Shown here: piece by piece, positions 1 through 64,000 of the stretch | Numbering within the stretch: position 1 is the first letter of the stretch | Layout: every line of letters begins with the position of its first letter | DNA from: Escherichia coli | GTDB taxonomy: Bacteria; Pseudomonadota; Gammaproteobacteria; Enterobacterales; Enterobacteriaceae | Assembly: GCF_041886205.1 (NCBI RefSeq) | Contig: NZ_CP169029.1 | Direction: 5' to 3' (one strand) | Length of the DNA stretch: 64,000 nucleotides | Translations under genes and position numbers: made by a program | The notes under the pieces: model-generated | What the model was told of the DNA's origin: nothing | Seen by the model: only the letters and a program-made list of their open reading frames with translations | The model's database searches: none

Positions 1-191
1 AAATGCAATGGAAAAGATGATATAGAGAGTGAAATAATCCAGATTATTACTATTGTTCATGCTACTAATGGCAATCCTGTCAAAACTTTCAAACAATTAT
101 AGCAAACAAAATAATGAACAATAGTAACAAGAGGCAACGAGCTAATTAGCTGTCTATAATTACACCGCACTATGGCCTTACTGATCGATTT

Positions 192-1715
192 TCACTCAAC
201 CACAACCTTCACCTTCGGTTTAGAAAGGATAATTTTGACCAGGTCGATGTATGTAACAGGTTTATAGAAATAATAACCCTGCTGAAATGTGATATTATTT
301 TGGTTCAGATAGTCAAGTTGTTCTTTCGTTTCGACACCTTCAGCGACGATACTGATCGAAAGTTTACGCGCCAGATCCAATACACAATCCAGAATTCGGG
401 TTGATTCTGGGTCTGCGTTTACGCGGCCAACGAAACTGTGATCAATTTTGATATAATCAATATGCAGGTCATGAAGATAAGAAAGCCCTGAGTAGCCAGT
501 ACCGAAATCATCCAGCGCGATGACAAAACCATTTTCATGCAGAATGTTCAACCGCTGAACCAGACTTTCATCAACATTCAATGGCTCACGCTCGGTGACT
601 TCCAGAACAAGGTTTAAATCGCGGCGGGTAAAACTGTCACGGAAATTTAAACACTCGTCGACAAACGTCGGCGAAATAATATGCGAAGCGCTAAAATTAA
701 TTCCAATATGAAAACCTTCCGGCAGTTTACTCGCGATAGCGTTCATCTGTCTGGCAACCTGATTCATCAGGCTTTGTGTAAGCGGAACGATTAATCCGGA
801 TTTTTCAGCAAGTGGAATAAATGCCGCGGGTGAAATATATCCACCGTGAGGTTGTTTCCAGCGGGCTAACACCTCAACTCCCCGCAATGTCCCTTCCCGA
901 CCATTTACCACAGGTTGGTAAAAAGGGACGATCTCCCCATTATTTATTGCCCGTCGCAGGATCTCTTCAGGCGTTGCGCTTTTATTGAAATACCTATCAA
1001 GCAGGAAAGCAGCGGCGCAGGCGATTAACAGAATAAATATCAAAATCCCAAAGCCTTTATCGATAAGTCTGTAGAAGCTAAAGAGTGGCGGCGGGTTAAA
1101 GATAATAGTGAAATGATATTTTGTGGAGTGAACCTTCTCGGTATAGGGATAATGTCCATTAAGTGTCATCACATCACCCGTAGGCCCAATAATGTCATCC
1201 GCCACGCGTAATACATACCTTACCCCTTTCAAGGGTACATTAAGCGCCCCACGAATATGCTGATCGCTTATCGTAACCAAAATGCGCGTATCTGCAAATT
1301 GGTTCTGATAGAGCAGGATAGGTAATCTATTAACGGTGTCGATTGCTGGAGCCAACAGTAAATTACTGTCCGGGACAACAGGAATACGAGACAACAGGAC
1401 CCGATTCCCAGGCAGGGATGTACACCAGACTATTCCCTGTTTGAGAATGATGATTGTGCGCAGGTGAGGTTTCAGAGCTGCTTCAGTGCCAAGCTGATAT
1501 TGCTCCTCGAGGTCGCATTCCTTCCCGGCAATGTTAACCGCTGTTTGAGTCGCCTGTGACGCTTCTTCAAGTATATGATTGATATTGTTGGCGGCATATC
1601 TCGCTCCCGACAGGTACTCTGCTTTTGCGGAATACCAGAGCTGGATGTTCAAAATAGCGACACCGGTTATAAATAAGCATATCGCAACGAGGATGGGTAT
1701 GAGTGTATTGCGCAT
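192..1715 (-). CDS. pdeG: CSS-motif EAL-domain c-di-GMP phosphodiesterase PdeG (YcgG); start taken at internal Met giving 507 aa
   Basis: 521-aa ORF on the track; N-terminal TM segment plus C-terminal EAL-like domain; synteny next to ymgC as in K-12. Confidence 0.8.
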   Translation of the reverse strand: MRNTLIPILVAICLFITGVAILNIQLWYSAKAEYLSGARYAANNINHILEEASQATQTAVNIAGKECDLEEQYQLGTEAALKPHLRTIIILKQGIVWCTSLPGNRVLLSRIPVVPDSNLLLAPAIDTVNRLPILLYQNQFADTRILVTISDQHIRGALNVPLKGVRYVLRVADDIIGPTGDVMTLNGHYPYTEKVHSTKYHFTIIFNPPPLFSFYRLIDKGFGILIFILLIACAAAFLLDRYFNKSATPEEILRRAINNGEIVPFYQPVVNGREGTLRGVEVLARWKQPHGGYISPAAFIPLAEKSGLIVPLTQSLMNQVARQMNAIASKLPEGFHIGINFSASHIISPTFVDECLNFRDSFTRRDLNLVLEVTEREPLNVDESLVQRLNILHENGFVIALDDFGTGYSGLSYLHDLHIDYIKIDHSFVGRVNADPESTRILDCVLDLARKLSISIVAEGVETKEQLDYLNQNNITFQQGYYFYKPVTYIDLVKIILSKPKVKVVVE

Positions 1716-1898
1716 TTGCTTGTCCCGGCCAAAGGGTTTAATACATGAAAATGCCATTCATTCGCTCGCGCTGGCATCTACAGAGAGCATGGTAGAGAGC
1801 ATAGGAAATATCCACGCCGAAGATAAAATTTTCTCCATCTTGATCTAACCCATTAATTATTGAGCATAATGTAGGCAGGATTAAATAAATTAGGTGGG

Positions 1899-1952
1899 AT
1901 ATCAGGCATCAAGAATGGAGAGCGAGAACTCTCCATTCTTGACACCTGATAT
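1899..1952. repeat. Long imperfect inverted repeat (about 25-bp arms; perfect 13-bp inner stem CAAGAATGGAGAG / CTCTCCATTCTTG around a 6-nt loop)
   Basis: Read directly from sequence; lies between ymgC stop and pdeG start. Confidence 0.7.
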
Positions 1953-2046
1953 TGCGGACATAATAAGAAAGCATAACGCCTGAAATGCTCACTTTGCATC
2001 AGCATGGTGATACAGCTGATGTTTATTCTAAAACCTTACTCAAGTT

Positions 2047-2295
2047 CTAAGAGAGCACGGATTCCCTGTCATTAATAATGATATCCGTTAGTGTAGTCTT
2101 ATGCATTTCAATGTACTGCAATATTTGCAGATAGAGATCAGAAAGAATCACACTGGTTTCATCTTTTAAACGCAAGCGTAAAGCCTGATCAATAATATGA
2201 CTATCAACATACCCATGCGTCATGAACACCTCCCTCTCGAGATTTTTAAACAAAGCACATTGAAAAATAAATCTCTCTGGGATTGAATTATTCAT
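2047..2295 (-). CDS. ymgC: YmgC, last gene of ycgZ-ymgA-ariR-ymgC operon
   Basis: 82-aa ORF; operon synteny. Confidence 0.75.
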   Translation of the reverse strand: MNNSIPERFIFQCALFKNLEREVFMTHGYVDSHIIDQALRLRLKDETSVILSDLYLQILQYIEMHKTTLTDIIINDRESVLS

Positions 2296-2407
2296 GTCAG
2301 CCTCGTAGAAATATTAACCCAATAAAATTATGCTGTGTATAGTCTAAAGCGACAGACAAAAATAAGATGAATGAGTTTTCTATAAACTTATACTTAATAA
2401 TTAGAAG

Positions 2408-2674
2408 TTACATATCATCAGCTGTGTATCGCAACACGATTTCCAGTGTTTTTCTAATCACATCAGCTTTGAGAATATCACTTGTTGTTTCCAGGGAGTG
2501 TATCAGACTTAAGATAATATTTTTATTATTAACATTATCGCCTGAAAGCATTAAATTGGTGACAGCCTGCCCTAACACAGCTGACTCTTCTTCTAACAAA
2601 TTACCCGAACTGCGAAAGTAACTTGCTAACGCTTTATCAGTTATTGCATTATGAATTGTAGTATCTTCAAGCAT
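2408..2674 (-). CDS. ariR: AriR (YmgB) biofilm/acid-resistance regulator
   Basis: 88-aa ORF; recognised sequence and synteny. Confidence 0.8.
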
Positions 2675-2702
2675 GGTAACCTCTCATCTTACTTATGAAA
2701 TT

Positions 2703-2975
2703 TTAATGTATTCTGTTTATTTTCTTACCATTGAACATACTTTTATTGTCAGCTGTCGCTGTTCTTCGGTTTAGCCCTCCTGAATCACTATTGCTAAAAT
2801 CACGAATTATGCTGTCGATTAAATCGCGTCGGAAAGCATCTTCCTCAGCCGATTTCATTACGAGTAATTGCTTAATAAGAGTCTGCAATGAAAAATTTAT
2901 CTTCATGCGCAGTATCTGGAGCACCGCCTGGCCAGTAATTTCATATTTTATACGTTCATTATCAGATGTCTTCAT
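2703..2975 (-). CDS. ymgA: YmgA, RcsB-connector family
   Basis: 90-aa ORF; synteny. Confidence 0.75.
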   Translation of the reverse strand: MKTSDNERIKYEITGQAVLQILRMKINFSLQTLIKQLLVMKSAEEDAFRRDLIDSIIRDFSNSDSGGLNRRTATADNKSMFNGKKINRIH

Positions 2976-3017
2976 AACGACTTCATAGCTAACCTGTTAA
3001 ATAATCAGGCTGTTGCA

Positions 3018-3248
3018 TTATTCAAAAAGCAACCCAATTAGTGCATTATAATGTTTCTGTTCCCCTGTCGCTTGTTCCAGTCGGCATAGAAGTTTGGCAC
3101 AAAGCGACTTTCGACTCAGATTACGTCCATCTTTCAAAATCTCAGTCACAATTTCCCCGAGAGTTTCCTGCTGAGTAGGCAAGTTAGCTTTTGCAAAGTA
3201 ACGAGTGATTGCTCCCGCAGAATCTAAAGTCACTGAATTTTGATGCAT
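3018..3248 (-). CDS. ycgZ: YcgZ, first gene of BluR-repressed operon
   Basis: 76-aa ORF beginning MHQNSVTLDSAGAITRYF; divergent from bluF. Confidence 0.8.
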   Translation of the reverse strand: MHQNSVTLDSAGAITRYFAKANLPTQQETLGEIVTEILKDGRNLSRKSLCAKLLCRLEQATGEQKHYNALIGLLFE

Positions 3249-3302
3249 GCTACGCCTCTGTTAAAAATGTTAATCAATGTTAAGTGAGGTAACAATAGCA
3301 AA

Positions 3303-3324
3303 CTTGTACGAAATATGTGTACAG
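3303..3324. promoter_or_regulatory. Candidate operator in ycgZ promoter region (TTGTAC-N9-GTACA partial palindrome)
   Basis: Seen in sequence about 55-75 bp upstream of ycgZ start; related to the TTGTACAA palindromes upstream of bluR. Confidence 0.3.
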
Positions 3325-3874
3325 AATGATAAATTAATTTTTTGCATTTAGTGCTAATACATACAAAACAACAAGTTATGATAAAAATTATTGCATCATT
3401 TAAATGACAACCTATACAAAAATTTTCGCCAACTCATCTTTAACTTTTTCCATTTTTTATCAATGTAAAGAAACAGTTATGTTTTGGTATTAAAAGAAAG
3501 ACACCGGAAGATATGTCTGTTACCGTCTTACTCTCACCTCTCCCATTACCCTGGACAGTTAATGCTTACCACCCTTATTTATCGTAGCCATATACGTGAC
3601 GACGAACCTGTCAAAAAAATCGAAGAAATGGTTTCGATAGCAAATCGCAGGAACATGCAGTGTGACGTAACAGGGATCTTACTGTTTAATGGTTCTCATT
3701 TTTTCCAGCTTCTGGAAGGTCCGGAAGAACAGGTTAAAATGATATATCGGGCTATATGTCAGGATCCACGGCACTATAATATTGTTGAACTGCTGTGCGA
3801 TTACGCGCCTGCTCGCCGTTTTGGCAAAGCGGGAATGGAATTATTTGATTTGCGCTTGCACGAGCGAGATGACG

Positions 3875-3883
3875 TTTTACAGG
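3875..3883. repeat. Left copy of 9-bp target-site duplication TTTTACAGG
   Basis: Identical 9-mer immediately flanks both IS ends. Confidence 0.9.
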
Positions 3884-4940
3884 GGCTTTGTTGAATAAAT
3901 CGAACTTTTGCTGAGTTGAAGGATCAGATCACGTATCTTCCCGACAACGCAGACCGTTCCGTGGCAAAGCAAAAGTTCAAAATCACCAACTGGCCCACCT
4001 ACAATAAAGCCCTCATCAACCGTGGCTCCATAACTTTCTGGCTGGATGATGAAGCTATTCAGGCCTGGTATGAGTCAGCAACACCTTCTTCACGAGGCAG
4101 ACCTCAGCGCTATTCTGACCTTGCCATCACGACTGTGCTGGTCATTAAACGCGTATTCAGGCTGACCCTGCGCGCTGCGCAGGGCTTTATTGATTCCATT
4201 TTTTCTCTGATGAACGTTCCGCTACGCTGCCCGGATTACAGCTGTGTCAGCAGGCGGGCAAAGTCGGTTAATGTCAGTTTCAAAACGCCCACCCGGGGTG
4301 AAATCGCACACCTGGTAATTGATTCCACCGGGCTGAAGGTCTTCGGTGAAGGCGAGTGGAAAGTCAAAAAGCATGGCCAGGAACGCCGCCGTATCTGGCG
4401 TAAGCTGCATCTCGCCGTTGACAGTAAAACACATGAAATCATCTGCGCTGACCTGTCGCTGAACAACGTTACGGACTCAGAGGCCTTCCCCGGGTTAATC
4501 CGGCAAACCCACCGGAAAATCAGGTCAGCCGCCGCCGATGGCGCTTACGATACCCGGCTATGTCACGATGAACTGCGGCGTAAGAAAATCAGCGCGCTTA
4601 TCCCTCCCCGAAAAGGTGCGGGTTACTGGCCCGGTGAATATGCAGACCGTAACCGTGCAGTGGCTAATCAGCGAATGACCGGGAGTAATGCGCGGTGGAA
4701 ATGGACAACAGATTACAACCGTCGCTCGATAGCGGAAACGGCGATGTACCGGGTAAAACAGCTGTTCGGGGGTTCACTGACGCTGCGTGACTACGATGGT
4801 CAGGTTGCAGAGGCTATGGCCCTGGTACGAGCGCTGAACAAAATGACGAAAGCAGGTATGCCTGAAAGCGTGCGTATTGCCTGAAAACACAACCCGCTAC
4901 GGGGGAGACTTACCCGAAATCTGATTTATTCAACAAAGCC
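3884..4940 (+). mobile_element. IS903-group insertion sequence (IS5 family), 1057 bp, 18-bp terminal inverted repeats GGCTTTGTTGAATAAATC
   Basis: Terminal IRs read at 3884-3901 and 4923-4940 (reverse complement); single transposase ORF; 9-bp TSD. Confidence 0.9.
3961..4884 (+). CDS. IS903-type DDE transposase (307 aa from GTG start; track ORF starts at upstream ATG 3916)
   Basis: Protein VAKQKFKITNWPTYNKALINRGS... recognised as IS903/IS102-like transposase. Confidence 0.85.
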   Translation: MAKQKFKITNWPTYNKALINRGSITFWLDDEAIQAWYESATPSSRGRPQRYSDLAITTVLVIKRVFRLTLRAAQGFIDSIFSLMNVPLRCPDYSCVSRRAKSVNVSFKTPTRGEIAHLVIDSTGLKVFGEGEWKVKKHGQERRRIWRKLHLAVDSKTHEIICADLSLNNVTDSEAFPGLIRQTHRKIRSAAADGAYDTRLCHDELRRKKISALIPPRKGAGYWPGEYADRNRAVANQRMTGSNARWKWTTDYNRRSIAETAMYRVKQLFGGSLTLRDYDGQVAEAMALVRALNKMTKAGMPESVRIA

Positions 4941-4949
4941 TTTTACAGG
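4941..4949. repeat. Right copy of 9-bp target-site duplication TTTTACAGG
   Basis: Seen in sequence. Confidence 0.9.
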
Positions 4950-5961
4950 CCGTATTCGACAAAGGCACATCAAAATTTCAGCTAACTTATGATGACAGAG
5001 CGCTACAATTTTTTCGTACTTTTGTCCTTGCAACCGAACAATCAACCTATTTCGAGATCCCTGCCGAAGATTCCTGGCTTTTTATCGCTGACGGATCTGA
5101 TAAAGAACTTGATTTCTATACCCTTTCACCAAATATAAACGACCGCTTTGCCTTTCATCCAATTGTCGATCCCTTATCGCGGCGGATAATCGCTTTTGAA
5201 GCCATTGTGCAAAAAAATGAAGATAGCCCATCAGCTATAGCGGTTGGGCAGCGTAAAGACGGGGAAATCTACAAAGCGGATCTCAAAAGTAAGGCGCTTG
5301 CATTCGCGATGGCACACGCACTTGAGCTCGGTGATAAAATGATTTCAATCAATCTATTACCTATGACCCTGGTTAACGAACCTGACGCAGTCTCTTTTTT
5401 ACTTAATGAAATAAAGGCCAATGCTCTGGTGCCTGAACAAATCATCGTTGAATTTACTGAAAGTGAAGTCATATCTCGGTTTGATGAGTTTGCCGAAGCG
5501 ATTAAATCGCTAAAGGCTGCTGGTATCAGTGTAGCAATTGATCATTTTGGCGCAGGTTTTGCTGGTTTGTTACTCCTGTCACGCTTCCAGCCTGACAGAA
5601 TTAAAATCAGTCAGGAATTGATTACCAATGTTCATAAAAGTGGGCCACGGCAGGCAATTATTCAGGCGATCATAAAATGCTGTACATCACTTGAAATTCA
5701 AGTCAGTGCTATGGGCGTGGCAACACCAGAAGAGTGGATGTGGCTTGAATCCGCAGGAATTGAGATGTTTCAGGGGGATCTGTTTGCTAAAGCTAAATTG
5801 AATGGTATCCCTTCCATAGCGTGGCCGGAGAAAAAATAATTTTCAGCACATTCTTTCACATGATTTCAGTAAATCATCGTGAAAATGAATACGTTATGTT
5901 TAAATTTAATCCACATTAAAAATAATGTTTCATCCAAATTAGCTGAAATCTTATTTATACT

Positions 5962-5989
5962 TTGTACAATTTTAGCGTATATTGTACAA
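5962..5989. promoter_or_regulatory. Two copies of the self-complementary octamer TTGTACAA spaced 20 bp start-to-start, upstream of bluR
   Basis: Read directly; 55-80 bp upstream of bluR start; position typical of an operator within a promoter. Confidence 0.35.
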
Positions 5990-6043
5990 AGTATTATTGG
6001 GTCGTGTACAGGCGACGGAGATTTATGACCGCAAGGAGGAATT

Positions 6044-6775
6044 GTGGCTTATTACAGCATTGGTGATGTTGCTGAACGTTGCGGGATTAATCCTGTCACT
6101 CTCCGGGCCTGGCAACGCCGCTACGGTTTGTTAAAACCACAGCGCAGTGAAGGCGGACACCGACTCTTTGATGAAGAAGACATACAACGTATCGAAGAGA
6201 TCAAGCGTTGGATAAGTAATGGCGTCCCTGTAGGCAAAGTTAAAGCATTACTGGAAACCACCAGCCAGGATACGGAAGATGACTGGAGCCGCCTGCAAGA
6301 AGAGATGATGTCAATTCTTCGTATGGCTAATCCTGCCAAACTACGCGCAAGAATTATTTCACTGGGTCGAGAGTACCCAGTAGATCAATTGATTAATCAT
6401 GTTTACCTTCCTGTTCGCCAGCGTCTCGTGCTTGATCACAACACCTCCCGCATTATGAGCAGTATGTTTGACGGCGCATTAATTGAATATGCAGCAGCCT
6501 CGCTTTTCGAAATGCGCCGTAAGCCCGGTAAAGAAGCCATTCTGATGGCGTGGAATGTTGAAGAGAGAGCACGATTGTGGCTGGAAGCATGGCGTTTATC
6601 ATTGTCAGGATGGCACATTTCTGTTCTTGCTGATCCCATTGAATCGCCGCGCCCGGAACTGTTCCCGACGCAAACATTGATTGTCTGGACAGGCATGGCA
6701 CCAACAAGAAGGCAAAACGAACTTTTACAACATTGGGGTGAGCAAGGTTATAAAGTCATCTTTCATGCCCCCTAA
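6044..6775 (+). CDS. bluR: MerR-family repressor BluR (YcgE)
   Basis: 243-aa ORF with N-terminal MerR HTH ([27 protein letters not shown]); synteny. Confidence 0.85.
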
Positions 6776-6994
6776 TTTCACCTTTATCCCGCCCCTTAGA
6801 CAGAATGTTATAATCTGAACCCACAACAGCGTTTGTACCGGAGCTGGTCCGTTGCAAAATGCTCACCGGACAATTCAGGTAATCCCCCTTTCACACTTTG
6901 TACATATCACAGCCAAAGGACAGACCAGATTGAAGTGGTAAAACCGATCGTGCACACTACGCAGTCTCACAACTAACAAGAGGTTATTATCCTG

Positions 6995-7399
6995 ATGGAT
7001 CAGGTCGTTGTTTTTCAAAAGATGTTTGAGCAAGTGAGAAAAGAGCAAAACTTCTCCTGGTTTTATTCAGAATTAAAACATCACCGTATTGCACATTACA
7101 TTTATTATCTGGCTACGGATAACATCAGAATTATTACTCACGATGACACGGTTTTGTTATTAAGAGGAACCAGAAACCTGTTAAAAGTTAGTACGACCAA
7201 GAACCCTGCTAAAATAAAAGAGGCCGCATTGCTTCATATTTGCGGAAAATCTACATTTCGGGAATACTGCTCAACACTGGCAGGCGCGGGCGTTTTCCGT
7301 TGGGTTACTGATGTTAATCATAACAAACGCAGTTACTACGCCATTGATAATACGCTTTTATATATTGAAGATGTAGAAAATAATAAACCATTAATCTAG
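6995..7399 (+). CDS. ycgX: YcgX (DUF1398 family) protein
   Basis: 134-aa ORF; synteny. Confidence 0.7.
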   Translation: MDQVVVFQKMFEQVRKEQNFSWFYSELKHHRIAHYIYYLATDNIRIITHDDTVLLLRGTRNLLKVSTTKNPAKIKEAALLHICGKSTFREYCSTLAGAGVFRWVTDVNHNKRSYYAIDNTLLYIEDVENNKPLI

Positions 7400-7605
7400 C
7401 TAAAGTTGGATGCTTAAGAAATGCTTCATAATTCAGTAAGGCATTAGCATAATGGGAATAAAAGTGCAGAGACCATTCCTATGGTTCTAATACTGCCTTT
7501 TTATTGCCGCCCATAGATGTTCAGTACACCAATACTATAAAATTGATATTGAAATGTACTCCCTTGCTTATTGATACATTATTTTATACGGTTAGTTTGC
7601 TTTTA

Positions 7606-7633
7606 AAAACAACGGGCGTGCTATACGCCTGTT
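7606..7633. repeat. Second copy (26/28 identical) of the icd terminator hairpin sequence
   Basis: AAAACAACGGGCGTGCTATACGCCTGTT versus AAAACAACGGGCGTGTTATACGCCCGTT at 8897-8924. Confidence 0.7.
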
Positions 7634-7778
7634 TCATGGCTTAACCCATATTAATTTTGCTTTATTTTTCATCGCGTTATAAGTTTTTAACCAGCAACGA
7701 GTTATCCTTTACTATAAAGTTCAATAGTTGAGACCTTACCCTCATGTCATGCGTATATTCATTATAATGCTCCTTAGA

Positions 7779-7805
7779 CAAAAAAAGCCAACCATGATGG
7801 TTGGC
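7779..7805 (-). terminator. Intrinsic-terminator-like hairpin (GCCAACCAT/ATGGTTGGC) followed by a U7 tract on the minus strand; no annotated minus-strand gene upstream
   Basis: Seen in sequence. Confidence 0.4.
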
Positions 7806-8024
7806 AAAGTGGCACAAAGTAGCATAAAGGCTATGCTTTAATTACAGAAGGTTCAGTCATTTAAATGTATATCGTTTTATCTAAACAGAACTAAAACGAA
7901 GTGAATGATTTCACTTTTCCACTAAATCTCATTTTGTTTAATCTCTGTTGAGATTCCTTGCTTTAAATTTTGTTTTATAAAACAGTAGCTTTATTTTTTA
8001 ATTGATTTTTAGGTAATATAAAAA

Positions 8025-8279
8025 ATGCAAAATCAAGAAATGAATATCCAAATTAAACTATACGCTTATTTAAATAAATATGACACTCGCCTTACAGAAG
8101 AAAAAATTGCGATTGATAAAGCTATTAGAGAATTACATTTTAGCAGCGAGCATGTTGATAACAAAAAAATAATACTGAAGTTACTTTCATTTTTATCATA
8201 TACAGATGATGTTGTTGAAAAAGACATTATCAGAAATACATTGGAAGTGGTTCTTCTTTTTACTTCCGATGATATTTAA
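8025..8279 (+). CDS. AriR/YmgB-family paralogue (84 aa)
   Basis: C-terminal half KIILKLLSFLSYTDDVVEKDIIRNTLEVVLLFTSDDI parallels Ari[39 protein letters not shown] in this same window. Confidence 0.6.
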   Translation: MQNQEMNIQIKLYAYLNKYDTRLTEEKIAIDKAIRELHFSSEHVDNKKIILKLLSFLSYTDDVVEKDIIRNTLEVVLLFTSDDI

Positions 8280-8522
8280 TTGGATTCACTAACTTTATTA
8301 TCAAAATTATTGTCCGAACACTACCTTTCTTACTTATGTTTAATAATAATCACTGCGAATGAGGGGCGCACAACTATATTTTTCTCACACCTGTGATGTA
8401 AAAACACGAGAAAATCCAAATAAAGAACAACATTTGCAATTCCCACCAGATGGATTGCATCACACTTTATTATTCAAAATATTTATCAGCATCATTAAAA
8501 GCCGAAGGATAAGACAAAACAA

Positions 8523-8846
8523 ATGAAGTGGATAGTAATTGACACGGTAATTCAACCTACATGTGGTATATCTTTTTCAGCCATATGGGGTGATATGAAA
8601 ATGATCATCTGGTATCAATCTACTATATTTCTCCCTCCTGGTAGTATATTTAAACCGGTTAAATCTGGTATTATCCTTAAAGATAAAGAATATCCTATTA
8701 CTATTTATAACATCGCACCATTCAACAAGGATTTATGGAGTCTACTCAAAAGCAATCAAGAGTGTCCTCCAGGAGAAAGCAAAATAACAAATAAATGTTT
8801 GCATAATAGTTGCATTATAAAAATATGCCCATATGGGCTCAAGTAA
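8523..8846 (+). CDS. iraM: IraM anti-adaptor protein (RpoS stabiliser)
   Basis: 107-aa [26 protein letters not shown]...; position next to icd. Confidence 0.8.
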
Positions 8847-8896
8847 AGGGTTTAATATAAATATGCTCGATATGCTATTAATAATACCTACATAAA

Positions 8897-8924
8897 TAAA
8901 ACAACGGGCGTGTTATACGCCCGT
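8897..8924 (-). terminator. icd intrinsic terminator (hairpin AACGGGCG...CGCCCGTT followed by a U-rich tract on minus strand)
   Basis: Seen in sequence 25 bp downstream of icd stop. Confidence 0.65.
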
Positions 8925-8948
8925 TGCAATATTAAACACATGTAGTGA

Positions 8949-10199
8949 TTACATGTTCTTGATGATCGCATCACCAAATTCTGAACATTTCAGCAGTTTA
9001 GCGCCTTCCATCAGACGTTCGAAGTCATAGGTTACGGTCTTGGCGTTGATTGCGCCTTCCATACCTTTAACAATCAGGTCTGCGGCTTCAATCCAGCCCA
9101 TGTGGCGCAGCATCATCTCAGCAGAGAGGATGATAGAGCCAGGGTTTACTTTGTCCTGACCGGCATATTTCGGCGCAGTACCGTGGGTGGCTTCAAACAG
9201 GGCGCATTCGTCACCGATGTTTGCGCCAGGGGCGATACCAATACCACCAACCTGCGCTGCCAGGGCGTCAGAAATGTAGTCACCGTTCAGGTTCATACAG
9301 GCGATAACATCATATTCAGCCGGACGCAGCAGGATCTGTTGCAGGAACGCATCAGCGATCACGTCTTTAATGACGATCTCTTTGCCGGTATTCGGGTTTT
9401 TAACTTTCAGCCACGGGCCGCCGTCGATCAGTTCTCCGCCAAACTCTTCACGCGCCAGCTGGTAGCCCCAGTCTTTAAACGCGCCTTCGGTGAACTTCAT
9501 GATGTTGCCTTTGTGCACCAGGGTCACAGAGTCACGATCGTTAGCAATTGCGTATTCGATCGCTGCACGAACCAGACGTTTGGTGCCTTCTTCCGAACAC
9601 GGCTTAATACCGATACCGCAATGTTCCGGGAAGCGAATTTTCTTCACGCCCATCTCTTCACGCAGGAATTTAATCACTTTCTCGGCGTCGGCAGAGTCAG
9701 CTTTCCATTCGATACCCGCATAAATGTCTTCCGAGTTTTCACGGAAGATAACCATATCGGTCAGTTCAGGGTGTTTAACCGGGCTTGGAGTGCCCTGATA
9801 GTAACGTACCGGACGCAGGCAGATGTAGAGATCCAGTTCCTGACGCAGGGCAACGTTGAGAGAACGAATACCGCCACCAACCGGAGTGGTCAGCGGGCCT
9901 TTAATGGCAACGCGATATTCACGAATCAGATCAAGGGTTTCAGCAGGCAGCCAGACATCCTGACCATAAACCTGTGTGGATTTTTCACCGGTGTAAATTT
10001 CCATCCAGGAGATTTTACGCTCGCCTTTATAGGCTTTCTCGACTGCAGCGTCGACCACTTTCAGCATGGCTGGGGTTACATCTACACCGATTCCATCACC
10101 TTCAATGTAAGGGATAATCGGATTTTCAGGAACGTTGAGTTTGCCGTTTTGCAGGGTGATCTTCTTGCCTTGTGCCGGAACAACTACTTTACTTTCCAT
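8949..10199 (-). CDS. icd: Isocitrate dehydrogenase (NADP), native C-terminus with no e14 junction
   Basis: 416-aa [41 protein letters not shown]... Confidence 0.97.
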
Positions 10200-10659
10200 T
10201 CACCTCTCCTTCGAGCGCTACTGGTTTGCTCGTCTGCCACCACGTTGCATATGCGTTTGCGTCCTGCGATACGGATGCTTTAGAGCAATTTTTGTTAATG
10301 ATTTGTAATTGGCTTGTCAATACTACCCTATTGTTTGCCGTCATGAAAGATGCGCGTTATTAGGCTATAATGCGGCAATTCATAATCTGTGAAAATACCA
10401 TGCAAAAAACTTCTTTTAGACCAAAGACAGTATTTTTCAGACCTTCAAATAAGGTATTAAATATCAATAATTTACACCAGATTTTAAGCAATAAAAAAAA
10501 CCACCAGAGATAACTAACAGGGTGCTATTTGGTCAAAATTTGACATTACTCGATTCAGCGACTAACTCACTTTGAGCACTATTGGGAAAATTATCAAAAG
10601 TCATGGTTGAAGCGACAAGCAACGAGTAAATTATGGCATCCACCCTTTTTGAGGTTCAC

Positions 10660-10752
10660 ATGAAACGCTTTGCACTGATAGCTGTGACACTCGTTGCCTT
10701 TACTGGTTCTAGTTCTGCATCTGCTGCAACCGAAGAAATCAACTTCAAGTAA
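10660..10752 (+). other. 30-codon mini-ORF encoding a signal-peptide-like sequence (MKRFALIAVTLVAFTGSSSASAATEEINFK), in frame with the downstream 149-aa ORF but separated by TAA and TGA stops
   Basis: GAGG 5 nt upstream of ATG; frame relationship counted from coordinates (10786-10660 = 126). Confidence 0.4.
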
Positions 10753-10785
10753 CAGAAACACTATATAACAATGAAGTGTTGAAAA

Positions 10786-11235
10786 ATGGATACTACCGAA
10801 GAACGCAATGGAACATATTTCTACAGAGGACACCCGAACCTGTCCAAAATAGAACTACTCAACGTCATATTCCTTGAAGAATTCTGTAAGGAATTGGGGA
10901 TTGATTCGGTATCAGGTGCAGCAATCTTATCTGGTCAACCTTGGCTGGGTACAAGAGCGAAGCCGCAAGGGGCAACCCTGGGAACAAGTGTTGTCTCAAA
11001 GTATGCGCGTATACTGATGAGAGATGCACGCATGCCTTTTGGTATTTCTGTTCATACACCAGTGGGGGTAAGGATGCAGAAATCTAATAAGCTTGCTGCA
11101 ATTATCGCTCGTTGGGTCCCGTGGATTGGTTGGGCTTCACTGTCGATGAGTCTTTACAGGGTTTCGACTCGTACCCAGGAAAAATACAATCTGATTGCCA
11201 AACCTCAAGACCGTATTAAGTGGACTTCCTTCTAA
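10786..11235 (+). CDS. Hypothetical protein (149 aa), hydrophobic C-terminal segment; possible remnant of a secreted protein or toxin
   Basis: Track ORF; no convincing RBS of its own; stop overlaps start of next ORF (TAATG). Confidence 0.45.
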   Translation: MDTTEERNGTYFYRGHPNLSKIELLNVIFLEEFCKELGIDSVSGAAILSGQPWLGTRAKPQGATLGTSVVSKYARILMRDARMPFGISVHTPVGVRMQKSNKLAAIIARWVPWIGWASLSMSLYRVSTRTQEKYNLIAKPQDRIKWTSF

Positions 11236-11570
11236 TGGCGACAACAATCACAGACGAAGTTTTAGCACTGTTCCGTGATGAGATTCCAGGTTATCAGGAT
11301 GACCACGGGAAGGAAATTCCGTTAGAACTGGACTCTGATTTGTTCGACTATCCACGAGATGATATAGAGGACGCTATACGGAAATACAAAGAGAGGTTTG
11401 GGATTAACCTGGATAATCTGGACTGGTCTTTGTACCTTCCGTGGGAGTCTGCACCATTGCTTCAACGATGGTTCAAGCTCAAGCGGGAAGAGGTAGAAAC
11501 AACACGTTTACCGTTAACTGTACGGATGTTTGCAGAATCAGCAGAAGCGGGAAAATGGCTGTATCAGTAG
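11235..11570 (+). CDS. Hypothetical small acidic protein (111 aa from ATG in TAATG overlap; track gives GTG start at 11220)
   Basis: Track ORF; translationally coupled to upstream ORF; hairpin and T-rich tract just downstream. Confidence 0.5.
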   Translation: MATTITDEVLALFRDEIPGYQDDHGKEIPLELDSDLFDYPRDDIEDAIRKYKERFGINLDNLDWSLYLPWESAPLLQRWFKLKREEVETTRLPLTVRMFAESAEAGKWLYQ

Positions 11571-11890
11571 AATAAAAAAGAAGGCTGCGATGCCCTTCTT
11601 ATTACTGCTGATGATGGTAGTGGTAAAGCATCATCCTGAACTTGAACAGTGAAGTGCTGTCACCCATCAGTAATACAGAAACACTATTTTTCATACCAGT
11701 ATTTATTCAATTCATCAATGTAAAATGTGTTCATTGGGCCATATTTATCACCATGCAGCCACACAACCGCTGCTCACTAACCCAGGTATTGATGAAACCG
11801 CGCTGAAGAGCCTGAACCCTGAACCTCTAATGAGTACCTTCAAAGTCCAATGCAATCCGACACTGTGCTACCCTCTGCGTATAGCTCTAT

Positions 11891-12541
11891 TTGGAATTTA
11901 CTATGAAATACTTTAGCGATTCTAAATCTTCTTTTAGAAAAAAACAGGTTAGTCGACTAAACTCGCAACACTCCACTAAGCGTAAACCTGAAAACCAGCC
12001 CACGCGGGTGATCCTGTTCAATAAACCCTACGATGTTCTTCCGCAGTTCACCGATGAAGCCGGACGCAAAACATTAAAAGAATTCATCCCGGTTCAGGGC
12101 GTTTATGCAGCAGGTCGTCTTGACCGCGATAGCGAAGGGTTACTGGTGCTGACCAATAACGGCGCGTTGCAGGCGCGTTTAACCCAGCCGGGTAAACGCA
12201 CCGGAAAAATCTATTATGTGCAGGTGGAAGGTATTCCCACACAAGACGCACTTGAAGCCTTGCGCAATGGCGTAACCTTAAATGATGGCCCTACCCTGCC
12301 CGCAGGCGCGGAGCTGGTTGACGAACCCGCGTGGTTATGGCCGCGGAATCCACCAATTCGTGAACGCAAAAGTATTCCCACCAGCTGGCTAAAGATCACC
12401 TTATATGAAGGACGTAATCGCCAGGTGCGCCGCATGACCGCCCATGTTGGTTTCCCCACGCTGCGACTGATTCGCTATGCGATGGGTGATTACTCTTTGG
12501 ATAATCTTGCCAATGGCGAATGGCGAGAAGCGACAGATTAA
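11891..12541 (+). CDS. rluE: 23S rRNA pseudouridine synthase RluE
   Basis: 216-aa ORF; exact start uncertain (alternative ATG at 11903). Confidence 0.9.
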
Positions 12542-12550
12542 GGATGCAAA

Positions 12551-14172
<1,622 letters not shown>

Positions 14173-14207
14173 TTATTATCTTTACTTAAAACAAGGAAGC
14201 AGTGAAC

Positions 14208-14849
14208 GTGGCAAAGAATTACTATGACATCACCCTCGCCCTGGCCGGTATTTGTCAGTCGGCACGCCTGGTGCAACAACTCGCTCACCAGGGGCATTGT
14301 GATGCCGATGCGCTACACGTCTCACTTAACAGTATTATTGATATGAACCCCAGCTCGACGCTGGCGGTTTTTGGCGGTAGTGAAGCCAACCTGCGCGTCG
14401 GGCTGGAAACCTTGCTCGGCGTGCTCAATGCCAGCAGTCGCCAGGGCTTAAACGCCGAATTAACCCGCTACACACTCAGTCTGATGGTGCTTGAGCGCAA
14501 ACTCTCCTCAGCGAAAGGTGCGCTCGACACTCTGGGCAACCGGATCAACGGCCTGCAACGCCAGCTCGAACACTTCGATTTACAGTCCGAAACGCTGATG
14601 AGCGCGATGGCTGCTATCTATGTTGATGTGATTAGCCCGCTTGGCCCGCGCATTCAGGTCACCGGTTCCCCTGCTGTACTGCAAAGCCCACAAGTGCAGG
14701 CGAAAGTTCGCGCAACCCTGCTGGCAGGCATTCGCGCCGCCGTGCTCTGGCACCAGGTCGGCGGCGGACGTCTGCAACTGATGTTTTCTCGTAATCGCCT
14801 GACCACTCAGGCAAAACAAATTCTTGCTCATTTAACCCCGGAGTTGTGA
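14208..14849 (+). CDS. hflD: HflD lysogenisation regulator
   Basis: ORF; synteny; probable GTG start. Confidence 0.85.
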
Positions 14850-16223
<1,374 letters not shown>

Positions 16224-16313
16224 ACCTCGTATCAGTGCCGGATGGCGATGCTGTCCGGCCTGCTTATTAAGATTATCCGCTTTTTATTTTTTCACTTTAC
16301 CTCCCCTCCCCGC

Positions 16314-16331
16314 TGGTTTATTTAATGTTTA
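16314..16331 (+). promoter_or_regulatory. PhoP box direct repeat (TGGTTTA-TTTAA-TGTTTA) in phoPQ promoter
   Basis: Matches (T/G)GTTTA-N5-(T/G)GTTTA consensus; about 60 bp upstream of phoP. Confidence 0.7.
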
Positions 16332-16391
16332 CCCCCATAACCACATAATCGCGTTACACTATTTTAATAATTAAGACAGGGAGAAATAAAA

Positions 16392-17063
16392 ATGCGCGTA
16401 CTGGTTGTTGAAGACAATGCGTTGTTACGTCACCACCTTAAAGTTCAGATTCAGGATGCTGGTCATCAGGTCGATGACGCAGAAGATGCCAAAGAAGCCG
16501 ATTATTATCTCAATGAACATATACCGGATATTGCGATTGTCGATCTCGGATTGCCAGACGAGGACGGTCTGTCACTGATTCGCCGCTGGCGTAGCAACGA
16601 TGTTTCACTGCCGATTCTGGTATTAACCGCCCGTGAAAGCTGGCAGGACAAAGTCGAAGTATTAAGTGCCGGTGCTGATGATTATGTGACTAAACCGTTT
16701 CATATTGAAGAGGTGATGGCGCGAATGCAGGCATTAATGCGGCGTAATAGCGGTCTGGCTTCACAGGTCATTTCGCTCCCCCCGTTTCAGGTTGATCTCT
16801 CTCGCCGTGAATTATCTATTAATGACGAAGTGATCAAACTGACCGCGTTCGAATACACCATTATGGAAACGTTGATACGCAATAATGGCAAAGTGGTGAG
16901 CAAAGATTCGTTAATGCTACAACTCTATCCGGATGCGGAGCTGCGGGAAAGCCATACCATTGATGTACTGATGGGACGTCTGCGCAAAAAAATTCAGGCA
17001 CAATATCCGCAAGAAGTGATTACCACCGTTCGCGGCCAGGGCTATCTGTTCGAATTGCGCTGA
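16392..17063 (+). CDS. phoP: Response regulator PhoP
   Basis: 223-aa [19 protein letters not shown]... Confidence 0.97.
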
Positions 17064-18523
17064 TGAAAAAATTACTGCGTCTTTTTTTCCCGCTCTCGCT
17101 GCGGGTACGTTTTCTGTTGGCAACGGCAGCGGTAGTACTGGTGCTTTCGCTTGCCTACGGAATGGTCGCGCTGATCGGTTATAGCGTCAGTTTCGATAAA
17201 ACTACGTTTCGGCTGTTACGTGGCGAAAGCAATCTGTTCTATACCCTTGCGAAGTGGGAAAACAATAAGTTGCATGTCGAGTTACCAGAAAATATCGACA
17301 AGCAAAGCCCCACCATGACGCTAATTTATGATGAGAACGGGCAGCTTTTATGGGCGCAACGTGACGTGCCCTGGCTGATGAAGATGATCCAGCCTGACTG
17401 GCTGAAATCGAATGGTTTTCATGAAATTGAAGCGGATGTTAACGATACCAGCCTCTTGCTGAGTGGAGATCATTCGATACAGCAACAGTTGCAGGAAGTG
17501 CGGGAAGATGACGACGACGCGGAGATGACCCACTCGGTGGCAGTAAACGTCTACCCGGCAACATCGCGGATGCCAAAATTAACCATTGTGGTGGTGGATA
17601 CCATTCCGGTGGAGCTAAAAAGTTCCTATATGGTCTGGAGCTGGTTTATCTATGTGCTCTCAGCCAATCTGCTGTTAGTGATCCCGCTGCTGTGGGTCGC
17701 CGCCTGGTGGAGTTTACGCCCCATCGAAGCCCTGGCAAAAGAAGTCCGCGAACTGGAAGAACATAACCGCGAATTGCTCAATCCAGCCACAACGCGAGAA
17801 CTGACCAGTCTGGTACGAAACCTGAACCGATTGTTAAAAAGTGAACGCGAACGTTACGACAAATACCGTACGACGCTCACCGACCTGACCCATAGTCTGA
17901 AAACGCCACTGGCGGTGCTGCAAAGTACGCTGCGTTCTCTGCGTAGTGAAAAGATGAGCGTCAGTGATGCTGAACCGGTAATGCTGGAGCAAATCAGCCG
18001 CATTTCACAGCAAATTGGCTACTACCTGCATCGTGCCAGTATGCGCGGCGGGACATTGCTTAGCCGCGAGCTGCATCCGGTCGCCCCACTGCTGGACAAT
18101 CTCACCTCGGCGCTGAACAAAGTGTATCAACGCAAAGGGGTCAATATCTCTCTCGATATTTCGCCAGAGATCAGCTTTGTCGGTGAGCAGAACGATTTTG
18201 TCGAGGTGATGGGCAATCTGCTGGATAATGCCTGTAAATATTGCCTCGAGTTTGTCGAAATTTCTGCAAGGCAAACCGACGAGCATCTCTATATTGTGGT
18301 CGAGGATGATGGACCCGGTATTCCATTAAGCAAGCGAGAGGTCATTTTCGACCGTGGTCAACGGGTTGATACTTTACGCCCTGGGCAAGGTGTAGGGCTG
18401 GCGGTAGCCCGCGAAATCACCGAGCAATATGAGGGTAAAATCGTCGCCGGAGAGAGCATGCTGGGCGGTGCGCGGATGGAGGTGATTTTTGGTCGCCAGC
18501 ATTCTGCGCCGAAAGATGAATAA
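17063..18523 (+). CDS. phoQ: Sensor histidine kinase PhoQ
   Basis: 486-aa ORF; ATGA overlap with phoP. Confidence 0.97.
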
Positions 18524-18598
18524 ATATGTCCATACTTCACGCATTACGTTAAGCATCCGTTATAATCGGTTGCAGATACCAGCCTGTGGATGCTTAAC

Positions 18599-19720
18599 AT
18601 GGAATACCAACTCACTCTTAACTGGCCCGATTTTCTTGAACGTCACTGGCAGAAACGCCCGGTGGTGTTAAAACGCGGCTTTAATAATTTTATTGACCCG
18701 ATCTCTCCAGACGAGTTGGCGGGTCTGGCGATGGAAAGCGAAGTCGACAGTCGACTGGTCAGTCACCAGGATGGCAAATGGCAGGTCAGCCACGGTCCGT
18801 TCGAAAGCTACGATCATCTCGGTGAAACTAACTGGTCATTGTTAGTGCAAGCAGTAAATCACTGGCATGAGCCGACCGCCGCGCTGATGCGACCGTTCCG
18901 TGAACTACCGGACTGGCGTATTGATGATCTGATGATCTCTTTTTCTGTACCTGGCGGCGGCGTCGGCCCGCATCTCGATCAGTACGACGTGTTTATCATT
19001 CAGGGTACCGGACGTCGTCGCTGGCGAGTGGGCGAAAAGCTGCAAATGAAACAGCACTGCCCACACCCGGATCTGTTACAGGTCGATCCGTTCGAAGCCA
19101 TCATCGATGAAGAGCTGGAGCCTGGCGATATTCTTTATATTCCGCCAGGATTCCCGCATGAAGGCTACGCGCTGGAAAATGCGATGAACTATTCCGTGGG
19201 TTTTCGCGCGCCAAATACGCGGGAATTAATTAGCGGATTTGCCGATTATGTGCTGCAACGTGAACTGGGCGGCAACTACTACAGCGATCCTGATGTTCCA
19301 CCTCGCGCTCATCCTGCGGACGTTCTGCCGCAAGAGATGGATAAACTGCGTGAGATGATGCTCGAATTGATCAACCAGCCGGAACACTTTAAGCAATGGT
19401 TTGGCGAGTTTATATCCCAGTCACGTCATGAACTGGATATCGCGCCGCCAGAGCCGCCTTATCAGCCGGATGAAATCTACGATGCGCTGAAACAAGGTGA
19501 TGTGCTGGTGCGCCTTGGTGGTCTGCGCGTATTGCGCATTGGCGACGACGTGTATGCCAATGGTGAGAAGATCGATTCCCCGCACCGTCCGGCACTGGAT
19601 GCACTCGCCAGCAACATTGCGCTGACTGCGGAGAATTTTGGCGATGCGCTGGAAGATCCGTCATTCCTCGCGATGCTCGCGACGCTGGTCAATAGCGGGT
19701 ATTGGTTCTTCGAAGGGTAA
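18599..19720 (+). CDS. roxA: Ribosomal protein oxygenase RoxA (YcfD), JmjC/cupin
   Basis: ORF; synteny. Confidence 0.85.
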   Translation: MEYQLTLNWPDFLERHWQKRPVVLKRGFNNFIDPISPDELAGLAMESEVDSRLVSHQDGKWQVSHGPFESYDHLGETNWSLLVQAVNHWHEPTAALMRPFRELPDWRIDDLMISFSVPGGGVGPHLDQYDVFIIQGTGRRRWRVGEKLQMKQHCPHPDLLQVDPFEAIIDEELEPGDILYIPPGFPHEGYALENAMNYSVGFRAPNTRELISGFADYVLQRELGGNYYSDPDVPPRAHPADVLPQEMDKLREMMLELINQPEHFKQWFGEFISQSRHELDIAPPEPPYQPDEIYDALKQGDVLVRLGGLRVLRIGDDVYANGEKIDSPHRPALDALASNIALTAENFGDALEDPSFLAMLATLVNSGYWFFEG

Positions 19721-19768
19721 GTTTGGATTTAAGCCGGATGCGGCATCACATGCCGCATCCCTTTTCGC

Positions 19769-20995
19769 TTACTTCCGTTGCGCCGTTAACTCGGCAATAC
19801 GGACGATCACCTGCACCGCTTTTTCCATACCTTCCAGAGTCACAAACTCATGCTTACCATGATAGTTGTAACCGCCAGTGAACAGGTTCGGGCACGGTAA
19901 TCCCATAAACGACAACTGCGCGCCGTCGGTACCGCCGCGGATCGGTTTCAGTTCCGGTTCAATATCGCAGTCACGCATCGCCTGCTGGGCGATATCGAGA
20001 ATATGCGGATGCTCAACCACTTTCTCGCGCATATTGTAGTAACTGTCTTCAATCACCAGTTCAATGTAGCAATCAGGATGTAACCCTTTGCCCACTTTTT
20101 TGGCGATCTCCATCATTTTACGTTTACGCGCTTCAAACTGTTTACGGTCGAAATCACGGATGATGTAGTGCATATCGGCTCGGTCAACGGTGCCTTTCAT
20201 GCTCGCCAGGTGATAGAAACCTTCATAGCCTTCTGTCATTTCCGGGCTTTCATCCGCCGGAACTTCCGCATGAATACGTGCCGCCAGCGACAGCGCATTT
20301 ACCATCACTCCTTTCGCCGTGCCCGGATGAACATTGTTACCGACAATTTTGATATTGACCGATGCGGCGTTGAAGTTTTCAAACTCCAGTTCGCCTACGC
20401 CACCACCGTCAACAGTGTAAGCCCAGCGGGCATCGAAGGCATCAACATCAAAATGTTTCGCCCCTTTGCCCACTTCTTCATCCGGGGTAAAGGCGACGCG
20501 AATATCACCATGCGGAATGTTTTTCTGTTGCAATACCGCCAGCGCGGTCATGATTTCTGCAATACCGGCTTTGTCATCGGCACCTAACAAGGTTTTACCA
20601 TCGGTGGTAATCAACGTCTGACCCAGTAGCTGATGCAGCACCGGGAACATAACCGGTGATAAAACTTCATCGCCGATACCCAGCGCAATATCGCCACCGC
20701 GATAGTTTTCAACAATTTGCGGATTAACATTTTTGCCGCTGCAATCCGGTGAGGTATCCACATGAGAAATAAAGCCAATCGCCGGGATATCGCCAGGGAC
20801 GTTAGCCGGTAACGTCGCCATCAAAGTGCCCTTCTCACTTAAGGTCACATTGATAAGCCCCATTTCTTCGAGCTGCTCTTTCAGCAGATGCAATAACTTC
20901 CATTGGCCTTCCGTGCTGGGAACCTGTCTCACCCCTGCTTTTGATTGGGTATCCAGAGACACGTAGTTCAAAAATCGCTCAAGTAGTTTATCCAT
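19769..20995 (-). CDS. pepT: Peptidase T
   Basis: ORF; 408 aa from internal Met [12 protein letters not shown]. Confidence 0.93.
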
Positions 20996-21244
20996 GTAGT
21001 CACCCTCACTTTTTGTGACAACATTATTAAGAAGCAAGAAAAGACAAATATTGCGTCAGGTCACTTTTACCCCTGCAAGCGGGAATATTTATCAGCATTA
21101 CCTTAATGAATATAAAGCTAAGCCAGTAATTCACAACAAAGATTGGCGATTCAAGCGGTTTGCCGTAGAATTACCGCCCTCATTAAGAGTCACCAAGGTG
21201 GTTAACCACAAACCCCGCATCGGTAAGCCATCCGTTGCGTTTAC

Positions 21245-22381
21245 ATGGGACAGAGTAAAAAATTGAATAAACAACCGAGTTCGCTTTCACCGCTGGTGCA
21301 ATTGGCGGGAATTCGCAAATGCTTTGATGGTAAAGAGGTCATTCCCCAGCTGGATCTGACTATCAACAATGGCGAGTTCCTCACGCTGCTTGGCCCTTCT
21401 GGCTGCGGTAAAACAACCGTTCTTCGCCTGATTGCAGGTCTGGAAACTGTTGATTCCGGACGCATCATGCTGGATAACGAGGACATCACCCACGTTCCGG
21501 CGGAAAACCGCTATGTGAACACTGTTTTCCAAAGCTACGCACTTTTCCCCCACATGACCGTGTTCGAAAATGTGGCCTTTGGGTTGCGCATGCAAAAAAC
21601 CCCCGCTGCTGAAATTACGCCCCGCGTGATGGAAGCCCTGCGGATGGTGCAACTGGAAACCTTCGCTCAACGTAAACCGCATCAGCTCTCTGGTGGTCAA
21701 CAGCAACGCGTCGCCATTGCTCGCGCGGTGGTTAACAAGCCTCGTCTGTTGTTGCTGGATGAGTCGCTCTCAGCGCTGGATTACAAACTGCGTAAGCAAA
21801 TGCAGAACGAGCTGAAAGCGTTACAGCGTAAGCTTGGTATTACCTTCGTCTTTGTCACTCACGATCAGGAAGAAGCGCTCACCATGTCAGACAGGATTGT
21901 GGTGATGCGCGAGGGTCGTATTGAGCAAGATGGTACACCGCGCGAAATTTACGAAGAGCCGAAAAACCTGTTTGTTGCCGGCTTCATTGGCGAAATCAAT
22001 ATGTTTAACGCCACTGTCATCGAACGTCTAGACGAGCAGCGCGTACGCGCCAACGTTGAAGGCCGCGAATGTAATATCTACGTTAACTTCGCCGTTGAAC
22101 CGGGGCAAAAACTGCATGTTCTGCTGCGCCCGGAAGACTTACGTGTTGAAGAGATTAACGACGACAACCACGCTGAAGGGCTGATTGGTTACGTTCGTGA
22201 GCGTAACTACAAAGGCATGACGCTGGAGTCGGTTGTTGAACTGGAAAATGGCAAGATGGTGATGGTCAGCGAATTCTTCAATGAAGACGACCCTGACTTT
22301 GACCACTCTCTCGACCAAAAAATGGCCATTAATTGGGTAGAAAGCTGGGAGGTCGTACTGGCTGATGAAGAACACAAGTAA
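21245..22381 (+). CDS. potA: Spermidine/putrescine ABC transporter ATPase PotA
   Basis: Walker [10 protein letters not shown]; 378 aa. Confidence 0.95.
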
Positions 22382-23222
22382 GTTCCAGAATGTAGTGATT
22401 GTCACTATTGTCGGTTGGCTTGTGTTGTTTGTCTTTCTGCCCAACCTGATGATCATTGGCACCAGCTTTTTGACCCGCGACGACGCCAGTTTCGTCAAAA
22501 TGGTCTTTACGCTGGATAACTACACGCGTCTGCTCGATCCGCTCTATTTTGAAGTGCTATTGCACTCGCTGAATATGGCGCTGATCGCCACCCTCGCCTG
22601 CCTGGTGCTGGGCTACCCGTTTGCCTGGTTTCTGGCGAAGCTGCCACACAAGGTGCGTCCGCTGCTGCTGTTTCTGCTGATTGTTCCCTTCTGGACCAAC
22701 TCACTGATTCGCATCTACGGGCTGAAAATTTTCCTCAGCACCAAAGGCTATCTCAACGAGTTTTTGCTCTGGCTGGGCGTTATCGACACACCAATCCGTA
22801 TCATGTTCACGCCCAGTGCGGTGATTATCGGTCTGGTTTACATTCTGCTGCCGTTTATGGTGATGCCGCTGTACTCCAGTATTGAAAAACTGGATAAGCC
22901 GTTGCTTGAGGCGGCGCGCGATCTCGGTGCCAGCAAGTTACAGACTTTTATCCGTATCATTATTCCACTGACGATGCCGGGAATTATTGCCGGATGTCTG
23001 CTGGTGATGCTGCCAGCGATGGGCCTGTTCTATGTATCCGACCTGATGGGCGGTGCGAAAAACCTGCTGATCGGTAACGTCATCAAGGTACAGTTCCTCA
23101 ATATTCGTGACTGGCCATTTGGTGCAGCCACCAGCATTACGCTGACTATCGTAATGGGCCTGATGTTGCTGGTTTACTGGCGCGCTTCTCGTTTGCTGAA
23201 TAAGAAGGTGGAACTGGAATGA
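22365..23222 (+). CDS. potB: Spermidine/putrescine ABC permease PotB
   Basis: ORF; operon order. Confidence 0.93.
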
Positions 23223-24013
23223 TCGGTCGACTGCTTCGCGGCGGTTTTATGACCGCTATCTACGCGTACCTGTATATCCCAATCATTATTTTGATTGTGA
23301 ACTCCTTTAACAGCTCGCGCTTTGGCATCAACTGGCAGGGTTTTACCACCAAATGGTATAGCCTGCTGATGAACAACGACAGCCTGTTACAGGCAGCGCA
23401 GCATTCACTAACAATGGCGGTGTTTTCGGCAACATTTGCTACGCTTATCGGTTCACTGACGGCAGTTGCGCTGTACCGTTATCGCTTTCGTGGTAAGCCG
23501 TTCGTTAGCGGAATGCTGTTTGTGGTGATGATGTCACCAGATATCGTGATGGCGATTTCGCTGCTGGTACTGTTTATGCTGCTGGGAATTCAGCTTGGCT
23601 TCTGGTCGCTGCTGTTCTCTCATATCACCTTCTGCCTGCCATTTGTGGTGGTGACGGTGTATTCGCGCCTGAAAGGTTTTGACGTGCGGATGCTGGAAGC
23701 GGCGAAAGATCTCGGTGCCAGCGAATTTACCATTCTGCGAAAAATCATACTGCCACTGGCAATGCCAGCGGTGGCGGCGGGCTGGGTGTTAAGCTTTACC
23801 CTGTCGATGGACGATGTGGTAGTTTCTTCGTTCGTCACCGGACCAAGTTATGAAATTCTGCCGTTAAAAATTTATTCGATGGTCAAAGTCGGCGTATCGC
23901 CGGAAGTTAACGCGCTGGCAACCATATTACTGGTGCTGTCGCTGGTGATGGTTATTGCCAGTCAGCTTATTGCTCGTGATAAAACGAAAGGTAACACAGG
24001 GGACGTTAAATGA
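23219..24013 (+). CDS. potC: Spermidine/putrescine ABC permease PotC
   Basis: ORF; 4-bp overlap with potB. Confidence 0.93.
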   Translation: MIGRLLRGGFMTAIYAYLYIPIIILIVNSFNSSRFGINWQGFTTKWYSLLMNNDSLLQAAQHSLTMAVFSATFATLIGSLTAVALYRYRFRGKPFVSGMLFVVMMSPDIVMAISLLVLFMLLGIQLGFWSLLFSHITFCLPFVVVTVYSRLKGFDVRMLEAAKDLGASEFTILRKIILPLAMPAVAAGWVLSFTLSMDDVVVSSFVTGPSYEILPLKIYSMVKVGVSPEVNALATILLVLSLVMVIASQLIARDKTKGNTGDVK

Positions 24014-25056
24014 AAAAATGGTCACGCCACCTGCTCGCGGCGGGTGCTCTGGCACTGGGCATGAGCGCCGCTCACGCCGATGACAACAACACGCTGTATT
24101 TCTACAACTGGACCGAGTACGTGCCGCCAGGACTGCTTGAACAGTTCACCAAAGAAACCGGTATTAAGGTTATCTATTCGACTTACGAGTCGAACGAAAC
24201 CATGTACGCCAAGCTGAAAACGTACAAAGACGGTGCGTATGACCTGGTGGTTCCTTCAACCTATTACGTCGATAAAATGCGTAAAGAAGGGATGATCCAG
24301 AAGATCGACAAGTCGAAGTTAACGAACTTCAGCAATCTCGATCCAGACATGCTCAACAAGCCTTTTGACCCGAATAACGACTACTCCATTCCGTATATCT
24401 GGGGTGCGACGGCGATTGGTGTTAACGGTGATGCGGTGGATCCGAAATCTGTCACCAGCTGGGCCGATCTGTGGAAGCCAGAGTACAAAGGCAGCCTGCT
24501 GTTGACCGACGATGCCCGTGAAGTGTTCCAGATGGCGCTGCGTAAGCTGGGCTATTCCGGTAACACCACCGATCCGAAAGAGATTGAAGCTGCATATAAC
24601 GAGCTGAAAAAACTGATGCCAAACGTCGCAGCGTTTAACTCCGATAACCCGGCTAACCCGTACATGGAAGGCGAAGTTAACCTCGGCATGATCTGGAACG
24701 GTTCTGCTTTCGTTGCACGCCAAGCGGGTACGCCTATTGACGTGGTGTGGCCGAAAGAAGGCGGCATATTCTGGATGGACAGCCTGGCGATCCCGGCAAA
24801 TGCCAAAAACAAAGAAGGCGCGCTGAAATTGATCAACTTCCTGCTGCGCCCGGATGTGGCAAAACAGGTTGCTGAAACTATCGGTTATCCAACGCCAAAC
24901 CTTGCGGCGCGTAAGCTGTTAAGCCCGGAAGTGGCGAACGATAAAACGCTCTACCCGGATGCTGAAACCATTAAAAATGGTGAATGGCAGAATGACGTTG
25001 GCGCAGCCAGCAGCATTTATGAAGAGTATTATCAGAAGCTGAAAGCAGGACGTTAA
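24010..25056 (+). CDS. potD: Periplasmic spermidine/putrescine-binding protein PotD
   Basis: 348-aa ORF with signal peptide. Confidence 0.95.
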   Translation: MKKWSRHLLAAGALALGMSAAHADDNNTLYFYNWTEYVPPGLLEQFTKETGIKVIYSTYESNETMYAKLKTYKDGAYDLVVPSTYYVDKMRKEGMIQKIDKSKLTNFSNLDPDMLNKPFDPNNDYSIPYIWGATAIGVNGDAVDPKSVTSWADLWKPEYKGSLLLTDDAREVFQMALRKLGYSGNTTDPKEIEAAYNELKKLMPNVAAFNSDNPANPYMEGEVNLGMIWNGSAFVARQAGTPIDVVWPKEGGIFWMDSLAIPANAKNKEGALKLINFLLRPDVAKQVAETIGYPTPNLAARKLLSPEVANDKTLYPDAETIKNGEWQNDVGAASSIYEEYYQKLKAGR

Positions 25057-25063
25057 TTCAGCA

Positions 25064-25095
25064 AGCGGGCGGTGGTATTACCGCCCGTTTTTTAT
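25064..25095 (+). terminator. potD intrinsic terminator (GGGCGGT...ACCGCCC followed by T7)
   Basis: Seen in sequence. Confidence 0.7.
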
Positions 25096-25170
25096 TTAGC
25101 AAGGATGTGGCTAATGAGTCAGGACAGTAAAGTTTTATCCCGCTCTTTCGTCGGTATTGTGGTCCCCTTG

Positions 25171-25200
25171 TAGGCCTGATAAGCGTAGCGCATCAGGCAA
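25171..25200. repeat. REP (repetitive extragenic palindrome) unit GCCTGATAAGCGTAGCGCATCAGGC
   Basis: Canonical REP sequence. Confidence 0.8.
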
Positions 25201-25211
25201 TGCTTCCTGCT

Positions 25212-26033
25212 TTATAAGCCCTTCAGCAACTTTTCAACAAATTCTGGCACCACCTGACTTGCCGGGCCGTAATATTTCTCGGCAAATTCATTACCGACCT
25301 GACTTGGTTCGAGATTCAGTTCCACGGTGTGCGCGCCATGCAGTTTCGCTTCGTGAACAAACCCAGCCGCCGGATAAACATGCCCGGAAGTACCAATGGC
25401 AATGAAAATATCGGCCATCGACAACGCCATATAAATTTCATCCATGCCGAGCGGCATCTCACCAAACCATACTACGTGTGGACGTAGCGGTGCCGGGAAC
25501 TGGCAGCAATGGCATTTATCTTCTGGGGTAACGTCTCCGGTCCAGTCGAGAACCTGACCACTTTGTGAACAACGAACTTTCAGCAGTTCCCCATGCATAT
25601 GAATGACATTGGTATTACCTGCGCGTTCATGCAGGTTGTCTATATTCTGCGTCACCAGCAAAAAGCGATCGCCGAGAGCATCTTGCAGTTTAGCCAGCGC
25701 AAGATGCGCGGCGTTAGGCTGAATTTCTGGCTGCTGCAGCTGTCGACGACGGGCGTTATAAAACGCTTGCACCAGTTCAGGATCGCGATCGAAACCTTCC
25801 GGCGTTGCCACATCTTCAACCCGATGTTCTTCCCACAGGCCATCTGCGGCGCGAAAGGTACGAATACCTGATTCCGCAGAAATTCCTGCCCCTGTCAGTA
25901 CGAGTACTCTTGGTTTTTCCATTGCTTCCGGCACCACTTTATCTCTGAAAAAAATACGCTGACGCAAACGCTCGCGCAGGCGGCGTTTATTTTTACGAAA
26001 ACGACTTAACCGATGACCCCGACGCGACAGCAT
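25212..26033 (-). CDS. cobB: NAD-dependent protein deacylase CobB (sirtuin)
   Basis: 273-aa ORF. Confidence 0.93.
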
Positions 26034-26048
26034 AGCAACCTCTGTTGT

Positions 26049-26960
26049 TTAATCGGTTAGATGTAGGAAGGCCGCACCACGCATTCCTCCCGCATCACCG
26101 TGGCGCGCGCGTTCAATGCGCGGAACACGAGCTACAGGTAAGAGATGACGAGGCAGCCTGTCCGCCAGTTGCGTTGTGATTGCCGGGAAATTCGATAAGC
26201 CACCACCAATGACGACCAGGTCAGGGTCAACAATGGTCAGGATATTTCCCAGACAAACCGCTAATAAATCCAGATAACGCTCAACGTGCGCCCTTGCCTG
26301 CTCATCGCCTTGATTATAAAGCGCAATAATTTCGGGAGCCTGCAACTGTTGATGATAATAGTGTTGATACAGCCACGCAAAACCGCGACCAGACAGATAA
26401 TTCTCAATGCAGCCATGCTGACCACAGCCGCAGCGGCGTAACGGGAAATCCAACCCCATCATGGTTAACGCATCAACCGGCAGACGCATATGGCCAAACT
26501 CGCCGGTAATGTAGCTTTTACCGGTAATCGGTTTGCCGTTGAAAATCAGCCCGCCGCCAACGCCGGTGCCGAGAATCAACCCCATCACCAGTGGATATTG
26601 AGTAAATTCATCATCCCAGGCTTCTGAAAGGGCAAAACAGTTGGCATCGTTATCAAGGCGTACATCGCGATCAAGACGTGCGCTCAGGTCGGCACGCAGC
26701 GGTTTACCGCTGGCAGCGGGGACATTGGCGGCATACAGCGTACCATCTTCTGTTTCCGGCATTCCCGGAATACCGATGCCGACAGAACCTTTACAGCCAA
26801 AACGTTGGTCAGCTTCAGCTACCAGCTCACACACTGCATCTAAAAATGCGTCATAGCTGTCACGCGGTGTCGGCACCCGCTTTTCCCACTGCAACTGCCG
26901 ACCGCTATCAAACACGCCAAGCGCAATTTTTGTTCCACCAATATCAAACCCGTAATACAT
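26049..26960 (-). CDS. nagK: N-acetyl-D-glucosamine kinase NagK
   Basis: ORF; start at [15 protein letters not shown]. Confidence 0.93.
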
Positions 26961-26988
26961 TGCCGCTCCTTGTTTTAATGTACTGCCT

Positions 26989-30237
<3,249 letters not shown>

Positions 30238-30387
30238 TCAATCGGCTAAATTGCCATGTTTTATCATCAATCTTGCCGCCTGATCTTAATCTGAAAAATC
30301 ATCCAATACAGACAGATACCCATTACACCTCGGGTCATAACCCACAGGATCAACCGCATGTAAATTAAAAAAGAGCATGTTGTCCTG

Positions 30388-31461
30388 ATGAAACAAAAAG
30401 AGCTATGGATTAACCAGATCAAAGGGTTATGTATTTGTCTGGTAGTAATTTATCACTCGGTCATTACCTTTTATCCGCATCTGACCACTTTTCAGCATCC
30501 GTTATCGGAAGTCCTGAGCAAATGCTGGATCTATTTCAATCTTTACCTTGCCCCCTTTCGTATGCCGGTTTTTTTCTTTATATCCGGCTATTTGATTCGC
30601 CGCTATATCGACAGCGTACCATGGGGAAATTGTCTCGATAAACGGATCTGGAACATCTTCTGGGTGTTGGCGCTTTGGGGCGTGGTGCAGTGGCTGGCGT
30701 TAAGTGCGCTGAACCAGTGGCTGGCACCTGAGCGCGATTTAAGCAATGCCTCCAATGCCGCTTATGCCGATTCCACCGGTGAGTTCCTGCACGGGATGAT
30801 CACCGCCAGCACCAGCTTGTGGTATCTGTATGCGTTAATTGTCTATTTCGTGGTATGTAAAATTTTTAGCCGTCTGGCGCTGCCACTATTCGCCTTGTTT
30901 GTACTGCTGAGTGTGGCGGTTAATTTCGTTCCCACGCCGTGGTGGGGAATGAACAGTGTGATCCGCAATTTGCCTTATTACAGCCTTGGCGCATGGTTTG
31001 GCGCAACAATAATGACCTGTGTTAAAGAGGTGCCGTTGCGCCGCCATCTGCTGATGGCTTCTTTGCTTACCGTTCTGGCGGTCGGTGCCTGGTTGTTTAC
31101 TATCTCGCTTCTGTTGTCGCTGGTATCGATTGTGGTGATCATGAAGCTATTTTATCAATACGAGCAACGTTTCGGTACGCGCTCCACCAGCCTGCTGAAT
31201 GTGATAGGCTCCAACACCATTGCTATCTACACCACCCATCGCATTCTGGTTGAAATATTCAGCTTAACTCTGCTTGCGCAAATGAACGCGGCACGCTGGT
31301 CGCCGCAAGTCGAACTGACACTCCTGCTGGTTTATCCCTTTGTCAGTTTGTTGATTTGTACTATTGCGGGCTTGCTGGTAAGAAAACTTTCACAGCGCGC
31401 ATTCAGCGATCTGTTGTTCTCCCCGCCTTCACTGCCCGCTGCCGTCAGTTACTCCCGCTAA
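30388..31461 (+). CDS. ycfT: Inner-membrane acyltransferase-family protein YcfT
   Basis: 357-aa multi-TM ORF; synteny. Confidence 0.85.
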   Translation: MKQKELWINQIKGLCICLVVIYHSVITFYPHLTTFQHPLSEVLSKCWIYFNLYLAPFRMPVFFFISGYLIRRYIDSVPWGNCLDKRIWNIFWVLALWGVVQWLALSALNQWLAPERDLSNASNAAYADSTGEFLHGMITASTSLWYLYALIVYFVVCKIFSRLALPLFALFVLLSVAVNFVPTPWWGMNSVIRNLPYYSLGAWFGATIMTCVKEVPLRRHLLMASLLTVLAVGAWLFTISLLLSLVSIVVIMKLFYQYEQRFGTRSTSLLNVIGSNTIAIYTTHRILVEIFSLTLLAQMNAARWSPQVELTLLLVYPFVSLLICTIAGLLVRKLSQRAFSDLLFSPPSLPAAVSYSR

Positions 31462-31588
31462 ACCATCGCCCCAGCCGGGGCGATTCAATTTGCTAAACCA
31501 TGTCGATTACGGATAATGAACAGCATTGCTTATCAGAGATATGCCCCCATATGTTGAGGCATATCCTAACGAGAATCTGACAACCGTT

Positions 31589-34500
31589 ATGCCTGAACAA
31601 TATCGTTATACGCTGCCCGTCAAAGCGGGTGAGCAGCGTCTGCTGGGCGAGTTAACCGGCGCTGCCTGCGCGACGCTGGTGGCGGAAATTGCCGAACGTC
31701 ACGCCGGACCAGTGGTGCTTATTGCGCCAGATATGCAAAATGCTCTGCGTTTGCATGATGAAATCAGCCAGTTTACCGATCAGATGGTGATGAATCTGGC
31801 GGACTGGGAAACTCTTCCCTACGACAGTTTTTCGCCTCATCAGGACATTATCTCCTCGCGCCTTTCCACCCTTTACCAGCTACCGACGATGCAGCGTGGC
31901 GTACTGATTGTTCCGGTGAATACGCTTATGCAGCGCGTTTGCCCGCACAGTTTTCTCCACGGTCATGCGCTGGTGATGAAAAAAGGTCAGCGCCTGTCAC
32001 GAGATGCATTACGAACCCAACTGGACAGCGCCGGTTATCGCCATGTTGACCAGGTGATGGAGCACGGCGAATACGCCACGCGCGGCGCGTTGCTGGATCT
32101 CTTCCCGATGGGAAGTGAGCTGCCTTATCGTCTTGATTTCTTTGATGATGAAATCGACAGCCTGCGGGTGTTTGACGTCGACAGCCAGCGCACGCTGGAG
32201 GAAGTAGAAGCGATCAATCTGCTGCCCGCGCACGAATTTCCGACCGATAAAGCGGCAATTGAACTGTTCCGCAGCCAGTGGCGCGATACCTTCGAAGTGA
32301 AGCGCGATCCGGAACATATTTACCAGCAAGTGAGTAAAGGCACATTACCTGCCGGGATCGAGTACTGGCAGCCATTGTTCTTCAGCGAACCGCTGCCGCC
32401 ACTGTTCAGTTATTTCCCTGCCAATACCTTGCTGGTGAATACTGGCGATCTGGAAACCAGTGCCGAACGTTTCCAGGCTGACACTCTGGCGCGTTTTGAG
32501 AATCGCGGCGTCGATCCGATGCGCCCACTGTTGCCACCACAATCGCTCTGGCTGCGGGTGGACGAGCTCTTCTCAGAGCTGAAAAACTGGCCCCGGGTGC
32601 AGCTAAAAACTGAACATTTACCGACCAAAGCCGCGAATGCCAATTTAGGTTTCCAGAAACTGCCAGACCTGGCCGTTCAGGCACAACAAAAAGCACCGCT
32701 GGATGCGCTGCGTAAGTTCCTCGAGTCTTTCGACGGTCCGGTGGTGTTCTCGGTAGAAAGTGAAGGTCGCCGTGAAGCGCTGGGTGAACTGCTCGCGCGA
32801 ATTAAAATTGCTCCGCAACGCATTATGCGTCTTGATGAAGCCAGCGACCGTGGGCGTTATCTGATGATTGGCGCTGCCGAACATGGTTTTGTCGATAAGG
32901 TGCGTAACCTGGCGCTGATCTGCGAAAGCGATCTGCTCGGTGAACGTGTTGCCCGCCGTCGTCAGGATTCTCGCCGCACCATCAACCCCGATACACTGAT
33001 CCGCAACCTCGCGGAGCTGCATATTGGCCAGCCGGTGGTCCATCTGGAGCACGGCGTCGGTCGCTATGCCGGAATGACCACGCTGGAAGCTGGCGGCATT
33101 ACCGGCGAGTACCTGATGCTCACCTATGCCAACGACGCCAAATTGTATGTTCCGGTGTCGTCACTGCATCTGATTAGCCGTTACGCAGGTGGCGCGGAAG
33201 AAAACGCCCCGCTGCATAAACTTGGCGGCGATGCGTGGTCACGCGCGCGGCAGAAAGCGGCGGAAAAAGTGCGTGATGTGGCAGCAGAATTGCTGGATAT
33301 CTACGCGCAACGCGCCGCCAAAGAGGGCTTCGCGTTTAAACACGATCGTGAGCAGTATCAGTTGTTCTGCGACAGCTTCCCGTTTGAAACCACGCCGGAT
33401 CAGGCACAGGCCATTAATGCGGTACTTAGCGACATGTGTCAGCCGCTGGCAATGGATCGTCTGGTGTGTGGCGATGTTGGCTTTGGTAAAACAGAAGTGG
33501 CGATGCGCGCCGCTTTCCTGGCAGTAGATAACCACAAGCAGGTGGCGGTGCTGGTGCCTACCACCCTTCTCGCGCAGCAGCATTACGACAACTTCCGCGA
33601 CCGTTTCGCCAACTGGCCGGTACGTATCGAAATGATCTCCCGTTTCCGCAGCGCCAAAGAGCAGACGCAAATCCTTGCGGAAGTAGCGGAAGGGAAAATC
33701 GATATTCTGATCGGTACGCACAAACTGCTGCAAAGTGACGTCAAGTTTAAAGATTTAGGCCTGCTGATTGTCGATGAAGAACACCGCTTCGGGGTGCGTC
33801 ATAAAGAGCGCATTAAAGCGATGCGCGCGAACGTGGATATTCTGACGCTTACTGCAACGCCGATCCCACGCACGCTGAATATGGCAATGAGCGGAATGCG
33901 TGACCTGTCGATTATCGCCACGCCGCCCGCCCGTCGTCTGGCAGTTAAAACCTTTGTCCGTGAGTATGACAGCCTGGTGGTCCGGGAGGCGATCCTGCGT
34001 GAAATTTTGCGCGGGGGGCAGGTTTATTATCTCTACAATGATGTGGAAAACATCCAGAAAGCTGCCGAACGGCTGGCAGAACTGGTGCCTGAAGCACGGA
34101 TTGCCATCGGTCACGGGCAGATGCGCGAGCGCGAACTGGAACGGGTGATGAATGATTTCCATCATCAACGTTTCAACGTGCTGGTTTGTACCACCATTAT
34201 CGAAACCGGGATCGACATCCCGACAGCCAACACCATTATCATTGAACGTGCGGATCACTTCGGTCTGGCGCAGCTGCACCAGTTACGCGGTCGCGTCGGA
34301 CGTTCACATCATCAGGCATATGCATGGCTGCTGACGCCGCATCCAAAAGCGATGACTACCGATGCACAAAAACGTCTTGAAGCGATTGCCTCGCTGGAAG
34401 ATCTCGGTGCAGGCTTTGCGCTGGCAACGCACGATCTGGAGATCCGCGGCGCGGGTGAACTGCTTGGCGAAGAACAAAGTGGCTCAATGGAAACCATCGG

Positions 34501-35035
34501 TTTCTCGCTGTATATGGAGTTGCTGGAAAACGCCGTCGATGCACTGAAAGCCGGACGCGAGCCGTCGCTGGAAGATCTCACCAGCCAGCAAACAGAAGTC
34601 GAGCTGCGGATGCCGTCGCTATTGCCAGATGATTTCATTCCTGACGTGAATACGCGTTTGTCGTTCTATAAACGTATTGCCAGCGCCAAAACGGAAAACG
34701 AACTGGAAGAGATCAAAGTCGAGCTTATCGATCGCTTCGGCCTGCTGCCGGATCCGGCGCGTACCCTGCTGGATGTTGCCCGTCTGCGCCAGCAAGCGCA
34801 GAAACTGGGGATCAGGAAGCTGGAAGGTAATGAGAAAGGCGGGGTGATCGAATTTGCCGAGAAGAATCACGTTAATCCGGCCTGGTTGATTGGTTTGCTG
34901 CAAAAACAGCCGCAGCATTACCGCCTTGATGGTCCGACGCGCCTGAAATTTATTCAGGATTTGAGTGAGCGGAAAACGCGTATCGAATGGGTACGCCAGT
35001 TTATGCGTGAACTGGAAGAGAACGCGATCGCTTAA
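31589..35035 (+). CDS. mfd: Transcription-repair coupling factor Mfd
   Basis: 1148 aa from MPEQYRYTLP; helicase motifs GDVGFGKTEVA and DEEHRFG. Confidence 0.97.
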   Translation: MPEQYRYTLPVKAGEQRLLGELTGAACATLVAEIAERHAGPVVLIAPDMQNALRLHDEISQFTDQMVMNLADWETLPYDSFSPHQDIISSRLSTLYQLPTMQRGVLIVPVNTLMQRVCPHSFLHGHALVMKKGQRLSRDALRTQLDSAGYRHVDQVMEHGEYATRGALLDLFPMGSELPYRLDFFDDEIDSLRVFDVDSQRTLEEVEAINLLPAHEFPTDKAAIELFRSQWRDTFEVKRDPEHIYQQVSKGTLPAGIEYWQPLFFSEPLPPLFSYFPANTLLVNTGDLETSAERFQADTLARFENRGVDPMRPLLPPQSLWLRVDELFSELKNWPRVQLKTEHLPTKAANANLGFQKLPDLAVQAQQKAPLDALRKFLESFDGPVVFSVESEGRREALGELLARIKIAPQRIMRLDEASDRGRYLMIGAAEHGFVDKVRNLALICESDLLGERVARRRQDSRRTINPDTLIRNLAELHIGQPVVHLEHGVGRYAGMTTLEAGGITGEYLMLTYANDAKLYVPVSSLHLISRYAGGAEENAPLHKLGGDAWSRARQKAAEKVRDVAAELLDIYAQRAAKEGFAFKHDREQYQLFCDSFPFETTPDQAQAINAVLSDMCQPLAMDRLVCGDVGFGKTEVAMRAAFLAVDNHKQVAVLVPTTLLAQQHYDNFRDRFANWPVRIEMISRFRSAKEQTQILAEVAEGKIDILIGTHKLLQSDVKFKDLGLLIVDEEHRFGVRHKERIKAMRANVDILTLTATPIPRTLNMAMSGMRDLSIIATPPARRLAVKTFVREYDSLVVREAILREILRGGQVYYLYNDVENIQKAAERLAELVPEARIAIGHGQMRERELERVMNDFHHQRFNVLVCTTIIETGIDIPTANTIIIERADHFGLAQLHQLRGRVGRSHHQAYAWLLTPHPKAMTTDAQKRLEAIASLEDLGAGFALATHDLEIRGAGELLGEEQSGSMETIGFSLYMELLENAVDALKAGREPSLEDLTSQQTEVELRMPSLLPDDFIPDVNTRLSFYKRIASAKTENELEEIKVELIDRFGLLPDPARTLLDVARLRQQAQKLGIRKLEGNEKGGVIEFAEKNHVNPAWLIGLLQKQPQHYRLDGPTRLKFIQDLSERKTRIEWVRQFMRELEENAIA

Positions 35036-35181
35036 TGGTAAATCGGGGGCGTTTCTGCGCCCCCATCTGCAACATTTACAAATTCTTTGCACTTCCCTGC
35101 ACTATCCGACACTGTCACCATCCATAATTCAGGCTTATCTGTTTATTACAATAACCTTATATTTATTATGGATTTTTGGTG

Positions 35182-36198
35182 ATGATCAAAACGCGTTTTT
35201 CTCGCTGGCTAACGTTTTTTACGTTCGCCGCTGCCGTGGCGCTGGCGCTACCGGCAAAAGCCAACACCTGGCCGCTGCCGCCAGCGGGCAGTCGTCTGGT
35301 TGGCGAAAACAAATTTCATGTGGTGGAAAATGACGGTGGTTCTCTGGAAGCCATCGCCAAAAAATATAACGTCGGCTTTCTCGCTCTGTTACAGGCTAAC
35401 CCTGGCGTTGATCCTTACGTACCGCGCGCGGGTAGCGTGTTAACGATCCCGTTGCAAACCCTACTTCCAGATGCGCCGCGCGAAGGCATTGTGATCAATA
35501 TTGCGGAGCTGCGTCTCTATTACTACCCGCCGGGTAAAAATTCGGTAACCGTGTATCCAATAGGTATTGGTCAGTTAGGTGGTGACACGCTGACACCGAC
35601 AATGGTGACCACCGTTTCAGACAAACGTGCAAACCCAACCTGGACGCCAACGGCAAACATCCGAGCCCGTTATAAAGCACAGGGAATTGATTTGCCTGCG
35701 GTGGTTCCGGCTGGACCGGATAACCCAATGGGTCATCATGCGATTCGTCTGGCGGCCTATGGCGGCGTTTATTTGCTTCACGGTACGAACGCCGATTTCG
35801 GCATTGGCATGCGGGTAAGTTCTGGCTGTATTCGTCTGCGGGATGACGATATCAAAACACTCTTTAGCCAGGTCACTCCAGGTACCAAAGTAAATATCAT
35901 CAACACCCCGATTAAAGTCTCTGCCGAACCAAACGGTGCGCGTCTGGTTGAAGTACATCAGCCGCTGTCAGAGAAGATTGATGACGATCCGCAGCTGCTG
36001 CCAATTACGCTGAATAGCGCAATGCAATCGTTTAAAGATGCAGCACAAACTGACGCTGAAGTGATGCAACATGTGATGGATGTCCGTTCCGGGATGCCGG
36101 TGGATGTCCGCCGTCATCAAGTGAGCCCACAAACTCTGAAAATCCTGGATAAAAAAAATCCCCGCGACACGGCATGTCGCGGGGAAAATCAGCAGTAG
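35182..36198 (+). CDS. ldtC: L,D-transpeptidase LdtC (YcfS)
   Basis: ORF with signal peptide and YkuD-type catalytic region (HGT...SSGCIRL). Confidence 0.9.
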   Translation: MIKTRFSRWLTFFTFAAAVALALPAKANTWPLPPAGSRLVGENKFHVVENDGGSLEAIAKKYNVGFLALLQANPGVDPYVPRAGSVLTIPLQTLLPDAPREGIVINIAELRLYYYPPGKNSVTVYPIGIGQLGGDTLTPTMVTTVSDKRANPTWTPTANIRARYKAQGIDLPAVVPAGPDNPMGHHAIRLAAYGGVYLLHGTNADFGIGMRVSSGCIRLRDDDIKTLFSQVTPGTKVNIINTPIKVSAEPNGARLVEVHQPLSEKIDDDPQLLPITLNSAMQSFKDAAQTDAEVMQHVMDVRSGMPVDVRRHQVSPQTLKILDKKNPRDTACRGENQQ

Positions 36199-36221
36199 CA
36201 GGCATTAATGAGGGTTAATGC

Positions 36222-36479
36222 TTATTTATAAATTACTGCTGTTCCATGGAGGGTATTCGGACCGGTTACAGAAGTAATACGGAAAGATTTTGCGCCCATC
36301 TCATCCGCTTTTTGCGCCAGCTGCTCTTCCAGCGATCCCAGATTTGTCCCCGCGTTAGCACTGATAGTACCGACTTTTTGTTGGCCTTCTGGCGTTGACT
36401 GAACTTCGACAGCCGCAAAGCTGGCAAATGACATGGAGCTTAAAATCGCCGCAGCGATGAGGGTTTTTACGTTTTTCAT
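36222..36479 (-). CDS. bhsA: Multiple stress resistance protein BhsA (YcfR)
   Basis: 85-aa ORF with signal peptide. Confidence 0.9.
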   Translation of the reverse strand: MKNVKTLIAAAILSSMSFASFAAVEVQSTPEGQQKVGTISANAGTNLGSLEEQLAQKADEMGAKSFRITSVTGPNTLHGTAVIYK

Positions 36480-36719
36480 AATAGTGGCCTTATGCAGATG
36501 AATGACGTCGCAAGCAATTACTTAACGATCGATAACTAAATGATAGATGTGATCTGGATCACATACAAGATATTTTTTATAACAATCATTAATTAATTTA
36601 AAAATCTTTAAATTTCAGTTAAATAGAAAGCAATTATTTTTATGGGGTCTGGACTGGTGAACGGAGGTGATTATTTTTATAATAACCTTTCATTCACAGT
36701 CACCAGGTACAACGGCATC

Positions 36720-37352
36720 ATGGCAACTGACTCAACACAATGTGTAAAAAAAAGCCGTGGCCGCCCAAAAGTGTTCGACAGGGATGCCGCGCTTGATAAG
36801 GCCATGAAATTGTTCTGGCAACACGGTTATGAAGCGACTTCTCTTGCGGACCTCGTCGAAGCGACCGGAGCCAAAGCGCCCACGCTATACGCGGAATTTA
36901 CCAACAAAGAGGGGTTATTTCGTGCCGTTCTCGACCGCTATATCGATCGTTTTGCCGCTAAGCATGAAGCACAGCTGTTTTGTGAAGAGAAAAGCGTGGA
37001 GTCTGCGCTGGCTGACTATTTTGCTGCCATCGCCAACTGCTTTACCAGCAAAGACACCCCGGCAGGCTGCTTCATGATCAACAACTGCACCACCCTCTCC
37101 CCGGATTCTGGAGATATCGCCAATACGTTGAAATCACGCCATGCGATGCAAGAACGCACTTTGCAGCAGTTTTTATGTCAACGACAAGCGCGCGGGGAAA
37201 TCCCGACCCACTGTGACGTGACACATCTGGCAGAATTCCTTAATTGTATTATTCAGGGGATGTCAATCAGCGCACGCGAAGGTGCATCGCTGGAAAAACT
37301 GATGCAGATTGCCCGAACGACTTTGCGTTTATGGCCGGAACTGCTGAAATAA
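36720..37352 (+). CDS. comR: TetR-family repressor ComR (YcfQ)
   Basis: ORF; 210 aa from internal Met. Confidence 0.85.
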   Translation: MATDSTQCVKKSRGRPKVFDRDAALDKAMKLFWQHGYEATSLADLVEATGAKAPTLYAEFTNKEGLFRAVLDRYIDRFAAKHEAQLFCEEKSVESALADYFAAIANCFTSKDTPAGCFMINNCTTLSPDSGDIANTLKSRHAMQERTLQQFLCQRQARGEIPTHCDVTHLAEFLNCIIQGMSISAREGASLEKLMQIARTTLRLWPELLK

Positions 37353-37413
37353 GTCGCAAAAAAAGCCCCTCAGCCTGAGCGAATGAGGGGCTAAATTGCA
37401 GAGTACAGCCTTG

Positions 37414-37953
37414 TTATACTTTGTTATTCAAAATCAGTTGCCCGTTGCTATCTAGCGGGATCTGCGTACCCGGATCGCGGTCCATGCGGATTTTGCCCTG
37501 CTGATCGCCAATCTTATAGGTCACATCATAACCGAGCATTTTTTCTGACTTGTCATACACCGTTTTACAACGCTGTTGCGTAGTCGTGTAAGTATCGCTT
37601 TCCTGGAGAGAGCCCTGGATCTGGTTACCGGCATATCCACCACCCAGCGCCCCCACAACAGTAGCAACATCTTTACCGCGACCACCGCCAAACTGATGCC
37701 CTATCACGCCACCAGCAACAGCGCCGAGCACCGACCCGGTAATGCGATTTTCATCCTGCACCGGTCGACGATGGGTCACTGTGACGTTGCGACACTCCTG
37801 ACGCGGTGTTTTAACCGTTTCCTTGATTGGGGTTGCAGAAACAACCTGAGCGTATTGCGGGCCACGTTCAAACACGTTCAGACTGGCCACTGCCGCTACG
37901 CCCAGCGCAGCTGCGACACCAATCCCGATACCCGCCAACATTGATTTATTCAC
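37414..37953 (-). CDS. ycfJ: YcfJ, glycine-zipper membrane protein
   Basis: ORF; probable GTG start giving 179 aa. Confidence 0.8.
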   Translation of the reverse strand: MNKSMLAGIGIGVAAALGVAAVASLNVFERGPQYAQVVSATPIKETVKTPRQECRNVTVTHRRPVQDENRITGSVLGAVAGGVIGHQFGGGRGKDVATVVGALGGGYAGNQIQGSLQESDTYTTTQQRCKTVYDKSEKMLGYDVTYKIGDQQGKIRMDRDPGTQIPLDSNGQLILNNKV

Positions 37954-38080
37954 GGGAACACCTCCTTCTTTGCAGTTATGCCAATCATGCAAGCGAAGGA
38001 GAAAAGCAGCTATCAGACAGAAGATGAAAAGCGCGGGAATGGCTGGAAATACTTAATGATTCGGAGGAGTCTGAAGGAAT

Positions 38081-38167
38081 GCCTGATGCGACGCTTAACG
38101 CGTCTTATCAGGCCTACCGCTCGTACCATTTGTCCAGGGCGGATGAGGCGTTTATGCCACATCCGCC
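38081..38167. repeat. Pair of REP units (BIME-like)
   Basis: GCCTGATGCGACGCTTAACGCGTCTTATCAGGCC and GGCGGATGAGGCGTTTATGCCACATCCGCC. Confidence 0.8.
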
Positions 38168-38179
38168 AGTGTACGTCGA

Positions 38180-39484
38180 TTAATGCAACTTCAAACGCGG
38201 ACGGATAACGCGGTTAATACTCCCCACCAGCATCATTAATCCGGTTTTAAAGTAACCATGCAGCGCAATCTGATGCATTCGGTATAGCGAGATATATACA
38301 AAGCGCGCAATTCGTCCTTCAATCATCATTGAGCCGCGCGTCAGGTTACCCATCAGGCTACCAACGGTGGAGAAGTTCGACAGCGATACCAGTGAACCAT
38401 GATCTTTATACTGATAATTTTTCAGCGGCTTACCGTTTATCTGCGCCAGAATATTGTTCATTGCGCAGGTCGCCATCTGGTGTGCAGCCTGAGCACGCGG
38501 CGGAACAAAGCCCCCTTCCGGACGCGGGCATGACGCGCAGTCGCCAATAGCGTAAATGTCTGGATCGCGGGTGGTTTGCAGCGTCGGTTCCACCACCAGC
38601 TGGTTGATACGGTTAGTTTCAAGACCACCGATATCTTTCAGGAAGTCTGGCGCTTTGATCCCGGCTGCCCATACCATCAGATCCGCCTCAATATATTCGC
38701 CATCTTTAGTGTGCAGGCCGCCTTCATCAGCACTGGTGACCATGGTTTGCGTCAGCACGCGAACGCCAAGTTTCGTTAGCTCGTTGTGGGCCGCAGCAGA
38801 GATACGTGGCGGTAACGCAGGCAAAATACGTTCTCCCGCTTCTACCAGCGTTACGTTCAGGGCTTCGTTGGTCAGGCCTTTGTAACCGTAGCTGTGCAGT
38901 TGCTTGACCGCGTTGTGCAATTCAGCGGAGAGTTCTACACCCGTCGCGCCGCCGCCGACAATCGCAATGTTCACTTTGCCATTCGCGCCCAGGTTGGCGG
39001 AGTATTTCAGGAACAGATTCAGCATCTCCTGGTGGAAGCGACGCGCCTGGTGCGGGTTATCGAGGAAAATGCAGTTCTCTTTGACACCTGGTGTATTGAA
39101 ATCGTTAGAGGTGCTACCCAGCGCCATTACCAGTGTGTCATAGGCGATTTTACGTTCCGGAACCAGCAGTTCACCTTTCTCGTCGCGCAGTTCTGCAATA
39201 GTGATTGTTTTCGCTTCACGATCAATATCAATGACGGAACCCAGCTGGAACTGGAAACCATGATTGCGCGCATGGGCCAGATAGCTCAACGCATCGACGC
39301 CTTCATCAAGCGAGCCAGTCGCCACTTCGTGCAGCAGCGGTTTCCACAGGTGGCTGTGGTTACGATCGACCAGCGTAATTTTGGCTTTTTTCTTGCGTCC
39401 CAGCTTATGCCCCAGCTGTGTTGCCATTTCCAGCCCACCAGCACCGCCGCCGACAATCACAATTTTTTTCAATGGCGTAGTCAA
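38180..39484 (-). CDS. ndh: NADH:quinone oxidoreductase II (NDH-2)
   Basis: ORF with FAD-binding GGGAGG motif; 434 aa from MTTPLKKIV. Confidence 0.95.
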
Positions 39485-39755
39485 CGTGACCCCCTTAAAT
39501 TTATTAACCAATTGTTAATTAATGGTTATTAACATAGCTCTTAATTAACAACAGGTTACAGCAATGAAAATGTTCTTCGCTATTGAGAATAACATGAATG
39601 GTGCATTGGTCATACCAAAATTGATGTTAATCAAGTTTTGTTGCTGAAAAGATAGGCGACTTTACCGGGTGAGATCAAAAAACAGAGTTTATTGTTTATT
39701 ATTTGAGCGAATTTGTGAGAGTGATATAGAGTGAGGGGTGTATGCAGGGCGTTCG

Positions 39756-39880
39756 GTAGGCCTGATAAGAGGCGCATCAGGCATTGATGCTCGACTGTCG
39801 GATGCGGCGTAAACGCCTTATCCGACTTACAGAATTCGGAGCGCATCAGGTACCGGCAAGGTTACCTGATGCGACGAGGG
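39756..39880. repeat. Cluster of REP units (BIME)
   Basis: Repeated GCCTGAT..ATCAGGC-type palindromes. Confidence 0.75.
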
Positions 39881-39883
39881 CAT

Positions 39884-40426
39884 TTACCCGAGGGTTTTGA
39901 ACGCTTTAATGCGCTGCAAATGCGGGGAGATATTCTTGAATTTGTGCGTCTGCTCTTCGTCCCAGACAATCTCGTAATAATGATGCAACTCTTCAGATGT
40001 CCGCTGGCTGTTAAGCGCTTCATCATTACGCGACAAAATCACCAGGCAACGATCGCGATTCTTCTCGCGGAAGTTGGTCACACACTTAGTGGCAATATCG
40101 GCATACTCTTCCGGGCGATCAATCTTGCCTTCCATGTTCTCATAAGGGAACAAATTAGGGTTGAAGATCACCTGACGGATATCGCAAAGAAAACCAATCC
40201 GTTCCGCCCAGTATCCGCCCAGACCAACGCCGCAAATCAGCGGACGCTCGTCGACGTTCAGTTGCAACATTTTGTCCACTTCTTTGAGCAGATGCTGCAT
40301 ATCATGTTTCGGATGCCGCGTACTGTAGCTTATCAAGCGTACATCCGGGTCAATAAACTGCAATTGTAAGACTTTCTCGTGGTTACCCGGACTGTTAGAG
40401 TCAAAACCGTGTAAATAGATAATCAT
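39884..40426 (-). CDS. ycfP: YcfP (UPF0227) esterase-like protein
   Basis: ORF; 180 aa from [11 protein letters not shown]. Confidence 0.85.
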
Positions 40427-40448
40427 CGCTTCCTCACATAAGCCAGGG

Positions 40449-42289
<1,841 letters not shown>

Positions 42290-42309
<20 letters not shown>

Positions 42310-42934
42310 CTTTACCTGACCAGATAATTTCGCCCGTCTGCACCAGCATCAGCTGCATTTGTAGGGTCGGAGCGTTAACGTTGCCAGAGGCGCTGGAGTA
42401 TAGCACGTAATGAGCGCCGACATTGCGGGCAATGCCTATGGCTTTACTACGGGTACCTAAACTGTCCTGCGGCGACAAACCTAACTGTTGCTTAGCCATC
42501 GACAGCTGCTGGGCGGAAACCAGGGTAAATTTACCGTTATTAGCCAGCGCATTTCGCAGCGTTTCGGTCGCTTCTGCGGCATTCAGCGAACCGTTAGTAC
42601 GGTTGTTAACGCTATCAACCAGCAGGACGCTACCCGCAGTCACCCCGTCAGCCCCAAGCATCTTACTGACCATCGGCTGCATTGCGCCATTCCAGTCATA
42701 ATGGCGAATATGCGGCGCAGGCGGTGCAGTTTGATCTTCGTGCTCAATTGGGCCTGGCTGCTGCGGGATCGTCGGCACCGAGGGCACTGTGGGGACAGGC
42801 TGTTGTGGCTCGGCTGGTTGTTCCGGCGCTGGTTTCACTTCTTCTACCGGTGCAGGTTCACGTTGCCCCACACACCCGGCGAGAAACATCGCCAGCGCGG
42901 TAATCAAGGCGTAGCGACTCATTTTTGTCATCAA
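42290..42934 (-). CDS. lpoB: PBP1b activator lipoprotein LpoB
   Basis: ORF with lipobox LAGC. Confidence 0.9.
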
Positions 42935-42944
42935 GATTCACCCC

Positions 42945-43322
42945 TTACAAATATAGATAAAGTCTGACTTTGTGCGCCCCCAGAAAATTGGCGCTGCCGT
43001 ACAGCGTTACCGCCGAATGTGCGGGAATGGTAACGCTGCGTGGCCTTTCCAGAGGATGCATCTCCAGCCCTCTGGCGTCATACCAGTAAAAACGATAATG
43101 AACGGTAATGGGTTCTTGCCTTTCGTTATAAAGCGTTGAGGATGCTGAAGGTTGAATATCAGACGTCGAAAGGACGGGCTTTTCTGCACTGATGCCCGCA
43201 GCCAATAAAGATGACTCCATCACCAGCGATTGCTCATCATTCACCGGAATTTCCGGATGTGAACGACAGCCCACCAGCAGTAACAACGCCAGAGACACCA
43301 GCCCAAAGCATCCTTTTCTCAT
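42945..43322 (-). CDS. ycfL: YcfL lipoprotein
   Basis: 125-aa ORF with lipobox LVGC. Confidence 0.85.
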   Translation of the reverse strand: MRKGCFGLVSLALLLLVGCRSHPEIPVNDEQSLVMESSLLAAGISAEKPVLSTSDIQPSASSTLYNERQEPITVHYRFYWYDARGLEMHPLERPRSVTIPAHSAVTLYGSANFLGAHKVRLYLYL

Positions 43323-43324
43323 CG

Positions 43325-43684
43325 TTACAGACCTTTATGTGCCAGCATTGGTCCCAGCGGACAGCCACCCAACAAGTGCATATGGATGTGGTAAACCTCT
43401 TGTCCGCCATGGCGGTTGGTATTCATGATCAGACGATAGCCATCTTCGGCAATACCTTCTTGCTCAGCAATTTTTGCCGCTACGGTGATCATGCGTCCCA
43501 GCGCCTGCTCATGCTCAGCTGACACGTCGTTCACAGTCGGAATGAGGATATTCGGAATGATCAGAATATGCGTTGGCGCTTGGGGCGAAATATCGCGAAA
43601 CGCCGTTACCAGATCATCCTGGTAGACGATATCGGAGGGGATCTCACGACGAATAATTTTGCTGAATATAGTTTCTTCTGCCAC
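43325..43684 (-). CDS. hinT: Purine nucleoside phosphoramidase HinT (HIT family)
   Basis: HIT motif HIHMHLLGG; probable GTG start giving 119 aa. Confidence 0.93.
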
Positions 43685-44017
43685 GACATTTTCCTTTTTC
43701 AAATAGCCATGCGTTGCGCCATGCTACGCCGCGCCACACTGCGAGTATAGAGTATGGTCGAGTTAAACCTGCTCTTTCAACCTTAACTCACGATTTCTTA
43801 AGCAAAAAATCGTTTTGCTGCCGTATATATCGCCATTATTCCCATTTCTGCCTGCGAATGCGCTGAAAAGACATTCTCTGTTTGGTTTACACGACAAATA
43901 TGAATGCGTATATTTCTCATTTGCATTTACACGCAAAATTATTCGCACACTAAATATAACCGCTCATCACCCTCCTCCGGCATGAGCCTGACGACAACAT
44001 AAACCAAGAGATTTCAA

Positions 44018-46207
44018 ATGCTTTCAACACAATTTAACAGGGATAATCAATATCAAGCCAGCACCAAACCGTCACTACTTGCCGGTTGCATAGCATTGGC
44101 ACTATTACCTTCTGCCGCTTTTGCCGCTCCAGCCACTGAAGAAACGGTGATTGTTGAGGGTTCAGCCACAGCTCCAGATGATGGCGAAAATGATTACAGC
44201 GTAACGTCTACCTCTGCGGGTACCAAAATGCAGATGACTCAACGTGATATTCCTCAGTCGGTCACTATTGTTAGCCAGCAGCGGATGGAAGATCAGCAGT
44301 TACAAACGCTGGGCGAAGTGATGGAAAACACGCTGGGGATCAGCAAAAGTCAGGCGGATTCCGATCGTGCTCTTTATTATTCCCGCGGATTCCAGATCGA
44401 TAACTATATGGTTGATGGTATCCCCACCTATTTTGAATCGCGCTGGAATCTGGGCGACGCACTTTCTGATATGGCACTGTTTGAACGCGTAGAAGTAGTG
44501 CGTGGCGCGACAGGACTCATGACCGGGACGGGTAATCCATCTGCGGCAATTAATATGGTTCGAAAACACGCGACCAGTCGTGAATTTAAAGGCGATGTCT
44601 CGGCGGAATACGGTAGCTGGAACAAAGAACGGTATGTGGCGGATTTACAAAGCCCACTCACCGAAGACGCTAAAATCCGCGCGCGAATTGTCGGCGGCTA
44701 CCAGAATAACGACTCATGGCTGGACCGCTACAACAGTGAAAAGACCTTCTTCTCGGGCATTGTCGATGCTGATTTAGGCGATCTTACGACGCTTTCAGCC
44801 GGTTACGAATATCAGCGCATTGATGTTAATAGCCCTACCTGGGGCGGTTTACCGCGCTGGAATACTGATGGCAGCAGCAACAGTTACGATCGTGCACGCA
44901 GTACCGCACCTGACTGGGCGTACAACGATAAAGAGATCAACAAGGTCTTTATGACCCTGAAGCAGCGGTTTGCTGATACCTGGCAAGCGACACTGAATGC
45001 CACCCACTCTGAAGTCGAATTTGACAGCAAAATGATGTATGTCGATGCCTATGTAAACAAAGCGGATGGTATGCTGGTTGGGCCATACAGTAATTATGGA
45101 CCTGGCTTTGATTATGTCGGCGGCACCGGTTGGAACAGTGGCAAACGTAAAGTTGATGCGCTGGATTTGTTCGCTGACGGTATTTATGAATTGTTTGGTC
45201 GTCAGCACAATCTAATGTTTGGTGGCAGTTACAGCAAACAAAACAATCGTTACTTCAGTTCATGGGCCAACATCTTCCCGGATGAAATTGGCAGTTTCTA
45301 CAACTTTAATGGCAATTTCCCACAAACCGACTGGTCACCACAGAGCCTGGCACAGGACGATACCACACATATGAAATCGTTATATGCTGCCACTCGAGTC
45401 ACCCTTGCCGATCCGCTGCATCTGATCCTCGGCGCACGTTATACCAACTGGCGGGTTGATACGCTGACTTACAGCATGGAGAAAAACCACACCACGCCTT
45501 ACGCTGGTCTGGTGTTTGACATCAATGACAACTGGTCGACCTACGCCAGCTATACCTCTATTTTCCAGCCGCAAAATGATCGTGACAGTTCAGGCAAATA
45601 TCTGGCTCCAATCACCGGTAACAACTACGAGCTGGGTCTGAAATCGGACTGGATGAATAGCCGTCTGACCACCACGTTAGCCATCTTCCGTATTGAGCAG
45701 GATAATGTCGCTCAGTCCACCGGTACACCTATCCCCGGCAGCAACGGCGAAACCGCCTATAAAGCGGTGGATGGGACAGTCAGTAAAGGGGTGGAATTTG
45801 AACTCAACGGCGCAATTACCGACAACTGGCAGCTGACATTTGGCGCAACGCGCTATATTGCAGAGGATAACGAAGGAAACGCCGTTAATCCTAATCTGCC
45901 ACGCACCACGGTTAAAATGTTCACCAGCTATCGGTTGCCTGTCATGCCAGAGTTGACGGTCGGCGGTGGTGTTAACTGGCAAAATCGCGTGTATACCGAC
46001 ACCGTGACACCGTATGGCACCTTCCGCGCCGAGCAAGGTAGCTACGCGCTGGTGGATCTCTTCACCCGCTACCAGGTGACGAAAAACTTCTCGTTACAGG
46101 GGAACGTCAATAACCTGTTCGACAAAACCTACGATACCAACGTGGAAGGTTCTATCGTCTACGGCGCACCGCGTAATTTCAGCATTACCGGCACGTATCA
46201 ATTCTGA
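44018..46207 (+). CDS. fhuE: TonB-dependent ferric-coprogen/rhodotorulate receptor FhuE
   Basis: 729-aa ORF ending in C-terminal Phe. Confidence 0.95.
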   Translation: MLSTQFNRDNQYQASTKPSLLAGCIALALLPSAAFAAPATEETVIVEGSATAPDDGENDYSVTSTSAGTKMQMTQRDIPQSVTIVSQQRMEDQQLQTLGEVMENTLGISKSQADSDRALYYSRGFQIDNYMVDGIPTYFESRWNLGDALSDMALFERVEVVRGATGLMTGTGNPSAAINMVRKHATSREFKGDVSAEYGSWNKERYVADLQSPLTEDAKIRARIVGGYQNNDSWLDRYNSEKTFFSGIVDADLGDLTTLSAGYEYQRIDVNSPTWGGLPRWNTDGSSNSYDRARSTAPDWAYNDKEINKVFMTLKQRFADTWQATLNATHSEVEFDSKMMYVDAYVNKADGMLVGPYSNYGPGFDYVGGTGWNSGKRKVDALDLFADGIYELFGRQHNLMFGGSYSKQNNRYFSSWANIFPDEIGSFYNFNGNFPQTDWSPQSLAQDDTTHMKSLYAATRVTLADPLHLILGARYTNWRVDTLTYSMEKNHTTPYAGLVFDINDNWSTYASYTSIFQPQNDRDSSGKYLAPITGNNYELGLKSDWMNSRLTTTLAIFRIEQDNVAQSTGTPIPGSNGETAYKAVDGTVSKGVEFELNGAITDNWQLTFGATRYIAEDNEGNAVNPNLPRTTVKMFTSYRLPVMPELTVGGGVNWQNRVYTDTVTPYGTFRAEQGSYALVDLFTRYQVTKNFSLQGNVNNLFDKTYDTNVEGSIVYGAPRNFSITGTYQF

Positions 46208-46266
46208 ATAACACCTTTAAAAAAGGCAGCCATCTGGCTGCCTTAGTCTCCCCAACGTCTTACAGA

Positions 46267-47700
46267 TTAGTGGTTACGGATGTACTCATCCATCTCGGTT
46301 TTCAGGTTGTCGGATTTAGTACCGAAAATCGCCTGAACACCAGAACCAGCAACCACTACGCCCGCTGCGCCCAGTTTCTTCAGGCCGGCCTGATCCACTT
46401 TAGACACATCAGCAACGCTGACGCGCAGACGGGTAATACATGCGTCGAGGTTAGTAATGTTTTCTTTACCACCAAATGCAGCAACCAGAGCCGGTGCCAT
46501 TTCGCTGGTACCTGTCGCTTTTGCATCTTCAGTCGCGTCTTCACGACCCGGCGTTTTCAGATCCAGTGCTTTAATCAGCACGCGGAAGATGGTGTAGTAA
46601 ACAATCGCATAACCGATACCGACGATCGGGAACAGCCACAGTTTGCTGCTGTTACCAGACAGAACGATGAAGTCGATCAGACCGTGCGAGAACGACGTAC
46701 CGTCACGCATCCCCAGAAGAATACAGATTGGGAATGCCAGGCCTGCCAGAATCGCGTGGATGATGTACAGGATCGGCGCAACGAACATGAAGGAGAACTC
46801 GATCGGCTCGGTGATACCGGTCAGGAACGAGGTCAGCGCCGCGGAGATCATAATACCGCCCACTTTCGCGCGGTTTTCTGGTTTAGCAGAGTGCCAGATA
46901 GCAATTGCGGCAGCTGGCAGACCGTACATTTTGAACAGGAAGCCACCAGACAGTTTACCCGCAGTCGGGTCACCCGCCATATAACGCGGAATGTCGCCGT
47001 GGAAAACCTGACCTGCTGCGTTGGTGTATTCACCAATCTGCATCTGGAAAGGTACGTTCCAGATGTGGTGCAGACCAAACGGTACCAGGCAACGTTCGAT
47101 GAAACCGTAAATGCCAAACGCAACTACCGGGTTCTGGTAAGCAGCCCACTGAGAGAAGGTCTGGATTGCAGAACCAATCGGCGGCCAAATGAAGGACAGC
47201 ACAACGCCAGTAAAGATGGCAGCCAGGCCAGAAATGATCGGCACAAAGCGTTTACCGGCAAAGAAGCCAAGATACTCAGGCAGCTTAATACGGTAGAAAC
47301 GGTTAAACATGTACGCTGCGATCGCACCGGAGATAATCCCTCCGAGTACGCCAGTATCCGCCAGGTGTTTAGAGGCGATTTCTTCAGCAGGTAAATGCAG
47401 TACCAGTGGCGCAACCACGGCCATGGTTTTCACCATGATGCCATAGGCAACAACTGCGGCCAGCGCGGATACGCCATCGTTATTGGTAAAGCCGAGGGCG
47501 ACACCGATCGCAAAAATCAGTGGCATGTTTGCAAAGACGGAACCGCCTGCTTCTGCCATAACATGCGATACAACGGCGGGCAGCCAGCTGAAATTCGCGG
47601 AACCGACGCCCAGCAGAATACCTGCGATAGGCAGTACGGATACCGGCAGCATCAGCGATTTACCGACCTTTTGCAGGTTAGCAAATGCATTCTTAAACAT
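46267..47700 (-). CDS. ptsG: Glucose-specific PTS EIICB
   Basis: 477-aa ORF. Confidence 0.97.
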
Positions 47701-47994
47701 AATTGAGAGTGCTCCTGAGTATGGGTGCTTTTTTTACGTTCTCACGCGTGGCAAGGGGGGAGAGCCTCGCCGTGTACAGGGCATCTAAGCGCCCTTTATT
47801 TATTACACAGAGTAAAATAATTCAGTGCCAATTTGTTTGACGGCTATCACGTTTCAACTTCAGATCATTGGAGAAGTTGCACATTTTGACAAAACATATG
47901 TCACAATATTTCAAACGTGGTTATTCACCGCCCAATTTTCGGCGGTGAACTTTACTCGTTTTAGCCATTAATTACGAGCTTTAAAAAAACTCAT

Positions 47995-48792
47995 TCAACG
48001 GATGGATTGAAGGCGGGAAGCGTCGATGTGAAACAGACGGGCGAAGTTATCGGTGGTTACCTGCGCCAGTTCTTCAACGGCAACACCTTTCAACACAGCC
48101 ATGTATTCTGCAACGTCACGAACCATCGCAGGTTGATTCTCTTTTCCTCGATGCGGTACCGGCGCAAGGTAAGGTGAGTCAGTTTCCACCAGTAACCGAT
48201 CCAGGGGGACATAACGCGCAGCATCGCGCAGTTGCTCCGCATTACGGAAGGTCACAATGCCGGAAAAGGAGATGTAAAATCCGAGATCCAGTAATTTGCC
48301 CGCCGTTTCTCTGTCCTCTGTAAAACAGTGTAGTACGCCACCGCAATCCGTCACTTTTTCTTCGCGCAGAATTGCCAGCGTATCGGCGCGGGCGTCACGG
48401 GTATGGACGATAACCGGCTTGTTCAGTTCACGACCAATCTGGATATGATGGATGAAGGACTCTTGCTGACGAACTTTAGTTTCCGGTGTGTAATAATAAT
48501 CCAGCCCGGTTTCTCCCAGCGCTACAACACCCTCTTCTGCCGCCAGACGGCGTAAATCTTCTACATCGTAGGGATCATTCTGGTTGAGTGGATGCACGCC
48601 ACAAGAAAATACGACGTTGTCACGTTCGCCTACCAGATCCCGCATGTGTAAATAGCCCGGTAATGTTGTGGCGACTGCCAGACAAAAATTCACATCGCGT
48701 GCGGCGGCTTTCGCCAGAACGTCATCCACGTCCTTATGCAAAGATTCATAATCCAGACCATCGAGATGGCAGTGTGAGTCGACTAAAAACAT
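47995..48792 (-). CDS. ycfH: TatD-family metal-dependent DNase YcfH
   Basis: ORF; 265 aa from MFLVDSHCHLD. Confidence 0.9.
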   Translation of the reverse strand: MFLVDSHCHLDGLDYESLHKDVDDVLAKAAARDVNFCLAVATTLPGYLHMRDLVGERDNVVFSCGVHPLNQNDPYDVEDLRRLAAEEGVVALGETGLDYYYTPETKVRQQESFIHHIQIGRELNKPVIVHTRDARADTLAILREEKVTDCGGVLHCFTEDRETAGKLLDLGFYISFSGIVTFRNAEQLRDAARYVPLDRLLVETDSPYLAPVPHRGKENQPAMVRDVAEYMAVLKGVAVEELAQVTTDNFARLFHIDASRLQSIR

Positions 48793-48802
48793 GATGTCTC
48801 TC

Positions 48803-49807
48803 TTAAAGATGAGGAACCGGTAGCACAACGCCCGGTTGCAGGTAATGCTCAATACGCAGTAAAAGATCGGTGATGAGAAGCTCGCGGTTGATGCCTGTGA
48901 CAGACATTAACTGTTCACGAATGTGGCAAACATCCCCCAGTATAGCCTGCAGGCGCGAGGGAGAAAGATGGTTTGCCAGTTCGGCGACCAGGCCCGGCAC
49001 ATCAACATTGGTCACCTGCGCAGCGCCATGATGGCGTTTTAGCGCATCCATCAGCAACGTTGCCAGCCAGTGTAAACGCGCCGGAGCTTGTTCATGATTA
49101 AGGGCCGCCAGCAGCGAATACCAGTCGCCCGATGGTACGCTATATGCCAACGCCTGACACAATGTTTCACGAGCCTGCCAGTTATCTCCCTGAAACAACG
49201 CCAGTGCCGCGCCAGGCGAACCGGCGCTTAAGCGCAATGCGGCAAGTAATGCATCCTGTGACATTGTCACTTCGCGTGAAAGCCAGGTCACGGCGTACTG
49301 TTCCGGCGGCGGCGCAAGGTAATGTAACCGACAACGACTACGTAATGTTGCCAGTAAACGTTCAGGCTCGCGGGTAGCCAGGAAAAACCAGGTTTCTGCT
49401 GGTGGCTCTTCAAGCGTTTTCAGCAATGCGTTAGCCGCGGCGTCGGTTAGTAAGGCAGCATCGGTTACCCAGACAACTTTCGCACCACCTAAGCGTGCGT
49501 GCTCATTCAGCTTTTCGGTGACCTCACGTACCGCATCAATGCCCAACGCATTTTTCCCTTTTTCGGGAGCCAGGGTGTAGTAATCGGGATGCGTGCCAGC
49601 CTGCATCAACTGACATCCACGACAGTGACCGCAACTTTTGTGACCCTGCGGTTGTTGGCAGAGTAAATAACGGCTCAGGGCGTAGATTAAAGCATCATCG
49701 CCCATGCCCGGTAACGCCTGAATGAGCAGCGCATGGTGACCTCTTCCGGCCTGATAGCTGGCTACCAGTTTTTCGAAATCAGGTCGTAACCATGGATACC
49801 ATCTCAT
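48803..49807 (-). CDS. holB: DNA polymerase III delta-prime subunit
   Basis: 334-aa ORF. Confidence 0.95.
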
Positions 49808-50445
49808 GCGTCCAACTCCTTCACCCAGTGGGTCACGGTAGTGCGGATTGCATCCATCACGGCCTCCAGCGGCTGGGTGGCATCAATGGTATGAATGCTT
49901 TTATCTTGTGCTGCCAGTTCCAGATAGCGGGCGCGGGTGCGATTAAAGAAATCGAAAGACTCTTGCTCAATACGATCCAGCTCGCCGCGCGCACGCGCGC
50001 GTTTTAAGCCAACTTCCGGGGTAACATCGAGATAGAGCGTTAAGTCGGGGCGAAAATCACCGAGAACAGCATCACGCAGTGTTGCCAGCATATGTTGGTC
50101 AATACCACGTCCGCCGCCCTGATACGCCTGAGTGGAGAGATCGTGGCGATCGCCAATCACCCAGGTGCCGTTAGCCAGCGCAGGTTTGATGACTGTTTCT
50201 ACCAGTTGAACGCGCGCGGCATAAAACATCAGAACTTCGGCTTTATCGGTAATGACTTCATCGCCTACCGATTTGATATCCAGCACCAGGCTTCTTAACC
50301 TTTCGGCAAGTTGCGTACCGCCAGGTTCCCGAGTGAAAACCATGTCGCGGATACCCAGTTGCTCGAGCGTCTCAACCACCACATTACGCGCGGTAGTTTT
50401 GCCTGCGCCTTCCAGCCCCTCAATGACGATATACTTACTGCGCAT
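49804..50445 (-). CDS. tmk: Thymidylate kinase
   Basis: P-loop GLEGAGKTT; 213 aa. Confidence 0.97.
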
Positions 50446-51457
50446 TTTTTTCCTTAAGCACTTTCAGATAATCCTGCACAGACTTGTTATGACTGGCAAG
50501 ATTGGTATTAAACGTGTGACCACCTTTACCATCGGCCACAAAATAGAGATACGGCGTTTTTGCCGGATGCGCAGCAGCCTTCAGCGAATCCGCCCCCGCC
50601 GTAGCTATCGCACCCGGCGGCAAACCGGTAATGGTATAGGTGTTATACGCTGTCGGCGTTTCCAGGTCTGCACGAGAAAGTTTGCCATTATAACGCTCTC
50701 CCATCCCGTAAATCACGGTTGGGTCGGTCTGCAAGCGCATACCAATGCGTAAACGGTTGATAAATACCGAGGCAACCTGATCGCGTTCACTGGCAACGGC
50801 GGTTTCTTTTTCGATAATTGATGCCATCGTCACCAGCTGATTTTTATCTTTATAAGGCAGACCGTCCGCACGCCCTTCCCAGGCGCTATCGACCGCTTTC
50901 ACCATTTTCTTGTGCGCTCGCTTGAGTAACGCGACATCGGTGGTATTGGCGGTATACATCCAGGTGTCTGGCCAGAACCAACCTTCAATCCACTCCGGGT
51001 TTTCCAGTTCAAGTGCCTGCGCTACGGTGGCGTACTTATCGTCACTCAGCGTGTGCTTGATATACGGAGCCTCACGCAATTGCTTGAGGTAGTCGCTCAG
51101 ACGCATCCCTTCTACCAGTCGCAGCGGGAACTGTGCTTCTTTACCGCTTTCCAACAATTTCAGCATCTCGCGCACGGTCATCTGCGGTGTAAAGCGGTAA
51201 GTCCCGGCTTTAAAGTGAGAAAGATCCGGTTCGATACGCAGCAGCCATTGAAAAACCCGTGGGCGATTGATGATCTTATCAGCATAAAGCTGTTCACCGA
51301 GCGCCAGACGTCCGGTCCCTGGCTTCAGGGTAAATATCGTCTCTTCTTTGATAAGCAATTTGCTGTCGGCAAGATGGCGAACCTTCCAGACGCCCACACC
51401 AGCGGCGATACCCAGTACCACCAGCAATAACAAGATTATCAATAACACTTTTTTCAT
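50435..51457 (-). CDS. mltG: Endolytic murein transglycosylase MltG (YceG)
   Basis: 340-aa ORF. Confidence 0.93.
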
Positions 51458-51459
51458 GA

Positions 51460-52269
51460 CTAATTCGGGCGCTCACAAAGTGGGGCTAAATATTCATATA
51501 ACGTTGCTGACGAAAAGGAGACATCGCCACAGGCACGTACGGGCATCACTGGCATTAACGCATTACAAATAACCATCTCATCTGCCTGCAACGCCTCTTC
51601 CAGAGAAGCTTGCACTTCGACAAGCTGATAAGAGGATTGTGCCAGCAAACGGATACAGAATTGTCGCATAATGCCGTTAACACCTGCCTGATCCAGTCGC
51701 GGCGTATAAACTACGTTGCCCTTCCGCCAGAACAAATTAGCCGCACAGCATTCCGTAACCCACCCTTCGCTGTCAAGGACCAGCGCCTCATCAGCGTTTG
51801 TCTGCTCAAGATGAGAGCGAATCAATACTTGCTCAAGCCGATTAAGATGTTTAATACCTGCAAGATGAGGATTGCGCCCCAGCCGCACCGGGCTTAGCAC
51901 CAACGTCATCCCCTCGTTACGCAAACGGTCGTAATGTGCAGGATAAGCCGTAACGGAGAGAATCCGCGTTGCTGGTCCGCTGTTCAATGTGCTGTACCCT
52001 CGCCCGCCACTACCGCGACTGATCACGACTTTCAGTACACCATTTTGCTGTTCTGCTGCCAGCGTTTTCATCTCTTGTTCAAGCTGAGGCCAGAAGTCAC
52101 AGGAAATCATCAACCGCTGACAAGCATCCTGTAGTCGCTGGATATGCGCCGATAACAAACTGACTTTACCGTCGATAACTCTGGCAGTGGTAAAACAACC
52201 ATCACCAAACTGCGTTGCCCGATCGCTTACTGCCAGCGATTCCTGCTTATAACCGTTAATTAAGAACAT
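51460..52269 (-). CDS. pabC: Aminodeoxychorismate lyase PabC
   Basis: 269-aa ORF. Confidence 0.93.
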
Positions 52270-52388
52270 ACCGGCTCCTTATCAGAGAATTGTTAGTGTG
52301 GCAGCATGTTCACTACGGAACAAGTCGGAATAAAAGCTAAGAAAAAAGGCCCGCAAGCGGACCTTTTATATGGGTGGGAAATGACAAC

Positions 52389-53660
<1,272 letters not shown>

Positions 53661-53717
53661 CTAGTGGGACAAAAAGATAAAACTCAGGCGGTCGAACGAC
53701 CGCCTGGAGATGTTCAC

Positions 53718-53954
53718 TTACGCCTGGTGGCCGTTGATGTAATCAATGGCAGCCTGAACGGTGGTGATTTTCTCAGCTTCTTCGTCCGGAATCTCAGTAT
53801 CAAACTCTTCTTCCAGAGCCATTACCAGCTCAACGGTGTCAAGAGAATCCGCGCCCAGGTCTTCAACGAAAGAAGCATTGTTGGTAACTTCTTCCTGCTT
53901 AACGCCCAGCTGTTCGCCGATAATTTTCTTAACGCGTTCTTCGATAGTGCTCAT
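53718..53954 (-). CDS. acpP: Acyl carrier protein
   Basis: 78-aa ORF with DSLD phosphopantetheine site. Confidence 0.98.
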
Positions 53955-54164
53955 ACTCTTAAATTTCCTATCAAAACTCGCTTTCGCGATGGTTTTCGTA
54001 GTGTATAAAATGTTGAAAAATTTGCAACTAAATCCCGGCAGGTCTTACCACGATTTTACGTTATTTTGAGGCCTTACCCCCCAATAACGCAAATCATTTT
54101 GCACTAATTATTACTCATAACCACGCAGACTGCGCGCAACATGAGCATTTTGTGCAAATCGCGG

Positions 54165-64000: not shown

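Follow-up and report, generated by a model that had tools for sequence, protein, structure and literature searches.

In E. coli, Rho-dependent transcripts have steady-state 3′ ends immediately after stable stem-loops that lack U-rich tails, are followed by an enrichment of C over G and protect the RNA against PNPase and RNase II (Dar & Sorek 2018). Intrinsic terminators likewise place a hairpin on the sense strand after an operon, with a U-tract of 7-8 nt adjoining the stem. REP/BIME and ERIC sequences are extragenic palindromes that form multi-copy families with a consensus, are transcribed at operon ends and are able to stabilise the mRNA upstream. The lambda sib element is an RNase III hairpin substrate in a 3′ region and mediates retroregulation of int. 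In sib and in the substrates described by Altuvia et al. (2018), a continuous intramolecular duplex of more than about 22 bp lies 3′ of the regulated genes, and cleavage would expose the upstream mRNA to 3′ exonucleases.

Here we analyse a large palindrome in a 64,000-nt stretch of the E. coli chromosome (hereafter the window), where it lies within the 331-nt spacer between ymgC and pdeG. We propose, with a probability of roughly 40%, that the palindrome works at the RNA level, as a stem-loop of high stability within the 3′ untranslated region (UTR) of the ycgZ-ymgA-ariR-ymgC mRNA, forming the 3′ end of that mRNA and parting it from pdeG. The genes and elements concerned are listed below in window coordinates.

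3248-3018, minus strand: ycgZ
2975-2703, minus strand: ymgA
2674-2408, minus strand: ariR
2047-2295, minus strand: ymgC, the last gene of the ycgZ-ymgA-ariR-ymgC operon, with its stop at 2047
1965-1998, minus strand: a block of 34 nt, GCAAAGTGAGCATTTCAGGCGTTATGCTTTCTTA, close to the hairpin on its 5′ side, in which a 6-bp stem-loop is possible (GAGCAU/AUGCUU)
1899-1952, minus strand (sense RNA): the hairpin, AUAUCAGGUGUCAAGAAUGGAGAG-UUCUCG-CUCUCCAUUCUUGAUGCCUGAUAU, which pairs without interruption over 25 bp, two of the pairs being G·U, and closes with a 4-nt apical loop
1929-1952, minus strand: the 5′ arm of the RNA, with the class B changes (described below) in its middle part, GGUGUCAA
1899-1922, minus strand: the 3′ arm of the RNA, which holds all C-to-T wobble-type polymorphisms and a -35-like hexamer, TTGATG (1912-1907)
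1861-1898, minus strand: a C-rich, G-poor tract directly 3′ of the hairpin, a candidate Rho-loading patch
192-1715, minus strand: pdeG (ycgG), encoding an EAL-domain phosphodiesterase, with its annotated ATG at 1715

The hairpin follows the ymgC stop by 94 nt and precedes the annotated pdeG ATG by 183 nt (141 nt if an alternative, longer pdeG open reading frame starting at 1757 is used), in agreement with an earlier note on this DNA that had placed it between the two genes. Northern data indicate that ycgZ-ymgABC is one polycistronic mRNA (Tschowri et al.), and ymgC, ycgG and ymgF are described in the literature as E. coli-specific additions to a conserved bluR-bluF-ycgZ-ymgAB unit. A 50-codon open reading frame crosses the hairpin (1853-2005, minus strand), but we do not consider it a gene, as class B alleles throw it out of frame with their 4-nt indel and no family matches it.

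The palindrome is real and far beyond chance. A repeat finder and a core search confirmed the inverted repeat of about 54 bp with a perfect 13-bp core that the earlier note had described. Its arms (1899-1922 and 1929-1952) are 24 nt each and 92% complementary around a 6-nt loop as delimited by the repeat finder, and the core, CAAGAATGGAGAG, matches both strands (1910-1922 and 1929-1941). No inverted repeat in the window ranks higher than the palindrome; random sequence would contain about 6e-6 repeats of this kind per 64 kb and about 5e-4 per 5 Mb. The hairpin is the most stable 60-nt local fold on either strand of the 64 kb (-40.5 kcal/mol, against a mean of -12.8 and a standard deviation of 4.8), with the 25-bp stem yielding -40.5 kcal/mol for 58 nt, and a 131-nt RNA fold scores z = -9.9 (minus strand) and -7.8 (plus strand), a stability that none of 200 shuffles reached. 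At the two mismatches of the DNA, sense RNA (minus strand) has G·U pairs and antisense RNA (plus strand) has A·C oppositions. Because the sense-strand mismatches are G·U, the RNA stem has 25 continuous pairs and a 4-nt loop. The 34-nt block at 1965-1998 partly repeats the 5′ arm of the hairpin (ATTTCAGGCGTTAT versus ATATCAGGTGTCAA) and carried no change across seven variants recovered in E. coli genome searches.

The earlier note had called for a search for other copies in the genome, and our searches of E. coli genomes, plasmids, phages and a species set returned a single locus. Of 5,426 complete E. coli genomes, 4,951 contain the 73-nt hairpin region, in each case at the ymgC-pdeG locus and without annotation. 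Each genome holds one copy, an apparent second place being the same palindrome read on the opposite strand, and the hairpin core has no second copy elsewhere in the 64-kb window. Genomes with the hairpin (4,948) set against those with the wider region at an identity of at least 80% (4,801) give no hint of a spacer lacking the hairpin. A phage search with the hairpin returned no match, and the only plasmid matches were non-mobilizable E. coli records, three of them of 4.8-4.9 Mb, which we take to be chromosomal sequence filed as plasmids. A core pattern with 24 specified bases, fitting all seven variants then known, had no match in 100,044 species with one genome each. A YmgC peptide search of the same species-representative genomes gave 71 pattern matches, none of them confirmed; as to the absence of the locus from these representatives, the E. 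coli representative may lack the segment, or the confirmation step may be at fault. An Rfam scan of window positions 1-6000 found no match at the hairpin up to E = 1. Integron attC, REP/RAYT, IHF and sigma-54 motifs were considered and dismissed by eye.

The single copy, single locus and lack of sequence relatives rule out a repeated or mobile family. This separates the ymgC-pdeG hairpin from REP/BIME and ERIC sequences, which it resembles as an extragenic palindrome at an operon end; theirs are multi-copy families with a consensus, whereas this hairpin is unique. The earlier note had also raised a degenerate miniature mobile-element end. A remnant of that kind, or a pair of abutted terminal inverted repeats, is suggested only by the shape, a 6-nt spacer flanked by inverted arms of 24 nt. 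Against it, about 4,950 E. coli genomes carry one copy at one fixed locus, the genome counts suggest that no spacer-bearing genome is without the hairpin, the phage and 100,044-species searches were empty, the plasmid matches look chromosomal, and there is no convincing target-site duplication. We therefore regard a mobile remnant as highly improbable and do not retain that suggestion.

The position and strand of the hairpin instead point to the end of the ycgZ-ymgABC mRNA. Like an intrinsic terminator, the palindrome gives a sense-strand hairpin after the operon. Unlike one, it has no 7-8-nt U-tract adjoining its stem: the tail CCCACCUAAUUUAUUU begins with CCCACC. The stem, moreover, has a G+C content of only 43% and exceeds the usual length more than twofold. 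The note had described the minus-strand tail as U-rich and non-contiguous, which is correct; the sequence after the stem, CCCACCUAAUUUAUUUAAUCC, is U-rich and interrupted. A terminator scan of positions 1500-3600 on both strands, requiring at least five T in 8 nt within 0-2 nt of a stem, found no terminator-like site. Since the U-tract is lacking and the scan found no site, the hairpin does not belong to the canonical intrinsic terminators, and the operon is without one.

The closest match is the class of 3′ ends described by Dar & Sorek (2018). As in that class, a stable stem-loop past the last gene, without U-rich sequence at the stem, is followed by an enrichment of C over G. The 40-nt window from 1900 to 1861 contains 12 C and 2 G, the highest C/G ratio of the 900 nt scanned, in a C-over-G patch that is only about 40-50 nt long. 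The hairpin is also the only strong structure between 1500 and 3600. It differs from the class in the exceptional length of its 25-bp stem, at about -40 kcal/mol, and in that a role for Rho, trimming and a barrier to PNPase and RNase II are here proposals.

Anatomy, strand asymmetry, single-copy status and allele structure are observations; the mechanistic steps that follow are inferred. RNA polymerase would pass the hairpin and be released shortly downstream, mainly by Rho, which would load on the untranslated C-rich, G-poor tract that begins right after the stem. The 3′-to-5′ exonucleases PNPase and RNase II would next shorten the transcript as far as the stem base, and the stem would fix the steady-state 3′ end, shield the operon mRNA and limit read-through into H-NS-silenced pdeG.

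We found no direct transcript evidence for this proposal in the published 3′-end data covered. The accessible part of the Term-seq data of Adams et al. (2021) lists no 3′ end between 1,203,751 and 1,218,619 and has no ymgC entry; under the standard 37 °C conditions used the operon was perhaps poorly expressed, and for that reason the missing 3′ end is uninformative. The TERMITe and SMRT-Cappable-seq supplements contain no 3′ end at the hairpin. Of the three readings offered in the earlier note, an atypical terminator or attenuator for the operon is the best supported: in its favour are the G·U pairing confined to the sense strand, the location 94 nt after the last gene of the operon and the C-rich, G-poor tail, but the hairpin has no U-tract and no Term-seq 3′ end in that accessible part of Adams et al. 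(2021). A further point against the 3′-end reading is that a 25-bp stem is much longer than a 3′-end cap needs. Separately, RNA chimeras between RprA and ymgC have been reported in TRIC-seq and RIL-seq.

We compared hairpin alleles in 9 complete-genome loci and 80 metagenome loci, the latter retrieved by a flank pattern lying outside the hairpin, of which 88 were usable (89 sequences including the window). The 89 sequences contain 17 hairpin haplotypes in two classes, some of the metagenome haplotypes being possibly assembly chimeras. Class A, the form of K-12 and of the window, has the continuous 25-bp stem (-40 to -45 kcal/mol) and is matched by about 3,200 genomes at an identity of at least 95%. 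Class B, matched by about 1,700 genomes at 80-90% identity and found in about a third of genomes, differs from class A in both arms: the 5′ arm has two T-to-G changes and an insertion of 4 nt, and the 3′ arm has two or three C-to-T changes. Its fold (-26 to -29 kcal/mol) has a base of 8 bp separated by an internal loop from a 14-bp top that includes three G·U pairs.

Across these alleles pairing is kept mainly in the sense RNA. The 8-bp base and the 14-bp top are paired in every allele, six pair positions alternate between Watson-Crick and G·U, and one stem pair is seen as U-A, U·G and C-G, the C-G form occurring in 71 complete-genome records at an identity of at least 99%. For most substitutions, it is only in the sense RNA that the pair survives. 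Of 12 haplotypes folded, 10 have a sense hairpin of greater stability than the antisense one (for example -26.4 versus -14.5 and -40.3 versus -31.1 kcal/mol), and in the other 2 the strands lie within 0.1 kcal/mol of each other. A rough count of substitution events gives 8 pair-preserving and 4 disruptive. A simple neutral model assigns this a p of about 0.02, which would be less telling if C-to-T changes were favoured on the sense (leading, non-template) strand; the excess of C-to-T changes on that strand could be mutational and not selected.

Other aspects of the variation count against the 3′-end reading. The alignment contains no double-sided change relative to the commonest pair, its covariation does not rise above the shuffle controls, and alifold assigns covariation a term of only -0.44 kcal/mol. 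The hairpin and the next 60 nt form the regional peak of diversity (pi of 0.09-0.155, versus 0.02-0.05 elsewhere). Class B alleles, moreover, have mismatches and the 4-nt insertion in the stem.

Rearrangements also occur at the locus. In strain A29 (locus L007, 1543-1573) an IS3 element lies inside the palindrome: homology stops at window position 1932, near its centre, and the segment from ymgC into bluF is absent. The 5′ end of pdeG is lost through two recurrent deletions (window 1086-1756 or 986-1871; loci L004 and L009 and 18 metagenome loci), the second ending 27 nt from the hairpin. Such pdeG 5′ deletions occur in 20 of 40 class B loci and in 0 of 37 class A loci.

Taken at face value, much of this variation would suit a functionless palindrome, for example a by-product of template-switch correction of a quasi-palindrome, or of the junction at which ymgC, pdeG and ymgF were acquired, now drifting. 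The hairpin sits at the local diversity peak, about a third of genomes carry a clearly imperfect form, and significant covariation is absent. The differences between the classes cluster in one arm as two substitutions and the 4-nt indel, as template switching yields, and three complete genomes differ from class B by that 5′-arm cluster alone; both this A/B hybrid and the C-G pair form are thus confirmed in complete genomes. The reported E. coli-specific status of ymgC, ycgG and ymgF fits an acquisition junction, and the IS3 insertion in A29 and the deletion ending 27 nt away mark the palindrome as a site of rearrangement. What speaks for function is that base and top stay paired in all haplotypes, that the changes are mostly wobble-compatible in the sense RNA only, and that an operon-end location with a C-rich tail fits a functional class. 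We consider neutral drift possible, though doubtful.

A different role, at the level of DNA, is raised by the 3′ arm. Genomic SELEX with RpoD holoenzyme placed a constitutive-promoter site in the ymgC>ycgG spacer, together with H-NS, and the promoter predicted there is TTGACG-19-TATTTT (Shimada et al. 2014). The K-12 3′ arm contains TTGACG followed after exactly 19 nt by TATTTT, so the arm would supply the -35 element of a predicted pdeG promoter and the palindrome may be an operator or architectural site in an H-NS-bound region. ChIP reports H-NS binding at the pdeG promoter region, and in one gene-level RNA data set (the p19 study) ycgG counts exceed ymgC counts in every column, which hints that pdeG has a promoter of its own. 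The hexamers, however, are a sequence prediction inside a low-resolution SELEX peak. Their 19-nt spacing is suboptimal, lying outside 16-18 nt, and our promoter scan returned no site here.

The predicted elements also vary between alleles. The pair reads TTGACG-19-TATTTT in K-12, TTGATG-19-TATTTA in this window and TTGACG-19-TGTTTA in class B, and the -35-like hexamer is TTGACA in some strains. In the window the predicted -10, TATTTA, is weak and lies at 1887-1882, inside the C-rich tract, as does the spacer of the predicted promoter; in class B, TGTTTA loses the key A at position 2, so that the -10 is lost in about a third of E. coli genomes. Neither a workable spacing nor allele-conserved hexamers, as would be expected of a sigma-70 promoter, were found, and the predicted pdeG promoter is allele-specific. 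A palindrome of 54 bp is, in addition, far larger than usual operators, contains no known factor motif that we recognised, and on this account would leave the strand asymmetry of its mismatches unexplained. The idea in the earlier note of a regulator binding site for pdeG thus gains a SELEX site for sigma-70 holoenzyme and H-NS with a -35 in the 3′ arm, but is left with a weak -10 and no identified transcription-factor motif. A DNA-level role for pdeG may coexist with an RNA role and explains the anatomy less well; as the main explanation of the palindrome we judge it unlikely.

Downstream, inside pdeG, the accessible part of the data of Adams et al. (2021) lists antisense 3′ ends at 1,218,619 and 1,218,676 (Term-seq table) and at 1,218,730 (second table). 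With the K-12 coordinate x mapped to the window as 1,219,043 - x, these lie at about 313-424 on the plus strand, near the 3′ part of pdeG, and these listed ends indicate antisense transcription inside the H-NS-bound gene.

The length of the stem also brings the hairpin close to known RNase III substrates. RNase III accommodates about 22 bp of double-stranded RNA; class A offers 25 continuous pairs and class B only 8 + 14 bp. Like sib and the substrates of Altuvia et al. (2018), the class A hairpin is a continuous intramolecular duplex of more than about 22 bp lying 3′ of the genes it might regulate; unlike them, it occurs alongside an allele, class B, in which the duplex is broken. The class A duplex would be long enough for an RNase III cut that turns a protective cap into an entry point for decay, and the interrupted class B stem would be less exposed to such cleavage. 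A published hint of cleavage is weak and off-centre: Table S1 of Gordon et al. (2017) lists a weak candidate between ymgC and ycgG at 1,217,246, where the rnc mutant gave 41 reads and the wild type 0 and 1. This coordinate corresponds to window position 1797, 102 nt downstream of the stem, and the reads are few. It falls within a tandem direct repeat, AGAGAGCATGG/AGAGAGCATAG (CCATGCTCTCT in sense), at 1782-1804 in the interval between the hairpin and pdeG.

Extended in this direction, the hairpin would be an RNase III-dependent retroregulator of the ycgZ-ymgA-ariR-ymgC biofilm and acid-resistance operon, as sib is of int, a proposal that we consider improbable. Were it correct, the two alleles would give lineage-specific mRNA stability and pdeG insulation, with a continuous 25-bp duplex in K-12-like strains and an interrupted 8 + 14 bp stem in B2-like strains, to which the observed pdeG 5′ deletions are confined.

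The hairpin could also belong to the following gene. If transcription came from upstream of it, through read-through or from a separate promoter, it would lie in the 5′ UTR of pdeG and act there as an attenuator or RNase III processing site. A -10-like TAGAAT occurs just past the ymgC stop and is kept in most haplotypes, and both the duplex length and the weak RNase III-dependent signal in the spacer suit processing. TAGAAT, however, has no good -35 and marks a putative start only, and no antiterminator structure is able to compete with the 25-bp stem; the pairing we considered, which joins the 3′ arm to the upstream invariant block over 10 bp in K-12, is far weaker and was rejected. The common pdeG 5′ deletions, furthermore, leave the hairpin in place, so that it persists without its supposed target. 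We give a leader role for pdeG little credence.

If the hairpin does set the 3′ end of the ycgZ-ymgABC mRNA, it would mark the boundary between two units related to c-di-GMP and biofilms, the BluR/BluF-controlled small-protein operon and the H-NS-silenced phosphodiesterase gene pdeG, and would be an unusually long example of the class of 3′ stem-loops without a U-tract. Between them, the two allele classes amount to a natural test of what stem continuity does to termination, to protection from exonucleases and to sensitivity to RNase III. In other respects the hairpin is a local detail of one E. coli locus and the general picture is unchanged; it is a previously unannotated element of an ordinary kind, with an unusually long stem.

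Several further features were observed in the window. The bluF gene (3484-5100) is interrupted after about 130 codons by an IS5-family element, whose transposase open reading frame spans 3916-4884 (NF033579, E = 6e-107); in strain 6EVA, the closest genome over the ymgC-pdeG spacer, bluF is intact. About 50 nt upstream of the bluR GTG (6045) lies a perfect 14-nt inverted repeat, ATACTTTGTACAAT-N10-ATTGTACAAAGTAT, at 5957-5994. Its TGTACA motifs are like those of reported BluR/MlrA sites, and on that resemblance it may be an operator of the bluR promoter. A second palindrome, at 39505-39558, has 25-nt arms that are 80% complementary, and a local fold of -40 kcal/mol occurs near 57925 on the minus strand. 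At 59607-59638 the inverted repeat GGCCTGATGCGGCGT/ACGCCTTATCAGGCC is present, which we take to be REP-like.

Follow-up and report, generated by a model that had tools for sequence, protein, structure and literature searches.

What becomes of a repressor circuit that responds to blue light and cold when the gene for its anti-repressor is split by an insertion sequence (IS) is the question raised by the bluF–bluR–ycgZ locus in a 64-kb segment of an Escherichia coli chromosome (the window), which we compared gene by gene with K-12 as the reference. BluF binds BluR and takes it off the ycgZ operator, and mutations in BluF's EAL domain weaken this release (PMC3509220). At 25 °C, ycgZ expression rises about 46-fold in an essentially BluR-dependent manner, with about twofold cold induction remaining in a bluR mutant (PMC5491885), so part of the temperature response bypasses both BluF and BluR. 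Deletion of ycgF abolishes the effect of blue light on biofilm, curli and motility (PMC9604211). Here we report that bluF is almost certainly inactivated by IS903B. Taking the regulatory part from published K-12 genetics, we propose that this is probably a simple loss-of-function knock-out that would leave BluR on the ycgZ promoter; ‘rewiring’, the word used in the initial annotation, is too strong for such an event.

Gene order at the locus is the same in K-12, strain 6EVA and the window, with bluF adjoining bluR and divergent from ycgZ–ymgABC; pdeG lies at 192–1715 on the minus strand. A complete, 1,057-bp IS903B (3884–4940, plus strand, in the same orientation as bluF) interrupts the bluF gene (3562–5839) behind nucleotide 322 (codon 108). 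Perfect 18-bp inverted repeats GGCTTTGTTGAATAAATC form its left (IRL, 3884–3901) and right (IRR, 4923–4940) ends and are the sole matches in the window, where 0 would be expected by chance. Perfect copies of a 9-bp target-site duplication, TTTTACAGG, flank the element at 3875–3883 and 4941–4949. K-12 bluF nucleotides 1–322 and 314–1212 align on its two sides with a 9-nucleotide overlap (nucleotides 314–322) that is the duplication, and this length is the one listed for IS903 (PMC2577343, Table 1). The single, intact transposase open reading frame (ORF; 3916–4884, 322 codons) matches the NCBIfam IS5-family transposase model NF033579 with 357 bits (cut-off 140). Its product is identical to those of the annotated IS903B copies in HH194M and LR-64-1, and the DNA of the element is 99.9% identical to the annotated copy of HH194M. 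Length, 18-bp repeats, 9-bp duplication and a DDE transposase ORF together place the element in IS903B (IS5 family, IS903 group). The insertion site scores 3 of 10 against the preferred palindromic IS903 target WTTYA-N9-TRAAW, below the mean of 3.85 for bluF 19-mers; as this target is a preference and no requirement, the assignment is unaffected. The element is likely to be transposition-competent and to have reached bluF recently by ordinary transposition.

Over the parts of the 64-kb window that were compared, identity to 6EVA is 99.98% excluding the IS, and the flanks differ at only three positions, none of them in bluF; as the annotated bluF of 6EVA is whole, this argues for a single recent lesion. 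With the IS removed in silico, bluF reads as an open frame of 403 codons. No continuous 403-residue BluF ORF (PF04940 BLUF followed by PF00563 degenerate EAL with the EAIVQ motif) is present in the window itself, where the BLUF and EAL parts are set apart by 1,066 bp (IS plus duplication) and translation stops after residue 107 and three extra residues. IS elements often cause misassembly, and the exact bluF–IS junction is absent from the RefSeq complete E. coli genomes, as might be expected if bluF were really intact and the insertion an assembly artefact. Set against this are the perfect 9-bp duplication, the exact element length and the presence of both ends, together with the recurrence of the left junction in independent public short-read data, where contig SRR28800585 of Logan is 100% identical to the window over 3,912 bp (1–3912) and ends 29 bp inside the IS; we regard an artefact as scarcely credible.

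The remainder of the circuit is intact. K-12 alignment and full-length ORFs bear out the initial annotation in its claim that bluF is insertionally interrupted while bluR and the four-gene operon are preserved. On the minus strand lie ycgZ (3018–3248, 76 residues), ymgA (2703–2975, 90 residues, P68L relative to K-12), ariR (also ymgB; 2408–2674, 88 residues, with a protein identical to K-12 AriR) and ymgC (2047–2295, 82 residues), the last gene of this BluR-controlled operon, with 100% nucleotide identity to K-12. YcgZ differs from its K-12 counterpart by an in-frame 6-bp (two-residue) deletion and two substitutions, a natural allele also found in 6EVA, and passes the NCBIfam YcgZ model with 113 bits (cut-off 80). 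Transcription of ycgZ starts near 3284; a G at 3288 is the sole departure from K-12 and 6EVA close by, but it is a common allele, and the surrounding 80 bp are matched exactly in 2,562 of 4,914 records. The BluR operator of the ycgZ promoter (3305–3323, minus strand), recognized by the TGTAC...TGTACA half-sites of the published motif (PMC3509220), lies in a stretch identical to K-12. Upstream of PycgZ is a MarA box, GCACTAAATGCAAAA (3340–3354, minus strand), with one mismatch to the consensus GCAHWWWWTGYYAAA; box and position follow PMC6900184, and its score equals that of the K-12 box. Four full-length ORFs, a σS-type promoter and an overlapping operator thereby make up a complete operon of the BluR-repressed type. 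Its repressor gene, bluR (6044–6775, plus strand), encodes an intact MerR-type repressor of 243 residues with a single T152A change relative to K-12.

Because bluR lies 204 bp downstream of bluF on the same strand and no intrinsic terminator is predicted between the IS and bluR, the insertion might act mainly through bluR expression, with polarity, or read-through from the bluF or IS promoters, altering the amount of repressor. In K-12, however, bluR has its own σ70 promoter, with a start 54 nucleotides upstream of the start codon, and forms no operon with bluF; reporter fusions and primer extension show its transcription to be independent of bluF (PMC3509220). The bluR promoter and leader (5954–6043, plus strand) are untouched by the IS, and a promoter-like match here (TTTATA, 18-nucleotide spacer, TATATT; 5954–5983) agrees with the published start; the 204-bp bluF–bluR spacer differs from K-12 at three positions. 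Extra BluR would in any case merely reinforce the predicted repression, and we give an effect through bluR very little weight.

The bluF 3′ fragment (nucleotides 323–1212; 4950–5839, plus strand) encodes the capping helix α4, the linker and the degenerate EAL domain, and has no usable start codon. The initial annotation had offered, as an alternative, that outward transcription from the IS drives this half constitutively; read-out from the IS, or read-through from the bluF promoter, would then yield an EAL half that antagonises BluR independently of light and derepresses the operon. The IS and bluF share one orientation, the EAL domain on its own interacts with BluR in a two-hybrid assay (PMC3509220) and RNA across the EAL region can plausibly be expected, as no terminator-like site is predicted from the transposase stop (4884) to the bluF 3′ part. 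Translation of that RNA is the weak point of the proposal. A TGA in the bluF frame within the right inverted repeat (4922–4924) prevents fusion of the EAL half to an IS-encoded product, and between this stop and residue 194 the bluF frame contains no ATG, GTG or TTG. In this frame, translation could begin at a canonical codon no earlier than GTG 5207 (V194), which falls within the EAIVQ motif and lacks a Shine–Dalgarno sequence; in-frame ATGs follow at residues 228, 238 and 246. The Pfam EAL match covers residues 173–388 and opens at model position 14, which places the start of the domain near residue 160, so that a product beginning at V194 would be without roughly the first 35 EAL residues; EAL profiles align to it only from about their position 51 onwards. 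Nor did a consensus scan find an outward-facing promoter at the right end of the IS, the eight promoter-like sites in the region being within chance (5.6 ± 2.3 expected), and the literature searched gives no report of an outward promoter for IS903 in E. coli. Neither the outward promoter or −35 element nor the translatable ORF through which an IS activates downstream genes is found here, and constitutive action of the EAL half is accordingly highly improbable.

A point overlooked by the initial annotation concerns the other half of the gene. The bluF 5′ fragment (nucleotides 1–322; 3562–3883, plus strand, from K-12 alignment) continues into the IS as an ORF that stops at 3893–3895 and sits behind the native bluF promoter. 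Its predicted product, of 110 residues, comprises BluF 1–107 followed by Gly-Leu-Cys (GLC) and holds the whole BLUF domain (residues 2–92 by Pfam on reconstructed BluF). The exact protein was called by a gene caller on Logan SRR28800585, the sole contig on record. Mapped through BlrP1, with which BluF aligns gap-free over residues 1–150, the break at codon 108 falls at the C-terminal end of the BLUF capping helix α3; in BlrP1, residues 108–115 form the α3 end and the α3–α4 loop and residues 133–150 the BLUF–EAL linker (PMC3989770). The protein thereby loses helix α4, the linker and its degenerate EAL domain in full.

Such a remnant, produced from the cold-induced bluF promoter, might contact BluR or MlrA and so weaken or alter the circuit rather than just switch it off. 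Its promoter, start codon and BLUF domain are all intact, structures have been solved for stand-alone BLUF domains of about this size (2byc, 2iyg and 1x0p), and BluF's N-terminal and EAL domains, when isolated, each contribute to BluR/MlrA contacts in two-hybrid assays; as the isolated N-terminal domain contacts BluR there (PMC3509220), the 110-residue product cannot be called inert from sequence alone. However, the same authors found no in vitro binding of the purified N-terminal domain to either BluR domain, and EAL mutations weaken anti-repression, the acidic EAL domain being proposed to compete with operator DNA for BluR (PMC3509220). Also missing from the remnant is capping helix α4, the element that passes on the light signal in BlrP1 (PMC3989770). 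On balance, we consider activity of the remnant unlikely. A bolder form of the idea starts from two other IS903-family insertions, found in unrelated strains at distances of 19 and 30 bp: the cut at the end of α3 would make a short stand-alone BLUF protein, under a cold-induced promoter and contacting BluR/MlrA, and the nearby clustering of IS903 would stem, rather than from chance, from selection for uncoupling BLUF from EAL or from a local hot spot for it. This we hold to be a very long shot.

Simple loss of BluF therefore stays our preferred reading. IS903B in bluF would leave the cell with no full-length anti-repressor, so that intact BluR would keep its hold on an intact operator and ycgZ–ymgA–ariR–ymgC would stay repressed. 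Locked-in BluR repression, as put forward in the initial annotation, is the best-supported reading and the one to be expected from the K-12 work (PMC3509220, PMC5491885, PMC9604211). The accompanying claim, that light and cold responsiveness are both lost, probably holds in part: loss of the light response would be expected from the ycgF deletion and loss of cold induction is likely, although its completeness is doubtful given the roughly twofold induction left in a bluR mutant and the intact σS-type promoter and MarA box. Blue-light induction and most cold induction of the operon would thus disappear, and residual expression would be basal, driven by σS and MarA. At low temperature, we would expect reduced YmgA/AriR input into Rcs, loss of light-dependent inhibition of curli and biofilm, and reduced YcgZ-dependent repression of ompF. 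The size of the bluF-null effect on ycgZ, reportedly given in a 2009 bluF-mutant reporter study, is taken here from papers citing it.

In the Ymg/Rcs branch of biofilm control, the strain is accordingly expected to sense no blue light and to be largely blind to cold, and to resemble a K-12 bluF knock-out under blue light or cold, with little import beyond the strain itself; 6EVA, on a near-identical backbone, offers a natural bluF+ control. We see in it an everyday, strain-specific knock-out within a well-studied circuit and no new kind of regulation. The bluF/bluR/ymg locus, low in G+C, recurrently takes IS insertions and other mutations in both E. coli and Shigella, a pattern that fits a light- and cold-sensing module dispensable in many niches and is a matter of population genomics rather than of mechanism.

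Loss of bluF is common in nature, a point absent from the initial annotation, and arises in E. coli and Shigella through IS903B, IS1, frameshift and deletion alleles. In HH194M, ET151 and ET450, IS903B lies in bluF nucleotides 333–341, 19 bp from the present site and in the same orientation; TW10690 has an IS903-like element in nucleotides 733–741, and 7_33_80A an IS1 in bluF. An IS903B occupies the ycgZ–bluF spacer of 19SZHZ886Rt and, by junction match, of S163-2, DETEC-P61 and TUM9754. An IS903-like element lies in bluR in W409 and likewise, by matching span and annotation, in PSS-08-2; from such bluR insertions one would predict the reverse, derepression. Many BLUF-only N-terminal fragments of 76–172 residues occur in public assemblies of E. 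coli and Shigella, their ends formed by residues derived from an IS, by frameshifts or by deletions. Some are seen on dozens of contigs, including those of Shigella sonnei, S. flexneri and S. boydii; many of these records are proteins left partial where a contig ends, and their tally is not one of independent pseudogenes.

Among known systems, engineered K-12 knock-outs come closest: as here, they have no full-length BLUF–EAL anti-repressor and keep bluR and ycgZ–ymgABC intact, so that BluR would go unrelieved and no blue-light response would be expected. Tschowri et al. (2009, 2012) are said to have used bluF::kan in MC4100/W3110. A ycgF deletion was made in W1688 (PMC9604211). Unlike these constructs, the present allele is a natural IS903B insertion at codon 108, after which an ORF limited to BLUF and an EAL remnant that is untranslatable are left; its host, a wild strain, differs slightly in its YcgZ allele and has one more AriR-like gene close by. 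The closest solved homologue of BluF, aligning end to end (E = 1.5e-98), is the light-regulated BLUF–EAL phosphodiesterase BlrP1 of Klebsiella pneumoniae (PDB 3GFX); BlrP1 is an active c-di-GMP phosphodiesterase, whereas in E. coli BluF the EAL domain is degenerate (EAIVQ) and the protein works through protein–protein contact with BluR (PMC3509220). A further parallel is BlsA of multidrug-resistant Acinetobacter baumannii, a BLUF light sensor that is reported to be naturally lost in some strains of this host-associated bacterium (PMC9948694) and that differs from BluF in protein architecture, regulon and mechanism of loss.

The segment belongs to the E. coli chromosome, thousands of E. coli genomes matching a 6-kb query around the lesion. 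Comparison with K-12 genes gives the order pdeG (192–1715), ymgC (2047–2295), ariR (2408–2674), ymgA (2703–2975) and ycgZ (3018–3248) on the minus strand, followed by nucleotides 1–322 of the blue-light sensor gene bluF (3562–3883, plus strand), a 1,057-bp insert (3884–4940), bluF nucleotides 314–1212 (4941–5839, plus strand) and bluR (6044–6775, plus strand), with ycgX, iraM and icd in that order beyond. The G+C content of this locus is low (about 30–40%), and no Rfam family matches window 1–10000 at the gathering threshold. Both ends of the insert carry the perfect 18-bp inverted repeat GGCTTTGTTGAATAAATC, which occurs twice in the window, at these two ends, against a chance expectation of 0, and the flanks form a perfect 9-bp direct repeat, TTTTACAGG, equal to bluF nucleotides 314–322. 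The only open reading frame (ORF) of the insert (3916–4884, same strand as bluF) scores 357 bits against the NCBIfam IS5-family transposase model (cut-off of 140); its product is identical to the annotated IS903B-family transposase copies of strains HH194M and LR-64-1, and at the DNA level the insert shares 99.9% identity with the IS903B copy of HH194M. The repeats, the target duplication and the transposase match confirm in every detail what the initial annotation had claimed, an insertion sequence (IS) inside bluF: the insert is a genuine, complete IS903B and, judged by its sequence, is probably still mobile.

The insertion falls at codon 108. Pfam places the BLUF domain of BluF at residues 2–92 and the EAL domain at residues 173–388, the latter from model position 14. 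Alignment to BlrP1, the Klebsiella pneumoniae BLUF–EAL phosphodiesterase of solved structure, is gapless over residues 1–150; in BlrP1, residues 108–115 form the C-terminal end of capping helix α3 and the loop to α4, and residues 133–150 form the BLUF–EAL linker (PMC3989770). On this alignment and numbering, the cut leaves the BLUF core and α3 and takes away α4, the linker and all of the EAL domain. The promoter and start codon in front of the truncated ORF are untouched, and the frame continues for three codons into the IS (Gly-Leu-Cys) before a stop at 3893–3895, giving a 110-amino-acid product. In two-hybrid assays both BluF domains contact BluR; there was no in vitro binding to BluR by the purified N-terminal domain on its own, and EAL-domain mutations lower BluF anti-repression (PMC3509220). 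Partial activity of the BLUF-only remnant is, in our assessment, unlikely.

The truncated ORF stops 21 nucleotides short of the TTG annotated as the start of the transposase gene, on the same strand. The cold-induced bluF promoter would transcribe directly into that gene and, speculatively, low temperature might raise transposase expression. Within the transposase gene, a terminator-like, G+C-rich hairpin, CCCTGCGCGCTGCGCAGGG, at 4166–4184 (plus strand) is followed by a T-rich tail and might restrict read-through from outside promoters.

As an alternative to loss of function, it had been suggested that outward transcription from the IS could express the EAL half constitutively. The bluF reading frame meets a TGA at 4922–4924, within the right inverted repeat, so IS-encoded sequence cannot be fused to the EAL half. 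From this stop to residue 193 there is no in-frame ATG, GTG or TTG. The first canonical in-frame start, GTG at 5207, corresponds to V194, the valine of the degenerate EAIVQ motif, and has no Shine–Dalgarno-like sequence within the preceding 20 nucleotides; later in-frame ATGs lie at residues 228, 238 and 246. Translation from V194 would omit roughly the first 35 residues of the EAL fold, and the resulting product matches EAL profiles only from about position 51 onwards. Since terminator prediction gave nothing between 4884 and 5207, transcripts may well traverse the region. A consensus scan found no outward promoter-like site at the right end of the IS, and its 8 promoter-like sites in 3200–6100 are within chance expectation (5.6 ± 2.3). 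The only statements on outward promoters that a literature search brought up concern IS903-group elements of Paracoccus; none was found for E. coli IS903, and we dropped this candidate. Overall, the 3′ part of bluF almost certainly does not encode a functional EAL domain, and the suggested EAL-half expression, which fails at the level of sequence, is extremely unlikely.

The remainder of the circuit is intact, in agreement with the initial annotation: comparison with K-12 shows full-length ORFs for bluR and all four operon genes. BluR (243 amino acids) differs from the K-12 protein by one substitution, T152A; AriR and YmgC match their K-12 counterparts fully, YmgA carries P68L, and YcgZ is a natural 76-amino-acid allele that passes the NCBIfam YcgZ model. 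In the ycgZ–bluF spacer, the BluR operator (motif from PMC3509220) is identical to that of K-12, with TGTAC at 3305–3309 and TGTACA at 3318–3323, and the MarA box of the ycgZ promoter (PMC6900184), at 3340–3354, scores the same as its K-12 counterpart. The sole difference from 6EVA, a near-identical strain with a whole bluF, in this spacer is a G at 3288, four nucleotides upstream of the ycgZ transcription start, where both 6EVA and K-12 have A. We considered it as a strain-specific compensatory promoter mutation and dropped the idea, as the allele is common: about half of E. coli records (2,562 of 4,914) are exact matches over the 80 bp around it.

Transcription of bluR does not depend on bluF: it begins 54 nucleotides upstream of bluR, from a promoter of its own (PMC3509220). 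A promoter-like match at 5954–5983 is consistent with that start, and the 204-bp bluF–bluR spacer has three differences from K-12. An effect of the insertion through bluR dosage is very unlikely. The bluF–bluR spacer contains, within 5961–6010, a palindrome at 5961–5990, TTTGTACAA-N12-TTGTACAAA, and a third TGTACA; together they overlap the 18-nucleotide spacer, the −10 element and the transcription start of the bluR promoter. Their GTACA half-sites, which are conserved in K-12, are the same as those in the BluR operator of the ycgZ promoter, PycgZ, which suggests autoregulation by BluR, or control of bluR by MlrA. The putative site is not mentioned in Tschowri et al. 2012.

BluF binds BluR and frees it from the ycgZ operator (PMC3509220). 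The induction of ycgZ at 25 °C relative to 37 °C is about 46-fold and essentially BluR-dependent, with about 2-fold induction left in a bluR mutant (PMC5491885), and deletion of ycgF (bluF) abolishes the effect of blue light on biofilm, curli and motility (PMC9604211). We propose that the IS903B insertion acts as a plain bluF null: without BluF, BluR would remain on PycgZ, the operon would lose light induction and most cold induction, and only basal expression from σS and MarA would be left. Set beside the anatomy of the lesion, the published work on BluF and BluR makes this reading the best supported, and we consider it probable. The lesion itself and the intactness of the other parts are demonstrated, and the locked-in BluR repression predicted by the initial annotation is a reasonable regulatory outcome to infer.

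The exact bluF/IS junction occurs in none of 5,426 complete RefSeq E. coli genomes, and the exact 110-amino-acid product is on record on one contig, from the public short-read assembly Logan SRR28800585. This independent contig is 100% identical to window 1–3912 and breaks 29 bp into the IS; the shared junction is evidence against misassembly, and an assembly artefact is extremely unlikely. After removal of the IS and one duplication copy, window 1–10500 differs from 6EVA (NZ_CP138428), in which the annotated bluF is intact, at three positions, and window 14960–64000 is 99.986% identical; the comparison covered these two intervals. An IS-containing 6-kb query matched a single place in the 6EVA chromosome. 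The source of the IS probably lay elsewhere, perhaps on a plasmid.

Natural loss of bluF is recurrent, as genome match counts, individual IS cases and truncated fragments attest, and the present allele is one more instance. The first 1,000 nucleotides of bluF have a match in 4,945 of the 5,426 complete genomes and no megablast match in 481; for 40 of the matched genomes, query coverage at the best place is below 80%, and the search also gave 42 extra split places. IS903B lies at bluF nucleotides 333–341 in HH194M, ET151 and ET450, an IS903-like element at nucleotides 733–741 in TW10690, and IS1 in bluF of 7_33_80A. IS903-like elements interrupt bluR in W409 and in PSS-08-2, the latter judged from its matching span and annotation, and IS903B interrupts pdeG in LR-64-1. 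Searching proteins with the 110-residue remnant brought up many distinct N-terminal pieces of truncated BluF, from both E. coli and Shigella, with tails formed by IS ends, frameshifts or deletions and several found on dozens of contigs; many other truncated records are simply cut at contig ends.

Across unrelated strains (homologous loci L002, L005, L006, L007, L008 and L010), the pdeG–ymg–bluF–bluR locus (window 192–6775) has taken repeated IS903-family and IS1 hits. In the same 6-kb locus, a natural rearrangement of this circuit far more drastic than that of the window is found in 19SZHZ886Rt (L006), with IS903B in the ycgZ–bluF spacer between the divergent promoters, IS1 between ymgC and ariR, a pair of IS1 copies some 70 bp upstream of bluR and an IS3-family element between pdeG and ymgC; the same junction match was obtained for S163-2, DETEC-P61 and TUM9754. 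Three IS903-family insertions lie in bluF nucleotides 314–352, and the P0001/L010 element carries a variant end. Of the four IS903-family insertions known in bluF, three lie within 30 nucleotides (P about 0.007 under a uniform model), in searches whose junction and 110-residue protein queries both favour this neighbourhood; among unbiased hits, two of three fall within 19 nucleotides (P about 0.09, a back-of-envelope estimate). The target site scores 3/10 against the IS903 consensus WTTYA-N9-TRAAW (PMC2577343), below the bluF average, and is not a preferred site. A local hot spot in bluF is possible, but is not established because of this search bias.

Between ycgX and iraM, the window encodes an 84-amino-acid YmgB/AriR-family paralogue (8025–8279, plus strand; 40% identity to AriR over 73 residues). 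The stretch around it is about 30% G+C and in K-12 holds ymgL and ymgK instead; only 10–11 of 5,426 complete E. coli genomes have the paralogue. Its upstream region showed no obvious paired half-sites of the BluR type, and the paralogue could give AriR-like activity outside BluR control, softening the loss of bluF. Directly adjoining iraM, icd (8949–10199, minus strand) is intact; the e14 prophage, which interrupts this icd site in K-12, is absent from the window and from 6EVA.

Overall, nothing in the locus amounts to a new kind of system, and the main interpretation, a reasonable one, is standard knowledge applied to a knock-out.

Follow-up and report, generated by a model that had tools for sequence, protein, structure and literature searches.

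An intact IS903-group element splits bluF between its BLUF and EAL domains in a strain of Escherichia coli

Organization of the bluF locus

The 64,000-nucleotide stretch of Escherichia coli DNA analysed here (the window) carries a bluF gene that is interrupted by an insertion sequence (IS). The gene is identified as bluF by its domain content, by its synteny and by its 100% identity to annotated bluF. It is divergent from ycgZ-ymgA-ariR-ymgC, with ymgC, ariR, ymgA and ycgZ all intact on the minus strand beside it, and bluR is the next gene downstream, the gene order that has been described for this locus (PMC3509220). The features of the region are as follows.

2047–3248, minus strand: ycgZ-ymgA-ariR-ymgC operon, the target of BluR; intact (coordinates transferred from the annotation of strain 6EVA)
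About 3305–3323: TGTAC...GTGTACA motifs in the ycgZ promoter region; candidate BluR operator (motif match only), untouched
3562–3883, plus strand: 5′ fragment of bluF, codons 1–107 and the first base of codon 108, covering the BLUF domain
3562–3894, plus strand: truncated open reading frame of 110 aa, 107 BluF residues followed by Gly-Leu-Cys and a TGA in the left IS end
3875–3883: left copy of the 9-bp target-site duplication, TTTTACAGG, directly adjoining the left IS end
3884–3901, plus strand: left terminal inverted repeat, GGCTTTGTTGAATAAATC (repeat scan)
3961–4884, plus strand: transposase gene with a GTG start, 307 aa; the single long open reading frame of the element
4923–4940, minus strand: right terminal inverted repeat, an 18-bp perfect reverse complement of GGCTTTGTTGAATAAATC (repeat scan)
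4941–4949: right copy of the 9-bp target-site duplication, TTTTACAGG, directly adjoining the right IS end
4941–5839, plus strand: 3′ fragment of bluF, codons 105–403 and the stop codon, comprising the linker and the degenerate EAL domain
6044–6775, plus strand: bluR, MerR-like repressor of 243 aa; intact, with its own promoter, and annotated as bluR in collinear strains

An intact IS903-group element

The IS occupies 3884–4940 (1057 bp), with its transposase in the same orientation as bluF (plus strand). A search of the 64-kb window for GGCTTTGTTGAATAAATC with up to two mismatches finds the two terminal repeats and nothing else, with no matches in 100 dinucleotide-preserving shuffles, and the chance of a perfect 9-mer match at one given position is about 4e-6. 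The transposase has the Pfam domains DDE_Tnp_1_5 (4e-39) and DDE_Tnp_1 (7e-33), scores 357.6 bits against NCBIfam transpos_IS5_2 (NF033579; cut-off 140 bits), and contains Asp 121, Asp 193 and Glu 259, which we take from the IS903 literature to be the catalytic triad. An alternative start codon, the TTG at 3916, gives a product of 322 aa; it is the start of the mechanically called open reading frame and is also the one chosen by PGAP in other genomes. An earlier note on this DNA had described 18-bp inverted repeats bounding a 1057-bp element, a single 307-aa DDE transposase and a perfect 9-bp target duplication, and all of these are reproduced; the coordinates that it gave, 3875–4949, run exactly from duplication to duplication.

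This is, as the earlier note had proposed, an intact IS903-group element (IS5 family): its length of about 1057 bp, its perfect 18-bp ends, the 9-bp duplication and the single IS5-type DDE transposase of about 307 aa are all features of that group. Copies with 100% identity to it, labelled 'IS5-like element IS903B family transposase' by RefSeq, occur on many E. coli chromosomes as well as on E. coli and Klebsiella pneumoniae plasmids, and further copies at 95–99.7% identity are found on Enterobacter and Serratia plasmids; a match to the element is present in 1,993 of 5,426 complete E. coli genomes. IS903B has been described as 1057 bp long with 9-bp direct repeats (PMC10513040). Its relatives include IS903 of Tn903 and IS102 of pSC101. 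IS102 is also 1057 bp long and has the same 18-bp ends, but its ungapped identity to the window element is 92.7% (77 of 1057 positions differ). The element is thus most likely IS903B, a name that derives from the RefSeq/PGAP labels of the identical copies; it differs from those copies in nothing, and the insertion site alone is new.

The preferred target of IS903 is the palindromic sequence WTTYA-N9-TRAAW (PMC2577343, Table 1). The 5-bp flanks of TTTTACAGG in the window are TGACG and CCGTA, which fit at two of five and one of five positions, respectively. This poor fit does not count against membership of the IS903 group, because the motif is a preference and not a requirement; it does lead us to reject a sequence-specific hotspot at this exact site.

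Within the IS there is also an 11-bp perfect stem, with arms at 3902–3912 and 3968–3978, that flanks the GTG transposase start at 3961; the predicted fold of 3884–3995 is -28.5 kcal/mol, with a z-score of -2.0. The IS reads in the direction of bluF, so transcripts running through from the bluF promoter would include both arms of the stem. Occlusion of transposase translation in read-through transcripts is known for IS10 and IS50, and by analogy the stem could act in the same way here.

Interruption of bluF

The bluF gene starts with the ATG at 3562, and its transcription starts 30 nt upstream of this codon (PMC3509220). The IS follows nt 322 of the gene, which is the first base of codon 108 and the last base of the target. 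The rebuilt BluF protein (403 aa) has a Pfam BLUF domain at residues 2–92 and an EAL domain at residues 173–388, and aligns over its full length with Klebsiella BlrP1 (3gfx_A, E = 1.5e-98). The insertion at codon 107/108 is therefore inter-domain, in accord with the earlier note, which had placed it after about codon 107 and between the BLUF and EAL domains. With no intact full-length open reading frame, bluF is a pseudogene in the window strain.

The 5′ fragment is 100% identical to bluF of 6EVA and wlxctx60, the two closest strains described below, and the translation of its open reading frame ends in ...DDVLQ-GLC followed by the stop codon. The 110-aa peptide would end within a helical region beyond the BLUF core, as judged from the BlrP1 alignment, and an NCBIfam search of the 110-aa fragment gave no family match. 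The earlier note had proposed that a BLUF-only product could still be made, from an open reading frame at 3484–3894; such a product is possible, but the start of that frame needs correction. The TTG at 3484 is upstream of the point at which bluF transcription has been reported to begin (PMC3509220), and the predicted product is therefore one of 110 aa from the ATG at 3562.

The 3′ part of bluF (4943–5839) is open and in frame through the native stop codon, but the right IS end places an in-frame TGA ahead of it, at 4922, and the first in-frame ATG, GTG or TTG of this part is the GTG at 5207 (codon 196), already within the EAL domain. The EAL half is thus left with none of its native promoter, ribosome-binding site and start codon. 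The earlier note had described this half as uncoupled from its promoter; the promoter is indeed lost, although that description is incomplete in that the translation start is lost as well.

A consensus scan of the right IS end revealed no promoter-like site, and in the region as a whole promoter-like sites occur at chance level (7 found, 4.8 expected). An outward promoter in the right IS end driving the EAL half was rejected, the only candidate being a weak, chance-level site at 5163–5190, inside bluF. A fusion frame leaving the IS into bluF was likewise rejected; there is none in the window, because of the TGA at 4922.

Comparison with closely related strains

The nearest complete genomes are those of 6EVA (NZ_CP138428.1; human, Singapore) and wlxctx60 (NZ_AP045833.1; bear, Japan). 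The window is 99.98% identical to both along its length.

Both strains carry an intact bluF of 1212 nt. Removal of the IS together with one of the two 9-mers from the window yields a bluF identical to these genes at 1212 of 1212 nt, which bears out the claim of the earlier note that the frame is otherwise intact on both sides, and the 19 kb to the right of the IS are a 100.0% match to both strains. BLAST comparison of the window with the reconstructed 6EVA segment gives two collinear pieces, which over 62.9 kb contain 10 mismatches and one gap. The pieces overlap by exactly the 9-bp target, TTTTACAGG, of which the empty site has a single copy; the IS is the sole structural difference. On the chromosomes of 6EVA and wlxctx60 a chimeric bluF plus IS query matches one place, bluF, and there is no IS903-group copy. 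The arrival of the IS in the lineage of the window is therefore recent, as the earlier note had suggested. Identical copies are common on enterobacterial plasmids, and the IS903B of the window strain is plausibly a recent acquisition from a plasmid.

One contig of an independent short-read assembly in Logan (SRR28800585), found by exact-sequence look-up of the 110-aa fusion peptide, covers the left junction. It matches window positions 562–3912 with 0 mismatches and extends 29 nt into the IS, and the 110-aa product is called as such on it. The exact bluF::IS junction of the window is absent from the 5,426 complete E. coli genomes, although the search for it revealed IS903-group elements elsewhere in bluF in four of them, and a literature search on bluF together with insertion sequences returned nothing relevant for E. 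coli.

An IS-mediated rearrangement, a deletion and a composite transposon were also considered and rejected: the window has no second copy of the element, and on either side of the IS its collinearity with 6EVA is exact. We conclude with high confidence that this is a real, simple and very recent IS903B insertion in bluF of a strain nearly clonal with 6EVA and wlxctx60 and, jointly, that the resulting allele is null or strongly hypomorphic. Nothing in the analysis establishes the event as more than a neutral or nearly neutral strain polymorphism. Its only novelty is the particular bluF allele, both the mechanism and the element being already known.

Other IS903-group insertions around bluF

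The rebuilt bluF was joined to the IS in both relative orientations, and these chimeric queries were searched in 5,426 complete E. coli genomes; a place covering at least 80% of the query was taken to denote an IS903-group element no more than about 1.6 kb from bluF. Such a place is present in 15 of the 5,426 genomes. Ten of these were read, one for each distinct place span; genomes grouped below share place span and piece count, and the first named is the one that was read. Each of the ten has a different site, flanked by a perfect 9-bp duplication of its own, and the sites are spread over 3.6 kb from -1377 to +2225 (relative to the bluF ATG as +1); the window insertion, at +322, is an eleventh event. 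The sites are as follows.

-1377, in ymgC: SY3626; orientation as bluF
-102, in the ycgZ-bluF intergenic region: 19SZHZ886Rt, S163-2, TUM9754 and DETEC-P61; orientation as bluF
+131, in bluF: PSS-08-2; orientation as bluF
+341, in bluF: HH194M, ET151 and ET450; orientation as bluF
+524, in bluF: LR-62-2; opposite orientation
+741, in bluF: TW10690; orientation as bluF
+1251, in the bluF-bluR intergenic region: E8; opposite orientation
+1817, in bluR: W409; orientation as bluF
+2194, in the bluR-ycgX intergenic region: GD33; orientation as bluF
+2225, in the bluR-ycgX intergenic region: FLI21; opposite orientation

Four of these ten events are in bluF, one is in bluR, one is in ymgC and four are intergenic. 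With the window, bluF has therefore been knocked out by IS903-group elements five times, and there are in addition one bluR knockout and insertions in the promoter region. Control segments were joined to the IS and searched by the same method in a single orientation, and the counts of genomes with an IS within about 1.6 kb are 12 for bluF, 0 for pepT, 0 for fhuE and 4 for iraM-icd; pepT and fhuE are GC-typical loci, and the iraM-icd segment is adjacent to the blu region and AT-rich. The blu region is itself 38% GC, compared with 50% for the window, and near-matches to WTTYA-N9-TRAAW are about 2.5 times denser in it. The repeated insertions probably reflect the AT-rich, dispensable ymg-blu-iraM island as a favoured landing zone for IS903-group elements, with the proviso that the counts are small and that the genomes are non-independent samples. 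A stronger reading, that the ymgC-bluF-bluR-ycgX-iraM island is a true IS903-group hotspot and that the BluF/BluR module has been repeatedly and independently lost in natural E. coli, we regard as rather doubtful. Were it correct, it would point to relaxed or negative selection on light sensing in some niches.

In the PSS-08-2 allele (L009, 2629–3777), PGAP calls a 382-aa 'diguanylate phosphodiesterase' frame that starts inside the right IS end and continues into bluF. It is a possible IS-bluF fusion.

Predicted consequences for the BluF-BluR pathway

In K-12, the MerR-like repressor BluR acts at the ycgZ promoter and is antagonised there by BluF in blue light; the BluR operator contains GTACA motifs that overlap this promoter, and bluF and bluR are transcribed separately, with the bluR transcript starting 54 nt upstream of its start codon (PMC3509220). 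The ycgZ promoter motifs, bluR and the region upstream of bluR are all free of insertion damage in the window.

The allele is best explained by a textbook mechanism, DDE transposition with cuts staggered by 9 bp. On this explanation an active IS903B copy transposed into the chromosomal bluF of a strain nearly clonal with 6EVA and wlxctx60, the transposase cut at TTTTACAGG, and repair duplicated the 9-mer; bluF was split at codon 107/108. The native promoter can still drive the 5′ part, from which a 110-aa BLUF-only peptide could be made, and the linker-EAL part has lost promoter, ribosome-binding site and start codon. The net outcome would be a null or strongly hypomorphic bluF allele. Light-activated BluF would no longer remove BluR from DNA and, as BluR and its operator are intact, ycgZ-ymgA-ariR-ymgC should stay repressed in blue light and at low temperature. 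This regulatory consequence is carried over from the K-12 work and is expected by analogy with it. A polar effect on bluR was considered and seems unlikely, given the separately mapped transcription start of that gene.

The earlier note had treated the EAL half of BluF as the part that binds BluR. The EAL domain does contact BluR, but in two-hybrid assays the N-terminal domain does so too (PMC3509220), and the idea of a functional uncoupling is only partly right because both domains make this contact. Some residual activity of the 110-aa fragment is conceivable, because in the two-hybrid assay the N-terminal domain of BluF interacts with BluR even on its own; the BLUF peptide may retain such activity, but this is not the reading that we favour.

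Alternative explanations

IS copies are a classic source of misassembly, and it might be supposed that the assembler misplaced a repeat copy into bluF. This is hardly credible in the face of the perfect duplication of a 9-mer that is present once in the empty site, flanks on both sides that are exactly collinear with 6EVA, and a left junction that is included in the short-read assembly SRR28800585. It could also be argued that the gene is split but still functional, such that the BLUF-only peptide, or an EAL fragment made by read-through or from an IS-internal promoter, continues to engage BluR or MlrA, either constitutively or in response to light, and the pathway is rewired rather than abolished. 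The bluF promoter, ribosome-binding site and first 107 codons are indeed intact, and with the transposase gene and bluF reading in one direction, the 3′ half could be reached by read-through transcripts. However, translation of that half faces the in-frame stop at 4922 and the lack of an in-frame ATG, GTG or TTG before codon 196, in the EAL domain; the right IS end has no promoter-like site in the scan, and the regional count (7 sites, 4.8 expected) is at chance level; the end of the peptide falls in a stretch that, past the BLUF core, still aligns with BlrP1; and anti-repression has been demonstrated for the full-length protein. We consider a functional split gene very unlikely.

It is also unlikely, though less so, that loss of the gene was selected, with inactivation of the blue-light pathway being adaptive in some niches and the window insertion being one of several parallel knockouts. 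The ten other independent IS903-group insertions near bluF, with four events in bluF and one in bluR, would accord with this, as would the absence of matches at pepT and fhuE (0 genomes each) when set against 12 for bluF in the same orientation. Nonetheless, the neighbouring AT-rich iraM-icd segment has matches too (4 genomes), several of the insertions are intergenic, the numbers are small and the genomes are non-independent; moreover, the region is low in GC (38%, against 50% for the window) and has 2.5-fold denser near-matches to the IS903 target. Target preference and dispensability suffice for the pattern. A simple and recent insertion that inactivates bluF thus remains the interpretation that we prefer.

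Comparable alleles and significance

The closest parallel for the element is the insertion of IS903B in Klebsiella mgrB (PMC10513040), where the same element, with 9-bp direct repeats, gives a simple knockout of a small regulatory gene. Plasmid-borne IS903B copies are the likely donors in both cases. The two differ in that the mgrB knockout was colistin-selected and has a clear phenotype, whereas the bluF allele of the window is known from sequence alone. For the gene, the closest parallels are the bluF::IS903-group alleles at nt 341, 131, 524 and 741, which involve the same gene and IS group, have 9-bp duplications and are bluF pseudogenes in RefSeq. Their sites differ from nt 322 of the window and some differ in orientation or in IS variant, the variants including one of 1056 bp and one with 69 differences in TW10690. 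In the K-12 bluF (ycgF) knockouts, bluF::kan (Tschowri et al. 2009, 2012), the BluF anti-repressor is lost while bluR and the ycgZ operon are intact, and the expected phenotype is that BluR repression is not relieved; the window allele differs in being natural and in keeping a BLUF-only open reading frame.

The insertion represents routine pseudogenisation by a very common enterobacterial IS, and its main value lies in correct annotation, as a bluF pseudogene and an IS903B. By analogy with K-12, the window strain is a probable natural BluF-null, in which ycgZ-ymgA-ariR-ymgC, and hence the Rcs pathway, would be expected to stay uninduced by blue light at low temperature. The bluF+ strains 6EVA and wlxctx60 would form a ready natural isogenic pair with it, and the recurrent insertion of IS903-group elements at this AT-rich locus could serve in studies of how an IS chooses its target, or of how dispensable light sensing is in E. 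coli.

Neighbouring features

Annotation transfer from 6EVA places icd, followed directly by STM2901-family and DUF1493 genes, at about 8949–11570 of the window, and no prophage is integrated at icd in the window lineage. Between ycgX and iraM lies a YmgB/AriR-family paralogue, at about 8025–8279 of the window (L004, 9076–9330; L003, 9076–9331). In wlxctx60 this paralogue appears as two overlapping open reading frames, apparently owing to a 1-nt indel that sets it apart from 6EVA and the window.

The bluR promoter region contains a perfect 10-bp inverted repeat, CTTTGTACAA-N12-TTGTACAAAG, at 5960–5991, just upstream of the transcription start expected 54 nt before the GTG at 6044, and GTGTACA is also present nearby, at 6005–6011. 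The repeat includes GTACA, a motif that it shares with the operators of BluR and MlrA (PMC3509220), and from this match it may be a site of bluR autoregulation or of cross-regulation by MlrA.

Follow-up and report, generated by a model that had tools for sequence, protein, structure and literature searches.

We describe here a palindrome in the spacer between bluF and bluR, identified in a 64-kb stretch of Escherichia coli DNA (the window), and consider which protein is likely to bind it. The gene order, taken from the list of open reading frames together with the K-12 annotation, is pdeG (192-1757), ymgC (2047-2295), ariR (2408-2674), ymgA (2703-2975) and ycgZ (3018-3248, with its ATG at 3248) on the minus strand, then bluF (ycgF; 3562-5839), bluR (ycgE; 6044-6775) and ycgX (6995-7399) on the plus strand, and icd (8949-10199) on the minus strand. 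ycgZ comes first in the BluR-repressed operon ycgZ-ymgA-ariR-ymgC, bluF encodes the BluR antagonist, and bluR starts with GTG and encodes a 243-residue protein with the Pfam domains MerR_1, MlrA_helical and MlrA_C. The bluF-bluR spacer is 204 bp long, and between 5700 and 6200 the window shares 98.8% identity with K-12 and 100% with strain 6EVA. The bluF gene is intact in K-12 and is split in this strain by an IS903B-like element of 1057 bp (3884-4940), which has the inverted ends GGCTTTGTTGAATAAATC, encodes an IS5-family transposase (NF033579), and is flanked by a 9-bp target duplication, TTTTACAGG, at 3875-3883 and 4941-4949. A search of 5,426 complete E. coli genomes gave no match to its left junction. 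BluF is probably non-functional in this strain, and if it is inactive then BluR acts here without its antagonist.

The earlier note on this DNA described two copies of the octamer TTGTACAA, spaced 20 bp start to start and situated about 55–80 bp upstream of bluR, and both parts of this description hold: the copies at 5962-5969 and 5982-5989 are the only two in the window, and they lie 55-82 nt from the bluR GTG at 6044. The number of octamers is in itself ordinary (1.16 expected, with two or more copies in 31 of 100 shuffled sequences), and the core hexamer TGTACA is not enriched in the window (12 seen, 11.96 expected). The paired arrangement TGTACA-N5-20-TGTACA, however, matches solely here, at 5963-5988 and 5983-6010, with 0.05 matches expected and two matches in none of 100 shuffles. 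The symmetry also extends further than the note described, as the octamers form the core of a perfect 14-N10-14 inverted repeat at 5957-5994, the arms of which, ATACTTTGTACAAT (5957-5970) and ATTGTACAAAGTAT (5981-5994), are 100% complementary. We refer to this 38-bp element in the bluR core promoter as the proposed operator OR.

The 5’ end of bluR has been mapped 54 nt upstream of the start codon and the promoter is of the sigma-70 type (PMC3509220), which places the transcription start at about 5990 (6044 minus 54). A consensus scan suggests TATATT at 5978-5983 as the -10 hexamer, ending 7 nt before 5990, and a weak -35 hexamer, TTTATA, at 5954-5959, with an 18 bp spacer between them; we infer these assignments from the reported start-site distance, and they fit the published start. 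The two arms of the palindrome then extend from about -33 to -20 and from about -9 to +5, bracketing the putative -10 hexamer, with a dyad centre at 5975.5 (about -14.5) and a core span of 26 bp. The left TGTACA (5963-5968, about -27 to -22) lies within the -35/-10 spacer, and the right TGTACA (5983-5988, about -7 to -2) overlaps the final base of the -10 hexamer and stops at the start site. Because the arms sit across the core promoter, a protein bound at 5957-5994 should block RNA polymerase, and the overlap, which is a feature of the known BluR operator, is consistent with repression.

Comparison of six diverse E. coli strains with local identities of 96-100% shows that the palindrome is unchanged except for one substitution in its central spacer, and that the 100 nt upstream of it contain 12 polymorphic columns. 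A third TGTACA, at 6005-6010 (about +16 to +21 of bluR and 22 bp after the second hexamer), is TGTAGA in three of the six strains and is absent in other genera, and on these grounds we rejected it as part of the core element. Read together with the flank on its 5’ side (TCGTGTACA), it differs from an RcdA box at a single position. Two further sequences, TTTGTACC (at about 6834) and CTTTGTACAT (6896-6905), are situated between bluR and ycgX, 90-160 nt 5’ of the ycgX start, and could be additional half-sites of the BluR/MlrA type or chance matches.

Lack of conservation in orthologous promoters was named in the earlier note as an outcome that would count against a common operator, and we find instead that the motif is broadly retained. 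Among 19 bluF-linked bluR loci from 13 other genera, an exact pair of TGTACA hexamers is present at the bluR promoter in 10 of the 13, spaced 19 bp apart in Citrobacter, Enterobacter, Kluyvera georgiana, Scandinavium, and Dryocola, 18 bp apart in Cedecea, Klebsiella, and Pectobacterium, and 17 bp apart in Superficieibacter and Silvania. The two helical turns proposed previously thus describe E. coli (20 bp) but do not carry over to other genera, as across genera the spacing is 17, 18, 19 or 20 bp, and mostly 19 bp. Pseudocitrobacter contains TGTACA-N13-TATACA and Lelliottia contains TATACA-N7-TGTACA, and no hexamer pair was found at the Kluyvera ascorbata bluR promoter. When 11 upstream regions are aligned (mean column identity 59%), conservation is concentrated mainly in the two hexamers and the start codon; the 14-nt arms are specific to E. 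coli, and elsewhere the symmetry reaches only 1-2 bases past the hexamer. Across genera the right hexamer lies 54-59 nt from the start codon, and in most of them an A/T hexamer resembling a -10 motif (TAAATT, TAAGTT, or TAGAGT) abuts the right hexamer, so the placement of the two hexamers on either side of the -10 is the conserved design.

A similar pair is found at the promoters of some mlrA genes. Positional mlrA orthologues in the Erwiniaceae, identified by their mlrA-yohO-yehWXY context and without bluF as a neighbour, have TGTACA-N13-TGTACA (Pantoea and Erwinia) or TGTACA-N13-TGTGCA (Mixta) upstream of their own start codons; the mlrA upstream regions compared are at about 2910-2940 of locus L026, 2400-2440 of L028, and 2410-2440 of L029, and at 3646-3866 of L014. 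Upstream of E. coli mlrA there is no equivalent pair, and a single TGCACA is present. Since the Erwiniaceae mlrA orthologues contain it, a pair at the gene’s own promoter looks ancestral to the family, and we suggest from these sequences that self-binding may be ancestral among MlrA/BluR proteins and may have been lost at E. coli mlrA.

The note also recognized a TTGTAC-N9-GTACA arrangement about 55–75 bp upstream of ycgZ and proposed that BluR acts on it. The only TGTAC-N9-GTACA in the window is at 3305-3323 (TGTACGAAATATGTGTACA; TGTACAcatatttcGTACA on the ycgZ strand, which is the minus strand), 57-75 nt from the ycgZ ATG, and comparison with the published footprint shows that it is the validated BluR operator, so this half of the proposal is correct but was already known (PMC3509220). 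Tschowri, Lindenberg & Hengge (2012) footprinted BluR with DNase I on the ycgZ promoter, where a repetitive GTACA...GTACA motif overlaps a palindromic TGTAC...GTACA across the -35 motif and spacer, and with point mutations in the site BluR no longer binds in EMSA and ycgZ::lacZ is derepressed to the level of a bluR knockout (PMC3509220). The ycgZ start site is 36 nt upstream of the ATG, at about 3284, and the promoter-proximal hexamer (3305-3310) occupies -21 to -26. One hexamer is therefore at a like promoter position in ycgZ and bluR (about -21 to -27), with its partner 13 bp upstream at ycgZ and 20 bp downstream at bluR. In other bluF-linked loci the ycgZ promoter keeps TGTACA-N7-TGTACA, with TGCACA or TATACA variants in some genera, and the spacing is 13 bp throughout except in Superficieibacter and Klebsiella, where it is 14 bp.

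The ycgZ and bluR sites thus resemble each other in their TGTACA/GTACA half-sites, in belonging to the same gene module, in overlapping a core promoter, and in the genera that conserve them. They differ in that the ycgZ pair is spaced 13 bp apart and covers the -35 motif and spacer of a sigma-S-dependent promoter, whereas the bluR pair is spaced 17-20 bp apart and brackets the -10 motif of a sigma-70 type promoter, and also in that there are experiments for the ycgZ site and the bluR site is known here from its sequence. The previously suggested common operator is therefore right as to the half-site, which both promoters share, but overstated as to the geometry, and the two sites are two conserved classes built from one half-site.

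The ycgZ-bluF spacer contains other instances of the hexamer. A lone TGTACA is situated 93-98 bp past the promoter-distal ycgZ hexamer in 11 genera (106 bp in Klebsiella; the spacers with a lone hexamer are those of loci L006, L007, L011, L012, L020-L025, and L027), and its E. coli counterpart is a degenerate TATACA at 3413-3418, 95 bp from the ycgZ operator. The K-12 sequence at this position, TTGTATAGA, is noted as resembling an RcdA box in PMC3535384. The lone hexamer, at its distance of about 95 bp, may be an auxiliary operator for looping. Extra wide pairs are present in the same spacer in Klebsiella (TTGTACAA-N22-TTGCACAA; L009 2485-2530) and Kluyvera ascorbata (TGTACA-N26-TGTACG; L011 2475-2515), 116-154 nt 5’ of the bluF start codon, and we note that Kluyvera ascorbata is the one species without the pair at the bluR promoter.

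The properties of the BluR protein are pertinent to how such different spacings could be read. By sequence, the solved structures nearest to the BluR DNA-binding domain are those of Thermus thermophilus CarH/LitR (E about 6e-14) and Myxococcus xanthus CarA. The AlphaFold model has a mean pLDDT of 85.5, falling below 50 only at linker residues 73-76; the full-length model superposes on CarH 5c8e_B with a TM score of 0.70, and its C-terminal half matches the B12-binding domains of CarH-like photoreceptors. As modelled, BluR has the CarH arrangement (winged helix, linker, helical bundle, and Rossmann-like domain) and not that of the coiled-coil MerR dimer. BluR differs from CarH in that, by sequence reading, it is without the B12 His motif, and BluR and MlrA look like B12-less relatives of CarH.

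Proteins of the CarH family have DNA-binding domains that each read an 11-bp sequence, nnnnTnnACAn, within operators described as having an ‘unusual plasticity’ of design; in the CarH tetramer one dimer contacts repeats 22 bp apart, CarH and CarA each act as repressors of the promoter from which their own operon is transcribed, and a light-induced protein antirepressor frees CarA (PMC9304148). These systems parallel BluR in having the closest DNA-binding domain, in reading TnnACA, in operators that overlap the -35 or -10 motif, in control, proposed in the case of BluR, of their own operon’s promoter, in release by light, and in a plastic operator design, and the light-controlled CarA/CarS antirepressor system is a counterpart of BluR with BluF. 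TGTACA corresponds to TnnACA on both strands, so a hexamer would accept a domain in either orientation, and if domains do dock in both orientations then arrangements of 13, 17, 18, 19, and 20 bp are all plausible for one protein. [quoted passage not shown] At bluR there are two self-complementary hexamers 17-20 bp apart (20 bp in E. coli, and 22 bp to the third hexamer), and the intervening 11-bp position within the palindrome has no exact TnnACA, with cGTATA at 5975-5980 as a weak pseudo-repeat.

Taken on its sequence, the element is almost certainly a binding site for a protein of the MlrA/BluR family, and we think it rather probable that the palindrome at 5957-5994 is an operator through which BluR represses its own promoter. 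In such a model the winged-helix domains of an MlrA/BluR protein would read the palindrome with one domain per TGTACA hexamer, one hexamer being in the -35/-10 spacer and the other between the -10 motif and +1, and the occupant in E. coli would most likely be BluR itself. The bound protein would prevent access of RNA polymerase or formation of the open complex, and bluR would be self-repressed. BluF frees BluR from the DNA in blue light and cold, and because of this release bluR transcription should go up in response to the same signal by which ycgZ-ymgABC is derepressed, capping BluR levels and resetting repression afterwards. What the data show is the sequence of the element, where it lies with respect to the published start, how far it is conserved, and that its half-sites are those of the validated BluR element, GTACA / TGTAC, represented by two exact TGTACA copies at bluR; that BluR rather than MlrA is the occupant, and that occupancy represses, we infer. 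BluR acts solely as a repressor and MlrA is a distal activator. Elevated levels of BluR are toxic (PMC3509220), so there is a reason for BluR to limit itself tightly.

Some points speak against assignment to BluR. Kluyvera ascorbata lacks the pair, and the versions in Lelliottia and Pseudocitrobacter are degenerate or rearranged. The hexamers, moreover, are spaced by 20 bp in E. coli and by 17-20 bp in the other genera, compared with the 13 bp of TGTAC-N9-GTACA at the sole validated BluR operator, an arrangement that is not found at bluR. In the study that compared the BluR site with the MlrA box at csgD, BluR does, however, bind this box, with its 18-bp spacing, although more weakly than the ycgZ site (PMC3509220). 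The proposal that BluR acts on its own gene is therefore plausible and is supported by the half-sites, the overlap with the core promoter, the conservation across genera, and the Erwiniaceae mlrA promoters, with MlrA as the other possible binder.

Occupancy of the palindrome by MlrA instead of BluR, either repressing bluR or competing with BluR and so connecting the Ymg/Rcs branch with the curli activator, is in our view unlikely, though it is the alternative that fares best. The recognition helix lies within BluR residues 13-42, a segment that does not vary among all the BluR orthologues examined, and E. coli MlrA is identical over this segment except at residue 14 (the MlrA sequence used was confirmed by tblastn against plasmids). 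Because the recognition regions match, the binder of the site is not assignable from sequence alone. The csgD site is also similar in being a long inverted repeat with TTGTACAA-type arms and A/T-rich flanks: it reads AAAATTGTGCA-N12-TGTACAACTTT in K-12, the MlrA box consensus is AAAATTGTACA(12N)TGTACAATTTT, and cross-talk between the paralogues and their sites is documented (PMC3509220). The 18-bp csgD spacing falls within the 17-20 bp range of the bluR promoters and is the same as in Klebsiella, Cedecea, and Pectobacterium, but these are the only genera with the N12 of the MlrA box, and in E. coli the bluR hexamers are separated by N14. One arm of the csgD box contains TGTGCA, and the bluR palindrome is the better repeat. 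MlrA is known only as an activator that acts from far upstream at csgD, whereas the bluR element is not in an upstream activator location and overlaps the -10 motif and +1. Ogasawara and colleagues reportedly placed the MlrA site at csgD at about -113 to -146 in 2010. The element, moreover, travels with the gene, being found with bluR in at least 10 genera and with mlrA in the Erwiniaceae, which suits self-binding better than cross-binding.

It is distinctly improbable that a different regulator, such as the TetR-type protein RcdA (box TTGTnnACA) or some unnamed factor, occupies the site, or that the hexamers are kept merely as promoter elements. The footprint of RcdA in the ycgF-ycgZ spacer covers DNA rich in TGTACA, and its preference is for TTGTGTACA-type palindromes (PMC3535384), but the bluF-bluR spacer is not among the genomic SELEX targets in the text consulted, and the octamers do not fit TTGTnnACA, since TTGTACAAT and TTGTACAAA have AAT or AAA in place of ACA; we rejected an RcdA box for these reasons. 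The hexamers do contain promoter-like sequences, with TTGTAC resembling a -35 and TACAAT or TACAAA a -10, but a TTGTAC (-35)/TACAAA (-10) promoter would start at about 5997 rather than at the mapped 5990, and conservation of the full hexamers at variable spacing would be left unexplained. A canonical MerR/CueR/SoxR site also has features in common with the bluR element, including a MerR-type winged helix and a location within the promoter. However, the canonical MerR operator is a dyad of 18-21 bp with its centre in a spacer of 19-20 bp, and it activates through DNA distortion. The bluR element does not have this configuration: its dyad centre is at about -14.5 and it spans 26-38 bp, the promoter spacer measures 18 bp, and the fold of BluR is CarH-like. 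We rejected spacer distortion of this kind because of the position and span of the site and the fold of the protein. SrsR (YgfI) is a reported activator of bluR, and its published box has been assigned to the bluF-bluR region. The box, gCAGgTTTTGC, is matched by GCAGGTTTTGC within the bluF coding region at about 5552-5562, away from the palindrome, and we rejected SrsR as the binder of the palindrome accordingly; the SrsR box is a separate, activating input to bluR.

That the palindrome acts as a nucleic-acid hairpin, such as a stem-loop or terminator at the 3’ end of bluF transcripts that read through, is highly improbable and was rejected. The 14-bp stem in E. coli is stable (-16.9 kcal/mol, z = -3.6 relative to shuffles), any two palindromic hexamers can pair, and the orthologues form stems of 8-13 bp, but the hexamers alone are conserved and the extended arms are E. 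coli-specific, z-scores are unremarkable in three of five orthologues (range -0.9 to -3.4), the A/U-rich stem is followed by UAUUGGG rather than a U-tract and so is not the G+C-rich stem and U-tract of an intrinsic terminator, a terminator scan of 5800-6100 gave no terminator-like sites, the palindrome has no Rfam match, and bluR mRNA cannot contain the stem since its start site lies inside the right arm.

A broader and more tentative reading, which we regard as possible but on balance doubtful, brings these observations together. BluR and MlrA would be B12-less proteins of the CarH type, with flexibly tethered domains that each bind a single, orientation-free TGTACA, and would act on a three-part set of operators across the Enterobacterales: the 13-bp pair at ycgZ, the lone hexamer some 95 bp from it, with a potential role in looping, and the 17-20-bp pair bracketing the bluR -10 motif. 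The pair at the gene’s own promoter would predate the duplication that gave rise to mlrA and bluR, and would have been kept at Erwiniaceae mlrA and lost at E. coli mlrA.

The bluR promoter was mapped by Tschowri et al. 2012 with no mention of the bluR palindrome or of autoregulation (PMC3509220). PPTP-seq, a genome-wide CRISPRi-reporter screen that scores autoregulation, lost the bluR guide RNA, and a paper describing a library of tunable transcription factors mentions BluR for growth rate only. We found no report of BluR autoregulation or of the bluR palindrome in the literature searched. Tschowri et al. 2009, which lies outside that search, reportedly used ycgE::lacZ fusions and may contain an earlier result, positive or negative.

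The scope of the finding is modest, in that repressor autoregulation is common and the ycgZ half is in print (PMC3509220); it is the bluR-promoter half that would be a new instance of this common form of control. Nonetheless, BluR is the switch in the E. coli blue-light and cold pathway, which has the Ymg/Rcs system, curli, colanic acid, and OmpF under its control, and the spacing of the hexamers (13 bp versus 18 bp versus 19-20 bp) is a candidate answer to the question of how BluR and MlrA are kept apart. An autoregulatory operator, if it is one, would explain how a protein that is toxic when overproduced is held down, and would make the light and cold induction of ycgZ-ymgABC self-limiting. 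In the strain analysed here, if BluF is inactive, the ycgZ operon and, under the autoregulation model, bluR itself would stay repressed and self-limited. Should the broader reading also be correct, the blue-light circuit would have negative feedback built into it, and the Ymg/Rcs response would be adaptive and not sustained.

Follow-up and report, generated by a model that had tools for sequence, protein, structure and literature searches.

Duplicated icd terminators around iraM in Escherichia coli: a probable remnant of an older insertion at the integration site of e14

How iraM came to lie beside icd in Escherichia coli, and why a copy of the icd terminator hairpin is found on either side of it, is the question raised by this locus. 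The iraM gene is activated by PhoP and its product stabilises RpoS through a block of RssB, and the 3' end of icd is the site at which the prophage e14 and phage 21 integrate. IraM has been much studied as the connection between PhoPQ signalling and the stability of RpoS, but accounts of its origin have so far been loose, with one paper placing iraM "on the e14 prophage" (PMC4045071). The window analysed here, meaning the whole stretch of 64,000 nucleotides, matches E. coli strain 6EVA with 100% identity. In it icd (8949-10199, minus strand) is an intact ORF of 416 aa with no prophage inserted and iraM is convergent with it across a gap of 102 bp, in agreement with a sequence-only reading of this DNA, which had described a native icd 3' end with iraM about 100 bp away. 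The same reading held e14 to be absent from icd, and indeed neither e14 DNA nor homologs of IntE, Lit and McrA were matched anywhere in the 64 kb; the window likewise carries none of the features by which e14 is recognised (intE, xisE, lit, mcrA, pin etc., and the 163-bp icd' pseudogene at attR). Positioned outside e14, the iraM islet also occurs in strains that lack this prophage, which contradicts the published location.

The two copies of the repeat, A and B, match best in the register 7606-7633 against 8898-8925, with 26 of 28 positions identical and a spacing of 1292 bp; the 28-bp repeat 1.29 kb apart that had been proposed thus stands, with copy B displaced by one base from the 8897-8924 originally assigned to it. 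Without gaps the similarity extends to 44 nt (7606-7649 against 8898-8941; 35/44, 80% identity). A search of the window allowing up to three mismatches returned only these two copies, and none of 100 dinucleotide shuffles gave a match. Copy B (8898-8941, minus strand) is the strong intrinsic terminator of icd, also facing the convergent iraM, with an 11-bp stem at 8901-8927 followed by the T-run TTTTATTT, a folding energy of -27.3 kcal/mol (z = -5.75) and a core that is invariant across E. coli strains. Copy A (7606-7649) repeats the icd terminator region in a decaying form and lies on what would be the attR (host) side of a scar; it varies among strains, has stem mismatches and forms a degraded hairpin, folding weakly on the icd strand and with -16.9 kcal/mol on the plus strand. 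Its left flank is the left flank of the single copy found in genomes without iraM. The repeat ends 8 nt before reaching the icd stop codon in both the window and K-12, with no icd homology beyond, and when an icd remnant was sought beside copy A by local alignment of the alleles of the window, B and K-12, the scores were no better than those of shuffles. When the bracket was searched against Rfam, the only known RNA family to appear was tpke11, on copy B and below threshold (26 bits, where the gathering score is 43), and was rejected.

This repeat is the conserved enterobacterial icd terminator and not a REP-like element. Related hairpins directly follow icd in E. albertii, Citrobacter, Enterobacter, Pluralibacter and Tenebrionibacter, with compensatory stem changes in some of those from the first four. 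A dispersed or REP-like repeat had been named as the finding that would undo the insertion idea; the hairpin occurs instead at one to five places per E. coli genome (median 2), and all inspected copies are at icd or at the ends of prophages integrated in icd. A hairpin pattern with 17 specified bases, scanned over 100,044 species genomes, gave 91 matches, of which about 70 were chance hits in unrelated phyla, as expected for that number of specified bases, and all but two of the enterobacterial matches adjoin icd or an icd fragment. Within Escherichia the scan recovered E. albertii and one E. coli, E. albertii being hence the only other species of the genus in the outgroup sampling. The E. albertii hairpin copy abuts a prophage integrase.

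The distribution of the islet was surveyed in 5426 complete E. coli genomes. iraM was found in 3936 of these (~72%), and in about one fifth (1037/5426) a single 44-nt copy stands between the icd 3' end and the ymgL flank while iraM is lacking, so that the strains with one terminator and no module that an insertion had been expected to leave do exist. The genome ECE170 aligns to window positions 6900-7649 and 8898-9100, and the two aligned flanks overlap on exactly one 44-nt copy. Three empty alleles that were inspected have identical flanks and a single copy that is B-like over all 44 nt, with no A/B hybrid among them. All inspected genomes lacking iraM carry another island in icd, and hence their history is complex. 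Outgroup polarity sought by means of bluR gave no anchor in Citrobacter and Pseudocitrobacter, where the bluRF cluster is not beside icd.

Between the repeats lies a low-GC islet of about 1.25 kb (7650-8897), which we read as leftover prophage cargo. Its composition is atypical, as had been suspected, with 25-35% GC across 7300-8950 against ~51% in icd. The bracket had been said to hold exactly iraM and an 84-aa AriR-like ORF; both are indeed inside, but so are a ymgK-like ORF, a hairpin and a conserved non-coding stretch of ~330 nt with a match to the PhoP box. The ymgK-like ORF of 14 codons (MVGKVAQSSIKAML; 7797-7841, plus strand) aligns with the annotated ymgK of B and K-12 strains, and YmgK of K-12 has been detected as a protein (PMC6001520). 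The hairpin, terminator-like with a T-run (7787-7805, minus strand), was found by a consensus scan in a stretch conserved in all alleles. iraM itself (8523-8846, plus strand), encoding the RssB anti-adaptor, is 97% identical at the DNA level to K-12 iraM and matches NCBIfam NF007393 with 172.2 bits (cutoff 121) and phrog_4407 with E = 1e-50. A PADLOC search for defence systems gave no match for IraM, for the AriR-like protein or for the 455-aa protein of the larger allele described below. Just outside the bracket, ycgX (DUF1398; 6995-7399, plus strand) matches phrog_413 (E = 1.5e-41) and is of a gene type typical of lambdoid prophages.

The second gene of the islet, of 84 codons (8025-8279, plus strand), belongs to the AriR/YmgB family (Pfam PF10798, E = 1.8e-15, model positions 2-59 of 59) and has no NCBIfam match. 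Its product shares the PF10798 domain, a similar length and 40% identity with K-12 AriR (YmgB), encoded in the ycgZ-ymgA-ariR operon ~3 kb away, from which it differs in being a distant paralog whose gene sits within the islet, upstream of iraM. All homologs found come from E. coli and from the icd/iraM locus, with 10 of the 5426 genomes having the form of the window and about 29 having the gene when both alleles are counted. A dN/dS of 0.17 against the 86-aa allele suggests purifying selection, the sole indication that the gene may be functional. Most E. coli have lost a 431-bp segment (8063-8493), kept in 10/5426 genomes; in B and K-12 strains the start and about 12 codons of the AriR-like ORF remain, fused upstream of the iraM ribosome-binding site. 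Located 74 nt upstream of the ORF, TGTTTAATCTCTGTTGA (7935-7951, plus strand) is by its consensus match a candidate PhoP-binding box; the pattern KGTTKA-N5-KGTTKA occurs twice in the 64 kb against 0.17 expected, the other match being 61 nt upstream of phoP.

The clearest traces of phage DNA come from a rarer allele, in which 19 genomes have about 6 kb between the same repeats. Its order is copy A, AriR-like gene, iraM, trkG, an IS903-like remnant, a gene for the 455-aa protein (no Pfam or NCBIfam family, and weak PHROG matches of unknown function only), an e14-type arm and copy B. The trkG segment, which takes in the final ~74 bp of an Rz gene, shares 89% identity with trkG of lambdoid phages, and the 40-86 nt beside copy B match the hairpin arm of e14 and of Citrobacter elements with IntE-type integrases. 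In this allele copy A reaches about 70 nt, 13 nt of them from the icd coding sequence, before an IS3 remnant interrupts it. The AriR-like/iraM segments of the small and large alleles are ~74% identical overall and ~80% within both coding regions, with a synonymous divergence of ~0.8 against 0.19 for icd, which counts against taking a single shared insertion for granted; ycgX shows a synonymous divergence of 0.53 between the window and the large allele.

Relatives of IraM, 57-69% identical, are encoded in Stx2 and E. albertii lambdoid prophages, with the Q antiterminator or stx genes on one side of the gene and nanS-p/holin on the other. IraL of uropathogenic E. coli, which sits on the potB island of CFT073 (PMC4045071), belongs with these prophage genes to the same family, and they resemble window iraM as oppositely oriented accessory genes of a lambdoid late region or prophage-like island. 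The prophage copies differ in residing in recognisable prophages elsewhere in the chromosome, with no AriR-like neighbour, and their homology to the window begins only ~43 nt upstream of iraM, with none further upstream. Phage-derived content is hence represented in the window by iraM, through phrog_4407 and these lambdoid relatives, and in the large allele by the Rz fragment, trkG and the e14-type arm.

The comparison with e14 (Hill et al. 1989, summarised in PMC6379469) bears directly on the duplicated hairpin. Both elements share icd as target gene, both can be described as decayed lambdoid elements retaining useful cargo, and integration of e14 duplicates the icd terminator hairpin just as the islet repeats do, the large allele even keeping an e14-type arm. 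The comparison with e14, a check that the sequence-only reading had proposed, shows that e14 imports a hairpin of its own, resulting in three in K-12: copy A, copy B beside the icd' pseudogene, and an e14-borne copy with compensatory stem changes beside functional icd. The same layering with a different prophage is seen in WCHEC035125. The islet differs in that in K-12 it is outside the e14 attR, beyond the icd' pseudogene, in that the window strain has no e14 genes or integrase, and in that the e14 duplication covers 163 bp of icd plus the terminator, whereas that of the islet is limited to the terminator (44 nt in the window strain). A similar arrangement is known from DLP12, a prophage remnant flanked by 47 bp of argU (PMC6379469). 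Such "grounded" remnants likewise have a short direct repeat of the target 3' end around a reduced prophage whose genes serve the host, but the islet is far smaller (1.25 kb, two genes, no phage-function gene), and its origin is visible only through the rarer 6-kb allele. With the rac prophage the resemblance is confined to the trkG and Rz end of that allele, 89% identical to rac-like lambdoid trkG; the window strain lacks this segment, which matters only for what it says about origin.

From these observations, hairpins A and B are probably an attL/attR-type scar of an old lambdoid prophage at the icd 3' end. Phages of the e14/21 type would bring their own icd 3' end, terminator and a short downstream arm. 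Since the icd 3' end is carried by the phage, the terminator that comes to lie beside functional icd on integration would be copy B, and the original one would end up across the prophage, next to ymgL/ycgX, as copy A. The terminator duplication would then be the work of an integrase, with the crossover presumably inside icd, 163 bp in, as for e14, and the small and large alleles may share one origin. Subsequently the prophage would have shrunk by deletions and IS activity, leaving in the window strain the promoter region, the ymgK mini-ORF, the AriR-like gene and iraM; in most E. coli a further deletion of 431 bp would have taken the AriR-like gene. The surviving cargo would have been domesticated, with copy B still ending icd and copy A persisting as a decaying relic. 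The earlier suggestion that the islet is the remnant of an older insertion at the icd hotspot is supported by the empty site, the low copy number, the GC content and the comparison with e14, and further by the large allele with its phage lysis gene, trkG and e14-type arm and by IraM relatives occurring as lambdoid cargo. Several observations count against a prophage scar. No integrase, excisionase or structural-gene remnant is present in the bracket, either of the window or of the large allele; as tblastn queries, XisE and the integrases of e14 and of the EDL933 prophage had no match in the window or the large-allele loci. The AriR-like gene and the conserved region upstream have no phage counterpart: tblastn of the gene against 50,697 phage records found none, its PHROG match is only marginal, and the upstream region matched no phage record. 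Moreover, the repeat stops 8 nt before the icd stop codon, which would require an e14-type duplication of 163 bp to have been cut back almost precisely to where the gene ends. Compared with the B2 icd' fragment in search of a phage-derived signature, the final 160 nt of icd differ to the ordinary between-lineage extent, which favours neither view.

The islet could instead be the remnant of a different integrative element, whose att site was the icd terminator itself (the hairpin together with about 13 nt from the end of icd), the repeat of 44-70 nt then being the extent of attP/attB identity. The repeat does end near the icd stop in both alleles, being 44 nt long in the window and in K-12 and ~70 nt long in the large allele, and identity blocks of such length are commonly what integrases target at the 3' ends of genes, as in the 47 bp of argU around DLP12 (PMC6379469). 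This is nevertheless unlikely, given that the large allele retains an e14-type arm beside copy B, that the boundaries differ between alleles, with copy A of the large allele truncated by the IS3 remnant and its boundary hence secondary, and that no intact element with such ends was found.

Site-specific integration could also be dispensed with, either by an illegitimate or homologous insertion that duplicated the terminator by chance, or by an ancestral islet lost between the hairpins in the lineages now lacking iraM. The absence of an integrase and the presence of another island in icd in all inspected iraM-less genomes agree with this, and a precise loss between 44-nt repeats is possible, but the B-like single copy at the empty sites confines the loss crossover to the first ~10 nt of the present-day copies. 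Phage DNA and an e14-type arm inside the large-allele bracket would be left unexplained, and the production of the same duplication by e14 in K-12 would be ignored, making such an origin quite improbable. That the 28-nt match is mere coincidence, or a common dispersed terminator or REP-like element, has a negligible probability. In favour of this, the stem of the hairpin is generic and rich in G+C, with a T-run, and the weak tpke11 match overlaps copy B; however, the shuffles yielded nothing comparable, the similarity runs into the unpaired flanks, and copy number together with context, at icd or in icd-integrating prophages and beside icd in nearly all enterobacterial scan matches, rules this reading out.

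With the prophage scar as the preferred reading, the islet is most likely an older layer at the integration hotspot of e14, and a sound, fairly ordinary case of a domesticated phage remnant. A literature search found no paper describing the terminator duplication around iraM. The locus illustrates how prophages integrate and decay in succession at a single site and represents no new kind of system, with an AriR-like partner gene kept by a handful of E. coli and lost by laboratory strains. Tentatively, the ancestral unit could have been a PhoP-controlled cassette of the AriR-like gene and iraM, delivered by an e14-type prophage, with the iraM control region of K-12 being the AriR-like promoter moved there by the 431-bp deletion. 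If so, strains of the 6EVA type would still run the original bicistron, which would tie the stabilisation of RpoS, together with a second, putative connector protein of the YmgB type, to Mg2+ starvation, and the E. coli-specific link from PhoP to RpoS would originate in a domesticated cassette of phage accessory genes.

The window, identical in sequence to E. coli strain 6EVA, contains on the plus strand bluF (ending at 5839), bluR (6044-6775), ycgX (6995-7399), an 84-aa AriR-like ORF (8025-8279) and iraM (8523-8846), and on the minus strand icd (8949-10199). The native icd 3' end without e14, proposed in the sequence-only reading, was confirmed, as icd is complete (416 aa) and neither e14 DNA nor e14 protein homologs were found across the 64-kb window, and the convergence of iraM and icd at about 100 bp was measured as a gap of 102 bp. 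The AriR-like ORF and iraM are bracketed by two copies of the icd-terminator hairpin repeat, copy A (7606-7649) and copy B (8898-8941). The 26/28 identity claimed for a 28-bp repeat stands, with its coordinates shifted by one base (register 7606-7633 versus 8898-8925), and the similarity runs ungapped to 44 nt at 80% identity. At up to three mismatches, the 28-mer occurs nowhere else in the window, and 100 shuffles yielded no copy. On the icd strand, copy B, the icd terminator, forms an 11-bp stem followed by a T-run (-27.3 kcal/mol, z = -5.75). The stem of copy A is mismatched on this strand, and its fold there does not surpass that of shuffled sequences; the plus strand yields -16.9 kcal/mol. 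The islet between them (7650-8897) has a deviant composition, with 25-35% GC versus about 51% in icd. In several strains IS200C directly adjoins copy A (for example, 12819-13277 of the locus L097 extracted from strain DSM 103246), and IS2 or IS1 is found elsewhere within the islet; hairpin-seeking insertion sequences seem to be drawn to the relic hairpin.

The concern that the repeat is a dispersed terminator or REP-like sequence did not hold, as a 47-nt query located it at 1-5 places per genome (median 2) in 5426 complete E. coli genomes. Scanning 100,044 species, each represented by one genome, with the pattern AAAACAACGGG-N11-CCCGTT placed the hairpin directly 3' of icd in E. albertii, several Citrobacter species, Enterobacter, Pluralibacter, Tenebrionibacter and related genera, most other matches being scattered over unrelated phyla by chance. 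Its inner stem exhibits compensatory changes between lineages, such as GGGCGTG...CACGCCC versus GGGAGCG...CGCTCCC, and hence it constitutes a conserved, functional icd terminator.

Strains with one terminator copy and no module, which the sequence-only reading had suggested looking for, were indeed found. The iraM-less ECE170 aligns to 6900-7649 and 8898-9100 of the window with an overlap of one 44-nt copy, whose left flank is that of copy A and whose right flank is the icd 3' end. This empty-site junction (244-nt probe, at least 80% covered) occurs in 1037 of the 5426 genomes, among them that of the type strain ATCC 11775, and three different empty alleles have an identical structure with a B-like single copy throughout. 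All empty-site genomes inspected carry another island (sitABCD and others) inserted in icd, so that the piece of icd adjoining the hairpin is a pseudogene. iraM is present in 3936/5426 genomes; among the remainder, O157:H7 lacks the entire ycgX-iraM region and a prophage integrase abuts the hairpin. The single copy in iraM-less lineages may reflect a site that was never occupied or a precise loss of the islet.

K-12 contains three hairpins, namely copy A, copy B and an e14-borne copy. There, copy B adjoins the icd' pseudogene (168 bp) that marks e14's right end; the duplication made by e14 has been given as 163 bp of icd (PMC6379469). The e14-borne hairpin, with compensatory stem changes and preceded by the short arm ...gataaccgttagcagcctaacaa, adjoins functional icd. 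In Citrobacter and Enterobacter, the arm gataaccgttagcagcctaacaa likewise adjoins the icd hairpin at loci with IntE-type integrases 1-5.5 kb away; natively, E. coli has a degenerate version of it, ataacggttaacatatttata, flanking both copy A and the empty site. Strain WCHEC035125 is layered in the same way by another lambdoid prophage, and the two cases together imply that every integration at icd contributes one more terminator copy; of these layers, the A/B bracket is the oldest and lies innermost. In the prophage-borne hairpin of WCHEC035125 (33473-33516 of the extracted locus L120), the loop and inner stem are inverted compared with the native hairpin (GGGCGTATAACACGCCC versus GGGCGTGTTATACGCCC).

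Homologs of the AriR-like protein were found in E. coli only and form two groups, an 84-aa form 92-99% identical to the window protein and an 86-aa form 73-75% identical, the latter residing at the same locus in an approximately 6-kb version of the islet present in 19 complete genomes. This large allele has the order ycgX, copy A, AriR-like gene, iraM, trkG, an IS903-like remnant, a gene for a 455-aa protein, copy B and icd. The trkG segment of this allele shows 89% identity to its counterpart in rac-like lambdoid phages and takes in the intergenic spacer together with the final ~74 bp of the Rz spanin gene, hence a fragment of a phage lysis gene. The 40-86 nt adjoining copy B match the e14-type arm, and copy A, about 70 nt long, includes the last 13 nt of the icd coding sequence in exact register (the extra part was equalled by 3/500 shuffles) before it is broken by an IS3-family remnant. 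The trkG/Rz segment, the e14-type arm and the extended, IS3-interrupted copy A point to a phage origin of the islet. The window-type and large alleles share about 74% identity over the common segment and about 80% in the two coding regions, with synonymous divergence of about 0.8 versus 0.19 for icd, so on sequence grounds they may stem from related phages instead of a single event. On the opposite side of icd, a second small islet (10370-12538) has a duplicate of the first 17 codons of rluE (10370-10420, 94% protein identity) on one side and full rluE (11894-12538) on the other, with a gene of the STM2901 family (10786-11235) and a DUF1493 gene between the two, and a 20-nt DNA repeat at its ends (10406-10425 and 11924-11943); B and K-12 strains lack this islet, which is also found together with the large allele. 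Just outside the bracket, ycgX (6995-7399; 6766-7170 in the extracted locus L104) belongs to phrog_413, typical of lambdoid prophages, and with a synonymous divergence between alleles of 0.53, well over the 0.19 of icd, may be a prophage relic older still. Reading the window against K-12 YmgL (36 aa) revealed that ymgL (7452-7490) is shortened to 12 codons by an in-frame stop.

IraM itself matches phrog_4407, and its relatives (57-69% identical) are encoded by Stx2-converting phages and by lambdoid prophages of E. albertii and E. coli; their genes invariably have the Q antiterminator or stx genes on one side and nanS-p/holin on the other, and run on the opposite strand. CFT073, without iraM, carries IraL on its potB island (PMC4045071). 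In the distant enterobacterial genus Tenebrionibacter, an ORF of T. intestinalis (3078-3407 of the extracted locus L049), situated about 7 kb from icd, aligns with IraM along its whole length at 31% identity.

The earlier proposal that the bracket is the remnant of an older insertion at icd is supported by the empty sites, the K-12 layering and the phage DNA of the large allele, and the bracket is probably a grounded prophage remnant with a target-site duplication. The two hairpins are probably the scar of an old lambdoid prophage that would have entered the chromosome at the icd 3' end, with an e14/21-type integrase as the most likely agent, and then decayed, leaving the two-gene cargo in the window strain and only iraM in most E. 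coli. This type of integrase is preferred mainly because of the e14-type arm in the large allele; no integrase was found in the bracket. In the common alleles the repeat ends 8 nt before the icd stop codon with nothing beyond, which leaves room for a distinct element using the icd terminator itself as its att site, an explanation we regard as unlikely.

Within the islet, the AriR-like ORF matches Pfam YmgB (E = 1.8e-15) with 40% identity to AriR, and dN/dS between alleles is 0.17, indicating purifying selection, and 0.18 for iraM. The segment 8063-8493 (431 bp), comprising most of this gene, is restricted to 10 of the 5426 genomes; B and K-12 strains retain its ATG and about 12 codons fused just 5' of the iraM ribosome-binding site, and hence the islet had this gene ancestrally and the common allele derives from it by deletion. 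Upstream, about 330 nt of non-coding DNA (7700-8025) are conserved in all alleles, even in the one ~74% identical elsewhere, with a ymgK-like mini-ORF (YmgK has been detected as a protein in K-12; PMC6001520) and a PhoP-box consensus match at 7935-7951. Only two such matches occur in the 64 kb (0.17 expected), the other (16315-16331) lying 61 nt upstream of phoP, and iraM is PhoP-activated (PMC11825808); we infer from the sequence that the AriR-like gene and iraM would be co-transcribed from a PhoP-dependent promoter in the window strain. At the islet box position, the second half-site is weaker in K-12 and B strains (TGTTTAACATCCATTGA). A minus-strand terminator-like hairpin (7787-7805) overlaps the ymgK mini-ORF, and a second small hairpin, AGCATAAAGGCTATGCT, is conserved in the same stretch, which could serve as a regulatory leader or encode a small antisense transcript.

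K-12 iraM has been stated to be "found on the e14 prophage" (PMC4045071); however, K-12 coordinates put the gene outside e14, past both its attR and the native terminator, and e14-free strains also have iraM. As by-products, the position of iraM relative to e14 is hence corrected, and a rare AriR-like partner gene is revealed, which is absent from laboratory strains through loss.

Follow-up and report, generated by a model that had tools for sequence, protein, structure and literature searches.

A conserved hairpin and U-run on the minus strand beside iraM in Escherichia coli, and a candidate small RNA that it may terminate

Canonical Rho-independent terminators of E. coli consist of a G+C-rich stem of ~5-14 bp with a short loop, followed directly by a U-tract. 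Among small RNAs (sRNAs) activated by PhoP, the closest described cases are MgrR in E. coli and PinT in Salmonella, the latter encoded on horizontally acquired DNA. The locus reported here lies in a 64-kb window of E. coli DNA (the whole stretch that was analyzed), to which all coordinates refer unless K-12 is named. A minus-strand hairpin in this window shares with canonical terminators a G+C-rich 8-bp stem, a tight loop, a U7 tract that follows immediately, and the restriction to one direction. Unlike them, it is a predicted terminator, and the minus strand upstream of it carries neither an annotated gene nor a known RNA. The RNA that it may close resembles MgrR and PinT in prediction only, as an ~80-100-nt RNA with a PhoP box in place of the −35 element and a U-rich stretch plus a terminator with a long U tail; as with PinT, it would be encoded on acquired DNA. 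It differs from both in having no sequence or Rfam similarity to them, in a PhoP box that matches the consensus at only 10 of 12 positions, and in its distribution: just ~0.5% of sequenced E. coli carry the element, and the K-12 copy is decayed.

The region is 100% identical to E. coli strain 6EVA. The gene order is bluF, bluR, ycgX, a 625-nt spacer, an AriR/YmgB-family gene (here the AriR-like gene), iraM, and icd. According to the literature, IraM acts under Mg2+ starvation. The main features are the following.

6995-7399, plus strand: ycgX
7805..7787, minus strand: predicted terminator stem-loop GCCAACCA-UCA-UGGUUGGC, 8 bp with 5 G-C pairs and a 3-nt loop
7786..7780, minus strand: U7 tract directly 3' of the stem, read from the sequence
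8025-8279, plus strand: AriR/YmgB-family gene, 84 aa, in every hairpin-intact haplotype and deleted in the K-12 type
8523-8846, plus strand: iraM, encoding an anti-adaptor with the PmrD fold
8949-10199, minus strand: icd, with its own terminator at 8927..8901

The original prediction, that a minus-strand hairpin is followed by UUUUUUU while ycgX, the AriR-like gene, and iraM are all on the plus strand and icd has its own terminator, was borne out in each of these respects. The plus-strand letters are AAAAAAA at 7780-7786, GCCAACCA at 7787-7794, TGA at 7795-7797, and TGGTTGGC at 7798-7805, and a terminator consensus scan also lists the hairpin (8 pairs, 5 G-C, loop of 3, tail TTTTTTTG). The structure had been drawn with a 9-bp stem and a 1-nt loop; the palindrome is the same, but 8 bp with a 3-nt loop is its physically sensible form. 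In a 49-nt context the folding energy is −12.6 kcal/mol. The hairpin and the stem-loop of the candidate RNA fold equally well on the plus strand. On that strand the sequence 3' of the hairpin reads AAAGUGGC and contains no U-run, so the terminator signature is one-directional and confined to the minus strand.

Strict terminator criteria were applied to both strands of the window: a perfect 8-bp stem, at least 5 G-C pairs, a loop of 3-8 nt, and at least 7 T in the next 8 positions. Two sites were returned, the present one (7787-7805, minus strand) and a second intrinsic terminator at 25066-25087 on the plus strand, which consists of CGGGCGGTGGTATTACCGCCCG plus a T-run. No site was found in 100 dinucleotide shuffles of the whole window or in 3,000 shuffles of 7400-8950, which rules out a chance palindrome. 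The site is present at a median of one and a maximum of two copies per genome; being single-copy, it is not a repeat element of the REP or MITE kind. We are highly confident that the hairpin and U-run are real, non-random, and selectively maintained as a structure. They probably act as a minus-strand intrinsic terminator.

The distribution of the hairpin among the complete E. coli genomes was as follows.

Window-like haplotype, 10 of 5,426 genomes: hairpin intact
L012/L016-type haplotype, more divergent, 19 of 5,426: hairpin intact
K-12-type haplotype, ~3,780 of 5,426: hairpin broken
No match to the hairpin segment, empty-site genomes included, ~1,640 of 5,426: hairpin absent

An intact hairpin is thus carried by ~30 of the 5,426 genomes (~0.5%), all of which keep the AriR-like gene; a further hairpin-intact variant, L025, was found in a read-archive assembly. 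Strains with the intact allele include 6EVA (NZ_CP138428), LHM10-1 (NZ_CP037903), and, for the L016 type, MFDS1022581 (NZ_CP169399). All lineages belong to E. coli proper, since bluR is 98-99% identical across them. Between the window and L012/L016, identity is ~88% for ycgX, ~80% for iraM, ~81% for the AriR-like gene, and 72-79% for the flanking non-coding DNA, compared with 93-95% for a 42-nt block containing the hairpin. The possibility that the divergent iraM alleles represent iraL was ruled out, IraL being 59% identical and located elsewhere. Both terminator stems are invariant in the window-like, L012, L016, and L025 haplotypes, and changes occur only in the loop, as a substitution in L012 and L025 and as a 1-nt deletion in L016 (giving a 7-bp stem and a tetraloop). 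These loop variants keep the fold at −12.9 to −13.9 kcal/mol. The U-run is U7 in the window, U6 in L012, L016, L025, and MB53, and U5 in the K-12 type. The K-12 counterpart of the hairpin stretch reads AAAAAGGCAACCATAATGTTTAGC and folds at −2.6 kcal/mol versus −12.6 kcal/mol in the window.

A covariation test over the haplotypes found none; there is conservation only, over about four independent haplotypes. In the window-like strain XJ5.2, a C-to-T change produces a C.A mismatch on the minus-strand RNA and a G.U pair on the plus strand, and this mismatch counts against the minus-strand RNA reading. In L025, homology to all other haplotypes stops exactly at the U-run, which makes the terminator the edge of the conserved unit. 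To the left of the U-run, positions 1-70 of L025 are unrelated to all other haplotypes, and a 140-nt query over this flank has many matches in E. coli plasmids; the flank is possibly mobile-element sequence, or the end of such an element, inserted exactly at the U-run. A scan of genome contigs for outgroup species with a conserved 20-mer returned only a contaminant contig. Of two metagenome scans, one gave no matches and the other recovered one contig that matches the window exactly, along with two chance matches. The stems are kept while the plus-strand open reading frame (ORF) and the spacing of the arms vary; the conserved object is therefore an RNA hairpin with a T/U-run, as in a minus-strand terminator.

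The DNA upstream of the hairpin on the minus strand was searched for promoter patterns. In PhoP-activated promoters the box, with the consensus (T/G)GTTTA-N5-(T/G)GTTTA (as cited in PMC8355897), replaces the −35 element at a fixed distance from the −10 element, and this arrangement is found on the minus strand of the spacer. The relevant elements are listed below.

7898..7882, minus strand: PhoP-box-like direct repeat CGTTTT-AGTTC-TGTTTA, 10/12 to consensus
7869..7864, minus strand: −10-like hexamer TACATT (TATATT in L012, L016, and L025)
7935..7969, plus strand: divergent PhoP-type promoter of the AriR-like gene and iraM, TGTTTA-ATCTC-TGTTGA, 12 nt, TAAATT, conserved
16315-16349, plus strand: phoP promoter, with the perfect PhoP box GGTTTATTTAATGTTTA, 12 nt, CATAAT, upstream of phoP (16392-17063) and phoQ

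The gap between box and −10 hexamer is exactly 12 nt at the minus-strand site, as it is in the phoP promoter and in the iraM-side promoter. Every haplotype, K-12 included, has the box and the −10 hexamer with this 12-nt gap between them; L020 and L021 carry CGTTAT in the PhoP-like box. A composite scan (box at least 10/12, gap 11-13 nt, −10 at least 4/6 with A2 and T6) over 128 kb of strand gave three matches, at 16315(+), 7935(+), and 7898(−), where 0.6 was expected, the phoP promoter match serving as the positive control. The chance of a minus-strand composite match within 7806-8024 is ~0.012. The predicted minus-strand promoter lies ~77 nt upstream of the U-run. Two considerations temper this result. 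The 10/12 box, whose upstream half-site is the weaker one, could instead serve the iraM-side promoter as an upstream PhoP site in reverse orientation. Moreover, once a box is present, finding a −10-like hexamer at the right distance from it in AT-rich DNA is not very unlikely.

Promoter and terminator would delimit a short RNA with the following parts.

7857..7858, minus strand: start of transcription predicted from the sequence, 6-7 nt downstream of the −10 hexamer
7837..7821, minus strand: internal 6-bp stem-loop AGCAUA-GCCUU-UAUGCU, the stem invariant in intact haplotypes and the loop variable
7820..7806, minus strand: U-rich single-stranded linker ACUUUGUGCCACUUU, in which UUUGUGCCA is invariant in all haplotypes, K-12 included

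The predicted RNA is 78 nt long in the window and 75-76 nt in the other haplotypes, and has a two-hairpin fold common to the haplotypes, with a minimum free energy of −17.9 kcal/mol (z = −2.6). Its 5' third is poorly conserved. The linker is conserved, and together with the hairpin and U7 it has the U-rich and terminator features of Hfq-type RNAs at the sequence level. K-12-type alleles have mismatches in both RNA stems, that of the terminator and the internal 6-bp stem, as would be expected for a decayed RNA gene. A search with Rfam covariance models over 5000-11000, with E values up to 10, returned nothing overlapping 7700-8000. Within the window, a scan for trans-encoded targets gave no significant result; the best duplex was no better than those of shuffled seeds, 6% of which were as good.

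The reading that we prefer, with a probability of roughly 0.4, is that the terminator ends a candidate sRNA of ~78 nt made from a PhoP-type promoter divergent from that of the AriR-like gene and iraM. The hairpin and U-run would be a working Rho-independent terminator at the end of a small gene for a non-coding RNA of ~75-78 nt. An activator-dependent promoter (box 7898..7882, 12 nt, −10 hexamer 7869..7864), firing divergently from the PhoP-type promoter on the iraM side, would initiate the RNA near 7857. The RNA would comprise a variable 5' stretch, the 6-bp stem-loop, the U-rich linker, and the terminator with its U6-7 tail, which is the architecture of an Hfq-type sRNA, and would be fully antisense to the ymgK region. 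A minus-strand transcript of about 50-250 nt starting between 7830 and 8020 had been proposed before; this is plausible, and the predicted start at ~7857, given by the promoter pattern, falls inside the range. The only minus-strand ORF then pointed out, nine ATG-initiated codons without a Shine-Dalgarno sequence, does exist (7860..7831, MTEPSVIKA and a stop). As an alternative gene product, this micro-ORF was rejected: its ATG coincides with the predicted start site, a Shine-Dalgarno sequence is lacking, and L012, L016, and L025, three haplotypes that keep the terminator, do not have the ORF.

Published expression data for the locus come from K-12, which carries the broken allele. Term-seq in standard media (Adams 2021, PMC7815308) lists no 3' ends at K-12 1,211,900-1,212,699, and no transcription start on the equivalent of the minus strand is reported by Romero 2014, again for the broken K-12 allele in standard media. 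The ROSE and EDL933 supplementary data hold no entries for the locus. Term-seq at this position had been put forward as a check; there are indeed no 3' ends at the orthologous K-12 position, but because the hairpin is degraded in K-12 and in most E. coli, K-12 Term-seq cannot refute the terminator. A Rho-termination region is called at K-12 1212310(+) with a score of 2.57 and p = 9e-5 (Adams 2021, PMC7815308), a call made at low coverage with ±800-nt windows and hence of low resolution. The called position falls within the decayed hairpin of K-12, shortly ahead of the U5 run, and is 66 nt downstream of the start predicted for K-12 (1,212,244). This shows that transcription of the terminator strand occurs in K-12 and that Rho limits it at about this place. 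The signal fits a promoter that has survived the loss of its intrinsic terminator, and it is likewise compatible with pervasive antisense transcription.

Rho-limited transcription on the terminator strand would also be expected if a working terminator served as an insulator, stopping longer pervasive or antisense minus-strand transcripts before they reach ycgX and bluR. Such transcripts could come from an antisense promoter at the 3' end of iraM, from spurious promoters in the AT-rich islet that carries iraM, or from icd read-through. A minus-strand sigma70-like site, TTGAGC-17-TATAAT, is present at the iraM 3' end (8842..8814) and is positionally matched in L016 (3829..3801), and the window has further sites of this type at 8402..8373 and 8164..8137. 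H-NS binds the AT-rich spacer, and spurious transcription is common in such DNA; a second terminator-like copy (7629..7615) follows 150 nt further on. However, the promoter-like sites in and beside the AriR-like gene do not keep their positions from one haplotype to another; the only one that recurs, at the iraM 3' end, is more than 1 kb upstream. Transcripts from there or from icd would have to cross at least 1 kb of untranslated RNA, where Rho normally acts first, and the terminator of icd itself is already strong (−27 kcal/mol in context). Insulation also leaves unexplained why an internal stem-loop, a linker, and a promoter-like unit are conserved at a fixed 75-78 nt. We regard it as unlikely, while noting that it shares the working terminator with the candidate sRNA gene.

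The genomic setting of the hairpin was reconstructed from two diverged copies of the icd terminator.

7606-~7655: distal icd terminator copy, forming the left direct repeat of the iraM islet
8898-~8947: proximal copy, the working terminator of icd, right direct repeat

The repeat of ~50 bp comprises the icd terminator together with the ~20 nt that precede it, with 23 of 24 core positions identical (E = 3e-5). The terminator is strong in context, and the distal copy also contains a terminator-like hairpin on the minus strand, that at 7629..7615. In empty-site genomes (for example Rb-3 and Z0117EC0013), there is one repeat copy, ycgX-ymgL adjoins the icd 3' end, and ymgK, the hairpin, the AriR-like gene, and iraM are missing; the single copy lies at ~2711-2760 in L009 and L010. 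Two copies here and one in the empty-site genomes define ~7656-8897 (~1.24 kb) as an insertion with att-like flanks, and this comparison of sequences shows that iraM arrived through insertion into the icd terminator. As with the e14-type prophage at icd in K-12, the iraM segment is bracketed by a duplicated icd 3' end and terminator, and empty-site genomes exist. Unlike e14, the islet is only ~1.24 kb and has no integrase, and its repeat of ~50-63 bp covers the terminator, whereas that of e14 is 165 bp of coding sequence.

Several further rearrangements were observed around the repeats. In strain Nord58 (L011), IS200C copies at 2820-3278 and 4399-4857 adjoin both repeat copies, which suggests that the icd-terminator hairpin is a target of IS200. 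In L012 and L016 (3834-6025), a trkH-family gene instead of icd follows iraM, that is, a further insertion lies between iraM and icd. The L016 type has ~430 extra nt after the distal repeat that are icd-like for only ~62 nt; a longer duplication of an icd fragment is unsupported beyond this. A weak Rfam tpke11 match at 8874-8944 on the minus strand (26 bits versus a gathering score of 43) covers the icd terminator and most likely reflects just a terminator-like structure.

Of the AriR-like gene, only the first ~25 nt (ATGCAAAATCAAGAAATAAACATCC) are left in K-12, where the iraM leader comes next (window ~8010-8500 compared with L002 ~3140-3200). The common K-12 arrangement is accordingly a derivative with a ~480-bp deletion, and by this comparison the window arrangement is the older one. 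The deletion puts iraM directly behind the PhoP-type promoter. The spacer (7400-8024) is 78-88% identical to that of K-12, and the genes on either side are more similar (ycgX 99%, iraM 97%); this contrast suggests a mosaic or recombinant history of the non-coding segment.

The candidate RNA would form the left edge of the islet, followed by the AriR-like gene and iraM. The hairpin, ~130-150 nt inside the left end, is also placed where a terminal cargo gene reading toward the junction would stop, as the layout of mcrA in the e14 element of K-12 illustrates. It could thus be a relic, the last-gene terminator of an ancestral integrative element that brought iraM, now functionless and kept because the haplotypes are young or by chance. 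No minus-strand gene is left for it to serve, and it has decayed in the commonest haplotype, both of which suit a relic. Yet a neutral relic is expected to decay as it has in the K-12 type, and in the intact haplotypes the hairpin is invariant, with changes confined to the loop, amid non-coding DNA that has diverged by 21-28%. We consider this explanation improbable.

The plus strand opposite the hairpin carries an ORF.

7794-7841, plus strand: ymgK-homologous ORF MMVGKVAQSSIKAML, 15 codons, with its start codons (7794 and 7797) inside the hairpin

In K-12-type genomes, RefSeq annotates the plus-strand small-protein genes ymgL and ymgK in the orthologous spacer, and both proteins have been detected by chromosomal epitope tagging (VanOrsdel 2018, PMC6001520). 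The window ORF resembles K-12 ymgK, which encodes a 14-aa small protein (PMC6001520), in its orthologous position and in being a homologous 15-codon ORF that starts in the hairpin. It lies opposite the terminator strand and is not preceded by AAGG, whereas K-12 has the ORF and no hairpin. Among the intact haplotypes, its length is 15 aa in the window, 29 aa in L012 and L025 (stop lost), and 10 aa in L016 (frameshift), and a Shine-Dalgarno sequence is absent in all of them; 14 aa with AAGG is found only in the K-12 type. A conserved YmgK protein was therefore rejected as the explanation, the ORF being unconserved and without a ribosome-binding site in intact haplotypes. The 1-nt loop deletion in L016, which shifts the frame and changes the spacing of the arms, argues against either a peptide or a protein-binding palindrome as the conserved object. 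The ymgL gene is disrupted in the window (7452-7490) by a 2-bp deletion, and MGIKVQRPFLWF followed by a stop replaces the 36-aa K-12 protein.

A constitutive sigma70 promoter, TTCATA-17-CATAAT, has been reported in the ycgX-iraM spacer (Shimada 2014, PMC3946193) and corresponds to 7425-7453 on the plus strand of the window. It lies within the ~55 nt right after the ycgX stop, which are almost invariant. A transcript from this promoter would contain the hairpin as plus-strand RNA, where it could control the start of the ymgK-like ORF or stabilize or process the mRNA. The start codons inside the stem-loop, the equally good plus-strand fold, and the XJ5.2 change, which is G.U-compatible only on this strand, are in keeping with such a role, as is the translation of YmgK in K-12, which has an open hairpin and an upstream AAGG. 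But with an ORF that loses its stop, shifts frame, and has no Shine-Dalgarno sequence in the intact haplotypes, there is nothing consistent to regulate, and the conserved A/T-run would have no role; a plus-strand function is very improbable. A DNA operator bound by a dimer that regulates the divergent promoter region, suggested by the perfect and conserved 19-bp palindrome ~130 bp upstream of the iraM-side PhoP box, can be nearly dismissed, because the L016-type deletion alters half-site spacing in a way that a hairpin tolerates and a dimer operator usually does not, no known motif was recognized, and conservation of the adjacent T-run is unexplained.

For the candidate sRNA, the most far-reaching version is tentative and somewhat doubtful: an unrecognized PhoP-activated, Hfq-type sRNA, divergent from an AriR-like/iraM operon and belonging to an ancestral module of Mg2+ stress and RpoS stabilization, inactivated in K-12 and most E. 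coli together with the deletion of the AriR-like gene, its antisense strand being co-opted for the 14-aa YmgK. In the K-12 type, both RNA stems would have decayed while ymgK gained the Shine-Dalgarno-like AAGG and came to be translated. The overlap of the YmgK start with the hairpin, the decay of the hairpin in K-12, and the islet in the icd terminator were absent from the original prediction. The broken K-12 allele explains why studies in K-12 would have missed the element, and the origin of YmgK is tied to a decayed antisense element.

The stakes are modest either way, with one locus in ~0.5% of sequenced E. coli. Should the RNA be real, the ancestral PhoP/IraM/RpoS stress circuit includes an additional RNA and a partner gene of the AriR family, neither of them visible in K-12, since its lineage lost both, and the locus would be a clean natural case of sRNA gene decay in which the opposite strand yields a translated micro-protein. 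If the RNA is not real, the site is still a selectively maintained orphan terminator on acquired DNA.

Follow-up and report, generated by a model that had tools for sequence, protein, structure and literature searches.

A divergent ariR-like gene ahead of iraM in Escherichia coli and a predicted PhoP-activated two-gene module

Positions 8025-8279 of the window (the whole 64,000-nucleotide stretch of Escherichia coli DNA analysed here) are genuinely coding, and their product is a small relative of AriR. With a little more confidence than doubt, we read the gene as heading an ariR-like/iraM operon activated by PhoP; its product would be a second, AriR-like connector. The genes of the region run in the order pdeG, ymgC, ariR, ymgA, ycgZ, bluF, bluR, ycgX, the ariR-like ORF, iraM and icd (Table 1). 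The e14 prophage is absent from icd in the window, and positions 334-14522 match the 6EVA strain's chromosome at 99.9-100% identity, one IS insertion aside. RefSeq (PGAP) labels the ORF 'biofilm development regulator YmgB/AriR family protein', and a literature search found no paper on the gene. Because the family is known and an automatic name already exists, the finding is incremental, and its added value is evolutionary and regulatory.

Table 1. Features at and around the ariR-like/iraM locus. Positions are those of the window unless a K-12 accession is given.
Feature	Position	Strand	Remarks
ariR (resident)	2408-2674	minus	~5 kb from the ariR-like ORF
bluR	6044-6775
ycgX	6995-7399
Left copy of 44-nt direct repeat	7606-7649		Degenerate duplicate of the icd terminator hairpin (7610-7633); left edge of the module
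ymgK homologue	7794-7841	+	MMVGKVAQSSIKAML, then stop; K-12 YmgK is MFSKLAQSSIKAMF; overlaps hairpin 7787-7805
Candidate second PhoP box	7882-7898	minus	CGTTTT-AGTTC-TGTTTA; unique in the 64-kb window
PhoP box (pattern match)	7935-7951	+	TGTTTA-atctc-TGTTGA (TGTTTAatctcTGTTGA); 74 nt upstream of the ariR-like ORF
Candidate -10 element	7964-7969	+	TAAATT; 12 nt after the PhoP box; invariant in 7/7 aligned haplotype sequences
ariR-like ORF	8025-8279	+	ATG start, 84 aa, TAA stop; RefSeq WP_047634476.1; assigned to a divergent, E. coli-restricted YmgB/AriR subfamily
Segment missing from K-12-type genomes	~8063-8494		~432 bp (+/- 2); codons ~14-84 and most of the pre-iraM spacer
Spacer between the ariR-like ORF and iraM	8280-8522	+	243 nt
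iraM	8523-8846	+	RssB anti-adaptor, 107 aa, 96% identical to K-12 IraM
Right copy of 44-nt direct repeat	8898-8941		Functional icd terminator hairpin 8901-8927, minus strand, then a T run
icd	8949-10199	minus	Downstream of iraM
Second PhoP-pattern match, phoP promoter	16315-16331		GGTTTAtttaaTGTTTA; ~60 nt upstream of the phoP start codon
K-12 leader ORF	MG1655 NC_000913.3 ~1,212,000-1,212,068	minus	Positions 1501-1569 of locus L003; corresponds to window 8025-8062 plus 8495-8525

A long-branch member of the YmgB/AriR family

The earlier note had described an 84-aa ORF between ycgX and iraM, preceded by an AT-rich region with several hairpins. Its coordinates and neighbours proved exact, and the 625-bp spacer that separates the ORF from ycgX is 31-34% GC and contains two hairpins (7610-7633 and 7787-7805). 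DNA around the ORF has a GC content of 26-34%, at which stop codons are frequent; a stop-free frame of 84 codons would arise at that composition with a chance probability of ~1e-3. The Shine-Dalgarno sequence is weak, consisting of an AGG 13 nt before the ATG.

Profile, sequence and structure searches all led to the same family. The sole significant Pfam-A match of the ORF is PF10798 YmgB/AriR (E 1.8e-15, score 57.0), which aligns residues 26-83 with positions 2-59 of a 59-position model. BLASTP against the resident AriR gave 40% identity over 73 aa (E 5e-18). The earlier note had likened only the C-terminal half of the protein to AriR; that similarity is genuine, but it extends further, spanning residues ~12-84. 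A sequence search of the PDB returned a single match, the YmgB crystal structure 2OXL (E 1.4e-11). We then turned to the predicted fold of this unsolved structure. An AlphaFold2 model built from a 33-sequence family alignment (mean pLDDT 86.8) has four predicted helices at residues 2-18, 24-39, 46-59 and 63-78, and contains the three-helix core of 2OXL. Foldseek comparison of the model with the PDB gave chain 2OXL_A as the sole significant match, with an rmsd of 1.2 A over 60 columns, a TM-score of 0.92 normalised to the target and 43% identity. Across the 33-sequence alignment, the protein keeps all four invariant and all ten near-invariant columns (E26, N46, K47, I50, L53, L57, D62, D67, R70, L73, E74, T80, D82 and D83). 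Membership of the AriR/YmgB family, which the earlier note had left to a BLASTP or HMM search, is thus upheld by the Pfam model, the PDB search, the predicted fold and the invariant residues.

K-12 AriR/YmgB (b1166; 2OXL; PF10798) belongs to the same family, has the same fold as that predicted here and is of similar length (88 aa against 84 aa). The two proteins share the signatures NK-IIL, D-IR-TLE-V and a C-terminal T-DD, including the arginine used for SpoT binding: R70 aligns with R74 of AriR, a residue on which SpoT binding depends and whose mutation abolishes that binding (PMC10704370). Helices 2-4, which bear the SpoT-binding residues of AriR, are the most conserved part of the ariR-like protein. 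Its N-terminal third departs from the family consensus, and the Gly of the 'AG-D' motif is missing. YcgZ and YmgA, whose genes share an operon with ariR 5 kb from the ORF, are likewise small helical proteins of the same superfamily but are much more distant. They align only weakly with the ariR-like protein (18-20% identity), and no NCBIfam model matches the ORF, the YcgZ model included.

The protein also stands apart within its family. Its nearest non-self proteins are AriR-like ones at 35-48% identity, with no cluster representative above 48%, whereas AriR itself has neighbours at 55-63%. An exhaustive HMMER search across 1.84 billion cluster representatives turned up zero relatives between 50% and 90% identity. 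The 40% identity to AriR, the long branch and the empty 50-90% range together rule out a recent duplicate of the resident ariR. The ORF does not behave as an AriR orthologue either: it shares only that 40% identity and is sited between ycgX and iraM, with the true ariR a separate gene. The protein is a divergent, long-branch, E. coli-restricted subfamily of YmgB/AriR. The earlier note had presented it as an extra paralogue; RefSeq already names it as a YmgB/AriR family protein.

Genomic context further distinguishes the two genes. Unlike ariR, which sits in the ycgZ-ymgABC operon under the control of BluR, RpoS and MarA, the ariR-like ORF is solitary before iraM and behind a PhoP box. Within the window, bluF (roughly 3560-5839) is split, relative to strain 6EVA, by a 1,057-bp insertion at 3884-4940 that is flanked by a 9-bp target duplication and encodes a transposase (ORF 3916-4884). 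The length of the insertion and of its target duplication would suit an IS903-like member of the IS5 family. This strain probably lacks an active BluF, the blue-light antirepressor, and the ycgZ-ymgA-ariR-ymgC operon should therefore be more tightly repressed by BluR.

Two alleles, a widespread deletion and the origin of the module

The interior of the ORF is found in 29 of 5,426 complete E. coli genomes (0.5%), in contrast to ariR, which is present in most. Ten of these genomes carry the window-type allele at 96-100% DNA identity; the other 19 carry a second allele with ~81% DNA and 74% protein identity to the window type. Every copy examined lies between ycgX and iraM. In the second-allele strains L004, L013 and L014, iraM is followed by trkG, not icd. 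The IraM partners of the two alleles are only 72% identical to each other, and both alleles keep all family-invariant residues. Between the alleles, dS is ~0.86, a value comparable to E. coli-Salmonella divergence, and dN is ~0.12-0.14. The resulting dN/dS of ~0.14 across this distance points to long-term purifying selection. The earlier note had counted a lack of conservation as grounds for dismissing the gene; in its few carrier genomes, the gene is conserved under such selection.

Searches beyond the species returned little. A word-indexed search of 5.8 billion proteins yielded entries from E. coli alone, and a scan of genome contigs with the IraM alignment yielded only E. albertii and a very short contaminant contig assigned to Oceanospirillum. 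In E. albertii the iraM-like gene is part of prophage DNA and has no AriR-like ORF upstream. The Oceanospirillum linum contig (NZ_MTSD02000045.1), 558 bp long and of low coverage, encodes the first 47 residues of IraM at 96% identity to E. coli and is almost certainly E. coli contamination of the Oceanospirillum assembly.

K-12 lacks the gene. The annotation of MG1655 between ycgX and iraM holds only ymgL and ymgK, whose products have been detected as small proteins (VanOrsdel et al. 2018; PMC6001520), and a deletion of ~432 bp occupies the site of the ORF, in agreement with the earlier note, which had placed no named K-12 gene here. Alignment reveals that K-12 retains the upstream region, the ATG and the first ~13 codons, and that its sequence resumes ~28 nt before the iraM ATG. 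The deletion junction is clearest in strain AMSCJX03, in which AACTATA is joined to TTAAATACCG. We found the junction allele at >=80% coverage in 3,884 of 5,426 genomes (~72%), the K-12 type included, and because they share this allele, the deletion looks like a single old event that is now dominant in the species.

This event would have removed the gene except for its first ~13 codons, which it joined to the leader of iraM. What is left in K-12 is an open frame of 22 codons that reads MQNQEINILMNHIKYRGIRHNK; its TGA stop and the iraM start codon overlap as ATGA. AMSCJX03, another deletion-type strain, has an equivalent leader ORF, MQNKEMNIQMNYIKYRGIRHNK. The 22-codon frame is unannotated in NC_000913.3, and a literature search for the K-12 remnant peptide found nothing. 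By its alignment with the window, the frame is a fossil of the ariR-like gene, and it may couple iraM translation to its own translation.

The surrounding spacer is itself highly variable. At least three deep haplotypes exist at the locus, plus one without iraM. Across ~7470-8500, the window is 75-87% identical to K-12-type strains, compared with 94-100% in the flanking ycgX, iraM and icd. The ymgK block is conserved in all haplotypes and ranks among the best-conserved parts of the spacer, and hairpin 7787-7805 is GC-rich. ymgL (window 7452-7490) is broken, reading MGIKVQRPFLWF and then a stop after a 2-nt indel, versus 36 aa in K-12.

Copies of a 44-nt direct repeat bracket ymgK, the ariR-like gene and iraM. 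They are 80% identical at a spacing of 1292, and their 31-nt core scores 47, whereas 200 shuffles reached no more than 30. In strain AST216, which is without iraM, the place of the left copy, directly behind ymgL, is taken by an icd 3' pseudogene fragment (3262-3429 of locus L015). The arrangement resembles the duplications that are left by elements such as e14 on integration into the 3' end of icd. Among the neighbouring proteins, the IraM of the window matches phrog_4407 (E 1.2e-50) and YcgX matches phrog_413. Taking the icd repeats, the AST216 fragment, these phrog matches and the E. albertii prophage gene together, we regard the ymgK/ariR-like/iraM module as probably the remaining cargo of an old element that had integrated at the icd 3' end, a view that we hold loosely. 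A phage (moron) origin of the ariR-like ORF itself is unsupported, since tblastn of the ORF against 50,697 phage records gave no match and its PHROG match is marginal (E 0.0068).

Two observations concern the DNA on either side of icd. A sub-threshold Rfam match to tpke11 at 8874-8944 on the minus strand (E 0.005; 26.4 bits, where the gathering score is 43) probably reflects the icd terminator hairpin only. At 10786-11570, between icd and rluE, lie overlapping genes of the STM2901 family (149 aa) and DUF1493 (116 aa; 111 in 6EVA). The pair is absent from the K-12-like locus L002, in which icd is followed directly by rluE.

These data bear on the idea, which we consider unlikely, that the ORF is a decaying relic, once functional on a mobile element that had inserted at icd and now (nearly) neutral and inconsequential. 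The scarcity of carriers and the prevalence of the deletion allele fit such a relic, as do the weak Shine-Dalgarno sequence and the location in an AT-rich island of the kind that is usually silenced by H-NS. Truncated versions of the protein also occur in the protein database (P0017-P0022). Differences within each allele are mostly non-synonymous (omega 0.5-1, from very small counts), and one of the ten window-type copies, in strain wlxctx60, is frameshifted, so some present-day copies may be decaying. The relic reading is nonetheless difficult to reconcile with the purifying selection recorded between the alleles, with family-invariant residues that are intact in both, with a conserved upstream promoter block and with intact frames in the other nine window-type copies and in all three second-allele copies examined (L004, L013 and L014). 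A functional operon, the reading that we prefer, has to accommodate the loss of the gene from >99% of E. coli, which leaves few strains that keep it.

A candidate PhoP-activated promoter shared with iraM

The pattern KGTTKA-N5-KGTTKA, a relaxed form of the PhoP box (T/G)GTTTA-N5-(T/G)GTTTA, has two matches in the 64 kb of the window, compared with 0.17 expected. One lies upstream of the ariR-like ORF; the other is directly upstream of the autoregulated phoP and therefore serves as a positive control. phoPQ is only ~8 kb from the iraM module. The distance of 12 nt between the box and the candidate -10 is the usual architecture of PhoP-activated promoters, and positions 7935-7969 show the arrangement that marks the PhoP regulon in sequence, a box that precedes a -10 by roughly one helical turn. 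Transcription is predicted to start near 7976, giving a leader of ~48 nt. The first half-site of the box is conserved in all haplotypes, and the second is degenerate (CATTGA) in K-12. A further box in reverse orientation, which may also have PhoP-box function, is conserved in window-type and K-12-type haplotypes and in the type of the second-allele strain EC42405. In an alignment of seven haplotype sequences, both boxes and the -10 fall within the best-conserved blocks of the divergent spacer. An Rfam search of the AT-rich upstream region found no known RNA above threshold.

Comparison with K-12 supports the placement of this promoter. Ahead of K-12 iraM, the box region is the only upstream sequence in common with the full-length haplotypes. 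iraM (ycgW) is strongly PhoP-dependent in E. coli and Shigella (PMC5740661; PMC5775216; PMC10948607). Since iraM responds to PhoP in K-12 without nearly all of the spacer, the PhoP-responsive element must lie upstream of the deletion, where the box lies. We infer that K-12 iraM uses the promoter that once belonged to the deleted ariR-like gene. Bougdour et al. reportedly mapped the K-12 iraM promoter in 2008; a full-text literature search returned nothing locating the mapped promoter or start site.

Between the two genes, a terminator scan identified no plus-strand terminator-like site in 8280-8522, and the RNA fold of this spacer is unremarkable (z-score -0.16). The conserved PhoP box and -10, together with the lack of a terminator before iraM, lend support to the earlier note's suggestion that the ORF could be a second connector-type regulator alongside IraM, with which it would be co-transcribed.

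We weighed this arrangement against one in which the ORF is expressed neither from the PhoP-box promoter nor with iraM, the iraM promoter lies within the 243-nt spacer and the motifs are fortuitous or serve the ORF only. Sigma-70-like hexamer pairs are no commoner than chance in the AT-rich region, and promoters are therefore not locatable from sequence alone. Partly conserved blocks in the spacer, such as AAATAAAGAACAA, and the degenerate second half-site of K-12 are likewise compatible with separate promoters. However, K-12 iraM is strongly PhoP-dependent with only ~28 nt of spacer left before its ATG, and the interval to iraM is free of terminators. We consider separate promoters very unlikely.

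Predicted connector activity and its meaning

In the favoured operon, the ariR-like gene would be promoter-proximal and iraM second, within an AT-rich island between two copies of the icd terminator. Transcription from the putative PhoP-activated promoter (box 7935-7951, -10 7964-7969) would respond to low Mg2+, acid or antimicrobial peptides via PhoQ, so that both proteins would be induced together. IraM sequesters RssB and thereby stabilises RpoS. By analogy with AriR, the other product, predicted to be a small four-helix protein and probably dimeric, would act as a connector that binds the cytoplasmic histidine-kinase domain of RcsC and switches on the Rcs phosphorelay. Instead of or besides this, it may bind the regulatory region of SpoT and raise ppGpp.

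This proposal draws on work with AriR. YmgB contacts the RcsC histidine-kinase domain (PMC6900184), and to activate the Rcs phosphorelay it needs neither RcsF nor the periplasmic domain of RcsC (PMC11709261). Independently of this activity, AriR binds the TGS/helical domains of SpoT, raising ppGpp, and helix 3 and R74 are critical (PMC10704370). YmgB dimerises, and YmgB, YmgA and YcgZ interact mutually (PMC6900184; PMC10704370). With helices 2-4 and the arginine conserved, a small connector acting on RcsC and/or SpoT when PhoQ/PhoP is active is the most likely function of the ariR-like protein. Its predicted logic, in which a small protein under one sensor system modulates another pathway, resembles that of the connectors SafA, PmrD and MgrB. 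It has no sequence relationship to these proteins; connector activity is extrapolated from AriR.

At only 40-48% identity to any AriR-like protein, and with a different N-terminal third, the product of the ORF may not share the partners of AriR. No ycgZ- or ymgA-type genes accompany the ORF, though AriR works with YcgZ and YmgA. A functional protein that does not copy AriR's targets could form heteromers with the resident AriR/YmgA/YcgZ complex and tune or block it. Alternatively, its target could lie within the PhoQ/PhoP-IraM-RssB axis itself, with RssB and PhoQ as examples. The mutual interactions within the family, all three members of which are encoded in the window, are in keeping with such a role. 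So are the N-terminal helix, unlike that of AriR, and the tight linkage to iraM across two deep alleles, which, given the divergence of their IraM partners, is compatible with co-evolution. Set against this, conservation is highest in precisely the helices that carry the SpoT-binding residues of AriR, and we think targets other than those of AriR quite unlikely.

A further reading, which we entertain only tentatively, is that the module was an ancestral PhoQ/PhoP two-connector operon, that its first connector was deleted in most E. coli, and that the 22-codon fossil of this connector in K-12 now controls iraM translation by coupling. The AriR-like protein would then relay the PhoQ signal to Rcs and/or SpoT/ppGpp, or join IraM on RssB. 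If the two-connector reading is true, carrier strains have a PhoP-to-Rcs or PhoP-to-ppGpp link that is absent from K-12.

IraM is the textbook link from PhoQ/PhoP, responding to low Mg2+, acid and osmotic upshift, to RpoS stability, and to our knowledge this link has been studied only in K-12. The K-12 pathway (PhoQ/PhoP to IraM to RssB to RpoS) shares with the window its locus, an upstream block with the PhoP box and -10, and an IraM of 96% identity. It differs in that the K-12 promoter is followed by the 22-codon remnant, whereas the window has an 84-codon gene and a 243-nt spacer. The iraL, iraM and rssC loci are evolutionarily labile (PMC4045071). The ariR-like/iraM locus, labile like those of the IraM variants IraL and RssC, adds a case to this known lability of anti-adaptor loci. 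Together, our observations suggest that a deletion gave rise to the control region of K-12 iraM, seemingly the fossil of a two-gene module preceded by a PhoP box, and that its promoter once also served an AriR-type connector gene. The 22-codon leader ORF may affect iraM translation in K-12, and natural strains with the full module may wire PhoQ/PhoP to a further pathway, either Rcs or the stringent response.

Follow-up and report, generated by a model that had tools for sequence, protein, structure and literature searches.

The analyzed window, a 64,000-nucleotide stretch of an Escherichia coli genome, carries icd (8949-10199, minus strand) and rluE (11903-12541, plus strand) on either side of an AT-richer unit of 1,518 bp (10421-11938) that reaches into the 5′ end of rluE and was delimited by an empty site in strain HS-02, GC content, and genome distribution. 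The spacing between the starts of icd and rluE in K-12 is only 171 bp, consistent with the remark in the initial annotation that this region is larger than its K-12 counterpart. The extra DNA, described there as an expanded intergenic region, was instead found to be an insertion that splits a K-12-type rluE inside codon 17. Windowed GC values of 34-47% within the insert versus approximately 48-55% in icd and rluE agreed with the AT-richness previously judged by eye, and alignment of the locus with K-12 revealed that the two-gene cassette is missing from that strain, not shared with it as the initial annotation had allowed for. These data support horizontal acquisition of the two-gene, AT-richer cassette, which K-12 lacks. 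Of 5,426 complete E. coli genomes, 374 carry the island, so that the variable locus is occupied in about 7% of them.

Two copies of an 11-nt direct repeat, CTTCTTTTAGA (repeat family D3), lie 1518 nt apart at the ends of the island; the left copy (10410-10420) was identified from a repeat scan and from the junction read in the sequence, and the right copy (11928-11938) from the repeat scan and the K-12 alignment. Strain HS-02 has a single repeat copy and precisely lacks the island, representing an empty site from which exactly one unit is absent, and the combination of flanking direct repeats with an empty site gives the island the signature of a site-specifically integrated element. No integrase, recombinase, transposase, or other mobility gene of its own was found in the island, whose sole open reading frames with homologues are the two genes discussed below (ORF1 and ORF2), and the repeat scan revealed no terminal inverted repeats linking its two ends. 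The parts flanking the two genes (10421-10785 and 11571-11925) have homologues in Escherichia only. Copies of an exact 13-nt repeat, ACAGAAACACTAT (repeat family D7; left copy, 10752-10764, plus strand; right copy, 11675-11687), enclose both genes, with a related 22-mer (repeat family D2) at 10422-10443; the significance of the 13-nt repeat is marginal, the top-scoring of 200 shuffles reaching an equal score. The left and right parts of the island were judged not to be homologous, since all they share is a 13-17-nt motif of marginal significance. Plasmid carriage was rejected because the matches were chromosomal DNA mis-filed as plasmids. An identical copy in 'Escherichia phage vB_EcoM-689R6' was host DNA within a prophage record.

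Upstream of the island, the orphaned 5′ stump of rluE (codons 1-17, 10370-10420, plus strand; K-12 rluE alignment) and a K-12-type promoter-like site, ATGAAA-17-TATAAT (10343-10371, plus strand; 10 of 12 matches in a consensus scan), together span 10343-10420. The promoter-like region, now 5′ of the island, is 99% identical to the K-12 DNA upstream of rluE and presumably acts as a promoter. The stump runs into island DNA and terminates at a stop codon at 10511-10513 (open reading frame 10370-10513). Functional rluE, as defined by RefSeq annotation and K-12 alignment, starts at the ATG at 11903, not at the TTG at 11891 chosen in the initial annotation, and its N-terminal MKYFSDSKS is encoded by the right end of the island. 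The first 17 codons of rluE can thus be replaced by nine element-encoded codons (MKYFSDSKS) running into the direct repeat (SFR). Within a divergent patch (11941-11979), rluE differs from K-12 at 12 positions; over the remainder of the gene the two are approximately 99% identical. Prophage e14 integrates at the 3′ end of icd and supplies a replacement end for the interrupted gene. Similarly, the island splits a gene (rluE), leaves a stump, provides a substitute in-frame end, carries a short direct repeat at its boundaries, and has a corresponding empty site; unlike e14, it is 1.5 kb in size, has no integrase or mobility gene, and replaces a 5′ rather than a 3′ end.

ORF1 (10786-11235, plus strand) encodes a 149-aa protein of 16.8 kDa with a pI of 10.0, at the coordinates first proposed, and no Shine-Dalgarno sequence was seen before it, as the initial annotation had observed; the spacers of hcp-linked homologues contain GGAGG or GGTGA. 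ORF2 (11235-11570, plus strand), the predicted cognate immunity gene, encodes an acidic 111-aa protein (pI 4.49), and its start overlaps the ORF1 stop in the TAATG at 11233-11237, the coupled arrangement originally described. The initial annotation had assigned neither protein to a family; both were found to be annotated in RefSeq, as 'STM2901 family protein' and 'DUF1493 family protein', names that come with no function. ORF1 matched the STM2901 model NF045926 over its full length (156 bits, curated cutoff 110; model positions 1-140 of 140 aligned to residues 8-142), and its homologues carry the precomputed Pfam assignment PF26636 (DUF8209). ORF2 matched PF07377 (DUF1493) with an E value of 9.6e-30 (model positions 3-107 of 108 aligned to residues 4-110). 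ORF1 as a transmembrane protein was rejected, the best 19-residue Kyte-Doolittle window scoring 1.24 against a usual threshold of 1.6 (range of best windows across the family, 0.94-1.73). An AlphaFold model of an ORF1-linker-ORF2 fusion with a paired alignment reached a pTM of 0.48, did not raise the confidence of ORF1, and thus lent a complex no support. The hairpin noted after ORF2 is present (11566-11609, no strand assigned; dG −12.3 kcal/mol, z −3.0). The T-rich tract said to follow it proved weak: on the plus strand, an A-run precedes the hairpin and the T-run after it is poor, and the terminator scan scored the hairpin on the minus strand only.

Upstream of ORF1 lies a mini-ORF of 30 codons plus TAA (10660-10752, plus strand) with a GAGG at 10651-10654 and an alternative ATG at 10633 that would give 39 aa. 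Its product has the n/h/c layout of a textbook signal peptide, and it lies 42 codons 5′ of ORF1 in the same frame, as reported in the initial annotation; regarding the two in-frame stops, the TAA at 10750 was found as described, and the TGA placed at 10777 is actually at 10780-10782. From this arrangement, ORF1 had been interpreted as the tail of an approximately 190-aa Sec-secreted protein that lost its signal peptide through two nonsense mutations and kept its partner, an idea also favored by the missing Shine-Dalgarno sequence of ORF1 and by Escherichia sp. E1V33, in which the first stop is TAC. However, the E1V33 copy is frameshifted upstream and retains the TGA at 10780. More than 60 ORF1 homologues are approximately 149 aa long and start with MDTTEE.NGTYFY, none of them has a signal peptide, and the few longer homologues are gene-caller extensions, also free of signal peptides. 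ORF1 itself covers the family model fully, no intact version of approximately 190 aa without the two stops was found among the homologues, and no homologue has a signal peptide joined to the N-terminal side of the ORF1 domain. Moreover, the ORF1 ATG marks the exact point at which DNA homology to other genera sets in, and relatives carry hcp 5′ of ORF1 rather than a signal-peptide sequence. When 5.8 billion protein clusters were searched with the mini-ORF, the only matches were copies of 35-48 aa, among them frameshifted variants and copies with indels in a Ser/Ala tract, and none of the longer proteins shared this N-terminus; the signal peptide of SodC was matched weakly (E 0.047). Because the homologues all start with MDTTEE and none has a signal peptide, the mini-ORF is not the lost head of ORF1, and it is probably what is left of the 5′ end of an unrelated gene encoding an exported protein. 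The proposal of a decapitated secreted protein is therefore extremely improbable and already refuted by the homologue set; the ORF1-ORF2 pair is intact.

The pair is widespread in Enterobacterales, including Citrobacter, Enterobacter, and Serratia, and is located beside SPI-1 in Salmonella (STM2901/STM2902) and near mutS in Klebsiella. In 26 of 47 loci whose upstream DNA extended far enough, a full-length hcp (TIGR03344 TssD) ends 6-14 nt before the ORF1 homologue, and hcp remnants occupy the same position in 3 more, giving hcp or a remnant in 29 of 47; a further 8 have hcp within 8 kb, and approximately 10, Escherichia and Salmonella among them, have no nearby hcp. The neighboring Hcp is a normal 160-aa protein encoded by a separate gene, and in Citrobacter hcp and the pair form a three-gene island between the core genes yajR and cyoE. 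Thus, hcp linkage is a property of the family, and in the window neither hcp nor a remnant was found, the search upstream of ORF1 in the island yielding nothing better than E 0.8. DUF1493 directly follows DUF8209 in all 44 enterobacterial loci from which both genes were extracted, always with an overlap (1-17 nt), and the same order was seen in Serratia, Raoultella, Erwinia, and one high-GC genome; additional DUF1493-like copies follow some pairs. ORF1 proteins are basic and ORF2 proteins acidic across the family (median pI 9.8 and 4.7, respectively), and the distances of the two co-vary (r = 0.91), with faster divergence in ORF2. The toxin/immunity-like architecture recognized in the initial annotation was thereby strengthened by the overlap kept in 44 of 44 loci, the hcp linkage, and the occurrence of the domain at Rhs C-termini.

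A DUF8209 profile search of 1.84 billion proteins returned 394 matches. Among the best 150 of these, the domain ends within 10 residues of the C-terminus in 34 proteins of at least 200 aa, and in 6 of 10 such long proteins tested the domain is preceded by an Rhs-associated core (TIGR03696), with or without YD repeats; Rhs entries were also matched independently by Foldseek against AFDB50. The position of DUF8209 at the extreme C-terminus after an Rhs-associated core is that of an Rhs C-terminal toxin module, and the immunity gene of constant family expected directly downstream is represented by DUF1493. In distant bacteria, a DUF1493 gene lies downstream of one Rhs-DUF8209 gene, just as immunity genes follow the Rhs and YD-repeat polymorphic toxins with their variable C-terminal toxin domains; a second Rhs-DUF8209 gene is followed by small ORFs to which no family was assigned, and a high-GC standalone pair precedes a Tai4 type VI immunity gene. 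Unlike the Rhs toxins, the DUF8209 protein of our window is free-standing (149 aa), and its N-terminal MDTTEE and C-terminal RPKDRIxWTSF extensions are unmatched in Rhs-fused and other long forms.

Taken together, these data suggest that ORF1 and ORF2 quite probably constitute an intact toxin-immunity pair of the polymorphic-toxin type, linked to Hcp in relatives and stranded without hcp here. A chromosomal type II toxin-antitoxin module for addiction or phage defense, unrelated to secretion and with the hcp linkage reflecting hitch-hiking, could likewise comprise a pair of small overlapping genes with a basic and an acidic product, and would accommodate the occurrence of the pair without hcp in Escherichia, Salmonella, Serratia, and Erwinia, a distant homologue in Erwinia phage EtG, and the existence of (unnamed) PHROG families for both proteins. 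We nevertheless consider such a module highly unlikely: the domain also serves as an Rhs C-terminal module, a position reserved for exported toxins; hcp or its remnant lies immediately upstream in most loci; the predicted toxin gene comes first; ORF2, with DUF1493 as its sole Pfam match, has no DNA-binding domain; and the PADLOC defense-system library gave no match for either protein.

Whether the E. coli copy still serves its host is a separate matter. The cassette could be a functionless, slowly decaying remnant in which the toxin is unexpressed and neither gene is under selection, as suggested by the lack of hcp in the island and of any close copy of a cognate-type hcp in complete E. coli genomes, by the missing Shine-Dalgarno sequence, by within-Escherichia dN/dS values of 0.38 and 0.55, based on only 9 substitutions per gene, and by frameshifted, truncated, or IS-disrupted alleles such as that of IAI39, where an IS3 element lies within ORF1 and ORF2 is kept, a pattern that also fits a toxin-immunity pair. 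Yet of 40 records sampled from the 374 genomes, 38 retain intact copies of both ORFs, as does a cryptic-clade genome despite flanks diverged by 4-6%. The genes also diverge less than the flanks among four representative strains (4 differences in 786 nt, compared with approximately 20 differing alignment columns, counting indels, across 365 nt of left flank), and the island is probably transcribed in E. coli, since it lies between the old rluE promoter-like site and rluE-nudJ-mnmA. Functionless decay is accordingly a minority possibility, an unlikely one that retains some weight. Between genera, dN/dS values of 0.04-0.09 demonstrate strong purifying selection on the pair. A more elaborate scenario, in which the 1,518-bp unit would be an integrase-less cassette mobilized in trans at CTTCTTTTAGA with a nested ACAGAAACACTAT boundary and DUF8209 a new-fold, non-enzymatic toxin opposed by an ACP-like antidote, seems improbable. 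Under this scenario, site-specific recombination would take place at the CTTCTTTTAGA core inside rluE, the cassette would supply the replacement start, and the mode of action of DUF8209 might be membrane-directed.

In our preferred model of an Hcp-linked toxin-immunity pair, ORF1 (DUF8209/STM2901) would be a small basic toxin and ORF2 (DUF1493) its small acidic cytoplasmic antidote, translated via coupling to ORF1 and binding it directly to neutralize it. Elsewhere in the Enterobacterales, the pair would in most cases be the cargo of a three-gene 'orphan hcp' module, with the 16.8-kDa toxin most likely traveling within the Hcp tube of a type VI secretion system (T6SS) and being fired into neighboring bacteria. 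The Hcp lumen accommodates effectors of roughly under 20 kDa, and ORF1, at this mass and with no signal peptide, has the size and the lack of a Sec signal expected of Hcp cargo. The lack of a signal peptide on the immunity protein suggests that the toxin acts in the target cytoplasm or at the inner face of the target's membrane. In this E. coli, the pair would have been stranded without hcp on the 1,518-bp unit at rluE codon 17, an insert that would have orphaned the original rluE start and supplied a new ATG, and the mini-ORF would be a leftover of another gene, never part of ORF1. The likeliest present role of the pair in E. coli would be retained immunity against relatives that fire the toxin, with loading of the toxin onto a non-cognate Hcp being less likely.

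The model finds parallels in known systems. Tse2-Tsi2 of Pseudomonas aeruginosa reportedly comprises an Hcp-dependent small T6SS effector and a cytoplasmic immunity protein; our pair likewise combines a predicted toxin of approximately 150-160 aa that has no signal peptide, would fit into the Hcp lumen, and is directly adjoined by hcp in most relatives, with a following gene for a small acidic, putatively cytoplasmic immunity protein. In contrast to that system, the E. coli copy lacks hcp, and ORF1 resembles neither Tse2 nor any other solved effector in sequence or fold. The 'evolved Hcp' effectors (Hcp-ET) of E. coli and other Enterobacteriaceae, in which a toxin is fused to Hcp, also occur in orphan hcp islands outside the main T6SS cluster together with an immunity gene (PMC8262886; bioRxiv 10.1101/2021.10.07.463556), whereas the predicted DUF8209 toxin is encoded by a separate gene 6-14 nt 3′ of the gene for a normal Hcp.

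No functional study of DUF8209, DUF1493, or STM2901 was found in the literature, T6SS surveys included; DUF1493 and STM2901 appear in gene lists only, and no mention of DUF8209 was found. With the role proposed here, two domain-of-unknown-function families would gain a concrete predicted function, DUF8209/STM2901 as a polymorphic toxin domain and DUF1493 as its immunity protein; if confirmed, this would extend the arsenal carried by Hcp by one new effector family. A variable E. coli locus would, in addition, be explained as a stranded weapon-and-shield cassette, and orphan immunity of this kind can shape the coexistence of enterobacteria in the gut.

Profile searches placed both genes of the island in protein families that are named but lack a characterised function, to which the initial annotation could not assign them, and both are already annotated in RefSeq. 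The product of ORF1 (10786-11235; 149 aa; stop codon TAA) matched the NCBIfam STM2901 family (NF045926) with 156 bits against a cutoff of 110, its residues 8-142 covering all 140 profile positions, and its Pfam family is PF26636 (DUF8209); the product of ORF2 (11235-11570; 111 aa) belongs to Pfam DUF1493 (E 1e-29). The ORF1 stop and ORF2 start overlap as TAATG at 11233-11237. The icd-rluE stretch is 100% identical to that of E. coli strain LHM10-1, and its initial description (icd at 8949-10199 on the minus strand, the ORFs, their overlap, the mini-ORF with its GAGG, and the hairpin) was essentially accurate, as was the AT-richness judged by eye (windowed GC, 34-47% in the insert vs ~48-55% in icd and rluE). 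Two details were amended: the hairpin 3′ of ORF2 (dG, -12.3 kcal/mol; z, -3.0) is present but its T-tract is weak on the + strand, and the first in-frame stop upstream of ORF1 (TAA at 10750) stood, whereas the second is TGA at 10780-10782, not 10777. Unlike its hcp-linked relatives, ORF1 has no Shine-Dalgarno site in the window.

The signal-peptide-like mini-ORF (10660-10749; 30 codons ending at that TAA, with GAGG at 10651-10654) shares the reading frame of ORF1, 42 codons further upstream, and encodes MKRFALIAVTLVAFTGSSSASA followed by ATEEINFK, a textbook signal-peptide pattern. ORF1 had accordingly been taken for the remainder of a ~190-aa secreted protein inactivated by nonsense mutations. 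This reading was refuted, since ORF1 is full-length and the relatives of the mini-ORF are only 35-48 aa long. More than 60 ORF1 homologues are ~149 aa long with the N-terminus MDTTEE.NGTYFY, and the few of 160-171 aa are gene-caller upstream extensions in which no signal peptide was found. DNA homology with other genera runs exactly from the ORF1 ATG to the ORF2 stop, and the flanking 365 nt and 355 nt occur only in Escherichia. No intact signal peptide-ORF1 fusion emerged among 5.8 billion protein clusters, which held six relatives of the mini-ORF, all of E. coli type, varying by Ser/Ala-tract indels and two of them frameshifted. The mini-ORF of Escherichia sp. E1V33 has TAC in place of TAA, plus an upstream frameshift. 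The only resemblance found outside was to the SodC signal peptide, and it was weak (E 0.047); the mini-ORF is best interpreted as what is left of the 5′ end of a different gene for an exported protein.

Alignment with K-12, in which the icd and rluE starts are 171 bp apart, confirmed that the extra DNA is missing there, although its description as an expanded intergenic region did not hold. The promoter-like site of the K-12-type rluE (10343-10371) and its first 17 codons (10370-10420) are kept at 99% identity to K-12, and homology ends after 10420 and begins again at 11924. An exact 11-nt direct repeat, CTTCTTTTAGA, at 10410-10420 and 11928-11938 (1,518-nt spacing) bounds the inserted unit, and rluE in RefSeq starts at ATG 11903, within the right end of the island, so that its N-terminal residues are replaced relative to K-12. 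The retained promoter-like site and codons, the repeat bounds, and the RefSeq start together show an insertion into the rluE 5′ coding region that brings a replacement start. Neither an integrase or transposase among the ORFs of the 1,518-bp unit nor, in a repeat scan, terminal inverted repeats linking the island ends were found. An exact empty site in E. coli HS-02 (NZ_CP172818.1, 1465-1600), consisting of the K-12-type 5′ end, a single repeat copy, and then a divergent patch, demonstrated that the unit is a discrete insertion/deletion; this allele is either a precise excision product or a pre-insertion allele. The icd and mnmA proteins of HS-02 are identical to those of the island-bearing E. 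coli IAI39.

The displaced rluE 5′ end (10370-10513) keeps its promoter-like site and start codon, and its 17 codons run into 30 more island codons to form a 47-aa ORF; a chimeric peptide would be made if the promoter were active. An exact 13-nt direct repeat, ACAGAAACACTAT, at 10752-10764 and 11675-11687 (923-nt spacing) brackets ORF1 and ORF2, with a related 22-mer at the extreme left end of the island (10422-10443). These repeats could mark nested cassette boundaries, although their alignment score was no better than the best of 200 shuffles.

The island occupies this rluE site in 374 of 5,426 complete E. coli genomes, as well as in Escherichia sp. E1V33. The 40-nt patch to the right of the repeat (11941-11979; approximately codons 13-26) has 12 mismatches to K-12, whose encoded counterpart reads NHQVKRFSSQRSTR, with ~99% identity beyond. 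The island-type patch was detected in 376 E. coli genomes at at least 95% identity, 374 of them with the island, and a third allele class (60-80% identity) in 173 genomes. Downstream of icd, the window carries iraM and a very AT-rich stretch (8359-8949; GC, 26-36%) at the position occupied in K-12 by the e14 prophage. The record ON470584.1 ('Escherichia phage vB_EcoM-689R6') is an e14-like prophage at icd that extends into host DNA (icd, the cassette, rluE, nudJ, mnmA, hflD) and annotates the mini-ORF as a hypothetical protein; the cassette is thus not phage cargo. Plasmid carriage was likewise rejected, as the two PLSDB 'plasmids', LN868944.1 and CP125156.1, are in fact chromosomal, one being a K. 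pneumoniae replicon of 5.37 Mb and the other a 728-kb Salmonella Senftenberg record with SPI-1.

Homologues of hcp, ORF1, and ORF2 were located by tblastn in 50 loci with ORF1 relatives (one genome per species), plus Salmonella and Klebsiella loci. Wherever both genes were extractable (44 loci), a DUF1493 gene came next after the DUF8209 gene, and in 43 of these loci the overlap was 1, 4, 7, 16, or 17 nt; only L051, where ORF1 is truncated, departed from this. Among 47 loci with enough upstream DNA, 26 carried a full-length 160-aa hcp (TIGR03344, TssD) on the same strand ending 6-14 nt before the ORF1 homologue, three had only hcp fragments there, and eight had hcp within 8 kb. The gene order in Raoultella is toxin-immunity-hcp. 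The hcp-pair module stands as an island of its own between yajR and cyoE, both core genes, in Citrobacter and adjoins mutS in Klebsiella, and the hcp-less Salmonella pair, STM2901/STM2902, lies beside invH of SPI-1. Presence at so many different chromosomal sites shows that the pair is mobile. The hcp fragments directly 5′ of otherwise intact pairs, with internal deletions or truncations (L027, 7830-7986; L050, 7830-7988; L039, 4934-5119), resemble steps on the way to the loss of hcp in Escherichia and Salmonella. The adjacent Hcp is 97-99% identical across Klebsiella, Erwinia, Pantoea, Rouxiella, and Mangrovibacter (L019, L021-L025, L028; ~7507-7988), far more conserved than the neighbouring toxin gene, which suggests recent module spread or extreme constraint on this Hcp. 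Two Mangrovibacter loci (L040 and L041, 3400-11100) contain arrays built from multiple copies and fragments of DUF8209, DUF1493, and hcp genes, some on each strand, resembling a hotspot that accumulates these modules.

Searching 1.84 billion representative proteins with a DUF8209 profile yielded 394 matches, the best 150 of which included 34 proteins of 200-787 aa with the domain at most 10 residues from the C-terminus. An Rhs-associated core preceded DUF8209 in six of 10 such proteins scanned (YD repeats in one of the six), and this C-terminal position is where Rhs proteins carry their variable toxin domain. An independent Foldseek search of AFDB50 likewise retrieved Rhs entries, along with standalone homologues in Burkholderia, Pseudomonas, and Paracidovorax. 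On one metagenomic contig an Rhs-DUF8209 gene is followed by a DUF1493 gene, and in a 66%-GC genome a standalone pair is followed by a Tai4 type VI immunity gene. The three Rhs-fused sequences read have a glycine-rich hydrophobic linker before the domain. Four further proteins of 280-430 aa ending in DUF8209 (P0238, P0243, P0265, P0280) have no Rhs core and N-terminal regions without an NCBIfam match; P0280, the one scanned against Pfam, had no match there and starts with a lipoprotein-like signal (…LLGC). In these proteins the toxin domain may be delivered in another way.

ORF1 is basic (pI 10.0; family median, 9.8) and ORF2 acidic (pI 4.5; family median, 4.7), with no signal peptide or hydrophobic segment in the latter. 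Their distances over 41 loci were correlated (r = 0.91; 0 of 2,000 permutations as high), as co-inheritance alone would also produce, and ORF2 diverges faster than ORF1. Taken together with the hcp adjacency, the Rhs C-terminal position, the DUF1493 pairing, and the conserved overlap, these results make the toxin/immunity assignment, which the initial annotation had anticipated, well supported, and Hcp-mediated type VI secretion the most likely delivery route in Enterobacterales. ORF1 (16.8 kDa) would ride in the Hcp lumen and, because its immunity protein is predicted to be cytoplasmic, would act in the target cytoplasm or on the inner side of its membrane; ORF2 would neutralise it by binding to it directly. 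Two motifs conserved in standalone enterobacterial proteins, N-terminal MDTTEE and C-terminal RPKDRIxWTSF, lie beyond the part that aligns in Rhs-fused and other long proteins (profile positions ~9-140) and are speculative candidates for Hcp recognition. The AlphaFold model of ORF1 (moderate confidence; pLDDT 70) predicts two short beta-hairpins, four helices, and a further, long C-terminal helix (103-137), and had no structural match in the PDB; conserved His, Cys, or acidic catalytic motifs are absent. The segment of ORF1 with the highest hydrophobicity (103-121; Kyte-Doolittle, 1.24) stays under the transmembrane threshold. An action on membranes is conceivable but unsupported. A paired-alignment AlphaFold model of ORF1-linker-ORF2 gave a pTM of 0.48 and did not raise ORF1 confidence.

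ORF1/ORF2 are of a well-known kind, which takes in toxin/immunity pairs of the polymorphic type, orphan hcp islands, and small effectors carried by Hcp, such as Tse2-Tsi2. No literature on DUF8209 was found, DUF1493 and STM2901 appeared in gene lists only, and the searched passages of T6SS surveys mentioned none of them; the families themselves are database domains of unknown function.

The island contains no hcp or hcp remnant, and no close copy of the cognate-type hcp was found among complete E. coli genomes, where the best match covered no more than 65% of the gene, at 68-73% nucleotide identity. Plain decay of the cassette in E. coli is the main rival explanation. Truncated alleles occur, and in IAI39 (L006, 2332-4094) an IS3-family element splits ORF1 and leaves ORF2 intact, the pattern expected for a toxin gene lost and an immunity gene kept. 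Of 40 records sampled from the 374 genomes, 38 have both genes intact, and the two genes are less diverged than their flanks. Between genera, dN/dS (0.04-0.09) indicates strong purifying selection on both; the Escherichia values (0.38 and 0.55) come from nine substitutions per gene, too few to inform. The island is probably co-transcribed with rluE-nudJ-mnmA, because it lies between the old rluE promoter-like site and these genes with only a weak hairpin intervening. Our reading is that of a stranded effector-immunity cassette, the present value of which to E. coli, if any, would be immunity.
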